Positions 1 to 27,444 of a stretch of DNA of 27,444 bases are shown here, piece after piece. The notes beneath the pieces were generated by a model. The model worked only from the letters and a program-made list of their open reading frames with translations, had not been told where the DNA came from and did no database searches. This DNA comes from an uncultured Candidatus Saccharibacteria bacterium. Lineage in GTDB: Bacteria; Patescibacteriota; Minisyncoccia; UBA6257; 2-01-FULL-56-20. Made by a program: the position numbers and the translations under genes. The stretch spans positions 1 through 27,444 of the forward strand of contig CAZTBQ010000002.1 in NCBI GenBank assembly GCA_964612445.1, written 5' to 3'. How positions within the stretch are numbered: the first letter of the stretch is position 1; each line of letters begins with the position of its first letter.

Positions 1-2
1 AC

Positions 3-1283
3 ACCTCTCTTAACTTATTTTCCTCTGATGTAGTAAATGGCTTCATGGGAACTTCCACAATAATCTACGTATCTATCCCAGACTCATCTCCAACCTGTGC
101 CAATTTAGGACTTCCAACACTGGCAACTTCTTCATATACATATAATTGCGTAACAACTCAAAATCTCCGCAAAACTGATGGCACCGGTTGGATTCCGGTT
201 AACTTCCAAAGAATCTCATCTAATTCTCCAATTTCACAACTTCCAATAGACCCACAAAATACAACTACCACCAACTCCTATTACACTTACATAACTGGAG
301 GTTCTTGGAAGCTAACCGCAGTATCTCTAGAATCTCAAAAATACATAGCTCAAGGTAACACCGATGGAGGAACAGCTCCATCTTCATTTGAAATGGGTAA
401 TAATATGTCACTCGGGTCAACTGTATTTCCAAACAACTGGATTAAAGTCCCCGGAAACTCCACCTTTGGAACATCCGACTTCTGGGTTATGAAATATGAA
501 GCAAAGTGCGCGGATACGAGTGGAAATTTACTCACAACTCCAACTGAATCTACATACCAAATCTACAATGCTCATGGCGCTGGCGGAACTGCTTGTACTT
601 CTGCTAACTCCAGATATGTAACTTCGGCTCCAACTGGATATCCGATAACTCGGATCGCCCAAAACAAAGCGGGCGCAGATAATGATGCTATCGAATACTG
701 CCAATCTATCGGGGCACGCCTAATTACCAACAACGAATGGCAAACTATTTCTTGGAATGTACAAAATGTTTCTTCCAACTGGAGTGGGGGTTCGGTCGGG
801 AGTGTGTACATGAGCAGAGGCAATTCAAATGGTTCCGCAGCACAAATTGCATCCGCAGACGACACAAACTCAACCTACCTTACCGGATACACTGATTTTA
901 CCCATAGGAGAACTCATTCACTTTCCAACGGACAAACAATTTGGGATTTAGCTGGTAACGTTTGGGAGTGGACCAACGACACAATCACTGGAGCGAATCA
1001 ACCGTACGCGACAACTCCAGGTTTTGCATGGAGACAGTTCAATACAATCACAACTTGGGGAACGATGACTCAACAAACTGCAGGTCCCTCCAATAATACT
1101 TGGAGCACAACTCAAGGAATGGGACAAATTTATTCCGATGGCACAGGTTCAAATGCTACTAACTACGCTTTCTTCCGTGGTGGCCGTTGGCTCAATGGCA
1201 CGTACGCCGGAGTAGAGACGTTGGCTCTGGACAATGGCCCGACGATTACGGCCGGCGACATTGGCTTCCGTTGTGCCCGGTAG
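3..1283 (+). CDS. 5'-truncated putative surface protein: pilin-like N-terminal region plus C-terminal FGE-sulfatase/C-type lectin-fold (CLec) domain; probable DGR target
   Basis: Frame is open from base 3 (TSLNLFSSDVVNGF precede the ORF-track Met at 45), so the true start is upstream of the window. CLec/SUMF1-like motifs: KYEAK, AIEYCQSIGARLITNNEW, IWDLAGNVWEW, RGG-x-W, terminal GFRCAR. LPIDPQN...YYTY resembles pilin/GspG-like motifs. Confidence 0.8.
   Translation, partial: TSLNLFSSDVVNGFMGTSTIIYVSIPDSSPTCANLGLPTLATSSYTYNCVTTQNLRKTDGTGWIPVNFQRISSNSPISQLPIDPQNTTTTNSYYTYITGGSWKLTAVSLESQKYIAQGNTDGGTAPSSFEMGNNMSLGSTVFPNNWIKVPGNSTFGTSDFWVMKYEAKCADTSGNLLTTPTESTYQIYNAHGAGGTACTSANSRYVTSAPTGYPITRIAQNKAGADNDAIEYCQSIGARLITNNEWQTISWNVQNVSSNWSGGSVGSVYMSRGNSNGSAAQIASADDTNSTYLTGYTDFTHRRTHSLSNGQTIWDLAGNVWEWTNDTITGANQPYATTPGFAWRQFNTITTWGTMTQQTAGPSNNTWSTTQGMGQIYSDGTGSNATNYAFFRGGRWLNGTYAGVETLALDNGPTITAGDIGFRCAR
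1176..1283 (+). other. Putative DGR variable region (VR)
   Basis: 68/108 nt G+C (63%, counted), clearly above the gene body; all four Thr codons are ACG. Positions that are Asn in typical template repeats carry NNC/NNT codons (CGT, CTC, TAC, GCT, GAC, ATT, GCC, GGC, GAC). Confidence 0.75.
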
Positions 1284-1350
1284 ATATTATTTGATCCCGC
1301 ACTAAACCGGGCATAGTCCTTGAGATGGCGATCGTTGCATGGTTTCAGGG

Positions 1351-1380
1351 ACCAAGCACTATGAGTACATAGTACTCGGT
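1351..1380. repeat. 30-nt hairpin repeat (family H), copy 1
   Basis: ACCAAGCACTATG-AGTA-CATAGTACTCGGT, 13-bp stem with 2 mismatches; homologous to 8649-8678. Confidence 0.7.
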
Positions 1381-1411
1381 CAACCGCCAGTACAGGCGGT
1401 TGACTTATTTT
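1379..1411 (+). terminator. Perfect 10-bp hairpin followed by T-rich tract; possible terminator or REP-like palindrome
   Basis: GTCAACCGCC-AGTACA-GGCGGTTGAC then TTATTTT. Confidence 0.55.
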
Positions 1412-1428
1412 CAATTATTTACTATCAT
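1400..1428 (+). promoter_or_regulatory. Sigma70-type promoter for rpsL operon
   Basis: TTGACT (1400-1405), 17-nt spacer, TATCAT (1423-1428), 36 nt before the rpsL ATG. Confidence 0.7.
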
Positions 1429-1464
1429 CTTTAAACATATTCCCAGACAGGGAAGTTAGTTTTT

Positions 1465-1890
1465 ATGCCGACAATACATCAATTAATTAAAAAAGGGAGA
1501 AAGTCGCTGAAGACCAAAACAAAGTCTCCGGCTTTTTCGTACTATTTTAACCACATTCAAAATAAGCGAGTTGATTCTCCGTCTCCGTTCAAGAGAGGAG
1601 TTTGCTTGAAAGTTTTTACCACCACTCCAAAGAAACCAAACTCAGCCTTGCGAAAAGTTTGCCGTGTTCGTTTGACTAATGGAATGGAAACCACTGCTTA
1701 TATTCCAGGAGAAGGACACAACTTACAGGAACACTCTATCGTTGTTCTCCGCGGAGGAAGAGTTAAAGATTTGCCGGGTGTTAGATATCACGTTGTTCGT
1801 GGTGTTTTGGATACTTCCGGAGTTGATAACCGAAAACAGCAGAGATCAAAGTATGGTTCTAAGAAAAATGCCGGAGCAGCCAAAAAATAG
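1465..1890 (+). CDS. rpsL: 30S ribosomal protein S12
   Basis: [39 protein letters not shown] motifs; long-loop form. Confidence 0.99.
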
Positions 1891-1893
1891 TAG

Positions 1894-2058
1894 GTGAGCG
1901 TAGCGAACCTACCGAGCACATAAATTAACCAACAAAAAATGAAATTTACTGATATAAAAACAAATGAATTGGTCGGAAGCAGGGCATATAGTGATATGTG
2001 CTCGGTGCTCAATTCTGTAGATAAATTTTTATCGTCTACAGACTCAAAAATTTAAACA
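1894..2058 (+). repeat. Structured intergenic element (family T), copy 1
   Basis: TGAGCGTAGCGAACCTACCGAGCACATAA, 72-nt unique spacer, ATGTGCTCGGTGCT, then a TGTAG..CTACA hairpin; matches 2538-2703. Confidence 0.85.
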
Positions 2059-2068
2059 TAATTGGCAA

Positions 2069-2536
2069 ATGCGAAAAAAGAGAGTTTATAAAAAACATTA
2101 CAAAGCAGATACTAAACACGGAAGAATTGATCTTGGCCGATTGATTAACTACGTCATGTGCGACGGAAAGAAATCTATTGCTGAGAAAGTTGTTTATGAT
2201 GCATTAGATATTATCGCTAAAGAAACCAAAGAAGACGCATTGGTTGTTTTTGATAGAGCGATGGAAAACGCATCTCCAATTTTGGAAGTTGCTTCTAAGC
2301 GTGTTGGTGGAGCTAACTATCAGGTTCCGCGAGAAGTAAGCCCTGCTCGAAAATTTGTTTTAGCTTTAAGGTGGATGGTGGAAGCCTCTAGAAACGTAAA
2401 AGGCAAGCCAATGGCTGCCAGATTGGCCGCGGAAATAATTGCTGCTTCCAAGAATGAAGGAACTGCCATTAAGAAGAAGCAAGATACTCACAGAATGGCT
2501 GAGGCTAACAGAGCTTTCGCTCATTTCGCCAGATAG
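2069..2536 (+). CDS. rpsG: 30S ribosomal protein S7
   Basis: GKKSIAEKVVY, RVGGANYQVP, HRMAEANRAFAH motifs. Confidence 0.99.
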   Translation: MRKKRVYKKHYKADTKHGRIDLGRLINYVMCDGKKSIAEKVVYDALDIIAKETKEDALVVFDRAMENASPILEVASKRVGGANYQVPREVSPARKFVLALRWMVEASRNVKGKPMAARLAAEIIAASKNEGTAIKKKQDTHRMAEANRAFAHFAR

Positions 2537-2537
2537 T

Positions 2538-2703
2538 TGAGCGTAGCGAAACTACCGAGCACATAAGCTGTGAACTATAAGCAAGTCGCATGGAATATAA
2601 TTTTAAAAATCATTAACCAAGTCGTTAACCCTTGAGCAAATGTGCTCGGTGCTTGTTTTGTAGCTAAATTTTTTCGCTATAAATCAGGCTCAAAATTTAG
2701 ACA
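2538..2703 (+). repeat. Structured intergenic element (family T), copy 2
   Basis: 5' 29 nt match copy 1 at 28/29; 3' arm ATGTGCTCGGTGCT is identical; 73-nt unrelated spacer. Confidence 0.85.
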
Positions 2704-2712
2704 AAACTAAGC

Positions 2713-4818
2713 ATGCCGCGAATATATCCATTAGAAAAAATTAGGAACATCGGAATTATTGCTCATATTGATGCCGGAAAGACTACTACTTCTGAGCGTG
2801 TTCTTTTCTATACCGGAGTTTCTCACAAAATTGGCGAAGTTCACGAAGGAGCAGCAGTAATGGATTGGATGGAGCAGGAGAGAGAGCGTGGTATCACAAT
2901 TACTTCCGCGGCAACCACGGCTTTTTGGGTTCCAACTTATCGAAAGGGAGATAAAAATTACGAATATCGCTTTAACTTAATTGATACTCCTGGACATATA
3001 GACTTTACTGTTGAAGTTAAAAGATCGCTACGTGTTTTGGACGGCGCAGTAATGGTTTTTGACGGTGTTTCTGGTGTTGAGCCACAATCGGAAACCAATT
3101 GGAGATATGCTGATGACTATCAAGTTCCAAGATTATGTTTTATAAATAAATTAGATAGGATGGGGGCAAGTTTTGTTAATGGATTGGCTTCTATCCACGA
3201 TAGGTTGACTCCAAATGCTGTTGCTATTCAGCTTCCTATTGGGTTGGAGGCGGAACACAAAGGAGTTGTAGATCTTATCAGGATGACCGCTTTTGAATTT
3301 CAGGGTGCTCATGGCGAGAACATTATCGAGATTCCGATTCCTAATGACATGAATGAAGATGTGGCTAAATATCGCCATACTTTAGTTGAAAAAATTGCGG
3401 ATACAGATGATTCTTTGATGTCCAAATATTTAGACGGAGTCGAAATAACTGTAGATGAATTTAAAAAAGCCCTTAGAAAAGCGACCATCGCTAATACTTT
3501 GGTTCCGGTTTTGTGTGGTACCGCTTTAAAGAATAAAGGCGTGCAATTTATGTTGGACGCAGTTGTGGATTATTTACCATCTCCGCTAGACATCCCACCA
3601 ATTAAAGCTATTGACCAGAACACTGGAGTCGAAGTTCCAAGACATTCATCTGACACCGAGCCATTCACTGCATTGGCATTTAAGATCGCAACCGATCCTT
3701 ACGTTGGAACTTTAACTTACTTTAGAAATTATTCCGGAGTTTTGAAGAAAGGTTCTTATGTTTTAAATACTACCAAAGGACAGCAAGAGCGTATTGGACG
3801 TATTGTTCGTATGCACGCTAATGATCGAGAAGAAGTTGATGAAGTCTTTGCCGGAGAGATCGCCGCTATTGTAGGACTTAAAGGGACTACTACTGGCGAC
3901 ACTTTGACCGATCCGACAGCTCCGGTTGTTTTGGAATCTATTACATTCCCTGAGCCGGTTATCGGAATTAGAATTGAGCCGAAGACTAAGGCTGACCAGG
4001 AAAAAATGGGCAATGCTTTACATCGTTTGGCCGAAGAAGATCCAACTTTCCGCGTGGAGGGTGATAACGAAACTGGTGAGACTATTATTTCCGGTATGGG
4101 TGAACTTCACTTGGAAATTATTGTGGATCGTATGAAGCGCGAATTTAATGTTGAAGCCAATGTCGGCAGACCGCAGGTTGCTTATAAGGAAACCATTTTG
4201 GGCGAAGCTGAAGCCGAAGGAAAATATATTCGTCAGTCTGGAGGTCGTGGTCAGTATGGTCATTGTTGGTTGTCCGTGAAGCCTTTGGAACGCGGAAAAG
4301 GATTTGAATTTATCAATGCTATTAAGGGAGGCGCAATTCCACAAGAATTTATTTCTCCGATCGAAAAAGGTGTAAAAGAAGCGGTTAGTCGTGGTGTAGT
4401 TGCCGGATACCCGATTATGGACATAGAAGTCAAACTTTTTGATGGATCTTATCATGAAGTCGATTCTTCGGAAGCCGCGTTTAAGATGGCCGCCTCTATG
4501 GCTTTGCAGGAGGCAGCTAAGAACGCCAAGCCGGTTATTTTGGAACCGATTATGAAAGTTCAGATAATTATTCCGATGGATTACTTGGGTGAGGTTACCG
4601 GTAACGTTAACTCTAAGAGAGGAAGAATTGATGCGATCAACGATCGTGGAAACACTAAGATTATTGATTGTAAGATTCCGCTTTCGGAAATGTTCGGATA
4701 TGTTACCGAGTTGCGTTCAATGACTCAAGGACGAGGAAGCTCCACTATGGAATTTGATCATTACGAGCCAACTCCGAAGAACATTGAGGCAGAGATCGTT
4801 AGTGGAAAACGTAAATAG
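2713..4818 (+). CDS. fusA: Elongation factor G
   Basis: [52 protein letters not shown] motifs; 701 aa. Confidence 0.99.
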
Positions 4819-4823
4819 TGGCG

Positions 4824-4901
4824 TCCCGATTCGGGGCTTCCCCCGAATCGAGGATCCTCGATTTCTTAATCCGCGACTTTTGTCGCGGATAGAAATCGGG
4901 A
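4824..4901. repeat. REP-like nested palindrome cluster
   Basis: CGATTCGGGG-CTTC-CCCCGAATCG (4827-4850) and ATCCGCGAC-TTTT-GTCGCGGAT (4869-4890), enclosed by TCCCGATT/AATCGGGA. Confidence 0.65.
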
Positions 4902-4939
4902 GAAAGAGGAAATAGTAATTGATTTAGAACTAGAAATAC

Positions 4940-4970
4940 CACAAAACCCGCCAACCTGGCGGGTTTTGTG
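4940..4970 (+). terminator. Intrinsic (bidirectional-type) terminator after fusA
   Basis: CACAAAACCCGCCA-ACC-TGGCGGGTTTTGTG, 14-bp perfect stem including A and T tracts. Confidence 0.75.
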
Positions 4971-4992
4971 TTTATGTCGTTGCAAAATTGTG

Positions 4993-5051
4993 CCCCGCCG
5001 AGTAGGCGGGGTTTCTAACCCCTAAGCTCGCAAACTCGCTAAGGGGATTAG
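4993..5051. repeat. Two REP-like hairpins upstream of the tuf promoter
   Basis: CCCCGCC-GAGTA-GGCGGGG (4993-5011) and CTAACCCCT...AGGGGATTAG (5015-5051). Confidence 0.55.
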
Positions 5052-5055
5052 TTAA

Positions 5056-5083
5056 TTGACAAAAAAGCACATTTGACTAGAAT
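5056..5083 (+). promoter_or_regulatory. Sigma70-type promoter for tuf-rpsJ
   Basis: TTGACA (5056-5061), 16-nt spacer, TAGAAT (5078-5083). Confidence 0.7.
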
Positions 5084-5188
5084 TAGATGACTGCTGGGAG
5101 TGGTTTCCTGGCATAAAATATAAACAAAAAACAAGTCGATTAATTTAATTTCAATAGAGGATCGCTTTTAGCGTGACTCAAAAAAATT

Positions 5189-6388
5189 ATGGCAGAAAAA
5201 GAAAAATTTACTCGCGGTAAGCCACACGTTAACGTTGGTACTATTGGCCACGTTGACCAGGGTAAAACAACCCTCACCGCGGCCATTACTCATGTTTTAC
5301 ACATGAAAGGTTTGGCGAAAAAATCAGAGGGAGTCGATGATATCGATAACGCTCCGGAAGAAAAAGCTCGTGGTATTACCATTGCGATTCACCACTCCGA
5401 GTACGAGTCCGAAAAGAGACACTATGCTCACATTGATGCACCAGGTCACGCGGACTACATTAAAAACATGATCACCGGTGCCGCCCAGATGGACGGTGCA
5501 GTATTGGTTGTCGCAGCTACTGATGGTCCTATGCCTCAGACTCGAGAACACATCCTTTTGGCTTACCAGGTCGGTGTGCCGAAAATCGTTGTTTTCTTGA
5601 ACAAGTGCGATATGGTTGATGATCCAGAACTCATCGATTTGGTAGAGTCTGAAGTTCGAGAGCTTTTGAAGAAATATAACTATGATGGAGATGCTACTCC
5701 AGTTATCCGTGGTTCAGCTTTGAAGGCTTTGAATGCGACCGCTGTTGACAGTGCCGATGCTAAACCGATTGTTGATTTGGTTCAGGCTTTGGATGATTTT
5801 ATTCCGGAACCTGTTCGAGAACTCGATAAACCAGCTCTTATGCCTATCGAAGATATTTTCTCTATCGAAGGACGTGGAACTGTTGTTACCGGACGTATTG
5901 AACGTGGAGTCGTTAAAGTTAACGATGAAATGGAAATCATTGGTTTGCGACCAACTGTAAAGACGGTTGTAACCGGTATTGAAATGTTCAACAAACTTTT
6001 GGACGAAGGACAGGCCGGCGATAACGTCGGAATCTTGCTCCGAGGTTTGAAGAAGGAAGATGTCGAACGCGGTCAGGTTATTGCCAAGCCGGGTTCCGTC
6101 ACTCCTCACACCGAATTTGATTGTGAAGTTTACATTCTTTCAAAAGAAGAAGGTGGACGACACACCCCATTCTTTAAAGGATATAAGCCACAGTTTTACA
6201 TCCGAACCACTGACGTTACCGGTGAAGTAACTTTGCCGGAAGGTTCAGAAATGGTTATGCCTGGTGATACAGTTAAACTTAAAGTTAAACTTATTTCTCC
6301 AGTTGCATTGGAAGAAAAGCAGAGGTTTGCTATCCGCGAAGGTGGTAAAACCGTCGGTGCTGGTGTTGTAACTAAGATCAACGCCTAA
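5189..6388 (+). CDS. tuf: Elongation factor Tu
   Basis: [55 protein letters not shown] motifs. Confidence 0.99.
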
Positions 6389-6422
6389 ATAGCTCTTAAA
6401 CCAAAAACTTAGCCAATTTTAA

Positions 6423-6749
6423 ATGGCAAAGAAAGAAGAAGCACAGCAAAAATTAAGGTTAAGGATTCGCGCATACGATCACAAGCTTATCGACAATTCT
6501 ACTCGTTTGATTATTGAAACGGCCGAGAAGAATGACGCAAAGATTGTTGGTCCTATCCCGCTTCCGACCGAGATTAAAAAATATACCGTAAACCGCTCGA
6601 CCTTTATCGATAAAAACTCGAGAGAGCAATTTGAGTTAAGGGTTCACAAGCGACTTATAGATATTATGAATCCAGGTCCGAAGATAATTGAATCACTTTC
6701 AAATCTTAATTTGCCTGCTGGCGTAGATATTGAAATTAAATTAATCTAA
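6423..6749 (+). CDS. rpsJ: 30S ribosomal protein S10
   Basis: [42 protein letters not shown]. Confidence 0.99.
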
Positions 6750-6774
6750 TCGCACATCTCGTGTGATATGAATA

Positions 6775-6805
6775 CAAAAAACGGCTCCGCGAGGGCCGTT
6801 TTTTG
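6775..6805 (+). terminator. Intrinsic terminator after rpsJ
   Basis: AAAAAACGGCTCC-GCGA-GGGCCGTTTTTT; GNRA loop and T tract. Confidence 0.8.
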
Positions 6806-6806
6806 G

Positions 6807-6977
6807 TTTTTCCAGCAGAAGACGTTTTTATTTTGATTTCGTCGGGTCGCTGTCTAGCTCCTCCTGCGGGAGCTAGCGCTGCCGCTCGTTCACTTTGCTC
6901 TCGCAAAGCGAGAGACCAAGCCAAAGTGAACTGCGCGACACCCGCCGAAATTAAAATAAAAGAGTCGGTTGGAAAAA
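6807..6977. repeat. Multi-branch palindromic element (family M), copy A
   Basis: Outer arms TTTTATTTTGATTTCGTCGGG / CCCGCCGAAATTAAAATAAAA; inner CTAGCTCC-TCCTGCG-GGAGCTAG; GTTCACTTTG[CTCTCGC-AAA-GCGAGAG]ACCAAGC-CAAAGTGAAC. Confidence 0.7.
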
Positions 6978-7233
6978 CTTGGTTGAAAATAAGTGATTAA
7001 GAACAAATTTCGATGTCCTGCCACAAACAGAAATATCGGCGGTTTTAAAACTTATTTTACGAGTGGTGACAGGGCGAAGACAGAGACCAAGCCAAAATGA
7101 ACTGTTTACGGTGAGCATAGTCGAACCGCGCGATACCCCTTATAGGTAAAATATATTTCAAATAGCAAGATAGCAGTTAAGAAAACTTATTTGACGAGTG
7201 GTGAGTGTGGGAGAATTGATTTATTATTCAATC

Positions 7234-7494
7234 ATGTTAGATGATGTAGCAAAAAATGAAAAAAGTTGGGGCAAAGAAGAGTGGCAAGAGATGAGAGCTA
7301 AACTCGAAATTTTGCCGCTCAACAAGCTAAAACTGTTGGCAAAAAATGTTGGTATTCGATTTTCCGGGGAAGATTATGATTTATCGGATCATCCAAAATT
7401 GTCCGAAAAAGAGCAGTTAATTTTAGTTATGGATGAGGTTGAAAAGGAAAAACTCGTTTTTGAGTACGAAAAATTGAAAGGAATTACTGAATAA
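7234..7494 (+). CDS. Hypothetical protein (86 aa from ATG 7234); weak resemblance to Rho-N/HeH helical modules
   Basis: The ORF-track GTG at 7198 lies inside a repeat motif, so ATG 7234 is preferred. Contains LEILPLNKLKLLAKNVGI...LSEKEQLI. Confidence 0.65.
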   Translation: MLDDVAKNEKSWGKEEWQEMRAKLEILPLNKLKLLAKNVGIRFSGEDYDLSDHPKLSEKEQLILVMDEVEKEKLVFEYEKLKGITE

Positions 7495-7564
7495 GTATAG
7501 CTTTCTTGTTCGGTGGGCTTTTTTGGTTTATTCTTTTTGTAGCAATTAAAAAGAGGAGGAAGAC

Positions 7565-7912
7565 ATGCTGTCGCGATTCTTTGGGTGGCTGAAGTTACTA
7601 TTTTTCAAGCCTGCCGTCAAAGATCCTGTGGTTGAGCTGACGCGAATAGCAAAATCAGGTATACCTACGGGAGTGACGTTTGATCCCAAAAGTCTAACTT
7701 TCAAGATTACCGATGTTGGCGCATATTTTGGGAATTGGGATGAGTTTGAGCGCGAGAGCGAAGAGCGGCGAATGCGCGCTGAGCGTACGCAAGCCCTGAC
7801 GATTTCTCGTGACGGGGCATCATCAATTGAGACTCCGGAAGACCTTATTAGATATTTTAGGAATGTTCCCGAAGAAAAGCGTCGAGCGGTTTTGTTCGAG
7901 ACAAAAAAGTGA
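7565..7912 (+). CDS. Hypothetical protein (115 aa) with short amphipathic N-terminus
   Basis: AGGAGG (7554-7559) 5 nt before ATG; followed by a terminator hairpin. Confidence 0.75.
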   Translation: MLSRFFGWLKLLFFKPAVKDPVVELTRIAKSGIPTGVTFDPKSLTFKITDVGAYFGNWDEFERESEERRMRAERTQALTISRDGASSIETPEDLIRYFRNVPEEKRRAVLFETKK

Positions 7913-7916
7913 AGTG

Positions 7917-7942
7917 ACCTGCCTTGGGCAGGTTATTTTTTT
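7917..7942 (+). terminator. Intrinsic terminator
   Basis: ACCTGCC-TTG-GGCAGGT followed by TATTTTTTT. Confidence 0.75.
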
Positions 7943-7988
7943 ATTCAAAAATGTTATTCTGAAGTTAGCAGTTTTAATGGAGGCGCGC

Positions 7989-8324
7989 ATGAAAAGTGCT
8001 TGGCAGGCCAGAATGGAGGTAGAAGCTCTTATTGAACTTGCCAAAGATGGGATGAGCGTTCCTTCGCCTGGGCTCGGTCAGGGCAAGCGATGTAAAAATA
8101 ATATGCAGATTATCTTGAAAGAGATAAACTCCGCCATCGCTAAGGGGAATTGTTCGGTGTATGTTTCTGCTGGGCAGCTGAGATTTCGCAAGCATATTAT
8201 CAAGGGTGAGCAGGTTGGTATTTTGCTTCGTAGATTGATGCGGCTTGGATACGGTGTTTCATTTCACGCCAGCGAACACTATGGAAGCCCCATAATTCGT
8301 ATTTATTGGAAAACCCAGGTTTAA
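7989..8324 (+). CDS. Hypothetical protein (111 aa from ATG 7989)
   Basis: GGAGG (7979-7983) 5 nt before ATG 7989. The longer ORF-track version (from 7809) overlaps the upstream gene and its terminator. Confidence 0.65.
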   Translation: MKSAWQARMEVEALIELAKDGMSVPSPGLGQGKRCKNNMQIILKEINSAIAKGNCSVYVSAGQLRFRKHIIKGEQVGILLRRLMRLGYGVSFHASEHYGSPIIRIYWKTQV

Positions 8325-8534
8325 GGCTTGGGATTTTTTGTATATTACGAAAATACTAATTGGTACTAATTTTACGAATAATTAGTTGAGCTGTTGGGTT
8401 GACCCCGCACCAAGCCGAACGCTGGTCCTTGAGTATGGTTTGATTTGAGGGTGTTCCGATATTAATAAGTATTATATGGATTGTTATATTTCTTCATTGG
8501 TCGGACAGGAAAGGCGTTCGTCTGGTGACAGGGT

Positions 8535-8605
8535 TCAATCCCGTAGTGAATCTCGCTTATTGAATGTAGCGTCTTCGACGCTAGCGAGATTCTACTACGG
8601 GTTGA
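8535..8605. repeat. Long imperfect palindrome with internal hairpin
   Basis: TCAATCCCGTAGTGAATCTCGCT / AGCGAGATTCTACTACGGGTTGA with one bulged T per arm; inner TAGCGTC-TTC-GACGCTA. Confidence 0.7.
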
Positions 8606-8630
8606 CATAAGCCCTCCCATAGACTAATAT
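8602..8630 (+). promoter_or_regulatory. Sigma70-type promoter for the rplC operon
   Basis: TTGACA (8602-8607), 17-nt spacer, TAATAT (8625-8630). Confidence 0.6.
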
Positions 8631-8648
8631 ATGCAAGTCACTTTAATG

Positions 8649-8678
8649 GCTAAGCACTTAAGCAATTAAGTACTCAGT
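8649..8678. repeat. 30-nt hairpin repeat (family H), copy 2
   Basis: GCTAAGCACTTAA-GCAA-TTAAGTACTCAGT; same two mismatches as 1351-1380. Confidence 0.7.
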
Positions 8679-8835
8679 TACATAAGGATAACCGATTAGG
8701 CAATCGCCCGGGAATCCTTGGCGGTTTTTTTATAACAAAATAGGCGGGTTTCGGTGGCGAATAGTCAAAACGCTCAAGCACATATAATGTGCTCGGTCAT
8801 AATTTTCTAACTCGCTTTCGCTCGCAACAAAATTT

Positions 8836-9381
8836 ATGAGTTTCATATTAGCAAAAAAAGTAAAAATGACTCAGATCTGGAAGGACGGAAAAATCGTTCC
8901 AGTAACTGTAGTTAAAGCGGAACCTAACAAGGTTTCTTTAGTGCGTACTAACGATCGAGATGGATATAGCGCGGTTCAAGTTCAGCTCGGAAGGACCAAA
9001 AAGGAATTTTCTATTAACGAAGGAGAGACTTTTGAGGTTGGACAAGAGATTTCAGTTGCCACCTTCACTGAAGGTGAAGATGTGACTATCTCCGGGCTTT
9101 CGAAGGGACGCGGTTTTCAGGGTGGAGTTAAAAGACATGGTTTCCACGGAGGACCTAAAACTCACGGTCAGAAAAACAGATATCGAGCACCAGGATCCAT
9201 CGGTAGTACTGCTCCTCAAAGAGTTGTTCCGGGAAGGAGAATGGCCGGACACTTTGGAATGGAAAGAAATACTCGAAAAGATGTAAAAATCGTTCAGATT
9301 GATGCCGAAAATAACTATTTGATGTTAAAAGGTGCAGTTCCGGGGGGTCCAGGAACTTTGGTAGAAATTTTCAAAGCGTAA
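8836..9381 (+). CDS. rplC: 50S ribosomal protein L3 (short form, 181 aa)
   Basis: K..MTQI, DGYSAVQ, SKGRGFQGGVKRHGF, R.PGSIG, MAGHFG, KGAVPG. Confidence 0.98.
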   Translation: MSFILAKKVKMTQIWKDGKIVPVTVVKAEPNKVSLVRTNDRDGYSAVQVQLGRTKKEFSINEGETFEVGQEISVATFTEGEDVTISGLSKGRGFQGGVKRHGFHGGPKTHGQKNRYRAPGSIGSTAPQRVVPGRRMAGHFGMERNTRKDVKIVQIDAENNYLMLKGAVPGGPGTLVEIFKA

Positions 9382-9382
9382 A

Positions 9383-10030
9383 ATGGAAGCAAAAATTTAT
9401 AATCTTAAAAACGAAGAAGTTTCTTCCATTAAATTACCGGAAGATATTTTTGACAGAAAGTTTAGCGAGGCCTTAGTAAAACAGGTTCTTTTGGCGCAGA
9501 TGGCTAACTCTCGTGAACCTTGGGCGCATGCCAAAGGACGAGGAGAAGTTCGTGGTGGTGGTAGAAAGCCATGGAAACAAAAGGGAACCGGTCGTTCAAG
9601 ACACGGTTCAATTCGATCACCAATTTGGAAGGGTGGTGGAAAATCACATGGTCCAGTCAAAGAACGTGACTATTCTCAGAAAGTAAACAAGAAAATGAAA
9701 AGAGCTGCTCTTTTTGCTGTTCTTTCAAAGAAATTCCGAGTTGGCGAAATTAAATTTATGGAAGATCTTAACCTGAAGACCGGAAAGACCAAAGAATTTG
9801 CTCCTATTTTGGCAACTCTTTCAGGAAAACAGCCAAAAGGAAAGAAGTACGACACTCTCTTGGTTTATGCTCCAGAAGGTGGACGCAATCTTGCTTTGGC
9901 AAGCCGAAATCTTCCAAAGACCAAGACTATTTCTTCAACTTCGCTTAATGTCTACGACTTGTTGAACTACAAGAATCTTTTAATTGACCAGAAGGCAGTC
10001 GCAGTCATTTCCGAACACTATAAAATTTAA
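9383..10030 (+). CDS. rplD: 50S ribosomal protein L4
   Basis: KGRGEVRGGGRKPWKQKGTGRSRHGSIRSPIWKGGG motif. Confidence 0.99.
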   Translation: MEAKIYNLKNEEVSSIKLPEDIFDRKFSEALVKQVLLAQMANSREPWAHAKGRGEVRGGGRKPWKQKGTGRSRHGSIRSPIWKGGGKSHGPVKERDYSQKVNKKMKRAALFAVLSKKFRVGEIKFMEDLNLKTGKTKEFAPILATLSGKQPKGKKYDTLLVYAPEGGRNLALASRNLPKTKTISSTSLNVYDLLNYKNLLIDQKAVAVISEHYKI

Positions 10031-10032
10031 AC

Positions 10033-10317
10033 ATGGCAGATACATTCTTAATCAAAAAAATAGGAATTACCGAAAAATCTTCCGTTATGCAGGAAGGAGG
10101 TAAATACATGTTCCATGTAAAGCTTTCTGCTACTAAACCAGAAATCAAAAAAGTTATTGAAGAACTTTATGGAGTTAAGGTTGTCGGTGTAAACGCTCTC
10201 AGATCTTTTGCAAAAGCAAAGAGATTTGGTTCCGTTTATGGTGACAAGCCTGAATACAAAAAAGTTTATGTAACTTTGAAAGAAGGTCAAAAAATCGATG
10301 TTTTAGGAACAAAGTAA
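10033..10317 (+). CDS. rplW: 50S ribosomal protein L23
   Basis: ITEKS, ATKPEIKKVIEELYGVKV, YKKVYVTLKEGQKI; operon position. Confidence 0.97.
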   Translation: MADTFLIKKIGITEKSSVMQEGGKYMFHVKLSATKPEIKKVIEELYGVKVVGVNALRSFAKAKRFGSVYGDKPEYKKVYVTLKEGQKIDVLGTK

Positions 10318-10321
10318 AAAT

Positions 10322-11152
10322 ATGAAATCTTTTTCACCAACAAGTCCATCCCGAAGAAGCTTCACTGCGGTTGAATACCGAAAGCTTTTGACTGGCGATA
10401 AGCCATACAAGAAGCTCATGAAGAAAATTCATGATAGCGCCGGAAGAAACTCTCAGGGAAGAATTACTCAGAGACATCAAGGAGGAGGAAATAAAAAGAT
10501 GTACCGTGTTTGGGATAGCAAGCAGAATAAGTTGGGGTCCTCATTTATTTTAGAGACCATTGAATACGATCCATACAGAACCTCTTTCATTTCTTTGATT
10601 AAATACGAAGACGGAACAAAGTCTTACATTCTAACTCCACACGGAGTTTCAAAGGGAGCTCAATTGTTTATCGCTGAAGCTGCTCCGCTCAAGTCCGGAA
10701 ACAGAATGAAATTGAAGAATATTCCAGTTGGTTATCAGGTTCACAACGTTGAAATGCAGCCAGGACAAGGTGGAAAGATAATTCGCTCCGCTGGTTCCTA
10801 TGCAGAAGTTTTGGCTAACGCTGACGGATATACTGATTTAAAGATGCCATCCGGAGAAGTTCGAAGGGTCCTTTGGGATTGTTTGGCTACTTTGGGTCAG
10901 GTTTCAAACATCGAACACAACTTGGTTGTTGGAGGAAAAGCAGGACGTTCCAGGTGGTTGGGTGTACGACCGACAGTTCGTGGATCTGCAATGAATCCAG
11001 TTGATCATCCATACGGTGGTGGTGAAGGCTCACAGCCTCGTGGTACCAGGAAGCCGAAAGATGTCTGGGGTAATGTTACTGGAGGAAGAAAGACTCGTAA
11101 GAAGAGAAATCCAACTTCAAGGTTAATCGTAAAAAGAAGGAATAAAAAATAA
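10322..11152 (+). CDS. rplB: 50S ribosomal protein L2
   Basis: GRNSQGRIT, IEYDPYR, RPTVRGSAMNPVDHPYGGGEG. Confidence 0.99.
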   Translation: MKSFSPTSPSRRSFTAVEYRKLLTGDKPYKKLMKKIHDSAGRNSQGRITQRHQGGGNKKMYRVWDSKQNKLGSSFILETIEYDPYRTSFISLIKYEDGTKSYILTPHGVSKGAQLFIAEAAPLKSGNRMKLKNIPVGYQVHNVEMQPGQGGKIIRSAGSYAEVLANADGYTDLKMPSGEVRRVLWDCLATLGQVSNIEHNLVVGGKAGRSRWLGVRPTVRGSAMNPVDHPYGGGEGSQPRGTRKPKDVWGNVTGGRKTRKKRNPTSRLIVKRRNKK

Positions 11153-11161
11153 AAATAATTA

Positions 11162-11476
11162 ATGTCCAGAAGTACTAGAAAAGGTCCATTCGTGGATCAA
11201 AATATCTTAAAGAAAATTGCCAAAGGACGCCCAGAAGATTTGGGGGCTATTAAGACTTGGGCGAGAGCTTCTGAAATTTCACCAGACATGGTGGGATACA
11301 CTTTTGCTGTACATAACGGAAGAACTTTTACCGATCTTAGAATTACCGAAGAAATGGTTGGACACCGATTGGGTGAATTTGTATTGACCAGGAAGTTTAT
11401 TAGACATGGAGGAAAGATTCAGAAAGAAGCAGAACAAAAGGCCGCTCAAGCTGCTGCACCTGCCGCAAAAAAATAA
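11162..11476 (+). CDS. rpsS: 30S ribosomal protein S19
   Basis: MSRS..KGPFVD, KTWARAS, VHNG, MVGHRLGEF. Confidence 0.99.
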   Translation: MSRSTRKGPFVDQNILKKIAKGRPEDLGAIKTWARASEISPDMVGYTFAVHNGRTFTDLRITEEMVGHRLGEFVLTRKFIRHGGKIQKEAEQKAAQAAAPAAKK

Positions 11477-11486
11477 TTAAATAAAC

Positions 11487-12005
11487 ATGGAGAAACAAAT
11501 AGCAAAACTTAATTATTTGCGAATGGCGCCAAGAAAGGTGAGGTTAGTGGCAAGCTTGCTTCGTGGTCTTTCAGTTAATGAAGCCGAAGCTCAGCTTATT
11601 TTAATGAGAAAGAGAGCCGCTAAGCCGATACTCAAGCTTTTGCGATCTGCGGTTGCCGGAGCCAAGAGCAAAAAAGGAATGGATATTGATAAGCTAATTG
11701 TTAGCTCCATCATGGTTGACGGAGGTCCAATGCTTAAGCGATATATGGCGAGAGCTCAGGGCCGAATGGCTGAAATCCAGAAAAAGATGAGTCATATCAC
11801 TATGACCTTAGTTGAGAGCGAAAAAGTTACCAAGAAATATACAATTGTAGTTCCAAAGAAGGATAAGCATTTGGTGCACGAGGAAAATGCTAAGAAGGCA
11901 GATGTTCCGAAGCCAAAGCGCGAAAAGAAAGTTGCCAAGAAAGGAACTTCGGTCGTTAAAAAGGTTTTCTCTAAAAACACCAAGGATACTTCCGGAGATA
12001 AATAA
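11487..12005 (+). CDS. rplV: 50S ribosomal protein L22 with Lys-rich C-terminal extension
   Basis: RMAPRKVRLVA, KLLRSAVA, VDGGPMLKR, SHIT; about 60 extra residues. Confidence 0.97.
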   Translation: MEKQIAKLNYLRMAPRKVRLVASLLRGLSVNEAEAQLILMRKRAAKPILKLLRSAVAGAKSKKGMDIDKLIVSSIMVDGGPMLKRYMARAQGRMAEIQKKMSHITMTLVESEKVTKKYTIVVPKKDKHLVHEENAKKADVPKPKREKKVAKKGTSVVKKVFSKNTKDTSGDK

Positions 12006-12010
12006 TTACT

Positions 12011-12766
12011 ATGGGACAAAAAATTAATCCAAAATCTTTTAGAACGGGTATCACCAAAAACTGGGTTTCCAGATGGTATTTCGCGATGCCTCCTCATAAA
12101 GGTAAAAACGATATAACTTTGAGTAAGACCAGAATCTATGCAAAGTTCTTAATGGAAGATGAAGCTATTCGAAACACCGTTAAAGAAAAAATCAGTTTAG
12201 CCGGAGTTTCTTTGGTTGAAATTGAAAGAACCGCAAGCTCAATCCGAGTATTTATTAAGGCTGCTAGACCGGGATTGGTAATCGGAAGAGGCGGAAAGGG
12301 TGTTGAAGATTTGAGCAAGGCTATTGAAGCTGCAATTTTGAAAGTACGAGGAGACAAGAAGCAGATTGCTTTAAGTGTCAACATTGAAGAATTGCGAAGA
12401 AACGAAATTTCCGCTCAGTATACTGCTCAGCAGATTGCTTGGGATATGGAAAAGAGAATGAGCACCAGGAGAACAATGAAGAAGTATCTTGATTTCATTG
12501 CGCAGAACCGAGAAGTCAAGGGAGCTAAGATTTTGGTTTCCGGACGTGTAGACGGAGGTGAAATCGCACGACGTGAAGTTTTGAAATACGGATCACTTCC
12601 TTTGCAGAATTTGAGAGCGGATATCGATTACGGAACCGCGACTGCATTTACTTCATACGGAACCAACGGAATCAAAGTTTGGATATATAAGGGTGAAATT
12701 TTTGCAAAGAAAGCGGATAAACCACTCGGGTCGGAGGATGGACGAGGAAATAAATCAGATAATTAA
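12011..12766 (+). CDS. rpsC: 30S ribosomal protein S3
   Basis: MGQKINP..FR.G, RPGLVIGRGG, PLQNLRADIDYG, YG..GIKVWIYKG. Confidence 0.99.
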   Translation: MGQKINPKSFRTGITKNWVSRWYFAMPPHKGKNDITLSKTRIYAKFLMEDEAIRNTVKEKISLAGVSLVEIERTASSIRVFIKAARPGLVIGRGGKGVEDLSKAIEAAILKVRGDKKQIALSVNIEELRRNEISAQYTAQQIAWDMEKRMSTRRTMKKYLDFIAQNREVKGAKILVSGRVDGGEIARREVLKYGSLPLQNLRADIDYGTATAFTSYGTNGIKVWIYKGEIFAKKADKPLGSEDGRGNKSDN

Positions 12767-12771
12767 AAATC

Positions 12772-13182
12772 ATGTTAGTTCCAAAAAAGGTAAAACATCG
12801 AAAGTGGCAAAAAGGACGTTCTAAGGGCCGAACTGTTGAGACCAGAGGTTTGACTTTGAGCTACGGACAATTTGGTTTGAAAGCTACCGAATCTGCTTGG
12901 TTGAATTCCAGACAAATTGAAGCTGGCCGAAGAACAATTACCAACTTTTTGAAACGTGAAGGAAGGCTTTGGATTAGAGTTTTTCCTGATAAACCAGTAA
13001 CCATGAGGCCTCCAGAAATGACCTTGGGAGGTGGAAAAGGAAGTGTAGACCGATACGTTTTTCCGGTTAGACCTGGTAGAATTATTTTTGAAATTGATGG
13101 AGTTAGTCGAACTACCGCCGAAGCAGCTTTAAAGCGCGCCGCTTACAAGATGCCGTTTAAATCAAAATTTGTTTCACGATAA
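12772..13182 (+). CDS. rplP: 50S ribosomal protein L16
   Basis: ML.PKKVKHRK, RQIEAGR, LWIRVFPDKP, GGGKG. Confidence 0.99.
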   Translation: MLVPKKVKHRKWQKGRSKGRTVETRGLTLSYGQFGLKATESAWLNSRQIEAGRRTITNFLKREGRLWIRVFPDKPVTMRPPEMTLGGGKGSVDRYVFPVRPGRIIFEIDGVSRTTAEAALKRAAYKMPFKSKFVSR

Positions 13183-13186
13183 TAAC

Positions 13187-13387
13187 ATGAAAAAGAAAGA
13201 ATTAAATGAATTAAAAGGCAAGCCGAGCATGGAGCTCGAGAAGGAAATTCGCGAGATAAAGACTTCTTTAAGGAAGGATATGTTTGACTTACAGGCCGGA
13301 AAGTTGCAAAATGTACGAACTCTGCGCGATAAGAAAAAAAAGATTGCGCGGCTAATGACGATTTTGAATTCTCAAAATGGAAAATAA
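13187..13387 (+). CDS. rpmC: 50S ribosomal protein L29
   Basis: MKKKELNEL...[11 protein letters not shown]; ATG 13187 preferred; operon position. Confidence 0.93.
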
Positions 13388-13625
13388 ACAGAAAATAAAT
13401 AGAAAGTTGCAAGGAGTGGTGGTCTCCGACAAAATGTTGAAGACGCGTGTTGTGGCCGTAACCATAACCAGGCAGCATCCTAAATACTTAAAGCTTTATC
13501 GAGTAACCAGAAAGTTCAAGGCTCACGATGAAGATAATACCTATAAGGTCGGCGACAAAGTGGTTATTTCTGAAACCAGACCGATTTCCAAAGATAAGCG
13601 TTGGATAATAACCGGAAAAATTTAA
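13377..13625 (+). CDS. rpsQ: 30S ribosomal protein S17
   Basis: [28 protein letters not shown]. Confidence 0.99.
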
Positions 13626-13626
13626 C

Positions 13627-13995
13627 ATGATACAAGAGAGATCAATTTTAAAAGTTGCCGATAATAGTGGAGCAAAAAGCGTAAGGTGTTTTCGTATTTT
13701 GGGCGGAACACGACACAGATATGCTAATGTTGGAGATCTTTTGATTGCTTCTGTGCAAACTGCAGAGCCAAGAAAAGGCACCAAAAAGAAAGATATTGTC
13801 CGATGTGTTTTGGTTCGATCCAGAAACGTTTTAAAGAGAGCAGACGGAAGCTATGTTCGCTTTGATGAAAACGCAGTTGTTATTTTGAATGCCAAGAACG
13901 AACCGATTGCAACCCGTGTTTTCGGACCAATGCCAAGAGAATTAAAAGCCAAAGGTTTTGAAAAGATAGTCACAATGGCTGAAGAAATTGTATAA
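13627..13995 (+). CDS. rplN: 50S ribosomal protein L14
   Basis: MIQ..S.LKVADNSGAK, RFDENAVV, RVFGP. Confidence 0.99.
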   Translation: MIQERSILKVADNSGAKSVRCFRILGGTRHRYANVGDLLIASVQTAEPRKGTKKKDIVRCVLVRSRNVLKRADGSYVRFDENAVVILNAKNEPIATRVFGPMPRELKAKGFEKIVTMAEEIV

Positions 13996-13999
13996 AACC

Positions 14000-14305
14000 A
14001 TGTTAAGAATTAAAAAAGGAGATCAAGTAAAAATTTTGGCTGGTAAGGATTCCGGGAAAACAGGAAATGTTTTAAGCATTCTCTCTGACGGCCGAGTTGT
14101 TGTTGAGGGCTTGAATTTGGTGAATAAGAGAATGAAGCCAAAACAGCAGGGAAAAACCGGAGAGATGGTTAAGATCCCGCAGCCTGTGAATTCTTCGAAC
14201 GTTCTTTTGATTTGTAAAAATTGCAAGAAGTCTACCAGGGTTGGTTTTAGAGACATGGATTCTAAAAAGGTAAGGTATTGTAAAAAGTGTGAGGCAACAA
14301 ACTAA
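14000..14305 (+). CDS. rplX: 50S ribosomal protein L24
   Basis: IKKGDQVKILAGKDSGK.G, VVEGLN; ATG 14000 preferred; two CxxC motifs near the C-terminus. Confidence 0.97.
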   Translation: MLRIKKGDQVKILAGKDSGKTGNVLSILSDGRVVVEGLNLVNKRMKPKQQGKTGEMVKIPQPVNSSNVLLICKNCKKSTRVGFRDMDSKKVRYCKKCEATN

Positions 14306-14307
14306 AT

Positions 14308-14844
14308 ATGGAAAAAGTTACCCCTAAAAAATTATTGGAAAAGATTGTGGTGAATATCGGAACCGGAAAGCTTTCTCAGCTGGCGAATTTTAGTGATAAA
14401 GTTTTGCCGCAGATTATTAAAGATCTTTCCGCAGTTACCGGCCAGCACCCAGTTCAGCGACCGGCCAAGAAATCCATTGCAGGATTCAAGCTCCGACAGG
14501 GAACTATCGTGGGTTTGCAAATTACTCTTCGAGGGCAGAAAATGGTTGATTTTTTTGAGCGACTGATTACAATAGTATTACCTCGTGTGCACGACTTTAA
14601 AGGCTTAAAGACTAACTCCGTGGATGCCCACGGCACTTTAAGCATTGGTTTTCGTGAACAGGTTGTTTTTCCGGAAATTTCTGCCGAAGAATCTCAATAT
14701 ACTTTTCCGTTTGGAGTAAACATCGTTCCTAAGAATGGCAAGAAGGAAGAGATTGTCGCCGCTTACAAGGAATTAGGAGTGCCGTTTGCAAAGGGAGAGG
14801 AGGTTGTATTCAAAAAAAGAAAGAAGAACAACAGGAAAAAATAA
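14308..14844 (+). CDS. rplE: 50S ribosomal protein L5
   Basis: LEKIVVNIG, KKSIAGFKLRQG, LPRVHDFKG, VFPEI. Confidence 0.99.
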   Translation: MEKVTPKKLLEKIVVNIGTGKLSQLANFSDKVLPQIIKDLSAVTGQHPVQRPAKKSIAGFKLRQGTIVGLQITLRGQKMVDFFERLITIVLPRVHDFKGLKTNSVDAHGTLSIGFREQVVFPEISAEESQYTFPFGVNIVPKNGKKEEIVAAYKELGVPFAKGEEVVFKKRKKNNRKK

Positions 14845-14847
14845 ACA

Positions 14848-15033
14848 ATGGCTAAAACATCAGTAGTTGCAAGAAGTCAAAAGAAACCAAAATTCTCTTC
14901 AAGAATAGTTCGAAGATGTTTTAGGTGTGGAAGAAAACACGGATATATGAGAGCCTTCGGAATTTGCAGAATTTGTTTCCGAGAAATGGCAACCCAAGGT
15001 CAGATACCGGGAGTCAAGAAATCTTCGTGGTAA
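14848..15033 (+). CDS. rpsN: 30S ribosomal protein S14, zinc-binding (type Z)
   Basis: 61 aa; CFRCGR...CRIC; [11 protein letters not shown]. Confidence 0.98.
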
Positions 15034-15046
15034 ACATAAAAATATA

Positions 15047-15427
15047 ATGTATTACGATTTATTACCAAAAATTAAAAACGCAGTAAGAGCCAAGAAGGAA
15101 TATTTCCAGACTTCTTATTCGAATTTGGATTTGGCCGTTGCCAAGATCTTAGTTGAAGAAGGTTTTTTGAAGAGCGCCTCTAAAAAAGAAGTTGGACGAA
15201 AGCAGTACTTGGAAATTAAGCCGGCATACAAGTCTGGAGACGCGAGCTTTACAGACTACAAGCTTTACAGCAAGCCGAGCCGAAGAGTTTATCGCGGATA
15301 CGATGAGTTGCGCCCAGTAAGACAAGGCTATGGAATTTCTATTGTTACCACGCCAAAAGGAGTGTTAACCGGAAAGCAGGCAAAGAAAGAAAAAGTCGGA
15401 GGAGAATATTTGTGCGAAGTTTGGTAA
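15047..15427 (+). CDS. rpsH: 30S ribosomal protein S8
   Basis: SKPSRRVY, GISIVTTPKGVLT, VGGEYLCEVW. Confidence 0.98.
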   Translation: MYYDLLPKIKNAVRAKKEYFQTSYSNLDLAVAKILVEEGFLKSASKKEVGRKQYLEIKPAYKSGDASFTDYKLYSKPSRRVYRGYDELRPVRQGYGISIVTTPKGVLTGKQAKKEKVGGEYLCEVW

Positions 15428-15444
15428 TCGTAAATAAAACTTAA

Positions 15445-15990
15445 ATGAGTAGATTAGCTAGAAAACCGATAAAAGTTTCATCTGGAGTGACCGTTTCAAA
15501 TGACGGGCATGTGGTTTTGGTTAAGGGCCCAAAGGGTGAGCTTAAGATTAAACTTTTGTCTTTTGTAAAATTTGAAATTTCTGGCGATGAAGTTCAAATC
15601 ACAAAGACCGCGAATTCCAAGCAGGCTTTGGCAAACAGCGGAACGATGGTTGCGTTGCTAAAGAATGCGATTGAAGGAGTTGCTAATGGATTTATGAAAG
15701 TTTTGGAAATTGAAGGAGTTGGTTATAAAGCAACCATGGACGGAAAGAATTTAGTTTTAGCTTTGGGTTTTGTTAATCCGATAAAAGTTATTCCGCCGGA
15801 AGAAATTGCGATTACCGTTGAAAAGAACCAGATCAAAGTTTCTGGAATAGATCGAGGATTGGTTGGTCAGATTGCCGCAAAGATTCGCTCATATAAGAAA
15901 CCTGAACCTTATAAAGGAAAGGGAATTCACTATAAAGGCGAAGTTATTCAGCGCAAAGTCGGTAAGAAAGCCGGAGCAGCTGCTTCATAA
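15445..15990 (+). CDS. rplF: 50S ribosomal protein L6
   Basis: MSRLARKPI, KGPKGEL, GVGYKA, PEPYKGKGI. Confidence 0.99.
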   Translation: MSRLARKPIKVSSGVTVSNDGHVVLVKGPKGELKIKLLSFVKFEISGDEVQITKTANSKQALANSGTMVALLKNAIEGVANGFMKVLEIEGVGYKATMDGKNLVLALGFVNPIKVIPPEEIAITVEKNQIKVSGIDRGLVGQIAAKIRSYKKPEPYKGKGIHYKGEVIQRKVGKKAGAAAS

Positions 15991-15994
15991 AAAC

Positions 15995-16354
15995 ATGGAT
16001 AAAAATAGACAAAATTTTGCAAAAAAGTTAAGGCGTTCTCATCGAACTAAAGCGAAGCTTTTTGGTACTGCAAAAACACCAAGAATCGCAGTTTTCCGAA
16101 GTAACAGATTTGTTTCTGCTCAGGCTATTGATGATGAAAAGATGAATACTTTGGTTGCTGCAGAGAGCAAGAAGGTTACTAAGGGGAAAAAGATGAACAA
16201 GACCGAATCGGCAAAAGCAACCGGATTGGAATTGGGCAAGTTGCTTTTGGAAAAGGGTATTAAGAATGGAATTTTCGACCGACGATCCTACAGATATCAT
16301 GGTCGCGTGAAAGCTTTAGCCGAAGCTTTAAGAGAAGCAGGAATTAAGATATAA
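15995..16354 (+). CDS. rplR: 50S ribosomal protein L18
   Basis: ATG 15995 (the ORF-track start lies inside rplF); PRIAVFRSN, FDRRSYRYHGRVKALAEALREAG. Confidence 0.97.
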   Translation: MDKNRQNFAKKLRRSHRTKAKLFGTAKTPRIAVFRSNRFVSAQAIDDEKMNTLVAAESKKVTKGKKMNKTESAKATGLELGKLLLEKGIKNGIFDRRSYRYHGRVKALAEALREAGIKI

Positions 16355-16355
16355 A

Positions 16356-16928
16356 ATGTTTAACAATAACAGCAACAATAGAGGTCCTGGAGGTGGCGGA
16401 ATGGGTGGACGTCGAGGACCTGGTGGTCCCGGTGGATTCAGAAGAGGCCCACGACCGGAAATAAAAGATGAATTTAAAGACAAGGTTCTAGACTTGAGGC
16501 GTGTTACTCGCGTGGTCAAAGGAGGAAAAAGATTCCGTTTTCGCGCAACTGTAGTTATTGGTGATGAAAGAGGAAGGGTTGGTGTTGGAATCGGAAAAGG
16601 AGCCGATGTTGCTCAGTCTGTTGCTAAAGCTAAGGCTGACGCAAAGAAATCTATTTTGAAAATTTTCTTGAAAGACGGAAGAACTATTCCGCATGAATCA
16701 ATCGCTAAATATAGCGCTGCAACTGTTATTTTGAAGCCGGCAAAAGTTGGAAATGGACTTAAGGCTGGAGGTGCAGTTCGAGTAGTGTTGGCTCTTGCCG
16801 GAATTAAAGATGTTACCGCAAAAATTCTTTCTAGAACTCCGAATAAGCTTACTAATGCGATGGCGACCATTGAAGCTTTGAAGAAGATGAAAGTTTTAAA
16901 GCCGACAAAACCAGCAGCACAAAAGTAA
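16356..16928 (+). CDS. rpsE: 30S ribosomal protein S5 with Gly/Arg-rich N-terminal extension
   Basis: RVTRVVKGGKRFRF, VG.G.GK..DV, KPAKVGNG..AGG.VR.VL. Confidence 0.99.
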   Translation: MFNNNSNNRGPGGGGMGGRRGPGGPGGFRRGPRPEIKDEFKDKVLDLRRVTRVVKGGKRFRFRATVVIGDERGRVGVGIGKGADVAQSVAKAKADAKKSILKIFLKDGRTIPHESIAKYSAATVILKPAKVGNGLKAGGAVRVVLALAGIKDVTAKILSRTPNKLTNAMATIEALKKMKVLKPTKPAAQK

Positions 16929-16932
16929 AAAT

Positions 16933-17376
16933 ATGAAACTTTACGAATTAAAAAAAGATAAGGCCGCAAAGAAAGTTGCAACCCGCGTTGGACGTGGAGG
17001 AAAGCGTGGAACAACTTCTGGTCGCGGACAAAAAGGACAGAAGTCTCGTTCCGGTAGGAAAATGCGTCCTGCAGAGCGTGATTTGCTTATCCGAATTCCT
17101 AAGCTTCGCGGTTTTCGACATTCTCCAGTTTCAGATGCTAACTTGGTTTTAAATCTTGATGATTTGGACAAGAAATTTAAAGTTGGTCCTAAAGTTGGAA
17201 CAATTGTGGAAATGGAATCATTGAAGGCTGTTGGCTTGGTTCCTAAGAGATATGGCGGAAAGGTAAAAATACTCGGAGAAGGAGAGCTGTCAGTTCCTTT
17301 AACTATTAGAGGACTAAAGATTTCAAAGAGCGCCAAAGAGAAAATTGAGAAGGCGGGTGGCAAAATCGCGGAGTAA
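16933..17376 (+). CDS. rplO: 50S ribosomal protein L15
   Basis: RVGRGGKRGTTSGRGQKGQKSR, RIPKLRGF, KILGEG, AKEKIEKAGG. Confidence 0.99.
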   Translation: MKLYELKKDKAAKKVATRVGRGGKRGTTSGRGQKGQKSRSGRKMRPAERDLLIRIPKLRGFRHSPVSDANLVLNLDDLDKKFKVGPKVGTIVEMESLKAVGLVPKRYGGKVKILGEGELSVPLTIRGLKISKSAKEKIEKAGGKIAE

Positions 17377-17395
17377 ACTCCGCTTTTGCTATTTT
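17368..17395 (+). terminator. Terminator-like hairpin over the rplO stop codon
   Basis: GCGGAG-TAAA-CTCCGC then TTTTGCTATTTTT. Confidence 0.5.
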
Positions 17396-17422
17396 TAAAA
17401 CTTAAGGTAAGATATTTATTAC

Positions 17423-18694
17423 ATGCAGAAATTATTACAGATATTCACTATAAAGGACTTGAGAAATAAGGTTTTGACCGTAATTGGCCTGCTTTTAGCT
17501 TTCAGGGTGCTGGCTTCTGTGCCGATTCCTGGGGTAGATGCGGTTCGCTTGGGTCAATTTTTAGGATCCAGCCAACTTTTTGGATTTTTAAACCTATTTT
17601 CTGGAGGAGGTCTTAGTAAGCTTTCTTTGGCGATGCTTGCAGTTGGTCCTTATATTACTTCGACAATTATCATGCAATTGTTGACTATTATCTTTCCTAA
17701 ATTTAAGCAATTATATTACGAAGAAGGAGCTCGCGGGCAGGCAAAATTCAATCAATATTCAAGAATGCTCGCTGTTCCGCTTGGAATGCTTCAAGCGTTT
17801 GGATTTTTGAACTTGCTTATTTCTCAACAGGTAATCGTTCGACCGGATTTCATGGGAATGCTAACCAACGTGCTGGCAATCACTGCTGGTTCGATGCTTG
17901 CTTTGTGGTTCGGTGAGTTGATTAGCGAACAGAAGATTGGTAACGGAATTTCGCTGATAATCTTAGCCGGTATCGTTAGCTCTATTCCGAGCGCGATAAA
18001 ATTGGCATTTGTTTCTTATACTTCCGGAATGCTTCCAGCTTATATCGCTTATGCGGTTATTTTCGCGGCGGTAATCATGGCGGTTGTGTATCTTAACGAA
18101 GGCGAAAGAAAAATTCCGATTGCGTATGCCCGCCGAATTCGTGGAAATAAAATGTATGGCGGAGCAACCAGCTACTTGCCACTCAAAGTAAACCAGGCAG
18201 GAATGATCCCGCTAATATTCGCAATTTCTGTTTTGCTTTTCCCGCAAATTTTTGCGCAGATAATGACGGCAATTATTCCTAATGTTGGAATAGCAATTAA
18301 TTCGTTTGTTACTAGAATGATGGCGAATCAGCTAATCTATGGAGCTTTGTATTTCACTTTGGTTGTTGCTTTCACATTTTTCTATTCAGCGATCACTTTC
18401 AATCCGGATGAAGTTTCAAAGAATTTGCAGAGAGGTGGAGGATTTGTGATGGGAATTCGCCCAGGAGAAGCCACTTCAGTTTTCTTTAAGAGAATATTGA
18501 ATCGAGTGAATCTTTCCGGTGCAGTGTTCTTGGGTTTGATCGCAATCTTGCCGATTATTGTTCAGCAGTTAACGGGACTTTCCGCGTTTCAGATGAGCGG
18601 TACTGCATTGCTCATTACTGTTGCGGTTGTTCTTGAGACTATGAGGCAGGTGAATTCGCAGATGACGATGCGCGGATACGAGGCGTTCAATTAA
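17423..18694 (+). CDS. secY: Preprotein translocase subunit SecY
   Basis: GPYITSTIIMQLL, GIGNG-like KIGNGISLII, LPLKVNQAGMIPLIFA, GIRPG; about ten hydrophobic segments. Confidence 0.99.
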   Translation: MQKLLQIFTIKDLRNKVLTVIGLLLAFRVLASVPIPGVDAVRLGQFLGSSQLFGFLNLFSGGGLSKLSLAMLAVGPYITSTIIMQLLTIIFPKFKQLYYEEGARGQAKFNQYSRMLAVPLGMLQAFGFLNLLISQQVIVRPDFMGMLTNVLAITAGSMLALWFGELISEQKIGNGISLIILAGIVSSIPSAIKLAFVSYTSGMLPAYIAYAVIFAAVIMAVVYLNEGERKIPIAYARRIRGNKMYGGATSYLPLKVNQAGMIPLIFAISVLLFPQIFAQIMTAIIPNVGIAINSFVTRMMANQLIYGALYFTLVVAFTFFYSAITFNPDEVSKNLQRGGGFVMGIRPGEATSVFFKRILNRVNLSGAVFLGLIAILPIIVQQLTGLSAFQMSGTALLITVAVVLETMRQVNSQMTMRGYEAFN

Positions 18695-18820
18695 CACTTC
18701 GGAGTGACCGGAGTCGCAAAACTCCAGCGGTTTTGCGCTCCTGTATCTCGACACAAAAACTTTTCCTTCGGAAAAGACCAATCTTTTTGTGTCTCCGATA
18801 CCCACTCCAAAGTGTTAATT
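18689..18820. repeat. Multi-branch palindromic element (family M), copy B
   Basis: AATTAACACTTCGGAGTG / CACTCCAAAGTGTTAATT outer arms; GGAGTCGCAAAAC-TCCAGCG-GTTTTGCGCTCC; GACACAAAAA[CTTTTCC-TTCG-GAAAAG]ACCAATC-TTTTTGTGTC. Confidence 0.7.
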
Positions 18821-18957
18821 TTCGCGTGGTGAAAAAAACAAAGGCGAGGCAGGCACCCCCAAGAAGAGGTTAATTTCGCTGTGAGAAATAATATAATAGC
18901 CGAGCTTTTTGTGCCTGCGATAGCCAGTTCAAAGCGTTAATTTTCGCTGAGTGAAGA

Positions 18958-18988
18958 AATAAAAAACACCAGAAATGGTGTTTTATTT
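18958..18988. terminator. Bidirectional-type terminator between secY and the convergent gene
   Basis: AAAACACCA-GAAA-TGGTGTTTT with flanking A and T tracts. Confidence 0.7.
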
Positions 18989-19330
18989 GGTTAGTTCATC
19001 CCAGGAATTTGTTCCGTAGCCTTCAACGAAAAGTCGATTTGCTCCTACTCTCATAATTGAGGCAATACTGCTAAATCTGTGTACGTTTCGGATAAGTTTC
19101 GAACCGTTCAGTTTTTTGCTGGTTTTGAATCTCGGTGCGCAATGAATGGAAACGTGGCGGTCTTTTTTAATTTTGAATTTATTGAGCCTTTGTCGGCATT
19201 TTTTAAGCAGAACTTTTTTTGCCGCTTTTTGATTGTCTGCTTCGAATTCAAAATGAAAATAAGCGAATCGTGAATCTGTTTGGTTCTTGTTCCATGAGTT
19301 AATAACGACTGTCGCGCTGTAGGTTGCCAA
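18983..19330 (-). CDS. Hypothetical protein (about 115 aa from TTG 19330; ORF-track ATG at 19381)
   Basis: AGGAGG 6 nt before the TTG, and a minus-strand promoter lying downstream of the 19381 ATG, favour the TTG start. Confidence 0.65.
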   Translation of the reverse strand: MATYSATVVINSWNKNQTDSRFAYFHFEFEADNQKAAKKVLLKKCRQRLNKFKIKKDRHVSIHCAPRFKTSKKLNGSKLIRNVHRFSSIASIMRVGANRLFVEGYGTNSWDELTK

Positions 19331-19360
19331 TGGACTCCTCCTTTTAATTAACTGTCTTAG

Positions 19361-19388
19361 AGTATACGCTTTTTTCGCCATTTTTCAA
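19361..19388 (-). promoter_or_regulatory. Promoter for the minus-strand hypothetical gene
   Basis: TTGAAA (19388-19383), 16-nt spacer, TATACT (19366-19361). Confidence 0.55.
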
Positions 19389-19410
19389 TTAATCGTGTAG
19401 AATGATAAAC

Positions 19411-19458
19411 ATGCAAAAAGTAGTAATTCTTTATGGGGCTCCGGCTTGCCGGCCGTAG
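19411..19458 (+). pseudogene. Diverged remnant of the adk 5' end (MQKVVILYGAP-ACRP-stop)
   Basis: 19411-19444 match adk 19515-19548 at 28/34 nt; 5 of the 6 differences are synonymous and one gives V/I. Confidence 0.75.
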
Positions 19459-19514
19459 CTTTAGCGAAGGGATAAGCTGCTAAATAATAACAAAGTCAAA
19501 ATTCAAAAAACATA

Positions 19515-20189
19515 ATGCAGAAAGTCATAATTTTATATGGAGCTCCGGGAAGCGGAAAAGGGACACAGGCTAATTTGTTGGCGTCTAAATTTGACCTGAT
19601 TCATTTTGATACCGGAAAATTTATGGAAGCTGTGGTTCACGATCCAAAGAACCAGAAGAATGTGGAGATAAAAGCCGAAAGAAAGCTTTTCGATGGCGGT
19701 AAATTAATGACACCTTCGTTTGTTCTTAAGGTTGTCGACAAGGAAGCAAGAGAAATTCACAAAGCCGGTTACGGGATTGTTTTTAGTGGATCTCCGAGGA
19801 CGATGTACGAAGCCGAGGGTTTGATGCCGGACCTGATTAAGCTTTATGGCAAAGAGAATATACATGTTTTTGTTTTGGATGTTCCTGCCGCGGAATCCAT
19901 AAAGCGAAATAGCAACAGAATGATGTGTAAGTTTTGCGGTTATGGATTATTGACTGCATATTATGATGTTAAAAATCCGAAACACTGTCCGGTTTGTGGT
20001 GGTCCATTTTATAAGAGAAGTCTAGATAATCTGGAGACAATCAAAGTTCGTCTCAAAGAATACAACGAAAGAACTGCGCCTATTTTTGGATACATGAAAA
20101 AGAATAAAATTAAGCAAGTAAAAATTGATGCTAAGCCAGCGCCATTCAAAGTTTTTGAGAAAATTGTCAAAGAATTGAAGATAAAATGA
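19515..20189 (+). CDS. adk: Adenylate kinase, long Zn-binding LID type
   Basis: GAPGSGKGTQA P-loop; CKFC...CPVC in the LID; R..D..E....RL..Y...T.P. Confidence 0.95.
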   Translation: MQKVIILYGAPGSGKGTQANLLASKFDLIHFDTGKFMEAVVHDPKNQKNVEIKAERKLFDGGKLMTPSFVLKVVDKEAREIHKAGYGIVFSGSPRTMYEAEGLMPDLIKLYGKENIHVFVLDVPAAESIKRNSNRMMCKFCGYGLLTAYYDVKNPKHCPVCGGPFYKRSLDNLETIKVRLKEYNERTAPIFGYMKKNKIKQVKIDAKPAPFKVFEKIVKELKIK

Positions 20190-20947
20190 TTAGTATAAAA
20201 AGCGAAGAAGAAATTAAAATAATGCGCGAGGCCGGCAGGAAGCTGGCTGGGGTTTTGGATATTTTAAAAACTTTTCCGCGAGAGGGAATGGCAACTATTG
20301 AGATTGATGAGTTTGCGAGAAAGTTGATAGAAGAGACGGGATCGAAGCCGGCATTTTTGGGATACAAACCATACGGAGCCGCTAGCCCGTATCCATTTAC
20401 TACCTGCATATCTGTTAATAGCACCGTAGTCCATGGATTGCCGTCCGATTATGTTTTACAAAGCGGCGATTTGTTAAAAATCGATTTAGGCTTAATCCAC
20501 GAAAAATATTATTCGGATATGGCAATTACTTTGCCGATAGGAACTGTGTCGGCGGAAGCAAAGAAATTAATAGCGGTTACCGAAGAAGCTTTGTATTTGG
20601 GAATAAAAGAAGTTCAGCCAGGAAAACATTTGGGTGATATTGGTTTTGCTATCCACTCTAGAGTTAAAAGCGCTGGATTTTCAATTGTAGACTCTTTGAC
20701 TGGTCATGGCATTGGCAAGAAGCTCCACGAAGATCCATATGTTTTTAATTTTGGAAAACCAGGGGAAGGTGAGAGGCTCGTGCCAGGAATGGTGCTAGCT
20801 TTGGAGCCGATGACGGCTTTGGGTAAGCGCGCCGTAAAACAATTGGATGACGATAGTTTTGTGACGGCGGATGATTCACTTTCGGCACATTTTGAACATA
20901 CGGTTTTGGTGACCGAGGGAGACCCGGAGATTTTGACCAAGCCATAA
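20186..20947 (+). CDS. map: Methionine aminopeptidase type I
   Basis: CISVNSTVVHGLP, DLG, GHGIG..LHEDP, EPM, SAHFEHT; ATGA overlap with the adk stop. Confidence 0.98.
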   Translation: MISIKSEEEIKIMREAGRKLAGVLDILKTFPREGMATIEIDEFARKLIEETGSKPAFLGYKPYGAASPYPFTTCISVNSTVVHGLPSDYVLQSGDLLKIDLGLIHEKYYSDMAITLPIGTVSAEAKKLIAVTEEALYLGIKEVQPGKHLGDIGFAIHSRVKSAGFSIVDSLTGHGIGKKLHEDPYVFNFGKPGEGERLVPGMVLALEPMTALGKRAVKQLDDDSFVTADDSLSAHFEHTVLVTEGDPEILTKP

Positions 20948-20990
20948 CTTTGTGGTATTTTATTGGTAGTAAAAAAACGGAGGTGGAGTG

Positions 20991-21212
20991 ATGAGCTTTT
21001 TGGATGTTCTGCTCTGGATCGGCGTGGTTTATTTTGCGGTTTTTGTGTTTGTTCTGGTTGGGTTCTCTATCATTACGGACGGGTTTCGAAACACTTCCGG
21101 GAAGTTCAGTGATAGGGTTTTCCGTGGCGCATTTGCTATTTCATTTTTTTGGTTTCCTTCTTTGATAATTATACTTGTGCTTTGGTTCCTCGTAGATTTT
21201 GTCGAACCCTAG
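20991..21212 (+). CDS. Small two-helix membrane protein, hypothetical
   Basis: GGAGGT (20979-20984) 6 nt before ATG 20991; two hydrophobic segments; followed by a terminator. Confidence 0.7.
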   Translation: MSFLDVLLWIGVVYFAVFVFVLVGFSIITDGFRNTSGKFSDRVFRGAFAISFFWFPSLIIILVLWFLVDFVEP

Positions 21213-21225
21213 TTGTTTCTTGATG

Positions 21226-21254
21226 TCCCCCGCACTTTGCGGGGATTTGTTTTT
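21226..21254 (+). terminator. Intrinsic terminator
   Basis: CCCCGCA-CTT-TGCGGGG followed by ATTTGTTTTT. Confidence 0.65.
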
Positions 21255-21278
21255 ATGATGATGCTGGGTAGGTGTTTA

Positions 21279-21287
21279 TGTTATAAT
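21279..21287 (+). promoter_or_regulatory. Extended -10 promoter
   Basis: TG-T-TATAAT, 8 nt before ATG 21296. Confidence 0.65.
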
Positions 21288-21295
21288 AGACGTAT

Positions 21296-22039
21296 ATGAA
21301 TAAACCATTTTTATCCGTAGTTATTCCGGCATATAACGAAGCAAAGAGATTGCCGTCTACTTTAGTTGATATTGATAAATATTTAAGCAAGGTTGAATAT
21401 TCTTACGAAATATTGGTTGTTAATGATGGTTCAAAAGATAATACAGCGGATGTTGTCCGGAAAATGGCAGGAACGATAAAAAATTTGCGAGTTGTTGATA
21501 ATCCGGTTAATCGTGGGAAGGGAGCTGTTGTCCACGACGGAATGTTAATTGCTAAAGGAAATTATCGTTTATTTACTGATGCGGACAATTCTACTTCGGT
21601 TGATCAGTTTGAGAAGATGTTGCCGCTTTTTAAAGAGGGTGCAGACGTGGTTATTGGTTCTCGGGCGGTTAAGGGAGCAAAGCTAGAACCTGCGGAACCT
21701 ATTTATCGACAGATTCCGGGTAAGTTGGGAAATTTATTAATTCAAGCATTACTTTTGCCGGGAATTTGGGATACGCAATGTGGCTTTAAAGCTTTTAGCG
21801 AAAAAGCAGCCGAAGATGTTTTTAGATATTTAAAGATAACTGGATGGGGATTCGATATTGAAGCCTTGGCGCTTTCAAAGAAACTGGGCTATTCAATTAA
21901 GGAGATTCCGGTTCGCTGGGTCAATATGGCAGAAGGGTCAAAAATTGGAATGTCGGCTTACTTGAAAGTTTTACTTGAAACCTTTAAAATCCGCCTATGG
22001 CTTTGGACGGGGAAATACCCAATAAAAACTAATAACTAG
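21296..22039 (+). CDS. GT2 glycosyltransferase, dolichyl/polyprenyl-phosphate glucosyltransferase (Alg5/DPG-synthase)-like
   Basis: SVVIPAYNE, VVNDGSKD, NRGKG, FTDAD, DTQCGFK, GFDIE motifs. Confidence 0.9.
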   Translation: MNKPFLSVVIPAYNEAKRLPSTLVDIDKYLSKVEYSYEILVVNDGSKDNTADVVRKMAGTIKNLRVVDNPVNRGKGAVVHDGMLIAKGNYRLFTDADNSTSVDQFEKMLPLFKEGADVVIGSRAVKGAKLEPAEPIYRQIPGKLGNLLIQALLLPGIWDTQCGFKAFSEKAAEDVFRYLKITGWGFDIEALALSKKLGYSIKEIPVRWVNMAEGSKIGMSAYLKVLLETFKIRLWLWTGKYPIKTNN

Positions 22040-22114
22040 TCACTAATAACCAATAACTAAAATCCCTAGAGCTAATAACAGTAATTTCTATTTGTTATAA
22101 GTTATCAGTTATAA
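22028..22114. repeat. Short heptamer tandem repeats
   Basis: ACTAATA ACTAGTC ACTAATA ACCAATA ACTAAAA (22028-22062) and GTTATAA GTTATCA GTTATAA (22094-22114). Confidence 0.65.
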
Positions 22115-22132
22115 GCCGCAAGTAAAAATACA

Positions 22133-22591
22133 ATGACATATTATTTAACAGCAGAAAGATTCGAAGATCTAAAAAAAGAATTGGAAAATTTAAAGACCGT
22201 AAAGCGACAGGAAATTGCCGACAGGTTGAAGCGCGCAAAGGAATTTGGTGATTTGTCCGAGAATTCCGAATATACGGAGGCGAGAGAGGAGCAGTCTGAG
22301 GTAGAAGCAAGAATTTATGAGCTGGAAGAAATGATTAAGCACGCCGCGATTATTAAGAAGGGCGGGCATGCAACCGGCGTGGTTCATGTTGGTTCTACGA
22401 TAAAAGTTAAGAAAGGCACAAAAGAGATCAGCTACACAATTGTTGGTTCGGACGAATCTAATCCGGAAGAAAATAAAATTTCCAATGAGTCACCTTTGGG
22501 CCGCGCGTTTCTTGGAAAAAAAGCCGGAGATGTTGCCGAAATTGAAACTCCAAGCGGGAAAATTGATTTAAAAATTTTGAGCGTTGATTAA
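22133..22591 (+). CDS. greA: Transcription elongation factor GreA
   Basis: AKEFGDLSENSEY..A...Q, ISNESPLGRA.LGK..GD. Confidence 0.97.
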   Translation: MTYYLTAERFEDLKKELENLKTVKRQEIADRLKRAKEFGDLSENSEYTEAREEQSEVEARIYELEEMIKHAAIIKKGGHATGVVHVGSTIKVKKGTKEISYTIVGSDESNPEENKISNESPLGRAFLGKKAGDVAEIETPSGKIDLKILSVD

Positions 22592-22594
22592 AAA

Positions 22595-24043
22595 ATGATA
22601 GAAGCATTACGCGACGAGCGCATTAAAAAATTACAAAAATTGCGCGAGATGGGGGTGGAGGCCTACCCTCAAATGTCCAGGCGAACCCTTTCGCTTTTTG
22701 AGGCGCGTAAAGAGTTTTCGAAATTATTTAAAAGCAAGAAAAAACTTTGGCTCGCAGGTAGAATTTTGAGTATCCGTGACCAAGGCAATATAATTTTTTT
22801 GGATTTAGAAGATGAGAGCGGAAAGCTTCAGGCGGTTCTATTAAAAAAGAGCATTAAGAATTTTTCTGTATTTAAGGGAAACCTAGATCGAGGCGACTTC
22901 ATTAATGTCTTTGGAGTTTTATTTAAGACTAAAAGCGGAGAAATAAGCCTCGAAGTCCGTGAGGCAAATATTCTTACCAAATCCCTGCTTCCAATTCCAA
23001 GCGAATGGTACGGAGTGGAAGATCCGGATTTGCGATTGCGCGCACGCTATTTGGAGCTGCTTACCGATCCAAACACAAAAGAGATGTTCCGAAAAAAATC
23101 TGCTTTTTGGCAGGCTTTTAGAGAATTTCTTTTGAAGGAAAACTTTTTCGAGGTTGAAACTCCGGTATTGGAATCAATTCCTGGCGGCGCAGAGGCGGAG
23201 CCATTTAAGACTCATCTCAAAGCTTTGGATATAGATTTATATTTAAGGATTTCCTTGGAATTAAGCTTGAAGAAGTTAATTGTTGGTGGGTATGAAAAAG
23301 TTTTTGAAATTGGAAGAATCTTCAGAAACGAAGGAATCGATAAAGAACATTTGCAGGATTATACCCAGCTGGAATTTTATTGGGCTTATCATGAATATAA
23401 TGATTTGATGAAGCTCATCGAAAAGATGTATAAGTTTGTTATAAAAAAGACAATCGGGACATATAAGACAACTTATGATGGAAAGAAAATAGATTGGGGT
23501 AAAAAGTGGAAGACGGTTGATTACGTCGCCTCGTTTAAAAAAGCTGTTGGCTTAGATCCGTTGGAAGCTAGCGAGGAAGAACTATTTTCGTATGCTAAGA
23601 ATAAAGGGTTCGGTCCGGAGCGACATATGGGTCGTGGTAGGTTGATAGATTTAATCTTTAAGAAAACTGTTCGACCAACCTTGATTCAGCCATGTTTTTT
23701 GATTGATCCTCCAGTTGATATTGAACCACTCGCAAAGAGGCACAGAAAAGATTCTCGTCGTGTGGAGCGTTTTCAAATTCTTGCCGGAGGAACTGAGCTT
23801 GGTAAAGGTTTTACCGAACTAAATGATCCACTTGATCAGCGTGCTAGATTTGAGGAGCAGATGGGTCTTCGAGAGGCTGGAGATAATGAAGCTCAAATGA
23901 TGGATGAGGGTTTCGTGGAGGCGCTTGAATACGGGATGCCACCGACCGCCGGATTTGGAATTTCCGAGAGGTTATTTGCGGTGATTATGGATAAACCGGT
24001 AAGAGAAGCTGTGTTTTTTCCGCTCATGAGACCTAAGAAATAA
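22595..24043 (+). CDS. lysS: Lysine--tRNA ligase (class II)
   Basis: OB-fold AGRI, R.RYL.L, VETP.L, GGAEAEPF.TH, FRNEGID, GFTELNDP.DQR.RF, EYGMPPT.G. Confidence 0.98.
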   Translation: MIEALRDERIKKLQKLREMGVEAYPQMSRRTLSLFEARKEFSKLFKSKKKLWLAGRILSIRDQGNIIFLDLEDESGKLQAVLLKKSIKNFSVFKGNLDRGDFINVFGVLFKTKSGEISLEVREANILTKSLLPIPSEWYGVEDPDLRLRARYLELLTDPNTKEMFRKKSAFWQAFREFLLKENFFEVETPVLESIPGGAEAEPFKTHLKALDIDLYLRISLELSLKKLIVGGYEKVFEIGRIFRNEGIDKEHLQDYTQLEFYWAYHEYNDLMKLIEKMYKFVIKKTIGTYKTTYDGKKIDWGKKWKTVDYVASFKKAVGLDPLEASEEELFSYAKNKGFGPERHMGRGRLIDLIFKKTVRPTLIQPCFLIDPPVDIEPLAKRHRKDSRRVERFQILAGGTELGKGFTELNDPLDQRARFEEQMGLREAGDNEAQMMDEGFVEALEYGMPPTAGFGISERLFAVIMDKPVREAVFFPLMRPKK

Positions 24044-24044
24044 T

Positions 24045-24072
24045 CGTGTAACTTGTAGCTTGTAACGTGTAG
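24045..24072. repeat. Heptamer tandem repeat C(G/T)TGTA(A/G) x4
   Basis: CGTGTAA CTTGTAG CTTGTAA CGTGTAG; related copies at 27118-27137. Confidence 0.7.
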
Positions 24073-24114
24073 CGTTCAATTAAAATAGCCAAATTCAATA
24101 AAATTGTTTTCCAC

Positions 24115-24143
24115 ACAAGACACCATTTAATATGGTGTTTTTG
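24115..24143 (+). terminator. Terminator-like hairpin after lysS
   Basis: ACACCAT-TTAAT-ATGGTGT followed by TTTT. Confidence 0.55.
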
Positions 24144-24150
24144 TTATAAT
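24142..24150 (+). promoter_or_regulatory. Extended -10 promoter, likely leaderless transcript
   Basis: TG-T-TATAAT, 6 nt before ATG 24157. Confidence 0.65.
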
Positions 24151-24156
24151 GTATTT

Positions 24157-27105
24157 ATGAAGAAAATCTTTATTTTTGGTGGTTTGGCTATTTTGTTGGG
24201 TGTTGCGCTTTTTACCAGCCAAACAATTTTAGTTTATGGTCAGGCCTTTAATCAGGACGGAGATGATTGCTTTATGTCTCCGGCAGATGAAAGGTGTGAT
24301 ACGGTAATATATTCTCCTCGTGGCGGCGGCGGAGGGATGTCTTCTGGAGGATCGACCACTACTACGACAGAGCCGGGAGTTCTTGGTTTTTTAAATTTTT
24401 CTCCTGGATCAGTGGTTGACGGAGGGTCGTTTTCAATTAGACTTTCTGGCGCCGAAAGCATTCCGACCAATACCGTTACTCGCCTTTGGATTGATCCAGA
24501 GAATACGGGAAGTTTTAAAAATTTTGGAACATGGCTTACGGTTGGGGAGTTGCGGTCCGGTATTTCTCGCAAATTAACTTGTTCTTCGTATTCTAGCTAT
24601 GACCCTTCTGGGGCTCAGAATATTTCTGGAAAAAAGTTAAATCAAAGAATTTTTATTTCTTATGAAGGACTTGGATATGGCTCAGAGATCTCGCTTCACA
24701 CGAAAGATTGTTCATCTTCGGGATCCGGCACAACTGGACCTTCCTCTCCGTCTGGTGGTTCTTCGGGGTCAGCGGCATGTTTGGTTTCTCCTGGATCAAT
24801 TAGTATTTCGCAAGGTGGAACTGCAAATTTATCAGTTTCAACTTCAAGAACTTCAACTAGCGGAGATTTAGTTTATGTTAACGCAATTGGTTTTCCGACA
24901 GGGTCATATTCTTCTTTGGGGAATGGACAGGTTATTGATGCCGGTAAGACACGAAAAGATTTTCAAGTTTTTTCAACAAATAATGCCAATCGAGGACAAG
25001 CTCAATTTACAGTTTATTGCTCAACTGGATGTCCGGTTTCTGGATGTCCATCGGGAGGAGCTCCCGAAGTTTTGGGTTCTGCTCAGGTTTCTATTAATGT
25101 GACTGGTAGTAATCCAGAGCCAGTTGTTGGAGGAGGAAGTAGCGGGGGATCTTCTGGATCCGGAAGCGATGCTTGTCGTGTGGGTAGTTTGATTCTGCCT
25201 CCGAATAGTAGCGATAGGACCGATATAGGTTTTGATGAGACAGAAAATAATATTAGTTTCTCGGCTACTCCGATTGGCTCCGGAATAAGTAGTGTATCTG
25301 CATATCCGAACATAAAAATTGCAAGGGTGCAAAACGGATCCGGAAGAGAGGTGCCGATTGTGCATGTAAAAACTTCTAATGATTTTTCCGGACAGTCTTC
25401 TTATAATTTGGCGTGTAATTATGAAAGTAATCGTCTTGCTGCGGTTGGGATGATATCAACACCGGCGGTTTCGAATCCGGCCGGAAAAGTTAAACTTTCC
25501 CAGATGGAGGATTTAAAAGAAATTTTATTCCCAAGTTCTGTGTGTAATTTTAACGTAAAGGGTTGCAGGTCTGGTTTTTTCTCTAGATCTCCATTATTTG
25601 TTATAGCCAATGCTACGCCTCCTGCTTTGGTTGGTGCTGACATGATTGCCTTGAGTCCGGCTCCGGCAAAAGGTAATACTGCTCATCCGCGGTTATTTAA
25701 TTTGTCTAATCCTTTGCGTCCAACTGATTCAGGGCTAACCGGTCAGATTCGAGCGGGCGGTGATTATGATACTGCTGGTGATTTTGGTGCATATTTGGCG
25801 ATGGAGGGTGCTGCTTACAGTAAAGACAAGACTATATGGGCTGGACTAAGTAGTCAGGGGAATATTTATGTTTGGAAAGACGGAAAAAGATATGAAGATT
25901 GGGGTGGCTCTGGATCTAGGCAGATATATGGAATAATTAAATATGGATTTAGCTACATATTATTAACCCATTCGGGGTCTTATGATATTACGAATGGTAT
26001 GACTCCTGTGGATTCAGGAATAGATGCTCTTTCTGGAAATATGTGGCGCAGGGATAGATTAAATGCTGCACCCGCCGGATTTCCGGATATGCCTAACGGA
26101 GAAAAGATTATTTTGGGGGATGATAAACATATTTTAGCGATCGTCACAGGCACGGCTTATGGACAGCCGGCGCAAAATAGAAGATTGGCAGTGTATTCGG
26201 CAGACAGTTCTAATGTTGTTGCTGAGCAGACGCTTCCATATGCGGACGGGTCGGAAAAGTTCGGAACAATTCCAGTCCAGGGCGGTGAATATCTGTATGT
26301 GCTTAGAGCGCCTAAGTATACTTCCGCTACGGACCGCGCTCTTTACGGACCACAATTCGCAACGGTATATAAATTTGACTACGCGACTAAAAAAATAACC
26401 GAGATTGCAAAAGATGTCGCTTTAGCCCCTGGATATGTATCTGCAAATGTGGCTTTTGGGGCAAATACCCCAAATCCTGGAATAGTGGTTTCCAGTTTTA
26501 CTTATCCAGCCGGAAGCTTTGATGTCCAAGAAGCAAAAATTCAGGTTTATTTAATTTCGGATTTGGCCCAAGGAAAGGGGATTGATGTGTTATCTAATTC
26601 TCCAACATGGAAAGATGATACTCATCGAATGATGCAGGCTGCATCTCTTACTGTTGGTGGAGCGACATATGTTTATTCCGACGACGCTAGAGTTTATAAA
26701 TTGGAAATGGGAACGGCCACTTCCGATGGATCTACGAATCCGCCAACAACTACTCCGCCAGCTGGAGGTGGCACAACCTCAACCACTCCAACTTATGATT
26801 GTGCTTTTGATTTAACATTTACTCCGGCTAGCTTAACAGTGAAGCAGGGGACATATTATGCAAGCTATACCGTAAAGGCAAATAGCACGAGCGTTAATCC
26901 ATTTTGCACAATTAGCATAATTCCACCGAGTCAGAATAATATTCGCTCCGATTATATGAGTAGCTTAGTAGTTTCTCCGAATGGGCAAGCAAGTATGTTG
27001 TTGAACGTCTCTAAGGCTGCTAAAGGGTCATATGTACTTCCAGTTAAAGCTGCAGCTAAGGGTGTTCCAGTTAAAACATATAATGTTAATCTGACGATAC
27101 AATAA
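24157..27105 (+). CDS. Large secreted/surface protein (982 aa) with Ser/Gly/Thr/Pro linkers and Ig-like modules
   Basis: Signal peptide MKKIFIFGGLAILLGVALF; low-complexity linkers; modules starting CLVSPGSISISQGGTANLSV and FDLTFTPASLTVKQGTYYASYTV; Cys-rich N-terminal half. Confidence 0.85.
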   Translation: MKKIFIFGGLAILLGVALFTSQTILVYGQAFNQDGDDCFMSPADERCDTVIYSPRGGGGGMSSGGSTTTTTEPGVLGFLNFSPGSVVDGGSFSIRLSGAESIPTNTVTRLWIDPENTGSFKNFGTWLTVGELRSGISRKLTCSSYSSYDPSGAQNISGKKLNQRIFISYEGLGYGSEISLHTKDCSSSGSGTTGPSSPSGGSSGSAACLVSPGSISISQGGTANLSVSTSRTSTSGDLVYVNAIGFPTGSYSSLGNGQVIDAGKTRKDFQVFSTNNANRGQAQFTVYCSTGCPVSGCPSGGAPEVLGSAQVSINVTGSNPEPVVGGGSSGGSSGSGSDACRVGSLILPPNSSDRTDIGFDETENNISFSATPIGSGISSVSAYPNIKIARVQNGSGREVPIVHVKTSNDFSGQSSYNLACNYESNRLAAVGMISTPAVSNPAGKVKLSQMEDLKEILFPSSVCNFNVKGCRSGFFSRSPLFVIANATPPALVGADMIALSPAPAKGNTAHPRLFNLSNPLRPTDSGLTGQIRAGGDYDTAGDFGAYLAMEGAAYSKDKTIWAGLSSQGNIYVWKDGKRYEDWGGSGSRQIYGIIKYGFSYILLTHSGSYDITNGMTPVDSGIDALSGNMWRRDRLNAAPAGFPDMPNGEKIILGDDKHILAIVTGTAYGQPAQNRRLAVYSADSSNVVAEQTLPYADGSEKFGTIPVQGGEYLYVLRAPKYTSATDRALYGPQFATVYKFDYATKKITEIAKDVALAPGYVSANVAFGANTPNPGIVVSSFTYPAGSFDVQEAKIQVYLISDLAQGKGIDVLSNSPTWKDDTHRMMQAASLTVGGATYVYSDDARVYKLEMGTATSDGSTNPPTTTPPAGGGTTSTTPTYDCAFDLTFTPASLTVKQGTYYASYTVKANSTSVNPFCTISIIPPSQNNIRSDYMSSLVVSPNGQASMLLNVSKAAKGSYVLPVKAAAKGVPVKTYNVNLTIQ

Positions 27106-27143
27106 GCACGCAACATATAGCTTGTAACGCGTAACTTCAAAAA

Positions 27144-27176
27144 CAAAAAACTACTCACGATGTGAGTAGTTTTTTG
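27144..27176. terminator. Bidirectional intrinsic terminator
   Basis: CAAAAAACTACTCAC-GAT-GTGAGTAGTTTTTTG, perfect 15-bp stem between convergent genes. Confidence 0.85.
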
Positions 27177-27193
27177 TAAAAATAACAACGAAT

Positions 27194-27444
27194 CTATTCG
27201 AGGTGGAGTCGAATTTTGAATTCGGCCAATTTTTCTTTAAGATTTGGGAATTTATCCAAACTTTTGCTTTTGGTGAGCGTTAAAGCCGCAGATTCGCGAG
27301 CAGACTTTACCAACTCAATATTTTGCAAGCTCTTCATCATGAAGTCGGAAAATCCAGATTGTTCGTCGCCGATAAATTGTCCTGGTCCGCGAATTTGTAA
27401 ATCTTTTTCGGCAAGTTCGAATCCATTTTTAGCTTCCATTATTG
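27194..27444 (-). CDS. recG: ATP-dependent DNA helicase RecG, C-terminal fragment (continues beyond the window)
   Basis: GFELAEKDLQIRGPGQFIG.EQSG matches the RecG TRG motif region. Confidence 0.88.
   Translation of the reverse strand, partial: IMEAKNGFELAEKDLQIRGPGQFIGDEQSGFSDFMMKSLQNIELVKSARESAALTLTKSKSLDKFPNLKEKLAEFKIRLHLE

Follow-up and report, generated by a model that had tools for sequence, protein, structure and literature searches.

A pilin-lectin gene upstream of rpsL in a CPR bacterium ends in a DGR-type variable region, probably orphaned from its cassette

Introduction

How does the 3' end of a gene come to bear the marks of a DGR variable region (VR) when no retroelement lies beside it, and is such a region still being rewritten? 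This question is raised by the first gene in a 27,444-nt stretch of DNA (the window), which is contig C2 of a 567-kb, 60-contig, 90%-complete assembly (G000) of a CPR/Paceibacteria-type organism. An original prediction, made from the letters alone, held that the last codons of this gene are a VR whose template repeat (TR), reverse transcriptase (RT) and Avd lie upstream of base 1 or elsewhere and act in trans. Paul et al. are said to have described, in 2017, CPR-clade DGR cassettes with the order target-Avd-TR-RT. Cassettes of this clade are also treated by Wu et al. 2018 (PMC5758913) and Roux et al. 2021 (PMC8144416), and their FGE-type CLec targets are already well known (PMC5758913, PMC8144416, PMC11661182), pilin-type domains being listed as rare among DGR targets. 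Targets more than 100 kb away are recorded only in a lineage other than CPR (PMC5758913). What we describe here is this known kind of target, of the FGE-type CLec class, in an orphan state.

Results and Discussion

The gene and its setting

Frame +3 of the window is open from base 3 to the TAG at 1281-1283 in the ORF listing (Table 1). Its product matches the Pfam FGE-sulfatase family (PF03781) over residues 210-426 (E=2.3e-12), and an AlphaFold model built with 48 homologs reaches block pLDDT values of 74-92 over residues 141-426. Among solved structures, the model fits the Thermus aquaticus DGR variable protein (5vf4) best, then FGEs, Mtd and TvpA. Likeness to the FGEs is at the level of the fold only, at 14-19% identity, and the protein is not filed as a catalytic FGE enzyme. 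Its fold class is that of the DGR variable proteins of Thermus (TaqVP, 5vf4), Treponema (TvpA, 2y3c) and Bordetella phage (Mtd, 1yu0-4), with which it also shares variable residues placed in the C-terminal ~35 residues, an ending in GFRC and, in its homologs, the template-Asn pattern. Unlike these proteins, it is fused to a prepilin leader and a pilin-like N-domain, and its genome assembly holds no TR, Avd or RT.

The missing 5' end is supplied by contig C32, the reverse complement of whose first 55 nt is identical to window positions 1-55. This contig encodes the absent pilin N-terminus (N_methyl, PF07963, 31.8 bits against a cut-off of 21.2) with alaS directly upstream, and the paralog P0001 carries the N_methyl leader and the rest of the protein in a single piece. 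The join is credible because a same-genus genome that is 100% complete (G001, Candidatus Liptonbacteria nzgw430) likewise has alaS upstream of rpsL, with the caveat that the junction sequence is also present on contig C10. Read in this way, the window gene would encode a lectin-headed type IV pilin-like protein, ~490 residues long, and lie between alaS and rpsL. The most likely role of the protein is that of an adhesin on the pilus, with a ligand-binding face that is now fixed; we read this function from the fold and the pilin leader only.

Since rpsL starts just 181 nt past the VR stop codon, there is no space for Avd, TR or RT on the downstream side. The surroundings agree with the prediction that no TR, RT or Avd lies nearby, with the spacer and then rpsL downstream and alaS and the leader upstream. 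A cassette just upstream of base 1, as had also been suggested, finds no support in C32, which joins there and carries alaS and the pilin leader and no DGR.

Table 1. Coordinates of features at the start of the window
Feature	Position	Strand	Remarks
3' part of the pilin-lectin gene, 426 codons	3..1283	+	ORF; 5' end cut by the contig start
Region assigned as DGR VR by descent	1164..1282	+	~12 nt of upstream framework, 35 codons, first two bases of the stop codon
Span of the 11 template-Asn codons	1185..1259	+	Sites are Asn (AAY) codons in homologous TRs
Starts of the template-Asn codons	1185, 1191, 1194, 1203, 1224, 1230, 1233, 1245, 1251, 1254, 1257	+	
Predicted 10-bp stem	1272..1315	+	Last VR codons and stop pair with 1306-1315; 24-nt loop
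Genome-specific intergenic repeat motifs	1291..1381 (1291-1316, ~1350-1381)	+	Copies on C4, C7 and at window 8399-8438
Intrinsic-terminator-like hairpin, 11-bp stem, 6-nt loop, T-run	1378..1412	+	Before the rpsL promoter region
rpsL, first str-operon gene	1465..1890	+	ORF; 95% identical to rpsL of the same-genus genome

Composition and codon signature of the 3' end

The 3' end of the gene departs sharply from the body that precedes it. GC content is 0.63 in 1176-1283 and 0.43 in 3-1175, a level reached by just 0.5% of the 108-nt windows across the 567-kb assembly. The A content falls to 0.15-0.16 from 0.31 in the gene body and GC3 rises to 0.66 from 0.36; the shift in GC3 means that composition has not changed through amino-acid content alone. 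Within the last 35 sense codons (1176-1280), which the TAG follows, Thr is ACG in four of four cases, and GGA and GTA are the only codons that end in A. The GC jump (63%), the exclusive use of ACG and the two A-ending codons had all been read directly from the sequence in the original prediction and stand as they were given. The limits of the VR, ~1164 and 1282 (inside the stop codon), are set by VR/TR homology in 12 DGR-linked homolog loci, and GC over this interval is 0.64. The repeat thus begins ~12 nt before the start given in the prediction (1176).

The pattern of codons at particular sites is equally distinctive. All nine NNY codons that had been singled out are present, and when the sites are taken from the Asn codons of real homolog TRs there are eleven of them, NNY in 11/11 window codons, two of which still read AAT. 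With an NNY fraction of 0.58 in the gene body, such a run would arise by chance with a probability of ~0.003. Among 48 homologs, the template-Asn columns average 3.17 bits of entropy and the remaining columns of the protein 1.36 bits, and nine of the 15 most variable columns lie inside the last 35 residues. Residues that NNY cannot encode (K, E, Q, M and W) make up 3.7% at the template-Asn sites of 88 homologs, compared with a background of 12.7%.

Homologs carry complete cassettes

A large-database search returned 759 homologs (E<=1e-20), the majority of which combine N_methyl and FGE-sulfatase domains. Their C-terminal framework runs from RGG-x-W through AG-V-E-x-L to GFRC, with the hypervariable positions between these anchors. 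When 80 loci from species-representative genomes were scanned for a partner of their own last 105 nt, 11 had a second copy 560-1340 nt downstream of the gene copy. These (L018-L023, L025, L028, L043, L044 and L050), together with L131, make 12 loci with the arrangement VR-Avd-TR-RT. Each cassette locus has 8-18 VR/TR mismatches, nearly all at TR adenines (for example 18/18, 12/12, 13/13 and 17/17); between the gene copy and the TR is an Avd gene of ~111-137 residues, and past the TR comes an RT of ~320-360 residues. The L019 proteins score 84.9 bits (RT against RVT_1) and 69 bits (Avd against bAvd), and in L131 the cassette, with 17/17 mismatches at A, adjoins a 65%-identical homolog. A further VR/TR pair with the same gene order is found in a genome of the same order (G127). 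The verified homolog VRs have GC contents of 0.55-0.71 in loci of 0.31-0.52, a jump like that of the window.

Translated, the homolog TRs have Asn at 11 positions, and the TR pattern that had been predicted for the window matches them almost residue for residue. The nearest TR, L131:7320-7424, differs from the window VR at 25 sites, 14 of which are A in the TR; 10 of the 11 remaining differences are synonymous third-codon changes, which fits a diverged orthologous TR. Because the homologs carry cassettes, their TRs show a matching Asn pattern, their VRs make the same GC jump and the window has NNY at 11/11 sites, we consider descent of the window 3' region from a DGR VR to be established at the level that sequence analysis allows. 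Fold, column entropy and homolog VR/TR pairs all bear out the proposal of a DGR-type VR in a CLec/FGE-fold C-terminus. The layout of the homolog loci is exactly the target-Avd-TR-RT order of CPR-clade cassettes (PMC5758913, PMC8144416), with pilin-lectin genes as targets; unlike these, the window holds a target only, with rpsL following after the short spacer.

One could instead suppose that no retroelement was ever involved, and that ordinary divergence of a conserved lectin C-terminus has come to mimic VR composition. The absence of a cassette speaks for this, as does the fact that the four paralogs of this genome differ at synonymous sites too and were not written from one TR. Nevertheless, the GC3 difference, the complete set of NNY codons and the scarcity of K, E, Q, M and W at the very sites in question all tell against it, the framework codons match those of real homolog TRs, and 12 homolog loci have proven VR/TR pairs. 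We regard this explanation as barely credible.

As a separate observation, the VR and TR copies of L023 (3591-3695 and 4187-4291) both have TGA at the family's conserved Trp codon, and the RT of this locus (4489-5531) is interrupted by a GA-repeat. The locus has the look of a DGR in decay whose nonsense codon was copied into the target; the alternative is TGA recoding.

Search for a cognate TR, RT and Avd

BLAST and an ungapped, A-tolerant scan of the 60 contigs at >=55% identity recovered no cognate TR in the organism's own genome, only the VRs of paralogs. These, on C4, C10 and C53, differ from the window VR by 45-56 mismatches, 13-18 of them at A, and are not A-biased. The RVT_1 (PF00078) and bAvd (PF22296) profiles gave no match at E<=1 in the 90%-complete assembly, and tblastn with RT and Avd proteins of the family gave none in this genome either. 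The search for an A-mismatch partner and a DGR RT that the original prediction had proposed as its own check thus comes back empty in an assembly of this completeness. Beyond this genome, a screen of 401 genomes of the order yielded no cognate TR, its closest candidates being 74-77% identical with >=12 non-A mismatches. An invariant 22-mer of the VR end picked out an unrelated TR (L097) and a copy of the same locus (L098) in metagenome_contigs, with no cognate TR, and had no match in viral_contigs; an 18-mer from the framework likewise had no match in viral_contigs.

Two candidate writers were considered and set aside. The DGR beside rpsL in G001 has a TR of another type, which ends in GFAFAV and is without a counterpart here. 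A single TR for all four paralogs is ruled out, as their invariant codons differ at synonymous sites.

The VR is invariant across samples

The locus is present in many wastewater and sludge runs from different studies, and we compared the VR in assembled contigs, from Logan runs at a depth of ~4-9x and from ENA ERZ795044, bearing in mind that Logan contigs suppress minor variants. The contigs of X1 (529-1379) and X15 (1010-1379) have no differences to the window, VR included. That of X2 (163-1421) has none in the VR and its sole differences are clustered at 404-431, and contig L098 of ERZ795044, identical over 432-1436 and so also across the VR, has the same 404-431 haplotype as X2. The X1, X15 and X2 contigs cross the VR unbroken. 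In X3 the assembly is interrupted at 1081-1196, and the contig that spans 1196-1750 has six differences whose positions are unassigned. The VR is therefore letter-identical in the contigs of three independent runs and in a fourth assembly, and among these (X1, X15, X2 and L098) we see no instance of a VR that differs between populations over constant flanks.

These data bear most directly on the idea of an active remote target, in which an Avd-TR-RT cassette that was missed in assembly or binning, or that is carried by a mobile element in the population, rewrites the VR in trans. The genome is 90% complete and ~130 kb smaller than its same-genus relative, an RT is found in 16 of 24 family relatives and FGE-type TRs in four (G010, G014, G018 and G023), and the VR signature shows no decay. 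DGRs are able to act in trans, examples of non-adjacent targets have been catalogued (PMC5758913), and the window VR resembles such targets, known also from Treponema denticola, in not lying beside an RT. A remote target is defined, however, by a TR elsewhere in the genome that differs from it by A-to-N changes only. No such TR was found here: TR, RT and Avd are all absent from the 567 kb, and no cognate TR came from metagenome_contigs or viral_contigs (22-mer) or from the 401 genomes of the order. Moreover, CPR DGRs tend to have one adjacent target (PMC5758913), and the window VR is static across samples, being identical in four assemblies, even on a haplotype that varies in another part of the gene, and crossed without a break by the contigs of X1, X15 and X2. 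On balance, we think rewriting in trans unlikely. Diversification of the VR in trans, the central claim of the original prediction, is not borne out by an assembly without a cassette and a VR that is invariant at the contig level in four assemblies. What that prediction had named as evidence against itself, namely no A-mismatch-only partner, no DGR-clade RT and no variation at these codons, is largely what we find as regards activity, in a genome that is 90% complete and by a contig-level comparison.

The reading that we favor, and consider probable, is that the window VR is an orphaned and now static allele of a pilus lectin, and that a cassette of the family's usual kind has been lost. The last ~118 nt would have been written by mutagenic retrohoming from the Asn-codon-rich TR of an Avd-TR-RT cassette, of the kind that related CPR bacteria have with pilin-lectin genes of this family. 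Such an origin by retrohoming would account for the GC-rich synonymous codons that resemble those of TRs, for the depletion of A and for the NNY codons at every template-Asn site. Subsequent loss or separation of the cassette in this genome would have left the gene between alaS and rpsL, with a repeat-laden spacer after its stop codon and a VR that behaves as a fixed allele. Membership of the family, the signature, the lack of a cassette in the assembly and the invariance across samples are observed; from them we infer that this copy formerly had a cognate cassette, and that the cassette has disappeared and did not simply escape assembly. The signature equals that of DGR-linked VRs in strength, and a loss, if real, would thus not be ancient. 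Against orphan status stand the lack of any Avd or TR remnant next to this copy, the X3 contigs, the shallow contig-level comparison, in which VR variants of low frequency would escape notice, and the state of the assembly, from which, at 90% completeness and in 60 contigs, a 2-kb cassette could be missing.

A block shared with a metagenomic contig

Contig L098, which has 3.3x coverage and aligns in reverse orientation, shares with the window a 1005-nt block (432-1436) of 100% identity that covers the lectin domain, the VR and the spacer. Over window positions 1-300 there are 49 differing sites, and the rpsL/rpsG flank is 83-88% identical (rpsL flank ~85%). Run X2 contains both types of rpsL. 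The block is either a recent between-species exchange of the pilin 3' cassette or the product of a chimeric low-coverage contig.

Were it an exchange, the VR itself might be an import, the 3' part of the gene having been recombined recently from a DGR-bearing relative so that a cognate cassette was never at this locus. Perfect identity of the block between flanks that have diverged by 12-17% speaks for such an event, as does the mosaic nature of the pilin family, which this genome holds in several copies. L098 nonetheless shows the same layout of VR and then rpsL, without a cassette, and may be a chimera joined through the conserved spacer; the GC jump, furthermore, is limited to the VR and not spread over the shared block. 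We consider an imported VR quite improbable.

Relatives and paralogs without a cassette

Orphan VRs recur among the relatives of this gene. The single pilin-lectin gene of G001 has a VR (L017:11126-11230) with a GC content of 0.61 in a locus of 0.42 and with the same AGVETL / G-P-T-x-T framework, and no TR partner for it exists anywhere in the G001 genome. In this framework, in the rise in GC and in the lack of a TR in the genome, it resembles the window VR. It differs in its surroundings: the G001 gene is followed by a 33-codon ORF that matches bAvd positions 1-25 and then by unrelated small genes, and it adjoins rny and gpmI, whereas the window copy has no such stump and lies between alaS and rpsL. 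The G001 locus with its 33-aa Avd stump is a decayed cassette. No cassette was found near the close homologs P0003, P0005 and P0009. These relatives set a precedent for the cassette loss that we propose for the window gene.

The only RT of G001 belongs to a DGR of another target type, directly upstream of rpsL. This complete DGR (G001 contig C3, L016:6871-9461) occupies the alaS-rpsL interval, where the window gene sits in our genome, and comprises a GC-rich 211-aa target with its VR at 7363-7496, a TR at 7946-8079 (83% identical) and the RT; its Avd is on the opposite strand and includes an NQPT run encoded by TGGT repeats. The alaS-rpsL interval is an island with different contents in the two species.

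Within G000, full lectin genes are found on C2, C4, C10 and C53 and pilin N-domains on C3, C8, C32, C34, C36, C44, C49 and C52. The same pilin N-terminal domain, at up to 76% identity, is encoded in a dozen or more places of the 567-kb assembly. Several contig ends fall within this domain (the starts of C2, C8 and C32 and the end of C10), an indication that the family fragments the assembly. The three paralogs of the window gene have VRs at C4:20982-21086 (GC 0.45, GC3 0.29, NNY at 9/11 sites), C10:15892-15996 (GC 0.52, GC3 0.51, NNY at 11/11) and C53:2714-2815 (minus strand; GC 0.42). The same VR framework with weaker signatures suggests that these are older orphan VRs.

This raises a further idea, possible though on the whole doubtful, that the four pilin-lectin paralogs form a frozen library in a DGR-less genome, each VR having been written by a retroelement that was later lost, or by a cassette on a mobile element that was merely visiting the population. 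The paralog VRs would then stand at successive stages of decay, with GC3 at 0.66 in the window, 0.51 on C10 and 0.29 on C4. If this were true, DGRs in CPR would be transient generators of adhesin paralogs, and the excess of GC3 in a VR could date the loss of its cassette.

At the window locus, a DGR VR could be recognized from composition alone and then confirmed through homologs, though the retroelement is absent, and surveys of DGRs that begin with the RT would miss such orphans. Pilin-lectin genes that have the VR signature and lack a cassette recur in these CPR lineages (the window, G001, P0003, P0005 and P0009). The locus is of interest for the fate of hypervariable pilus adhesins, their fixation or loss, in episymbiotic bacteria and does not reveal a new mechanism.

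The spacer and dispersed repeats

The 181 nt between the stop codon and rpsL, which are no part of a DGR, are structured and repetitive. The minimum free energy fold of 1270-1425 has a z-score of -5.98 against shuffles, and the 3' arm of the predicted stem that begins in the VR lies in a dispersed intergenic repeat motif. A hairpin and T-run equivalent to the terminator-like element before rpsL are also present upstream of rpsL in G001. An Avd remnant or a known RNA was rejected as the content of the spacer (1284-1464), which has no Avd similarity and no Rfam match, even at E<=1, and carries dispersed repeat motifs instead; beside the window VR there is neither an Avd nor a TR remnant.

Several elements recur around these genes. 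An AATCT-type tandem motif 5-55 nt past the VR stop is found in most loci checked, DGR-linked and orphan alike (L018, L019, L020, L022, L023, L043, L050, L017 and L026), and is absent after the VR stop of the window gene and of its three paralogs in G000; its possible roles include those of a promoter for Avd and of a target-site element. The spacers after rpsL (1893-2010) and rpsG (2537-2655) hold the same ~120-nt element, with inverted ends CCGAGCACA / TGTGCTCGG. Of the 8-mer CCGAGCAC the genome has 33 copies, where 7.9 would be expected. A perfect 20-nt palindrome, CCTGCCTGCCGGCAGGCAGG, has six copies in G000 against ~0 expected, with sites on C11, C23 and C32; it also occurs at L016:1863-1906, 3430-3473 and 7776-7819, and it lies directly past the VR stop in L018, L019 and L026.

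Follow-up and report, generated by a model that had tools for sequence, protein, structure and literature searches.

A probable modular type IV pilin with a C-type-lectin-fold module, related to DGR targets, at the contig end of a CPR genome

The open reading frame at the start of the window, which is the whole 27,444-nucleotide stretch of DNA analysed here, very probably (about 0.85) encodes a modular, that is bimodular, type IV pilin of about 477 aa that carries a ~280-aa C-type-lectin-fold module of the FGE subtype. The full protein would consist of a short basic leader, a processing site with Phe+1 and Glu+5, a hydrophobic alpha-1 helix, a small disulfide-bonded beta-sheet head, a linker and the lectin module. 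The ultra-small CPR bacteria spend their lives attached to other cells; in the cultivated ones, type IV pili (T4P) are the sole host-contact organ with experimental support (PMC9894109, PMC11623550). The family to which the protein belongs, termed pilin-CLec below, links abundant DGRs with pilus-mediated episymbiosis, and pilin tips carrying the single protein fold open to DGR rewriting are candidate host-specificity determinants. Modular lectin-bearing minor pilins are already a known kind of protein, and the gene in the window is an ordinary, frozen and assembly-cut member of that kind.

The gene and its missing start

The window corresponds to positions 1-27444 of contig C2 in the source genome G000, an assembly of 567 kb in 60 contigs that is 90% complete. 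Because the window begins at base 1 of this contig and the frame of the open reading frame (ORF 3..1283, + strand) is open to base 3, the pilin gene loses its 5' end to the contig boundary; the ATG at 45 lies inside the frame and is not its start codon. The features of the gene and its surroundings are as follows.

3..1283, + strand: modular type IV pilin gene, 3' 426 codons plus stop; frame open to base 3.
Beyond the contig start: 5' end of the pilin gene, about 51 codons (leader and most of helix alpha-1), joined from the reverse complement of contig C32 through a 55-nt overlap.
3..44, + strand: C-terminal stretch of helix alpha-1 of the pilin (TSLNLFSSDVVNGF); helix 2-9 in the model of the window ORF, which aligns with the tail of helix 41-70 in the complete N-terminal model.
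45..410, + strand: pilin globular beta-sheet head (ORF aa 15-136) with the invariant Cys pair and the GTGWIPVNF segment, placed by the AF2 model of a paralogue, the VIA search and invariant columns.
240..290, + strand: LPIDPQN...YYTY motif, a loop that runs into one of the beta strands in the pilin head; placed by conservation and strand 154-159 of the N-terminal model.
411..437, + strand: short linker from the pilin module to the lectin module; point at which paralogues diverge, with no regular structure between strands 129-132 and 146-149.
438..1280, + strand: FGE-sulfatase-type C-type-lectin-fold module (ORF aa 146-426) without the FGE catalytic Cys pair, placed by PF03781, Foldseek and a profile search against PDB.
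1164..1283, + strand: segment equivalent to a DGR variable region (ending in FFRGGRWLNGTYAGVETLALDNGPTITAGDIGFRCAR and the stop), GC-rich, A-poor and static; homologous to the variable region of metagenome locus L060; no template repeat found.
1378..1405, + strand: terminator-like hairpin of 11 pairs followed by TATTTT, closing the pilin gene.

The right arm of the hairpin overlaps the -35 box of a promoter-like site (1400-1428) for rpsL, whose start lies 181 nt past the stop codon of the pilin gene, after both the hairpin and the promoter-like site. Further copies of the hairpin occur at C4:10804-10838 and C46:2864-2893, and a search of window positions 1-2000 against Rfam gave no match.

The original prediction had supposed that any prepilin leader lay outside the window, and it was located on the overlapping contig C32. 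The minus strand of this contig ends in 55 nt identical to window positions 1-55, and joining the two through this overlap produces a 477-codon ORF with 51 codons added upstream of the window. The N-terminus encoded on C32, MSLLGKNRQS/FTLIELLVV... (the slash marking the cleavage site), comprises a class III signal peptide and a hydrophobic helix; in full, the signal peptide and the sequence after its cleavage site read MSLLGKNRQS/FTLIELLVVLALVAILSVVVV on C32, and the joined protein reads MSLLGKNRQS/FTLIELLVVLALVAILSVVVVMTLNPAELLKQARDSNRLSDLATVN, after which the window ORF continues. The pilin gene thus has a class III signal peptide, encoded outside the window proper. The same 55-mer also begins contig C10 (in reverse complement), which carries a paralogue, so the assembly graph by itself leaves the C32-C2 and C32-C10 joins ambiguous. 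Synteny favours C2, because the genes on the C32 side (including an alaS-like gene) and the rpsL-rpsG-fusA genes of the window both fall in the same order on one contig of the same-genus genome G004. Several contigs of the assembly end within pilin-family genes; the family therefore fragments the assembly.

The check proposed with the original prediction was to look upstream for a G/F prepilin cleavage site followed by a hydrophobic helix. The signal peptide and the helix were found there, but the cleavage site reads S/F, with Ser rather than the canonical Gly at position -1, while Phe+1 and Glu+5 are present. Cleavage by PilD at a site with Ser at -1 is assumed. The alignment holds 70 homologues picked for carrying the N-methylation motif PF07963, so that its presence in 70/70 follows from how they were chosen; of the top 120 database matches, roughly 85 carry PF07963, and many of the remainder are short and probably truncated. 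F+1, T+2, L+3 and E+5 never vary across the 70 selected homologues, whose residue at -1 is always Ser (34), Ala (21) or Gly (15). Leader and hydrophobic helix are present in all full-length paralogues and homologues. For example, the full-length paralogue P0001 (contig C4, 487 aa), which is 79% identical to the window ORF over 426 aa, matches PF07963 at 28.9 bits (cut-off 21.2) and TIGR02532 at 17.9 bits (cut-off 16.3), and it also matches PF03781. Both domains of a modular pilin, PF07963 and PF03781, are thus found together in P0001 and in 69-70 of the selected homologues.

The pilin and lectin modules

The ORF, the quoted residues and the LPxDPxN...YxY motif of the original prediction are all present where it had put them, with LPIDPQN at nt 240-260, YYTY at nt 279-290 and the Cys codons at 96-98 and 147-149. 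To judge from the alignment with the 70 homologues, the motif is more than a chance match, because P81 and D83 (window ORF numbering) are invariant and six further positions (L80, P84, N86, Y93, Y94 and Y96) reach 90% conservation or more. C32, C49, G62, W63 and P65 are likewise invariant. The motif had been described as an established PxDP..YxY signature of GspG-type domains; this was not confirmed by sequence, and its support is a structural match to EpsG alone. The Pfam families for pilin heads (T2SSG and Pilin) matched none of the 71 members.

An AF2 model of the first 205 aa of P0001, built with the 70-sequence alignment, reached a pLDDT of 89.6 and a pTM of 0.80 and contains a helix at 18-70 and strands at 81-87, 107-111, 154-159, 163-168 and 190-193. 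The predicted arrangement of a long alpha-1 helix on a beta-sheet head is the lollipop fold, for which support is moderate. A Foldseek search of this model against PDB gave nothing significant; its top four rows, though non-significant, are Clostridioides difficile pilins (PilW, PilA1). The model was also compared by a VIA-align wide search, independent of Foldseek, with 48,161 representative chains. In this search the top 26 rows are nearly all type IV pilins or pseudopilins, with Z scores of 5.3-3.3, led by the ETEC type IVb pilin 9iuf (Z 5.3), EpsG 4lw9 (Z 5.0; rmsd 3.8 over 91 residues) and PilA4 6xxd (Z 4.9), and with PilJ, PilA1, PilE, PilV and PulG in lower rows. Single Z scores are modest, yet one rare fold class is clearly enriched. 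The sequence profile of the family matched Geobacter PilA (9e-9), PulG (1.4e-4) and PilA4 (1.5e-4) among PDB sequences, as well as a PilA at 6.8e-5 in an alignment that reaches position 117; in contrast, a phmmer search of PDB with the single protein gave no match. The proposal of a pilin-like scaffold at the N-terminus is borne out by the predicted fold, the VIA and profile matches and the upstream leader together. The two outcomes named at the outset as counting against it, no class III signal peptide upstream and no pilin-fold match for the N-terminal domain, do not apply.

The C-terminal module was correctly recognised as a lectin domain. The window ORF matches the Pfam family FGE-sulfatase (PF03781) at E 2.3e-12 over aa 210-426, and in the Foldseek search of its AF2 model (pLDDT 86.7) the best match was TaqVP 5vf4 (E 1.1e-7), a DGR variable protein of Thermus aquaticus, followed by formylglycine-generating enzymes and then Mtd. 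The family sequence profile also matches TaqVP 5vf4, at 3e-5. The pilin and lectin domains are separate in the predicted models. The protein therefore combines a C-type-lectin-fold domain with a variable-type segment at its C-terminus, as DGR variable proteins do.

The Pfam family and the enzymes that follow TaqVP in the Foldseek list could also be taken to place the protein among the enzymes of the SUMF1/EgtB/PvdO (formylglycine-generating enzyme) family, and some homologues are indeed named 'SUMF1/EgtB/PvdO family nonheme iron enzyme' by NCBI. This reading is very improbable. The PF03781 match is limited to model positions 88-255, a DGR variable protein without enzymatic function is the best match by structure and by profile, and the protein joins the domain to a pilin module. 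FGE catalysis requires a copper-binding Cys pair. The last 47 residues of the window ORF hold a single Cys, which lies in a GFRCAR ending typical of DGR variable proteins; for this reason, an enzymatic role of the C-terminal module is unlikely.

DGR targeting among relatives and the state of the window copy

The original prediction treated the protein as a DGR target and as a hypervariable adhesin displayed on the pilus that could tune host recognition. These claims fare differently for the family and for the window copy. In four homologue clusters formed at 90% identity, whose members are 41-46% identical to the window ORF, about 440 aa vary little (in two clusters hardly at all), whereas the C-terminus is hypervariable: 17-27 variable columns fall in the last ~40 residues, and the 10-13 columns with at least four different residues all lie within the C-terminal ~40 aa. 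The clusters end in the pattern RGGxWxxGSxAGAFxLxLxWxxGxxxxxVGFRCAR. A DGR is seen at the metagenome locus L060, where a 505-codon open frame (stop to stop, 6783-8300) with PF07963 and PF03781 contains a variable region (VR) at 8178-8299. The template repeat (TR) lies 470 nt downstream at 8767-8885 and encodes the Asn-rich sequence RGGNWDNGDNAGVFTLNLNWDTTNQNNNVGFRCAR; it is followed by an RVT_1 reverse transcriptase (RT) at 9089-10117 (PF00078, 9e-22). All 14 of the 14 substitutions between VR and TR are at TR adenines, in addition to one 3-nt indel, and at L063 and L064 the mismatches are at adenines in 18/18 cases. Judged by these sequences, the pilin-CLec family includes true DGR targets. 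A profile search of genome contigs with the family alignment yielded three weak loci among the matches listed.

For the window copy, the corresponding machinery was not detected. The 567-kb, 90%-complete assembly contains no RVT_1 candidate, and tblastn searches of G000 at E up to 1 found neither a match to the DGR RTs of G004 and L060 nor a remnant of a small DGR target or RT of the G004 type. No template repeat was found in the 567-kb assembly by BLAST with 7-nt words. A 'same base or A' scan with the four paralogues that carry the lectin module returned each segment itself at 120/120 and otherwise A-rich tracts at 92/120 or less; the positive control, the TR of L060, was recovered at 83/83. 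The designation 'DGR target' hence holds for the family, given the VR, TR and RT of L060 and the four hypervariable clusters, but not for the window copy, for which neither RT nor TR was found.

Population data point in the same direction. The stretch or part of it is contained in 20 public runs from 11 studies of wastewater, sludge, digesters and biofilms (2016-2025). Variation was checked by aligning the contigs of four runs to the stretch, bearing in mind that contigs drop rare variants. The contig of run X1 covers 529-1379 with zero differences, that of run X5, from another study and year, covers 873-1350 with zero differences, and that of run X2 covers 163-1421 with five differences, three at 404-411 among those listed. 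Variation confined to the VR was not found, the X1 and X5 contigs spanning the VR-like part without a difference. With an active DGR, the VR should differ from sample to sample, as in the four homologue clusters, so the identity of X1 and X5 argues against activity. Run X7 has a contig ending at 1183 and no cover over 1201-1350, which is a coverage gap and not evidence of variation.

The VR-like segment itself has a GC content of 58-63%, above the 41.7% of the genome, and contains 13-18% A, and the last 18 nt of the pilin gene match the end of the L060 VR and TR at 17/18 positions. This composition and this ending would be in keeping with an ancestor served by a DGR. Between the window copy and that of the sister species, the VR scaffold codons show synonymous changes (GCT/GCC, CGT/CGC and GGC/GGG), which points to ordinary drift and not to repeated homing. 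The evidence says that the window copy is not being diversified and that its variable region is frozen; low-level activity is compatible with the contig data. 'Hypervariable' was accordingly wrong for this copy, with no RT, no TR, rpsL close behind the gene and an identical 3' end in two of the four runs. What stands of the proposed pilus-displayed adhesin is a pilin scaffold confirmed to carry a DGR-type lectin module, and not hypervariability. As the window copy shows, a DGR-like C-terminus is no proof of an active DGR; beyond that, the copy adds little.

The gene could nevertheless be the active target of a remote DGR, with the RT and TR in the unassembled or unbinned ~10% of the genome, or on a phage or plasmid, rewriting nt 1164-1280. 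The incompleteness of an assembly in 60 contigs leaves room for such elements, RTs occur in 70/120 sampled genomes of the taxonomic family, the homologues are bona fide DGR targets, and the 3' 120 nt are GC-rich, A-poor and VR-like with an L060-like end; the stop of the X7 contig at 1183 is a weak further point. This possibility is quite improbable. No trace of an RT was found by RVT_1 or by tblastn with two DGR RTs, no TR was found for any of the four CLec paralogues by a scan that recovered its control completely, the VR-like part is identical in X1 and X5, and homing from one template would erase the synonymous scaffold differences from the sister copy.

The context of the taxonomic family also bears on this point. 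Adenine-specific TR/VR pairs were found at 17/23 of its RT loci, and the targets at those 17 loci are all proteins of 216-320 aa without a pilin leader and without the GFRC ending; around the 23 RTs, out to about 9 kb, there is no pilin-CLec gene. That these targets are all small and leaderless, with no pilin-CLec gene near the RTs examined, speaks against active targeting of the window copy. A DGR of this kind, in the sister genome G004, sits between the alaS-like gene and rpsL (target 7829-8506, VR 8363-8488, TR 8946-9071, RT 9394-10461), and the same slot in G000 holds the pilin-CLec gene. The G004 target has no Pfam match, and window positions 1-1400 show no similarity to the G004 cassette of the same slot. 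In a search with P0152 across 400 genomes of the class, G000 and G004 alone were recovered at E 1e-120, a threshold too strict to describe distribution.

These small targets fit the published description of CPR DGR targets (DGR clade 2) as lacking recognisable transmembrane or other domains, and they come from the same phylum-level group (Roux et al. 2021, PMC8144416). Next to the small CPR targets, pilin-CLec proteins form a distinct class of DGR target that has been described less. A 2024 survey lists 'GspG-type pilin' among the rare domains of VR-holding proteins (PMC11661182), and type V pilus adhesins of Bacteroides are diversified by DGR (bioRxiv 2024.11.15.621889).

Pilus machinery, paralogues and known modular pilins

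The source genome encodes assembly components for a type IV pilus. A prepilin peptidase (Peptidase_A24) lies at C1:7698-8078, four matches above cut-off to the PilB/PilT-type ATPase (T2SSE) lie on C3, C19 and C1, and two genes for PilC (T2SSF) lie on C1 and C3, so that peptidase, assembly ATPase and platform protein occur in one genome. The pilus genes form two PilB/PilC clusters, on C1 and C3. The pilin module occurs at eleven places in the genome (tblastn). Four copies, on C2, C4, C10 and C53, carry the FGE-sulfatase module. Six others (C8, C34, C36, C44, C49 and C52) part from the CLec copies after ...GNN(L/M).L, at the linker 411..437, and change to a sequence starting ..GYWKFDEG..; five of these six end in ..DD(V/I)R(I/F/A)YNRALSA.EI.ALYN(A/S)TK. 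Pfam assigns N_methyl and Laminin_G_3 (PF13385, 2.3e-25) to the C52 copy, LamG being Pfam-confirmed for this one. The C3 copy is a plain pilin of 185 aa after the cleavage site and lies directly upstream of pilB and pilC; its alpha-1 and that of the modular copies hardly differ over the first 39 residues. Position -1 is Ser in the modular copies with known leader and Gly in the plain pilins of both T4P clusters. A template shared by the four CLec paralogues was considered and rejected, as their sequences differ throughout, synonymous sites included.

With this machinery, the leader of the window protein would be cut by the genome's own prepilin peptidase, and one of the two PilB/PilC machineries would incorporate it as a subunit of low abundance, probably at the tip. 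The filament would most likely be that of the plain pilin on C3, because of the near identity in the first 39 alpha-1 residues. The lectin module would then bind a ligand on a host cell or particle.

The pilin-like N-terminus might instead serve as a signal-anchor or as a pseudopilin-type stalk, making the protein a membrane-tethered surface lectin and not a pilus subunit. The gene lies outside the T4P clusters, flanked by the alaS-like gene and rpsL, its modular paralogues differ from the plain pilins of those clusters at position -1, and a bulky 280-aa module would be hard to accommodate in the body of a filament. However, in S. sanguinis and TM7x such bulky modular pilins have been shown to belong to the pilus (PMC8179133, PMC11623550). 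The invariance of F+1 and E+5 and the restriction of position -1 to Ser, Ala or Gly in the 70 homologues suggest selection for a peptidase site, and the alpha-1 helix is nearly that of the pilin beside pilB and pilC. An anchored lectin is thus unlikely, and a modular pilin is the preferred reading.

On this preferred reading, a DGR would rewrite about 10-12 binding-face residues of the lectin module in other CPR lineages. In G000, where the DGR machinery is apparently absent, adhesin diversity would come instead from about 11 pilin-family paralogues, most of which bear a lectin head (CLec in four, and the LamG-type motif at the C-terminus in six). A broader and more doubtful proposal, which we hold only tentatively, is that CPR episymbionts use pilin-CLec proteins as reprogrammable pilus tips for host recognition, and that lineages alternate between DGR rewriting of one gene, as at L060, and, once the DGR is lost, a standing set of paralogues with frozen VRs and exchanged lectin modules, as in G000. 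The occupancy of one slot by a DGR cassette in the sister species and by the pilin gene here is in line with this alternation.

[quoted passage not shown] 2021, PMC8179133). The architecture IPR012902-IPR005532, which joins the N-methylation motif to the sulfatase-modifying-factor domain, is represented by 8 proteins in Dataset S1 of that study (PMC8179133). Like the window protein, S. sanguinis PilB (vWA) and PilC (ConA-like lectin) consist of a class III signal peptide, a small pilin module, a linker and a bulky adhesion module (PMC8179133). The window protein differs from them in its predicted FGE-type C-type-lectin module, its Ser at -1 and its host, a CPR bacterium with about 11 pilin-family paralogues. 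A second parallel is found in Nanosynbacter lyticus TM7x, also a CPR episymbiont with two T4P systems, whose minor pilins PilX1 and PilX2 have C-terminal lectin-like domains (PMC11623550). PilX2 has a non-canonical signal peptide and is required for efficient host binding (PMC11623550). The TM7x modules are of the beta-jelly-roll and beta-propeller kinds, in contrast to the C-type-lectin fold here, and the TM7x report draws no link to DGRs (PMC11623550).

Among DGR variable proteins, the window protein shares its C-type-lectin fold with TaqVP (5vf4) and, more distantly, with Mtd (1yu0). As in variable proteins of the TaqVP kind, the variable segment occupies the very C-terminus, where the protein ends in GFRCAR. 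Unlike the solved DGR variable proteins, the window copy has a pilin N-terminus, and no TR, RT or population variation was found for it. Finally, the LamG paralogues in G000 match the PF13385 architecture of S. sanguinis PilC.

The alaS-like/rpsL slot in G004 and G000

In G004, a sister species within the same genus, a complete diversity-generating retroelement (DGR) lies between the alaS-like gene and rpsL (L021, G004:C3 7829-10461). It includes a reverse transcriptase (RT) and a 225-aa target that has no Pfam match, and all 20 mismatches between its variable region (VR) and template repeat (TR) fall at adenines (20/20). When window 1-1464 was compared with this locus, the same slot in G000 was found to be occupied by the pilin-CLec gene, with no DGR parts detected there.

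Targets of DGRs in the family

Across the taxonomic family, clear adenine-specific TR/VR pairs were recognized at 17 of 23 RT loci (L022-L043). The targets at these paired loci are all small proteins (216-320 aa), ending, for example, in ..GRIAVGK or ..VFSRNS; they and the pilin-CLec proteins are separate target families.

In the DGR-diversified homologues P0136, P0143 and P0144 (cluster of P0119) and L069 99-218, the VR is translated out of frame, and the C-terminal end reads ..WGCVALGRSVAI.. instead of ..VGLRCAR.

Pilin paralogues and pilus clusters of G000

Many G000 contigs break off inside pilin paralogues (C2 start, C10 end, C32 start, C14, C8, C53 and C3), and the 55-mer of window 1-55 is found at three contig ends. 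The assembly is broken by the nearly identical 5' modules common to these paralogues, which could also permit recombination between copies. In the biofilm metagenome run X7, a contig identical to the window ends at 1183, where the VR-like part starts; no contig of this run covers window 1201-1350, which is a gap in coverage only.

Type IV pilus genes form two separate clusters in G000. Among the pilins of both, only the C3 pilin has the alpha-1 helix of the modular pilin family.

Pilus clusters and terminator hairpins
G000:C1:4126-10100, cluster 1: ATPase, PilC, 149-aa pilin, PilD, two more pilins
G000:C3:23417-27179, cluster 2: plain pilin, PilB, PilC
window 1378-1405, terminator hairpin behind the pilin gene
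G000:C4:10804-10838, near-exact copy of this hairpin
G000:C46:2864-2893, near-exact copy of this hairpin

The right arm of hairpin 1378-1405 doubles as the -35 box of a promoter-like site for rpsL.

Follow-up and report, generated by a model that had tools for sequence, protein, structure and literature searches.

Twin elements between rpsL, rpsG and fusA

The window, i.e., the whole 27,444-nt stretch of DNA analyzed here, carries rpsL (1465-1890), rpsG (2069-2536) and fusA (2713-4818), leaving intergenic gaps of 178 and 176 nt. Both gaps are occupied by twin elements that lie in the same orientation and share near-identical arms. Each gap opens, 1 to 4 nt past the stop codon, with the 29-mer TGAGCGTAGCGAA(C/A)CTACCGAGCACATAA (28 of 29 positions identical), contains ATGTGCTCGGTGCT, and ends shortly upstream of the ATG in the motif CTCAAAA..TTTA.ACA. 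The twins reported in the initial annotation are therefore real, including their gap lengths, 29-mer, common core and 3' motif. The arm CCGAGCACAT or its complement occurs five times in the window, compared to 0.84 times expected, a count reached in none of 100 shuffles. Across the whole genome holding the window (G000, 90% complete), the CCGAGCACAT palindrome is found 14 times, compared to once for a control pattern.

Three hairpins placed end to end make up each twin: a mini-hairpin on the preceding stop codon (module B'), a hairpin termed HP1, in which CCGAGCACAT and ATGTGCTCGG pair around a long loop, and a hairpin of approximately 26 bp termed HP2 (module A), which ends on the next ATG (Table 1). 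Measured between the 10-nt arms, the HP1 loops, or spacers, equal 74 nt in copy 1 and 75 nt in copy 2. Their description as unrelated holds, with no similarity between the two detectable by semi-global alignment against shuffles (z = -1.0). A tRNA scan found none, and the resemblance of the loop lengths (71-77 and 83-91 nt) to tRNA sizes is taken as coincidence. A third, collapsed relative is located before rplC, with the rplC ATG contained in the 3' strand of its 11-bp hairpin; in the sister species (G001), the orthologous HP1 upstream of rplC has a 75-nt loop.

Table 1. Parts of the two gap-filling elements and of their relative before rplC, in window positions.
Feature	Position	Strand	Basis and remarks
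Copy 1 module B' (miniature 5' hairpin)	1890..1912	+	RNA fold; abuts rpsL stop TAG 1888-1890
Copy 1 HP1 5' arm CCGAGCACAT	1912..1921	+	Arm counts in window and genome
Copy 1 HP1 loop (spacer, 74 nt)	1922..1995	+	Slot of the GIY-YIG gene in full-length members
Copy 1 short reading frame, 38 codons + TAA	1939..2055	+	Frame scan
Copy 1 HP1 3' arm ATGTGCTCGG	1996..2005	+	Arm search
Copy 1 module A (HP2)	2006..2067	+	Covariance model R1, 86.8 bits; ends 1 nt upstream of rpsG start codon (2069-2071)
Copy 2 module B' mini-hairpin	2534..2554	+	Minimum-free-energy and centroid folds agree; stem takes in rpsG stop TAG (2534-2536)
Copy 2 HP1 5' arm CCGAGCACAT	2555..2564	+	Arm search
Copy 2 HP1 loop (spacer, 75 nt)	2565..2639	+	Between arms
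Copy 2 HP1 3' arm ATGTGCTCGG	2640..2649	+	Arm search
Copy 2 sole frame crossing HP2: GTG start, 22 codons, TAA	2642..2710	+	Frame scan; same in G001
Copy 2 module A (HP2)	2650..2713	+	Fold; covariance model R1, 76.7 bits; helix closes on A of fusA start codon (2713-2715)
Third, collapsed relative before rplC	8774..8838	+	HP1-like hairpin, 3-nt loop, then 11-bp hairpin

The 5' mini-hairpin had previously been read as an 11-nt bulge in a long stem. It is instead a separate structure, as its stem shows compensatory pairs (TAGGT/ACCTA, TAGTT/AACTA, TAATT/AATTA) when the twins are compared with each other, with the sister species and with a neighboring genus. Within copy 1, a G-C pair is replaced by T-A between G000 and G001 in a compensatory double change, and the apex GAGCG.AGCGAA matches that of the full-size module B in relatives. 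At the 3' side, the fold that is conserved is not the TGTAG..CTACA hairpin proposed at first, but the long HP2, which runs from TGC just past the 3' arm to GCA just upstream of the ATG. All 26 pairs of HP2 show double compensatory changes (RNAalifold and model alignment), and 93.6% of its cells are paired, compared to 21-47% when the partners are slid by 1 to 3 columns; none of 500 shuffles reached the observed values.

The 3' module is homologous to the 5' module in inverted form, which accounts for the complementarity of their apices. A kissing contact between the apex of the 5' mini-hairpin and that of HP2 was considered and rejected, showing a shared consensus only, without covariation by eye in the few copies. 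The same inverted homology underlies the switch proposed earlier between the bulge and the loop of the 3' hairpin, for which no loop covariation was seen in these copies.

The mismatches in HP1 comprise 4 G-U and 10 A-C, with no sense-strand G-U excess, and in the solo HP1 hairpins of G000 the wobble strand is independent of gene direction; the G-U and A-C counts for HP2 are model-based and biased by the covariance model itself. Since these counts do not show selection for pairing on the mRNA strand, the hairpin may possibly act at the DNA level. The lack of a G-U excess counts in favor of an alternative in which the elements are purely selfish, tolerated insertions. Their hairpins would then exist for reasons at the DNA level, such as recognition of single strands by a nuclease or by repair proteins, the short reading frame discussed below would be inherited and idle, and rpsG and fusA would be translated otherwise.

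A dispersed family with nuclease-bearing members

A covariance model of HP2 gave matches in 36 of 101 genomes from the taxonomic family of G000, each carrying 1 to 17 copies. The matches are distributed over 23 of 48 genera, in a pattern that is patchy by genus. The 3' end of the element is the ATG start codon of an ORF in 66 of the 81 module A matches, before ribosomal and other genes alike. Many r-protein genes are preceded by module A, as are dnaJ, a pilC-like gene, mreB, clpP, ligA, nusA, nusB, secY and membrane protein genes. Module B lies directly 3' of a stop codon, which is TAA in 20 of 21 cases. Among 30 relatives of the order, the twins are present in the orthologous str gaps of G000 and G001 (genus g1) only. 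Wastewater sequencing runs contain this organism, but no strain closer than 77% S7 identity was found in metagenome contigs. No published description of the element was found.

This distribution bears on the idea, raised in the initial annotation, of a str-specific element that responds to S7. According to that explanation, an autoregulatory operator for S7 or another r-protein would be duplicated before rpsG and fusA. Copy 1 occupies the position of the E. coli S7 operator, and the extreme conservation of both copies between the two species (see below) would fit. However, the module precedes dozens of unrelated genes, the orthologous gaps are empty of it in 28 of 30 relatives, a nuclease gene is part of the full-length members, and Rfam has no match anywhere in the window, which together make such an operator very unlikely.

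Insertion polymorphism is observed at several junctions. Among four species of one genus, the infC-rpmI junction is empty in G140 (TAA, 4 nt, ATG), filled by an element with nuclease in G151, and occupied by two other element families in the remaining two species. The pilC junction exists in occupied, decayed and empty (short-loop) forms in different genera. In addition, in an RNA-library contig with approximately 98.8% identical flanks, 78 other letters replace the 183 that span copy 2 and the first fusA bases. The family therefore shares with MITEs its dispersed, patchy copies, an autonomous enzyme-encoding partner with the same ends, and presence/absence polymorphism at orthologous sites. 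It departs from them in target-site duplication, none of which was seen in the one comparison of an empty with a filled site (infC-rpmI), where the element has taken the place of the 4-nt spacer without duplicating any sequence.

In full-length members, a 75-aa GIY-YIG nuclease gene is found exactly at the spacer position. The ORF lies between the same HP1 arms, together with modules A and B, in G151 (two copies), G133, G109 (two copies) and G105. The encoded protein belongs to Pfam PF01541 (E = 4.6e-9), and six of its seven closest homologues in other genomes are located between arms and adjoin modules A and B. The nuclease gene of G000 itself (contig C1:5329-5556) is followed by HP1-like arms, with no model A match. 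The earlier suggestion of a REP- or MITE-like element with a replaceable interior was thus essentially right, the interior being the slot of this gene.

No ORF with a GIY-YIG catalytic domain is present in the window copies, which are therefore derivatives of the GIY-YIG cassette and not members themselves. As their spacers fill the nuclease slot of full-length members, they are probably decayed remnants of the nuclease gene. Similarity between loop and nuclease gene is weak (best z = 2.8-3.5, with z = 3.5 for the copy 1 ortholog of the sister species). The spacers do not behave as locus-specific "address" sequences: the copy 1 loop resembles, weakly (z = 3.9), that of an element located at the fusA junction in another genus. 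The nuclease may move the element; comparison of the flanks of G000 and G001 gave no raised identity as a sign of co-conversion. An autonomous form that encodes a nuclease, as well as several unrelated element families at the same junction, would also suit purely selfish insertions, which are weighed further below.

Conservation, transcription and a short reading frame

The arm and HP2 are identical at 146 of 146 positions between G000 and G001, with HP2 at 100% in copy 1 and copy 2 alike. As references, third codon positions are 59-67% identical between the two species and another intergenic region 77%. The loops vary more, with 92% identity in copy 1 and approximately 90% in copy 2, where G001 differs by small indels and by a partial duplication of the arm (9 nt). 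Identity changes abruptly at the borders of the element and is not raised in the flanks. High identity between the species could also result from a recent, precise exchange of the element instead of purifying selection.

The element is transcribed within the rpsL-rpsG-fusA mRNA, as judged from a single assembled contig of a possibly DNA-contaminated library. This exact 217-nt metatranscriptome contig corresponds to 1780-1996 and covers the rpsL end, the 5' arm and the loop. Good promoters are located only upstream of rpsL and tuf, with a strong terminator 3' of fusA. Promoters inside the loops were rejected, with sigma-70-like matches at chance level (9, compared to 8.5 expected).

The last position of the RNA contig, 1996, coincides with the start of the 3' arm, which would fit a role of the elements as processing signals. 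RNase III or another nuclease would cut the helices and separate the cistrons, leaving very short rpsG and fusA leaders and a loop that is dispensable cargo. Perfect helices of approximately 26 bp would suit such an enzyme, Correia elements are known RNase III substrates, and RNase III was detected in the sister species as well as in three further genomes that carry the element. However, it was not found in G000 at 90% completeness, one contig end is no evidence of cleavage, and the frame-specific scarcity of stop codons in the loops (see below) is left unexplained. We therefore consider processing signals quite improbable.

The loops carry an excess of open reading frames. An ATG frame leads from the loop across HP2 in 35 of 38 long loops, compared to 11.7 +/- 2.9 expected, and in 29 of 32 after removal of near duplicates, compared to 10.9 +/- 2.5 (dinucleotide shuffles). 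In the last 45 nt of the loop, stop codons number 4, 21 and 27 in the three frames, and 19 of the short frames stop 11 nt upstream of the host ATG. The C-terminal half of the frame is the translated conserved hairpin, so that its openness in the variable loop is the only independent evidence.

In copy 1, the frame starts in the A-rich loop, continues across the 3' arm through most of HP2 and terminates 11-13 nt upstream of the rpsG ATG. It stays open in G001 despite four amino-acid changes. A conserved leader peptide was rejected, given that four of the five copy 1 changes between G000 and G001 alter the amino acid and that copy 2 has indels; the feature retained is the open frame, not the peptide sequence. 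Copy 2 has no long ATG frame in its loop, within which two short frames of 8 codons (ATG start) and 21 codons (GTG start) terminate. Its only frame across HP2 begins with GTG inside the 3' arm, and the TAA ends 2 nt upstream of the fusA ATG. A relay could therefore not be identical in both twins: a short open frame ending near a masked start, as expected of leader-ORF coupling, is found in copy 1, and in copy 2 via the GTG frame only.

A Shine-Dalgarno 4-mer core precedes only 12% of genes, leaders are A-rich, and the genome encodes an S1 protein with multiple domains. For such a genome, which makes no use of Shine-Dalgarno sites, the excess of open frames is suggestive of relay translation, and the element probably keeps the downstream gene translated through its built-in short frame, as far as can be judged from sequence.

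These observations also bear on purely selfish insertions. The missing long ATG frame of copy 2 would be in line with them. However, random decay should put stops in all frames, at odds with the low count in frame 0. Full identity of arm and HP2 at approximately 62% third-codon identity argues for a function in cis. Moreover, the host ATG is held in a 26-bp helix, whereas other starts lie in unstructured, A-rich leaders, so that an opening device is needed. Purely selfish insertions are thus a rather unlikely explanation.

A probable stop-to-start mobile element with a putative ribosome relay

With a probability of about 0.72, we interpret the two gaps as filled by non-autonomous copies of a mobile element that is built from hairpin modules and belongs to Paceibacteria-type CPR bacteria; it spans from stop to start codon and would be equipped with a ribosome relay. 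The full element is ordered as module B (from the stop codon), the 10-nt inverted arms of HP1 with the nuclease gene between them, and module A, with its base extending to the host ATG. Module B is miniaturized in the window copies, whose nuclease site is filled by the 74-75-nt spacer. Fixed arms with unlike interiors are explained by the spacer being a probable nuclease-gene remnant in the nuclease slot, and the shared spacer length may reflect descent from a common short form. Ribosomes would initiate at an ATG within the HP1 loop, which is A-rich and unstructured, and by translating the short frame across the 3' arm and HP2 would melt the hairpin that buries the host start. They would then stop 2-13 nt upstream of the host ATG and re-initiate there.

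More tentatively, and short of an even chance, the cassette might be a portable translation relay on which host genes depend, with the HP1 loop as the nuclease entry site. Ribosomes loading on this loop would translate the nuclease or the remnant frame, unzip HP2 and reach the host ATG. If this dependence is true, essential genes such as rpsG would be expressed only via a parasite leader, which would explain the base-perfect conservation. If HP1 is the entry site, elements embedded in mRNAs would pass through a cycle from empty hairpin to invaded hairpin to decayed remnant.

Several known systems resemble parts of this arrangement. Like the twins, Neisseria Correia/NEMIS, enterobacterial ERIC/IRU and pneumococcal BOX/RUP elements are short, gene-less, multi-copy, strongly folding, modular intergenic sequences that occur in operon mRNAs and are patchy among relatives. 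In contrast to these MITEs, the element described here spans exactly from stop to start codon, is nearly always co-oriented with the gene, lacks a visible target-site duplication, and has a short frame ending just upstream of the host ATG; the enzyme of its autonomous partner is a GIY-YIG nuclease instead of a DDE transposase. REP, BIME and REPIN sequences are likewise dispersed palindromes, comparable to the solo HP1 hairpins of G000 (approximately 23 nt), that combine with other motifs into mosaics. Their associated enzyme is a RAYT transposase instead of a GIY-YIG nuclease, and a Y1/RAYT gene (PF01797) was found in one of five element-bearing genomes and not in G000.

GIY-YIG-bearing non-intron insertions occur in CPR rRNA genes (PMC11270868). 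These insertions and the seg genes of phage T4, which encode free-standing homing endonucleases, similarly place a small GIY-YIG gene between or within conserved housekeeping genes. In the present family, however, a conserved hairpin carries the gene in its loop, between two more hairpin modules, and the many non-homologous junctions are unexplained by classical homing. The flanks also show no co-conversion tract, and the window copies have lost the gene.

The tap-repA region of plasmid R1 and repY-repZ of IncI plasmids offer a parallel for the predicted relay, as a short frame ends a few nucleotides before a helix-buried start that its translation would unmask. In contrast to these, the device here would be portable, on a mobile element before many genes; it is predicted from sequence, and copy 2 has no ATG-initiated frame.

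The family would be a form of mobile DNA fitted to the short interval that separates a stop codon from the following start, the only site in a tiny, gene-dense genome at which an insertion is survivable. Its members appear to carry their own ribosome hand-over to the host gene, in organisms without Shine-Dalgarno sites. For annotation, this implies that gene callers and RNA-motif searches will mistake such fillers for regulatory leaders or small genes. The finding bears on translation initiation inside CPR operons, on the long structured spacers that fill the core ribosomal operons of these bacteria, and on the spread of GIY-YIG genes outside introns.

Twin hairpin elements in the rpsL-rpsG-fusA region

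The 178-nt rpsL-rpsG gap and the 176-nt rpsG-fusA gap are filled by two copies of one element, termed copy 1 and copy 2, respectively. In both gaps, a shared 29-mer (28/29 positions identical) begins 1 to 4 nt past the stop codon and is followed by an interior of 74 or 75 nt, the sequence ATGTGCTCGGTGCT, and a tail reaching the next ATG. The 10-mer arm or its complement occurs five times in the window, compared to 0.84 expected, and the two interiors resemble each other at the level of shuffled sequences (z = -1.0). This bears out the initial annotation, which described structured fillers with fixed arms and unrelated spacers of near-equal length.

Features and their coordinates
Feature	Sequence	Coordinates	Remark
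rpsL	window	1465-1890	
rpsG	window	2069-2536	
fusA	window	2713-4818	
Metatranscriptome contig	window	1780-1996	exact match
Copy 1 frame	window	1939-2055	38 codons
Copy 2 GTG frame	window	2642-2710	from 3' arm
Stretch replaced in RNA-library contig	window	2537-2719	copy 2 plus first bases of fusA
Collapsed relative	window	8774-8838	upstream of rplC
Unrelated repeat pair	window	6903-6933, 7074-7104	intergenic; region 6900-7210
Unrelated repeat pair	window	7024-7069, 7159-7204	intergenic; region 6900-7210
Unrelated repeat pair	window	18778-18842, 18900-18964	intergenic; region 18690-18965
Unrelated repeat pair	window	24039-24071, 27101-27133	intergenic; after two long genes
GIY-YIG ORF	contig C1	5329-5556	75 aa
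ORF, HP1-like hairpins, pilC-like gene start	contig C1	5329-5620	

Eight tails from four genomes were aligned, and RNAalifold returned a single long hairpin (HP2, or module A) of 26 pairs, 14 of them with compensatory changes, extending from the TGC directly past the 3' arm to the GCA directly ahead of the ATG. A covariance model, R1, was built on the 3' arm plus HP2. Its 53 distinct matches show double changes at all 26 pairs; 93.6% of cells in the alignment are paired, versus 21 to 47% when partners are slid by 1 to 3 columns, and 0/500 shuffles matched the observed values, a large margin over controls for an alignment that, being fitted to the model, leans towards structure. The conserved fold is HP2, and the small TGTAG..CTACA hairpin proposed initially is peculiar to copy 1.

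HP1, formed by two inverted 10-nt arms with the interior as its loop, precedes HP2. Full-size relatives carry a further hairpin 5' of HP1 (module B), running from directly past the stop codon to ..AACCTTA against the 5' arm. R1 matches module B in inverted orientation, which makes modules A and B inverted homologues. In the window copies, module B is reduced to a mini-hairpin of 21 to 23 nt, the stem of which covaries across copy 1, copy 2, the sister species (G001), and a neighbouring genus. The three helices abut with zero spacer; in copy 2, the first stem includes the stop codon and the last includes the A of the start codon. The predicted folds of the twins have z-scores of -3.2 and -3.5, with the host ATG at the base of a stable helix.

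Coding genes of the source genome (G000) and the sister species are 82 to 85% identical (59 to 67% at third codon positions), and identity upstream of rpsL is 77%. The 3' arms plus HP2 of both copies match at 146/146 positions, and the loops are 90 to 92% identical; identity rises at the element borders, with no increase in the flanking codons. We read this pattern as probable purifying selection on the elements, now the region from which translation of two essential genes starts. Alternatively, the two lineages may have exchanged the elements recently and precisely.

A third, collapsed relative lies upstream of rplC. Its HP1-like hairpin has a 3-nt loop and is followed by an 11-bp hairpin whose 3' strand includes the rplC ATG. 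The orthologous HP1 in the sister species has a 75-nt loop, to the 3' end of which the source genome sequence aligns, a picture that would fit loss of the 5' arm and the evolution of a new pairing partner nearby. The window also contains intergenic repeat pairs unrelated to this family, included in the table.

A GIY-YIG nuclease gene between the HP1 arms

The source assembly contains 567 kb in 60 contigs, with 42% G+C and approximately 90% completeness. The closest named relatives are Candidatus Paceibacterota/Patescibacteria MAGs, and the organism was detected in wastewater and sludge runs. In this genome, CCGAGCACAT occurs 14 times, compared to once for a control pattern, and other genera and families of the order also have the palindrome, with loops of 2 to ~90 nt; the arms therefore represent a dispersed palindrome. 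A scan for arm pairs, allowing ≤3 mismatches in total across both arms, yielded 29 pairings, of which ~21 lie outside ORFs. Most are 23-nt hairpins with 2- to 5-nt loops at gene junctions, and loops of 74 to 76 nt are found in three cases, the twins and one element on contig C3.

Contig C1 contains an intact ORF with a match to the GIY-YIG catalytic domain (PF01541, E = 4.6e-9). HP1-like arms begin ≤6 nt past its end and form two HP1-like hairpins, after which a pilC-like gene starts. Within the source genome, this ORF is the candidate nuclease of the element family; the sister species has no match at E ≤ 1e-5. Among the seven closest homologues in other genomes, six (58 to 66% identical) are placed exactly between HP1 arms and flanked by modules B and A, one on each side, and the seventh (in G095) has an internal stop codon and no adjoining model match. 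In the G151 copy, the upstream stop codon leads into module B, the 5' arm, 6 nt, and the nuclease ORF with its TAA, and then, after 4 nt, into the 3' arm, module A, and the rpmI ATG. Hence, the 74- to 91-nt interiors occupy the position of the nuclease gene. Some retain nuclease-like pieces, with weak similarity (z = 2.8 to 3.5); one loop opens with a sequence almost identical to the first five nuclease codons, and another contains a stretch matching the YIGYT..L.RR coding region.

Loops fall into classes of 6 to 16 nt (15 elements) and 70 to 91 nt (38 elements), in addition to the nuclease-bearing form with ~235 nt between the arms. The long loops cluster at 70 to 79 nt and, most strongly, at 84 to 86 nt, which may be two clonal deletion derivatives. 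At the pilC junction, short-loop, long-loop, and nuclease-bearing forms are all present, in different genera. This three-form pattern resembles the known gain-decay-loss cycle of homing endonuclease genes. GIY-YIG genes also occur in non-intron insertions of CPR rRNA genes, where they seem to fall outside classical homing (PMC11270868). A RAYT gene is present in 1/5 element-bearing genomes searched.

Distribution and turnover at gene junctions

R1 matches were found in 36/101 genomes of the same family, at 1 to 17 copies per genome, and in 23/48 genera, where copies in one genome and genomes in one genus are non-independent samples. Flanking sequence was inspected for 81 module A matches, and 66 of these end at, or ≤3 nt from, the ATG of an ORF. 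The downstream genes include many ribosomal protein genes, as well as fusA, nusA, nusB, dnaJ, secY, mreB, clpP, ligA, and pilC-like and membrane protein genes. Full-size module B lies directly 3' of the upstream stop codon, which is TAA in 20/21 cases.

Of 30 relatives at the order level whose rpsL-rpsG-fusA region is intact, only the source genome and its sister carry the twins. The gaps of the others mostly measure 0 to 35 nt (rpsL-rpsG) and 2 to 120 nt (rpsG-fusA), and the palindrome was not found in their few longer str gaps, which hold other sequence. Distant lineages also have sporadic occurrences of the element ahead of rpsL, rpsG, or fusA, as two additional sets of 80 str loci show. 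An S7-responsive operator, one of the two initial readings, was rejected, since 28/30 order relatives lack the twins in these gaps and the module precedes many unrelated genes. The other reading, a REP/MITE-like mobile element, is retained, as copies extend beyond translation operons and are patchy among relatives.

Four species of genus g18 show four states of the infC-rpmI junction. It is empty in one (TAA, 4 nt, ATG) and contains this element with its nuclease gene in another, and in the remaining two it is occupied by two unrelated families of hairpin elements. The filled site shows no duplication, the 4-nt spacer being replaced by the element. The four states suggest that several hairpin element families compete for the same stop-to-start niche. 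In an RNA-library contig whose rpsG and fusA flanks are ~98.8% identical, 78 unrelated letters replace 183. In two relatives, the rpsG-fusA gap measures 431 or 463 nt and appears to accommodate a small ORF, and gaps in others contain repeats of TACGAAT-like heptamers; other fillers thus use the same gaps.

A reading frame through HP2 and possible relay translation

In 35/38 long loops, an internal ATG starts a frame that continues past the 3' arm and >20 nt into HP2, versus 11.7 ± 2.9 (maximum, 22) for shuffled loops. After similar loops were collapsed, the frame is found in 29/32, versus 10.9 ± 2.5 with dinucleotide-preserving shuffles. Stops in the last 45 nt of the loops number 4, 21, and 27 per frame, and 19 frames end 11 nt ahead of the host ATG. 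Where a copy bears the nuclease gene, the stop codon of that gene lies 2 to 8 nt upstream of an ATG in the 3' arm, which opens a frame of 20 to 25 codons through HP2, ending 11 nt before the host ATG or overlapping it (ATGA). Copy 1 has a typical frame, with its stop 13 nt before the rpsG ATG and also open in the sister species; in copy 2, only a GTG frame crosses HP2, ending 2 nt before the fusA ATG. Because the amino acid sequence is not conserved, it is the open frame, not a peptide, that is maintained.

A 4-mer Shine-Dalgarno core precedes only 12% of genes in the source genome, which encodes a multi-domain S1 protein, and the sequence before starts is A-rich and G-poor. Stop codon usage is ~65% TAA, 25% TAG, and 9% TGA. 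Good promoters near the region are predicted only before rpsL and before tuf, with a strong terminator past fusA, so that one mRNA carrying both elements serves rpsG and fusA. An exactly matching metatranscriptome contig spans the end of rpsL and part of copy 1. RNase III (TIGR02191, PF14622) is encoded by the sister species and three other element-bearing genomes (G001, G105, G095, and G119 together) and was not found with these models in the source assembly, which is 90% complete.

No published description of the element was found in the literature searched. The closest known systems are co-transcribed MITEs (Correia, ERIC, BOX/RUP), free-standing GIY-YIG homing endonuclease genes, REP/BIME mosaics, and leader-ORF coupling devices such as tap-repA. 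None of these joins all four features of the element: exact stop-to-start placement, co-orientation with the gene, a nuclease gene in a hairpin loop, and a relay frame.

All evidence is computational, and translation, re-initiation, nuclease activity, and movement to new junctions are predicted. In the proposed relay, ribosomes would initiate within the unstructured HP1 loop, translation of the short frame would melt HP2, and termination beside the host ATG would allow re-initiation at the host gene. We infer such relay translation as the simplest reading of the frame, structure, and context of the element.

Follow-up and report, generated by a model that had tools for sequence, protein, structure and literature searches.

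The window, that is, the whole stretch of 27,444 nucleotides that was analysed, carries two copies of a non-coding element, copy A behind the terminator of the rpsJ gene and copy B at the end of secY, together with partial units directly behind each. The original prediction held that the two copies share one architecture, and both indeed fold as one and the same three-way junction. Comparison of regions A and B by BLAST with the window's own assembly (G000; 567 kb, 60 contigs, 90% complete) revealed further copies, and a covariance model, R1, was built from six genomic copies. The features in the window are as follows, P1 denoting the outer stem, P2 a hairpin, and P3a, P3b and P3c the segments of the second arm.

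6807..6985, + strand: copy A, full element behind the rpsJ terminator (fold z -8.67; R1 148 bits, E 5e-34; inverted repeat I4)
6808-6847 / 6940-6977, + strand: P1 of copy A
6852-6861 / 6869-6876, + strand: P2 of copy A, with loop TCCTGCG at 6862-6868
6883-6885 (CGC) / about 6935-6937 (GCG), + strand: P3a of copy A, with unpaired TC at 6886-6887
6888-6897 / 6922-6931, + strand: P3b of copy A
6898-6904 / 6908-6914, + strand: P3c of copy A, with bulge ACCAAGC at 6915-6921
about 6967-6985, + strand: tail of copy A
6978..7069, + strand: decayed partial unit behind A, consisting only of a P1-3'-like stretch and the tail motif AAAACTTATTTTACGAGTGGTGA (7047-7069); direct repeat D6; z +0.3
7070..7204, + strand: 5'-truncated copy (direct repeat D14 at 87%; nhmmer model positions 83-108; no fold, z about 0)
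8380..8445, + strand: probable vestige, of low confidence
18686..18837, + strand: copy B, full element with P1 overlapping the secY stop codon (fold z -10.11; R1 119.9 bits, E 7e-27)
18689-18706 / 18803-18820, + strand: P1 of copy B
18715-18722 / 18730-18737, + strand: P2 of copy B, with loop TCCAGCG at 18723-18729
18743-18747 (GTATC) / 18797-18801 (GATAC), + strand: P3a of copy B
18748-18749 (TC) opposite 18794-18796 (TCC), + strand: internal loop of copy B
18750-18759 / 18784-18793, + strand: P3b of copy B
18761-18776, + strand: P3c of copy B, with bulge ACCAATC at 18777-18783
18819-18837, + strand: tail of copy B, TTTTCGCGTGGTGAAAAAA
18838..18964, + strand: two decayed units behind B (direct repeat D1 at 78%; no fold)

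The details that had been predicted for the two copies were all found in the sequence. Both P2 loops had been placed correctly, TC precedes a 10-bp arm in each copy (6886-6897 in A, 18748-18759 in B), and GACACCC (A) or GATACCC (B) is present on the 3' side. The outer stems are real, the arms 6821-6847 / 6940-6966 of copy A being 85% complementary, and those of copy B coinciding with its P1. Two points required correction. The unpaired ACCAA (6915-6919 and 18777-18781) does follow a hairpin with a tri- or tetraloop, but the bulge to which it belongs comprises seven nucleotides and not five. The copies were also located correctly, but the unit runs about 15-20 nt further in the 3' direction than proposed, into a conserved tail, ..TCGnnGGTGA/GGAAAAA. 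The shared fold goes well beyond chance: none of 200 shuffles folded as well as copy A (-81.7 kcal/mol) and none of 200 as well as copy B (-57.8 kcal/mol).

Anatomy and covariation of the element

The family unit is about 150 nt long, non-coding and imperfectly palindromic, and one of its strands forms a Y-shaped three-way junction. The outer stem, P1, is variable and has a median length of 18 bp. It behaves as an inverted repeat of 16-27 bp whose sequence is not common to the copies and differs in nearly every one of them, unlike the transposase-bound ends of MITEs, which share sequence among copies. P2 is a hairpin of 7-9 bp with the loop consensus YCCNGCG (TCCNGCG in about 35 of 47 copies). 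P3a consists of 3-5 covarying base pairs (CGC/GCG, GTATC/GATAC or CTC/GAG), and between P3a and P3b, a helix of about 10 bp, lies a conserved UC/UYC internal loop in which UC is found opposite U(C/G)C. The 7-nt bulge on the 3' side reads ACCAAGC in 25 of 47 copies, with AACAAGC, GCCAAGC and ACCATGC as variants. P3c is a GC-rich hairpin that tolerates insertions at its tip. In the genus of the window, a 5' box, ..CAAGGnnGC followed by TC, is present in addition to the tail.

The helices are maintained by compensatory change, in agreement with the original prediction that loops kept constant on exchanged stems are the hallmark of a structured, single-stranded nucleic acid family. Among the six genomic copies, 35 of 48 predicted pairs were compensated. 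The window's family and order together provided 47 copies, and in their alignment, which had been fitted to R1, 89% of cells were paired and 37 of the 40 modelled pairs had changed on both sides; because the consensus structure of R1 is imperfect, P2 being missing and P3a misassigned, the counts obtained with R1 cover P1 and P3 only. The level of pair change in the 47 copies was reached by none of 500 shuffles, and the covariation score was 0.82 for true partners versus 0.10-0.17 for slid partners. The same picture emerged from 45 further copies, an independent set drawn from other lineages and likewise fitted to R1, with 86% of cells paired; slid partners gave 39-52% in the two sets. P3b was paired in 97-99% and P3c in 93-98%. 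When loop and tail, or loop and bulge, were compared by eye, no complementarity consistent across subfamilies was found that would indicate a pseudoknot. A boxA-like reading of the GCTC start was dropped, as only four bases are in common.

The prediction had also stated that no known family could be assigned, and this stands. Rfam 15, including the HEARO, omega-RNA-like and IS605-linked models, gave no match in the whole window at the gathering threshold. At E<=10 nothing was found over either core, and the matches touching 6802-6811 (P1 of A) or 18745-18779 (P3 of B) were far below gathering. The GC hairpin with U-tract of the SPRITE type is likewise not seen, as the sequence behind P3c is ACCAAGC and that behind P1 an A-rich tail, with no U-tract after any helix. 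Copies A, C55 and C1:32357 (C denotes contigs) sit just after terminators that are separate and ordinary.

The units behind the two full copies retain only parts of this structure. In 7070..7204, the P3c 3' strand is followed by the bulge ACCAAGC (7087-7093) and by the 3' strand of P3b. An insert of 24 nt comes next, then GCGCGATACCCC, a P1 3' strand resembling that on contig C1, and finally the tail (7182-7204); positions 7128-7164 match the C1 copy at 95%. Behind B, the first unit (18838-18890) consists of a P1-3' stretch and the tail only, and the second (18891-18964) is 5'-truncated, beginning at the bulge (CCGAGC, 18900) and matching nhmmer model positions 92-150 at 18900-18958. The probable vestige at 8380..8445, recognised by eye from a tail-like AATTAGTTGAGCTGTTGGGTTGA, CCCCGC, ACCAAGC (8409-8415) and a P3b-3'-like stretch, was reported at these coordinates by neither R1 nor nhmmer. 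The z values of about 0 rule out the partial units as folded RNAs, and we therefore regard them as decayed copies. Neither the three open reading frames between A and rplC nor the one after B contained a Pfam family above the cut-off, and these are therefore not transposases of a known family.

Distribution and turnover of copies

The possibility that a covariance model would find no further members can be dismissed, as the six-copy model finds 18 copies in the genome of the window. This genome harbours at least 18 full copies detected by R1 and about 7 truncated ones, nhmmer adding two copies cut at contig ends and several of the truncated ones. Because four contigs terminate in a copy, this count is an underestimate. 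Within the same family, R1 detected the element in 22 of 36 genera (1-21 copies per positive genome); in a class-wide sample it did so in 26 of 150 genomes, which represent more than 20 families. A motif scan of 185,579 species genomes identified 67 stretches, and R1 confirmed 46 matches in 44 of these. The confirmed loci were nearly all from metagenome-assembled genomes labelled as Patescibacteria (Lipton-, Azam-, Wolfe- and Jorgensenbacteria, Spechtbacterales, Minisyncoccia, Paceibacterota, 'Saccharibacteria' and Peregrinibacteria), apart from a few titles without a phylum and one Omnitrophota. Motif matches in Planctomycetes, Proteobacteria and Actinobacteria failed R1, as expected for chance matches, and the single pattern match in viral contigs was not confirmed by the model, so that carriage by phages is unsupported. 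The DNA runs containing the window came from wastewater and sludge. The family is absent from Rfam 15, and no description of it was found in the literature searched; an array cluster of Patescibacteria described in a preprint (10.64898/2026.10.21.760802) is a different, short-period element. Copies A and B thus belong to an uncatalogued repeat family that extends across the Patescibacteria.

For comparison we used the genome of a sister species (G001, 100% complete), whose genes are 72-89% identical to those of G000. Six sites are occupied in both species, namely behind rpsJ, behind secY, beside rpsT, and on C16, C5 and C6. At the rpsJ site the outer P1 and the tail are kept around a core of another subfamily. 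At the rpsT and C5:1469 sites, box and tail are conserved and enclose, in the two species, entire P1-bounded cores of different subfamilies. A mosaic is found at secY, with P3 about 94% identical (one pair being compensated) and P1 and P2 replaced with pairing kept. The C16 copy is 97% identical between the two species, versus about 80% for the flanking genes. This ortholog and the class-wide conservation of loop, bulge and junction fit purifying selection on a function.

Gain or loss of copies was also observed. The copy at C55:2507 represents a clean insertion, about 170 nt long and immediately behind a terminator, that is missing from the orthologous site of G001, and the copy at C8:14434 is likewise present in G000 and absent at the orthologous site. 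Conversely, G001:C13 carries two tandem copies where G000:C11 has only a joined box and tail, GAGTAAGGTTGCTCG running directly into TCGGTGGAAGGGAA. At these three places the family thus displays the insertion polymorphism between close relatives that is looked for in MITEs. The C55 insertion brought its own box along, so that the box belongs to the element rather than having been at the site beforehand. GCTCGC repeats flank the C31 and C3 copies and CCCTT the C55 insertion, with no consistent length or sequence, and no target-site duplication could be defined consistently across copies. A metatranscriptome contig matches 6732-6810 perfectly and then diverges exactly at 6810, which points to strain-level variation at locus A.

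Exchange of cores between constant ends raises the question of a site-specific recombination cassette, in which the Y core would be exchanged at a docking site of about 30 bp (..CAAGGnnGCTCG followed by nnGGTGrGAAAA..) by a Xer-like tyrosine recombinase, in the manner of attC sites or of Xer-hijacking elements, whose substrates for recombination are folded single strands. We consider this improbable. The box and tail that stay in place at rpsT and C5:1469, the unoccupied box and tail of G000:C11 facing two cores in G001:C13, the GCTCGC direct repeats and the existence of tandem arrays all agree with it, as does a strand-symmetric pairing (see below) suited to a folded-DNA substrate. In G000/G001 and in G010, the Xer gene moreover has a copy immediately upstream. 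However, these are only two lineages, and the Xer-like gene, the sole tyrosine recombinase, is universal (59 of 61 genomes, with or without the element). The box brought along at C55 speaks against a pre-existing site, and homologous exchange between conserved ends is a simpler account of the same data. Integron attC sites are conserved in structure and not in sequence, contain extrahelical bases and a variable or branched terminal structure, serve as folded single-stranded substrates and lie behind small orphan reading frames. The present family resembles them in its conserved structure, divergent sequence and unpaired extrahelical bases. In contrast to attC, it has neither the R'' (RYYYAAC) nor the R' (GTTRRRY) core site, its ends reading TCGCAAACG..AGTTTGCTCGC or TTCAATTAAC..GTTAATTTTCG; there is no integrase and there are no cassette arrays with one, and copies are singly dispersed at housekeeping loci.

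Truncated copies lie directly behind full ones in the window (6978-7204 and 18838-18964) and on C3, C16 and C1. The internal fragments detected by nhmmer begin at model positions 83-93, within the P3c 3' strand or the bulge, with the exception of two weak matches (E about 0.1-0.2) and one tail-only match; clear 5'-only fragments were found at contig ends only. A SINE-like retroelement would leave such fragments if reverse transcription started from the conserved 3' tail and stalled at the GC-rich P3c, giving 5'-truncated copies head to tail. Reverse transcriptases (RTs) of about 350 aa are encoded in 23 of the 36 genomes of the family, one of them 167 nt from a copy (G016:C3). Nevertheless, RTs do not track the element, occurring in 15 of 22 genomes with it versus 8 of 14 without it, and none was found in G000, G004 or G012, which hold 6-18 copies. 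The strand-symmetric pairing also argues against selection on an RNA intermediate, and we judge a SINE-like origin to be highly improbable. The tail resembles the P3c 3' strand, and deletion between direct repeats in tandem arrays would therefore be the simplest cause of the truncated copies, one that also explains the fixed breakpoint.

Genomic context and strand symmetry

Copies lie flush against gene ends and are co-oriented with the local genes in about 75% of informative cases. Between tandem genes, sense and antisense copies numbered 22:9 in a first set and 25:8 in a second, 47 of 64 together being sense. At 43 of 55 loci most of the coding DNA is on the strand of the element, the directions of replication and transcription being inseparable in loci of 3-8 kb. 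About a quarter of the copies are antisense to both neighbours, including the copy at the rpsT locus that is kept in both species of the genus. Many copies begin 0-16 nt after a stop codon, and 5 of the 28 best matches in the sample from the window's family and order begin at a distance of 3-6 nt behind a co-oriented tRNA gene. Linkage to tRNA genes as a general rule was rejected, with 0 of 55 cases elsewhere.

In the genus of the window, 9 of 11 copies with a divergent neighbour have a TTGACA-like hexamer (TTGnnn) 5-6 nt outside the 5' end, combined with a -10 element at 16-17 nt, whereas none of the six copies with a co-oriented neighbour displays this outward pattern. Seven of the nine candidate promoters score 9-12 out of 12, a result obtained in a fraction of at most 0.025 of composition-matched shuffles for six of them and 0.185 for one. 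Three are perfect (TTGACA-N16/17-TATAAT), and the one at the rpsT locus reads TTGCAA-N16-TAATAT. Judging from these matches, a -35 hexamer of the element and a -10 hexamer of the flank likely combine into a promoter for divergent genes, rpsT among them.

Contigs from four wastewater RNA libraries, which are of low depth, carry no strand or end information and may include DNA carry-over, touch the 3' end of rpsJ running into P1, positions 7038-7232, and copies resembling those on C31 and C1. The sense bias and these contigs would also suit a role as RNA. RNase III was not found in the assembly of the window but is present in 40 of 40 relatives; we take this to be an assembly gap, and therefore no argument against processing by RNase III.

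These observations bear on the possibility that the family is a functional structured RNA module, transcribed in operons or tRNA precursors, whose copies have spread secondarily. The P1 duplex would be cut (for example by RNase III) or would block exonucleases, and would thereby separate or stabilise transcripts, or free a Y-shaped RNA of about 110 nt whose loop and bulge bind a conserved protein. The YCCNGCG loop and ACCAAGC bulge conserved across the class, the predominance of sense copies, the starts just after stop codons and, in the window's family, tRNA genes, the slowly evolving C16 ortholog, the length of P1 together with the prevalence of RNase III, and the contigs running from rpsJ into P1 and covering other copies are all in line with such a module. 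On the other hand, the antisense quarter includes a conserved copy (rpsT), copy number varies from 0 to 21 among genera of one family, presence and absence differ between congeneric genomes, decayed copies are tolerated beside intact ones, and the contigs are open to the reservations given above.

A further point concerns wobble pairs, an excess of which would be expected on a functional RNA strand. In minimum-free-energy folds of 90 copies, on which this crude test rests, G-U pairs numbered 175 on the top strand versus 185 on the reverse complement, whereas the 33 tRNAs of the genome, examined as a control, gave 66 versus 39. In the modelled helices 60 G-U pairs were counted versus 50 mirror A-C pairs, pairing being almost purely Watson-Crick, and the reverse complement folds as well or slightly better. 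As pairing is kept symmetrically on both strands, a DNA hairpin or cruciform, or hairpin-templated correction, is predicted rather than a single functional RNA strand. Taken with the points above, the RNA module is in our view the strongest competitor of the DNA repeat, though the less likely of the two.

Partner enzymes, related repeats and interpretation

In order to find an enzyme that might act on the element, we searched for PF01797 (Y1 transposase), PF00078 (RT), PF07282 (TnpB), PF01609 (DDE_Tnp_1) and PF00589. Neither PF01797 nor PF00078 gave a match in G000, which is 90% complete, and PF01797 was also without a match in G001, G004, G007 and G012. TnpB and DDE_Tnp_1 were not found in five element-rich genomes. 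In G004 and G012, which are 98-99% complete, consist of 5-8 contigs and contain 6-8 copies, none of Y1, RT, TnpB and DDE_Tnp_1 was present. Across 60 relatives, Y1 no more tracks the element than RT does, occurring in 6 of 22 genomes with it versus 2 of 14 without it in the same family. A link to HEARO/omega-RNA or IS200/IS605 elements is unsupported, because neither Y1 transposase nor TnpB was found in element-rich genomes. For the families searched, there is also no autonomous, transposase-encoding relative of the kind expected for a MITE. The missing partner enzyme and the inconsistent target-site duplication are points against reading the family as a DNA repeat, as are the sense bias, the contigs from RNA libraries, and the conservation of the C16 ortholog and of loop, bulge and junction.

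Several known repeats resemble the family in part. REP/BIME and REPIN sequences are palindromic and intergenic, lie behind genes in tandem clusters with an orientation bias, and are recognised as folded single-stranded DNA; REPs are simple hairpins of 20-40 nt accompanied by a RAYT (Y1 HUH) gene. The present family shares the palindromic intergenic repeats behind genes, the tandem clusters and the orientation bias, but its unit of about 150 nt has three helices, and the PF01797 domain that a RAYT gene would contain was not found in G000 and G001, among the genomes named above. ERIC/IRU, BOX, RUP and SPRITE are structured intergenic sequences of 100-300 nt that are modular and transcribed with their neighbours, and to our knowledge the enzyme that mobilises them has not been identified. 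Unlike the present family, each is restricted to a single genus or family and evolves chiefly at the level of sequence, and SPRITE is terminator-like with a U-tract whereas the tail here is A-rich.

Correia elements have ends of conserved sequence, which duplicate TA and flank an IHF site, and we know of no cognate transposase. They are multi-copy, non-coding sequences of about 100-155 bp whose paired ends form a long hairpin, and they lie near genes with which they are co-transcribed. For those of Neisseria (CREE/NEMIS), promoters that can arise at the ends, possible binding of RNase III and mobilisation between strains have been described (PMC2649163). The family described here resembles them in size, hairpin, outward -35 element, polymorphism and missing transposase, the outward promoter elements being recognised by sequence match. 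It lacks the conserved 26-bp inverted repeats and the TA duplication: the outer stem varies with compensation, and the interior is a conserved three-way junction. Moreover, it spans a whole class and not a single genus.

Taking these comparisons into account, the interpretation we favour, with evenly balanced confidence, is that the family is a structured interspersed DNA repeat comparable to REP, ERIC and Correia elements, co-transcribed with its neighbours and with an elaborate, widely conserved fold. Of the options originally named (ncRNA, mobile-element end or 3'-UTR module), the data lean towards the mobile, DNA-level one, a role as RNA being possible as well. The structure maintained would be a DNA hairpin or cruciform, formed from single-stranded DNA at replication or transcription, and not one RNA strand. 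The conserved loop, bulge and junction may form a surface that is read by a trans-acting protein other than a recognisable transposase. Copies would spread and turn over through insertion, with a trans-acting factor moving or exchanging them, and through recombination or gene conversion between copies, and deletion stimulated by direct repeats or hairpins would yield the truncated units. The element would be carried into neighbouring transcripts, and in this genus its 5' end may supply an outward -35 hexamer.

A broader proposal, which we advance only tentatively and regard as unlikely, is that the Y-shaped element is a functional module throughout the Patescibacteria, read by a conserved host protein via the YCCNGCG loop and the ACCAAGC bulge. 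It would be either a folded-DNA site at gene ends, serving the management of supercoiling or of replication and transcription or the movement of DNA without a transposase, or a processed RNA class whose hairpin plus ACCA mimics the acceptor end of tRNA.

The model R1 allows the element, which breaks assemblies, to be masked and annotated, and a protein that reads it to be sought by phyletic profiling. The element can also serve as a marker when closely related strains are examined for recent genome change. It is unusual for a bacterial repeat in that its strong compensatory change is accompanied by neither strand-specific wobble nor a transposase, a combination relevant to the question of how palindromic repeats are able to persist. 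Judging from the outward -35 box, the elements may rewire the promoters of housekeeping genes such as rpsT. The genome analysed here, tiny and streamlined like those of the Patescibacteria in general, spends several kilobases on one non-coding family, which is conserved across the class in its shape and in three short motifs.

Copies beside tRNA and tmRNA genes

The Y-shaped element starts 3-6 nt after a tRNA at five loci (L029, L033, L037, L038 and L046), and at L027 and L032 it lies immediately 5' of a tRNA cluster or the tmRNA. Among genera belonging to the window's family and order, 5-7 of 28 copies lie directly beside tRNA or tmRNA genes of the same orientation, a proportion far above chance expectation. 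Such abutment was not seen among 55 Y-shaped copies of other lineages. At L027:977-1496 (contig C4 of the relative G004), ARAGORN predicted five tandem tRNA genes adjoining a Y-shaped copy. One of them carries a CTA anticodon (labelled 'Pyl' by ARAGORN) and another was called with a four-base anticodon; these odd calls may reflect a suppressor tRNA or may be artefacts of the prediction.

Tandem units and further repeats

Directly behind a full Y-shaped copy in the window's own genome, G000 (locus L002:313-558, corresponding to contig C3:17762-18007), lies a tandem array of 2.5 repeats of a 98-bp unit with 98% identity. Each unit joins the 3' strand of the outer stem P1 and the tail of the adjoining full copy to the 3' half of another subfamily, which points to a recent tandem duplication.

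We also observed, in intergenic DNA, a recurring 20-nt perfect palindrome, CCTGCCTGCCGGCAGGCAGG, with variants, separate from the Y-shaped element. The stretch gave numerous short BLAST matches in the sister species G001, in whose secY copy it is inserted within the element, between P3a, a part of the P3 arm, and P1.

G000, contig C11, ~3265-3290: palindrome or variant
G000, contig C8, ~14640-14665: palindrome or variant
G001, secY copy (locus L066): palindrome or variant
Window, 18846-18858: half-site

In a second repeat, GGGTTCAAyCCCGTAGT and a long palindrome come after a box-like sequence, GGCGTTCGTCTGGTGAC or GGTGCTCGCTTGGTGAC. These stretches are a further repeat family, distinct from the Y-shaped element, with whose tail they have the motif GCTCGnnGGTGA in common.

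Window, 8505-8614: box plus palindrome
G000, contig C7, 14522-14575: box plus palindrome

Other features of the genome

The Xer gene is preceded by a long non-coding region in which a stretch of ~160 nt, flanked by repeat copies, is 87% conserved between G000 (L057:175-335, contig C20) and G001 (L059, ~3079-3239, contig C6), far more than the surrounding DNA. This stretch could encode a small RNA or have a regulatory function. RNase III (PF14622, PF00636) was not found in the whole G000 assembly and was present in all 40 relatives searched; its absence likely reflects a gap in this 90%-complete, 60-contig assembly.

The following ORF converges on copy B, the window's secY copy.

Window, 18983-19381, minus strand: 132-aa ORF

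Its sub-threshold match to VirE2 (E-value 1e-4; 21.4 bits, cut-off 27) is probably without meaning.

The gap between rpsJ and rplC

The genes rpsJ and rplC are normally neighbours. Here they are separated by 2.1 kb (window 6750-8835) containing copy A with its decayed units, a long palindrome and three orphan ORFs, none of which matched a family in a Pfam search. A vestige of the element is also probable in this gap.

Window, 7198-7494: orphan ORF 1
Window, 7565-7912: orphan ORF 2
Window, 7977-8324: orphan ORF 3

Only the first is shared with G001. G004 also has a gap at this position, of ~1.9 kb and without a copy of the Y-shaped element. Within the S10 operon, this position appears to be a hot spot for foreign DNA.

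What the first reader, a model, noticed from the sequence alone, without database searches (positions are those of the whole stretch)
19398..19548. Orphaned, synonymously diverged first 11 codons of adk 104 nt upstream of intact adk
Seen: ATG CAA AAA GTA GTA ATT CTT TAT GGG GCT CCG G (19411) versus ATG CAG AAA GTC ATA ATT TTA TAT GGA GCT CCG G (19515): 28/34 nt identical, five silent differences and one V/I. The upstream copy lies 7 nt after a TAGAAT -10 box and breaks into a REP-like stretch (CCGTAGCTTTAGCGAAGG), stopping after 15 codons. Inference: both copies were selected as Adk protein while diverging, so this is not a simple decayed duplication. It fits a scar where incoming DNA from a related lineage replaced adk or supplied a new 5' end, or a retained leader peptide that controls adk-map.
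Basis: partly seen in the sequence, partly recalled or inferred. Interest (0 to 1): 0.7.

Follow-up and report, generated by a model that had tools for sequence, protein, structure and literature searches.

The report
Stranded original start of adk gene
A 34-base copy of the beginning of the adenylate kinase gene sits 104 bases upstream of the working gene in this ultra-small bacterium. It is the gene's original start, cut off when a stretch carrying part of a hairpin and a second start came to lie between it and the gene, and it has stayed almost unchanged in three related lineages, so it is an old recombination-type scar that probably now works as the leader of the adk message.

Summary
19411-19444 and 19515-19548 match at 28 of 34 bases, and no shuffle of the spacer comes close. 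It is not an assembly artefact: contigs from three other studies bridge it, and two more lineages of the same genus (G001, L217-220) carry the same layout.

The upstream copy keeps the native context, a -10 box 6-7 nt before ATG. Single-copy relatives (L069, L216, L221, L222) use exactly this sequence as their real adk start. L216, about 1-2% diverged from L217, lacks exactly the 104 nt, so the duplication is old and is lost repeatedly by deletion between the repeats.

The "REP-like" stretch is the 5' part of a 30-nt hairpin repeat found in many phyla. The same layout (orphan gene end, hairpin, 34-45 nt, intact gene) recurs at adk in a sister genus, at three tRNA genes and at an aldehyde dehydrogenase gene.

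The best reading is a scar of one-sided (homology-facilitated illegitimate type) recombination with a diverged allele, later kept as a 5' leader. Orphan and half hairpin are 91-97% identical between lineages whose neutral sites are about 55% identical.

After the event the orphan was not selected as Adk. A regulatory leader peptide is unsupported. This scan has noted similar scars on other DNA.

The parts
17423..18694 (+). secY, the last gene of the ribosomal-protein operon before the variable spacer
   Evidence: Pfam SecY, E=1.4e-91
18963..18984 (.). Two-way terminator-like hairpin directly behind the minus-strand gene. It should cut adk off from read-through out of secY.
   Evidence: Terminator scan finds it on both strands
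18983..19330 (-). Small gene of unknown function (listed as ORF132). It is probably 115 aa, starting at TTG 19330, with AGGAGG (19337-19342, read on the minus strand) 6 nt upstream.
   Evidence: ORF list. Family alignment A4, with 108-118-aa relatives at the same place in G001 (two copies), L069, L216/L217, L071 and G192. Profile search finds 43 clusters. No Pfam match and no PDB fold match.
19361..19388 (-). Promoter-like site for the small gene: TTGAAA, 16 nt, TATACT
   Evidence: Promoter scan, 10 of 12 matches. Conserved in G001 and L217.
19375..19403 (+). Promoter-like site TCGCCA, 17 nt, TAGAAT. Its -10 box ends 7 nt before the orphan ATG, which is leaderless-type geometry.
   Evidence: Promoter scan. 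A TAnnnT hexamer lies 6-7 nt before the orphan ATG in G001, L217 and L071, and before the real ATG in the single-copy relatives L069, L216, L221, L222, L226, L224 and L223.
19411..19444 (+). Orphan: the original first 34 nt of adk
   Evidence: Repeat D3. 34/34 identical to the real adk start of L069. 91-97% identical between G000, G001 and L217.
19411..19458 (+). 15-codon frame (MQKVVILYGAPACRP, stop TAG) that starts at the orphan ATG
   Evidence: Read from the sequence. Same length and same stop in G001 and L217; G001 has A10T and P11T.
19445..19470 (+). 5' part (CTTG, left arm, loop) of a dispersed 30-nt hairpin repeat. The right arm is missing here.
   Evidence: With up to 3 mismatches it is found in 28 of 151 genomes of the order, and in 0 with the reversed control pattern. 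The loop sequence with complementary arms occurs in many phyla. 26/26 identical in G000, G001 and L217.
19419..19481 (+). Predicted imperfect stem-loop in which the orphan pairs with the half hairpin
   Evidence: MFE -23.9 kcal/mol, z=-1.4. The equivalent fold appears in G001 (z=-1.6) and L217 (z=-2.3). No pair changes on both sides.
19471..19514 (+). A-rich spacer, the least conserved part
   Evidence: 55-75% identity between lineages. No significant similarity to the spacer of the sister genus.
19515..20189 (+). Intact adk. Its first 34 nt (19515-19548) are the second copy.
   Evidence: Pfam ADK, E=2.8e-22. 84-92% amino-acid identity to relatives.
20186..20947 (+). map (methionine aminopeptidase), overlapping the end of adk
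   Evidence: Pfam Peptidase_M24, E=5.9e-45

Best explanation
The upstream copy is the original start of adk, still attached to its own promoter. In this group adk normally begins 6-7 nt after a -10 box, which suggests a leaderless message.

Inferred origin. In an ancestor of this genus, DNA carrying a diverged adk allele recombined in. That allele brought its own upstream flank: a copy of a widespread 30-nt hairpin repeat followed by about 40 nt. The join was homologous on the gene side. On the other side it was illegitimate, at the outer base of the hairpin, inside resident codon 11/12. This left: resident promoter, the first 11 resident codons (the orphan), the hairpin, the donor flank, and then a complete adk.

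Shown. The arrangement predates the split of at least three lineages. It is lost again and again by deletion between the two repeats, which restores a single adk with the orphan-type start.

Inferred present role. Where the arrangement is kept, the orphan and the half hairpin are under strong nucleotide-level constraint. They most likely form the 5' end of the adk-map transcript: a 15-codon leaderless mini-frame folded against the half hairpin. adk itself is then translated like the many genes of this genome that have A-rich upstream sequence and no Shine-Dalgarno site.
For: Reality and age:
- The repeat is real.
- It is bridged by independent assemblies.
- It is shared by G001 and L217-220 with the same truncated hairpin.

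The orphan is the original start:
- Single-copy relatives have the orphan-type sequence directly behind the same -10 box. L069 matches 34/34. L216, L221, L222 and, in the sister genus, L226/L227 show the same.

Loss by deletion:
- L216 is 95-99% identical to L217 along adk and lacks exactly the 104 nt.
- L217's second copy already carries the old differences (ATA, TTA) that it shares with G000 and G001. The two-copy state is therefore old and L216 is derived.

Tree:
- Two-copy and single-copy lineages are interleaved.

Constraint:
- Orphan 91-97% and half hairpin 93-96% identical between lineages.
- Compare 54-56% at adk third codon positions, 49-53% in the neighbouring small gene and 55-75% in the spacer.

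Recombination-type origin:
- Similarity starts at the gene boundary in every case.
- Differences between copies are biased to silent sites: adk here P=0.003, adk in the sister genus P=0.006, and L114 (stop codon kept) P=0.002.
- The spacers of different cases are unrelated, so they are not part of one mobile element.
- In the sister genus the spacer carries its own TAAAAT 6-7 nt before the second ATG, as a donor promoter would.
- The secY-adk spacer is hypervariable, so homology is missing on that side.
- Adk is 70-73% identical within a genus whose SecY and Map are 92-97% identical.

Recurrence of the layout at this hairpin:
- 6 independent cases in about 185 copies, against 9 in 3000 random positions, 4 of which are the adk loci themselves.

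Established mechanism:
- One-sided homologous plus illegitimate integration, and partial duplications of the target, are documented (PMC3240628).
Against: - No donor lineage was found, that is, one with a complete hairpin about 40 nt before an adk that has the second-copy type of start.
- The adk body shows no mosaic pattern.
- At the base of the genus only three differences separate the copies, and these alone are not significantly silent-biased (P=0.15).
- The silent bias could also come from change in the working copy alone while the orphan is held constant for another reason.
- The model does not compellingly explain why the join is always exactly at the hairpin base, nor why the intact gene always lies 34-45 nt beyond it.
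- The proposed stem-loop has weak z-scores (-1.4 to -2.3) and no pair changed on both sides.
- No transcript data were examined, so the transcription start and the leader role are inferred.
Confidence: 0.55

Rival explanations
1. In-place event driven by the hairpin repeat itself. A tiny gene-less hairpin insert entered adk at codon 11/12 (codon 8/9 in the sister genus). Its insertion duplicated the target from the gene's first base onward. Only products that rebuilt an intact essential gene survived.
For: - The orphan abuts the hairpin directly in all cases, and the distance on the other side is narrow, 34-45 nt.
- The layout recurs at adk in two sister genera with different junction codons and different hairpin arms.
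- It is enriched over random positions.
- An earlier, unchecked note of this scan (e1-3323113) reports hairpin inserts that copy tRNA ends.
Against: - The second copy is not adjacent to the hairpin. It lies 34-45 nt away, so the insert would have to include the spacer, yet the spacers of different cases are unrelated.
- Multi-copy genomes share only the 30-nt hairpin.
- Most hairpin copies show no flanking duplication.
- A fresh target duplication would be identical. The L114 copies differ at 10 of 39 nt in a coding-like way, with the stop codon kept.
Confidence: 0.25
2. The upstream 15-codon frame is a regulatory leader peptide, and translation of it controls adk-map expression (attenuation or coupling). 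Its likeness to Adk is a by-product of how it arose.
For: - A 15-codon frame with the same stop is kept in G000, G001 and L217.
- It begins at a leaderless-type start.
- The region is strongly conserved.
- A stem-loop can form over its 3' half.
Against: - Conservation includes third codon positions, so it acts on nucleotides and not on the peptide.
- G001 changes two of the residues.
- No U-tract follows the stem, and no alternative terminator/antiterminator pair is evident.
- In the sister genus the frame has a different length, 26 codons (read by me from the L071 sequence printed).
- Four or more relatives do without it.
Confidence: 0.12
3. Assembly artefact: reads of two strains were merged into a false tandem.
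For: This is a metagenome-assembled genome of 60 contigs. A second adk-start variant occurs in the same samples (records 3 and 7).
Against: Contigs of three other studies bridge orphan, half hairpin, spacer and adk without differences. The same structure occurs in G001 and in four contigs of another lineage.
Confidence: 0.01

Closest known systems
Scars of homology-facilitated illegitimate recombination and related one-sided integrations (PMC3240628)
   Same: One end of the incoming DNA is anchored by homology in the gene, the other joins illegitimately, and part of the target can end up duplicated.
   Different: The scar here is only 104 nt. It is old, shared by several lineages and strongly conserved. 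Its illegitimate joint lies at the base of a particular hairpin repeat. No donor is known, and the mechanism is inferred from sequence only.
Displaced 'orphan' gene ends in polymorphic-toxin and T6SS effector/immunity arrays (for example Vibrio cholerae, PMC5361080, listed and not read; otherwise from my own knowledge)
   Same: An incoming allele replaces one end of a gene and pushes the old end aside, where it persists as a fragment that shares a short conserved stretch with the working gene.
   Different: Those cases involve 3' ends of toxin genes with whole immunity genes and serve diversification. Here it is the first 11 codons of a housekeeping gene, with no cargo.
attL/attR duplications left by integrase elements at tRNA gene ends (my own knowledge)
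   Same: A direct repeat of a gene end is bounded exactly by the end of the gene, and the intact gene is rebuilt on one side.
   Different: Only 70-75 nt lie between the repeats, there is no integrase, and the sequence between them is unrelated from case to case.
Leader peptides and upstream ORFs of attenuators (my own knowledge)
   Same: A short conserved frame and a stem-loop lie ahead of the gene.
   Different: There are no regulatory codons, no terminator U-tract, and the peptide itself is not conserved. Relatives lack it.
Small palindromic repeats such as REP/BIME and the Rickettsia palindromic elements that sit in frame inside genes (my own knowledge)
   Same: For the hairpin only: it is short, dispersed, has compensating arm changes, and is found both between genes and in frame within genes.
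   Different: The loop sequence is shared across phyla, there are few copies per genome, and no linked transposase was looked for. No paper in the library holds the sequence and there is no Rfam match.

Membership tests
One-sided (homology-facilitated illegitimate type) recombination scar | Direct partial duplication of the target gene end around a heterologous segment | tested here: met
   28/34 repeat around 70 nt of unrelated sequence
One-sided (homology-facilitated illegitimate type) recombination scar | The two copies come from different alleles, meaning they had diverged before the event | tested here: inconclusive
   Silent-site bias is P=0.003 for all six differences but P=0.15 for the three that are basal to the genus. 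The analogous cases are clearer: P=0.006 and 0.002.
One-sided (homology-facilitated illegitimate type) recombination scar | An identifiable donor allele, or a mosaic gene body | tested here: not met
   No relative has the hairpin before adk without an orphan. No mosaic pattern along adk.
One-sided (homology-facilitated illegitimate type) recombination scar | Microhomology at the illegitimate joint | tested here: inconclusive
   The joint is at CCGG/CTTG. Many hairpin copies are preceded by GG, so 2-4 nt of microhomology is possible, but the donor is unknown.
Leader-peptide attenuator | Conserved short ORF upstream of the regulated gene | tested here: met
   15 codons with the same stop in three lineages
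Leader-peptide attenuator | Terminator and antiterminator alternatives with a U-tract | tested here: not met
   The terminator scan finds none between 19411 and 19514. The fold gives one stem followed by A-rich sequence.
Leader-peptide attenuator | Selection on the peptide or on diagnostic codons | tested here: not met
   Third positions are invariant. The only changes in G001 are mostly replacements.
Leaderless gene start | A -10-like hexamer 6-8 nt before the start codon and no Shine-Dalgarno site | tested here: met
   TAnnnT lies 6-7 nt before the orphan ATG or before the single-copy adk ATG in ten lineages. The same geometry occurs at 24157 and 21296.
Leaderless gene start | A mapped transcript 5' end at the start codon | not testable with these tools
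Miniature mobile element (MITE-like) with target-site duplication | The same element sequence at many sites, flanked by adjacent duplications of fixed length | tested here: not met
   Only the 30-nt hairpin is shared. Spacers are unrelated. Duplications measure 14-39 nt and are not adjacent on one side. There is no general left/right flank identity.
Integrase att-site duplication | An integrase-bearing element, or a recognisable remnant of one, between the repeats | tested here: not met
   70 nt lie between the repeats, with no ORF

The most novel reading that the evidence does not exclude
The cross-phylum 30-nt hairpin is not a passive landmark. It would be the substrate of a hairpin-specific cutting or joining activity that repeatedly creates gene-end duplications at a set distance of about 40 nt. 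In this genus one such product would have been domesticated as a structured leader with a leaderless mini-frame that sets adk-map expression, and populations would shed it by precise deletion.
Probability: 0.15. Interest if true: 0.75.

Novelty: new variant of a known kind. Interest (0 to 1): 0.5.

Why it matters
- It gives a dated, multi-lineage example of how an essential, probably leaderless gene in a reduced genome survived a hit in its first codons. It kept both starts, and the leftover was then conserved instead of decaying.
- It shows, with a natural before/after pair (L217 and L216), that such scars revert by deletion between short repeats.
- It links a hairpin repeat that has no Rfam match and whose sequence appears in no paper of the searched library, and that is shared across bacterial phyla, to duplicated gene ends at adk, at tRNA genes and at an enzyme gene. 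This is a testable lead on how DNA ends are defined during recombination in bacteria that are thought to depend on DNA uptake.
- For annotation, short frames that mimic gene starts in front of housekeeping genes of these bacteria should not be called as genes or as leader peptides without further evidence.

Tried and rejected
- Rfam at gathering and at E-value thresholds on the window, on the spacer and on a complete hairpin copy gave nothing meaningful. No tRNA genes lie in the window.
- A literature search for the hairpin sequence found no paper.
- A word-based homolog search for the small neighbouring gene found only its own cluster. The profile search found 43 clusters but no annotation. 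The structure model (pLDDT 76) has no PDB match at E<=0.001. Pfam VirE2 at 21 bits is below its cut-off and was taken as noise.
- I tested whether the hairpin arms are copies of the target (left flank equal to right arm). That holds in a few copies (L038, L088, L143, L157) but not in general: mean 2.0 against 1.6 matches of 6 in the control.
- A common origin of the two-copy state in both genera could not be decided. The spacers show no significant similarity and the short starts give conflicting characters.
- I looked for a mosaic in adk that would mark a donor segment and saw none.
- G192 may be a decayed two-copy state: a -10 box, then a remodelled 58 nt, then a second-copy-type start. The alignment is too weak to claim this.
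- RNA structure: the 135-nt leader gives z=-0.32. The local stem gives -1.4 to -2.3, and no pair changes on both sides.
- A simple tandem duplication of promoter plus start is unsupported. The flank before the second copy does not resemble the flank before the orphan (by eye, from the sequences).

Full report
**Setting**

The window is one contig of a 567-kb, 60-contig genome of an ultra-small bacterium. It carries the ribosomal-protein operon. Relatives of its Adk are labelled Parcubacteria or Patescibacteria group by their sources.

secY ends at 18694 and adk starts at 19515. The 820 nt between them hold:
- a repeat region noted earlier in this scan;
- a two-way terminator-like hairpin (18963-18984);
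- a small minus-strand gene;
- a divergent promoter region;
- the finding itself.

**Observation**

The repeat search lists 19411-19444 and 19515-19548 as a 34-nt direct repeat at 82% identity. No Markov shuffle of the spacer out of 3000 exceeded 23/34.

The upstream copy starts 7 nt after TAGAAT.

Logan contigs of three independent studies run from the orphan across that stretch and the spacer into adk, with at most one differing base each. A strain-chimeric assembly is therefore excluded.

**Relatives**

A SecY+Adk+Map tree gives two sister clades:
- Genus A: (G001, (G000, L069)).
- Genus B: (G004, (G192, (L070, L071))).

Further contigs found through Adk homologs add lineages L216, L217-220, L221 and L222 to genus A, and L223-L227 to genus B.

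G001 and L217-220 have the same layout as the window, with the same truncated hairpin. L069, L216, L221 and L222 have a single adk. Its first 34 nt are of the orphan type (L069 matches 34/34) and sit 7 nt after the same -10 box. The orphan is therefore the original start in its native context.

In the adk DNA tree, two-copy and single-copy lineages are interleaved. L216 and L217 are 95-99% identical along adk and identical upstream, but L216 lacks exactly the 104 nt.

L217's second copy carries the differences (codon 5 ATA, codon 7 TTA) that it shares with the second copies of G000 and G001. The two-copy state is therefore old and L216 is a recent deletion product. In L217 the two copies share a perfect 13-nt stretch at their ends, which offers a simple slippage or recombination path for the deletion. 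That path is my inference.

**What selection acted on**

Since the lineages split:
- The real copies changed six times, all silent.
- The orphan changed three times: one silent, and two replacements in G001 (A10T, P11T) that abolish the P-loop motif.

The orphan has therefore not been kept as Adk. Yet it is not decaying. Pairwise identity between G000, G001 and L217 is:

| Region | Identity |
|---|---|
| Orphan | 91-97% |
| Half hairpin | 93-96% (26/26 apart from an indel at its edge) |
| Promoter region | 82-86% |
| adk third codon positions | 54-56% |
| Neighbouring small gene | 49-53% |
| Spacer | 55-75% |

This is nucleotide-level constraint. A stem-loop in which the orphan pairs with the half hairpin is predicted in all three lineages. 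The three G001 changes keep or improve pairing in its fold: C to A at leader position 31 makes an A-U pair with U46. The z-scores are modest, however, and no pair changes on both sides, so the structure is a hypothesis.

Most genes in the window lack a Shine-Dalgarno site and have A-rich upstream sequence, as the real adk start does. Two other genes (24157, 21296) have a TATAAT box 6-8 nt before their ATG. A TA-rich -10-like signal close to the start codon as a mark of leaderless genes is known to me from the literature. PMC3160421 is on that subject, but I only saw its abstract.

**The hairpin**

The stretch 19445-19470 is the left part of a roughly 30-nt unit: CTTG, a 6-nt arm, a conserved loop, and the complementary arm.
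- With up to three mismatches it occurs in 28 of 151 genomes of the order, often several times. The reversed control pattern gives none.
- Arm changes are compensating, for example CCCGCC/GGCGGG, CCCTCC/GGAGGG and CCGGCC/GGCCGG.
- An exact 18-nt loop pattern hits at least 119 stretches in a collection of 185,579 species genomes. They come from Patescibacteria, Bacteroidota, Alphaproteobacteria (isolates included), Verrucomicrobiota and others.
- I estimate about 35 chance hits for that much DNA, but 138 of 162 copies have 5 or 6 of 6 complementary arm positions.
- Copies lie between genes, next to tRNA genes, and in frame inside coding regions.
- The sequence is in no paper of the library and matches no Rfam family.

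**A recurrent layout**

I screened about 185 copies for a flank copy that abuts the hairpin and recurs beyond it. The layout "orphan gene end, hairpin, 34-45 nt, intact gene end" turned up at:
- adk in genus A;
- adk in genus B (L070/L071: 8 codons, a complete hairpin, then a spacer with its own TAAAAT 7 nt before the second ATG);
- tRNA-Ser(gct), first 14 nt (L021);
- tRNA-Ser(gga), last 16 nt (L198);
- tRNA-Leu(gag), first 12 nt plus 3 (L167);
- the last 13 codons, stop included, of an aldehyde dehydrogenase gene (L114).

Random positions in the same loci gave 9 such hits in 3000, four of which were the adk loci themselves.

In every case the similarity begins within 0-3 nt of the gene boundary. 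The spacers are unrelated between cases.

The copies differ in a coding-like way:

| Case | Differences between copies | P |
|---|---|---|
| L114 | 10 nt, 3 residue changes, stop kept | 0.002 |
| adk, genus B | 3 silent | 0.006 |
| adk, this window | 5 silent plus V/I | 0.003 |

**Reading**

These features fit recombination between diverged alleles better than an insertion with target duplication.
- Conserved gene sequence is similar between donor and recipient while their flanks are not. This explains the exact gene boundaries of the repeats and the unrelated spacers.
- The hypervariable secY-adk spacer, 7 to 1380 nt in the family and often holding small minus-strand genes, removes homology on the upstream side. 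An incoming adk allele could then be anchored only within the gene.
- One-sided homologous plus illegitimate integration, and partial target duplications, are documented (PMC3240628).
- Adk is only 70-73% identical between G004 and G192/L070, whose SecY and Map are 92-97% identical. That fits allele replacement or fast evolution at this gene.

What the model does not explain well is why the joint lies at the hairpin base every time, and why the distance on the far side is so narrow. A hairpin that blocks exonuclease or attracts cleavage at the end of the incoming DNA, sitting just outside a core promoter or gene end, is my inference only.

The rival, a hairpin-driven insertion with long target duplication, keeps a quarter of the odds.

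**Earlier notes of this scan**

Notes on other DNA describe similar scars. Examples are a duplicated glyQS start in another ultra-small bacterium, a duplicated mntP start, and hairpin inserts that copy tRNA ends in an archaeon. I did not check them. They agree that such scars are not rare.

What sets this one apart:
- its age and conservation;
- the natural deletion revertants;
- the link to one cross-phylum hairpin.

**Verdict**

The claims of continuing Adk selection on the orphan and of a regulatory leader peptide are not supported. The present function, as a conserved 5' leader, is inferred and needs transcript data.

Noticed in passing
window 18983-19381 (-): The 132-aa ORF is probably a 115-aa protein starting at TTG 19330 behind a strong AGGAGG. 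This is one of the few Shine-Dalgarno sites in the window. It belongs to a small family (43 clusters at E<=0.001) with no Pfam match and no PDB fold match. It evolves fast: 34-43% amino-acid identity within the genus. Two copies lie in tandem in G001. Distant members sit in unrelated contexts.
   Followed up: partly
secY-adk spacer in loci L039-L068: The spacer between secY and adk ranges from 7 to 1380 nt in this family and often holds different small minus-strand ORFs. It is a hot spot for inserted material inside the ribosomal-protein operon.
   Followed up: partly
L042 (G004) against L041 (G192) and L070/L071: Adk is only 70-73% identical within a genus whose SecY is 97% and Map 92-93% identical. 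G004 Adk has a long branch. Either the allele was replaced or evolution was accelerated.
   Followed up: partly
L095, L038 and other loci: The 30-nt hairpin repeat lies in frame inside coding regions, for example in a zinc-finger region of a topoisomerase-like gene and in the N-terminal extension of what I read as ribosomal protein S11 (both gene identities read by eye from translations, not searched). Its length is a multiple of three and four of its six frames are open.
   Followed up: partly
L163, L201, L151 (Bacteroidales contigs): Copies of the same hairpin are embedded inside arrays of short tandem repeats (heptamer-like units).
   Followed up: no
L114:4150-4330: In a Verrucomicrobiae contig the last 13 codons of an aldehyde dehydrogenase gene, stop included, recur directly after the hairpin. 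The copy has 10 base differences but only 3 residue changes. The hairpin plus the TTTTT of the orphan looks like a terminator.
   Followed up: partly
window 18778-18842 and 18900-18964; G000 contig C16 6429-6473: A 65-nt direct repeat (78% identity) lies behind secY, with an 89% match elsewhere in the genome.
   Followed up: no
window starts listed (e.g. 24157, 21296): Most genes lack a Shine-Dalgarno site and have A-rich upstream sequence. At 24157 and 21296 a TATAAT box lies 6-8 nt before ATG, which suggests further leaderless genes.
   Followed up: no
G192 contigs C23, C6, C4: Besides a full adk, two partial adk matches (residues 1-109 and 92-222, 75-80% identity) lie on other contigs of this genome. 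This points to strain mixture or fragments.
   Followed up: no
window 19437: G to A (GGG to GGA in the orphan) in contigs of three other studies. It is the same state as in G001 and L217.
   Followed up: no
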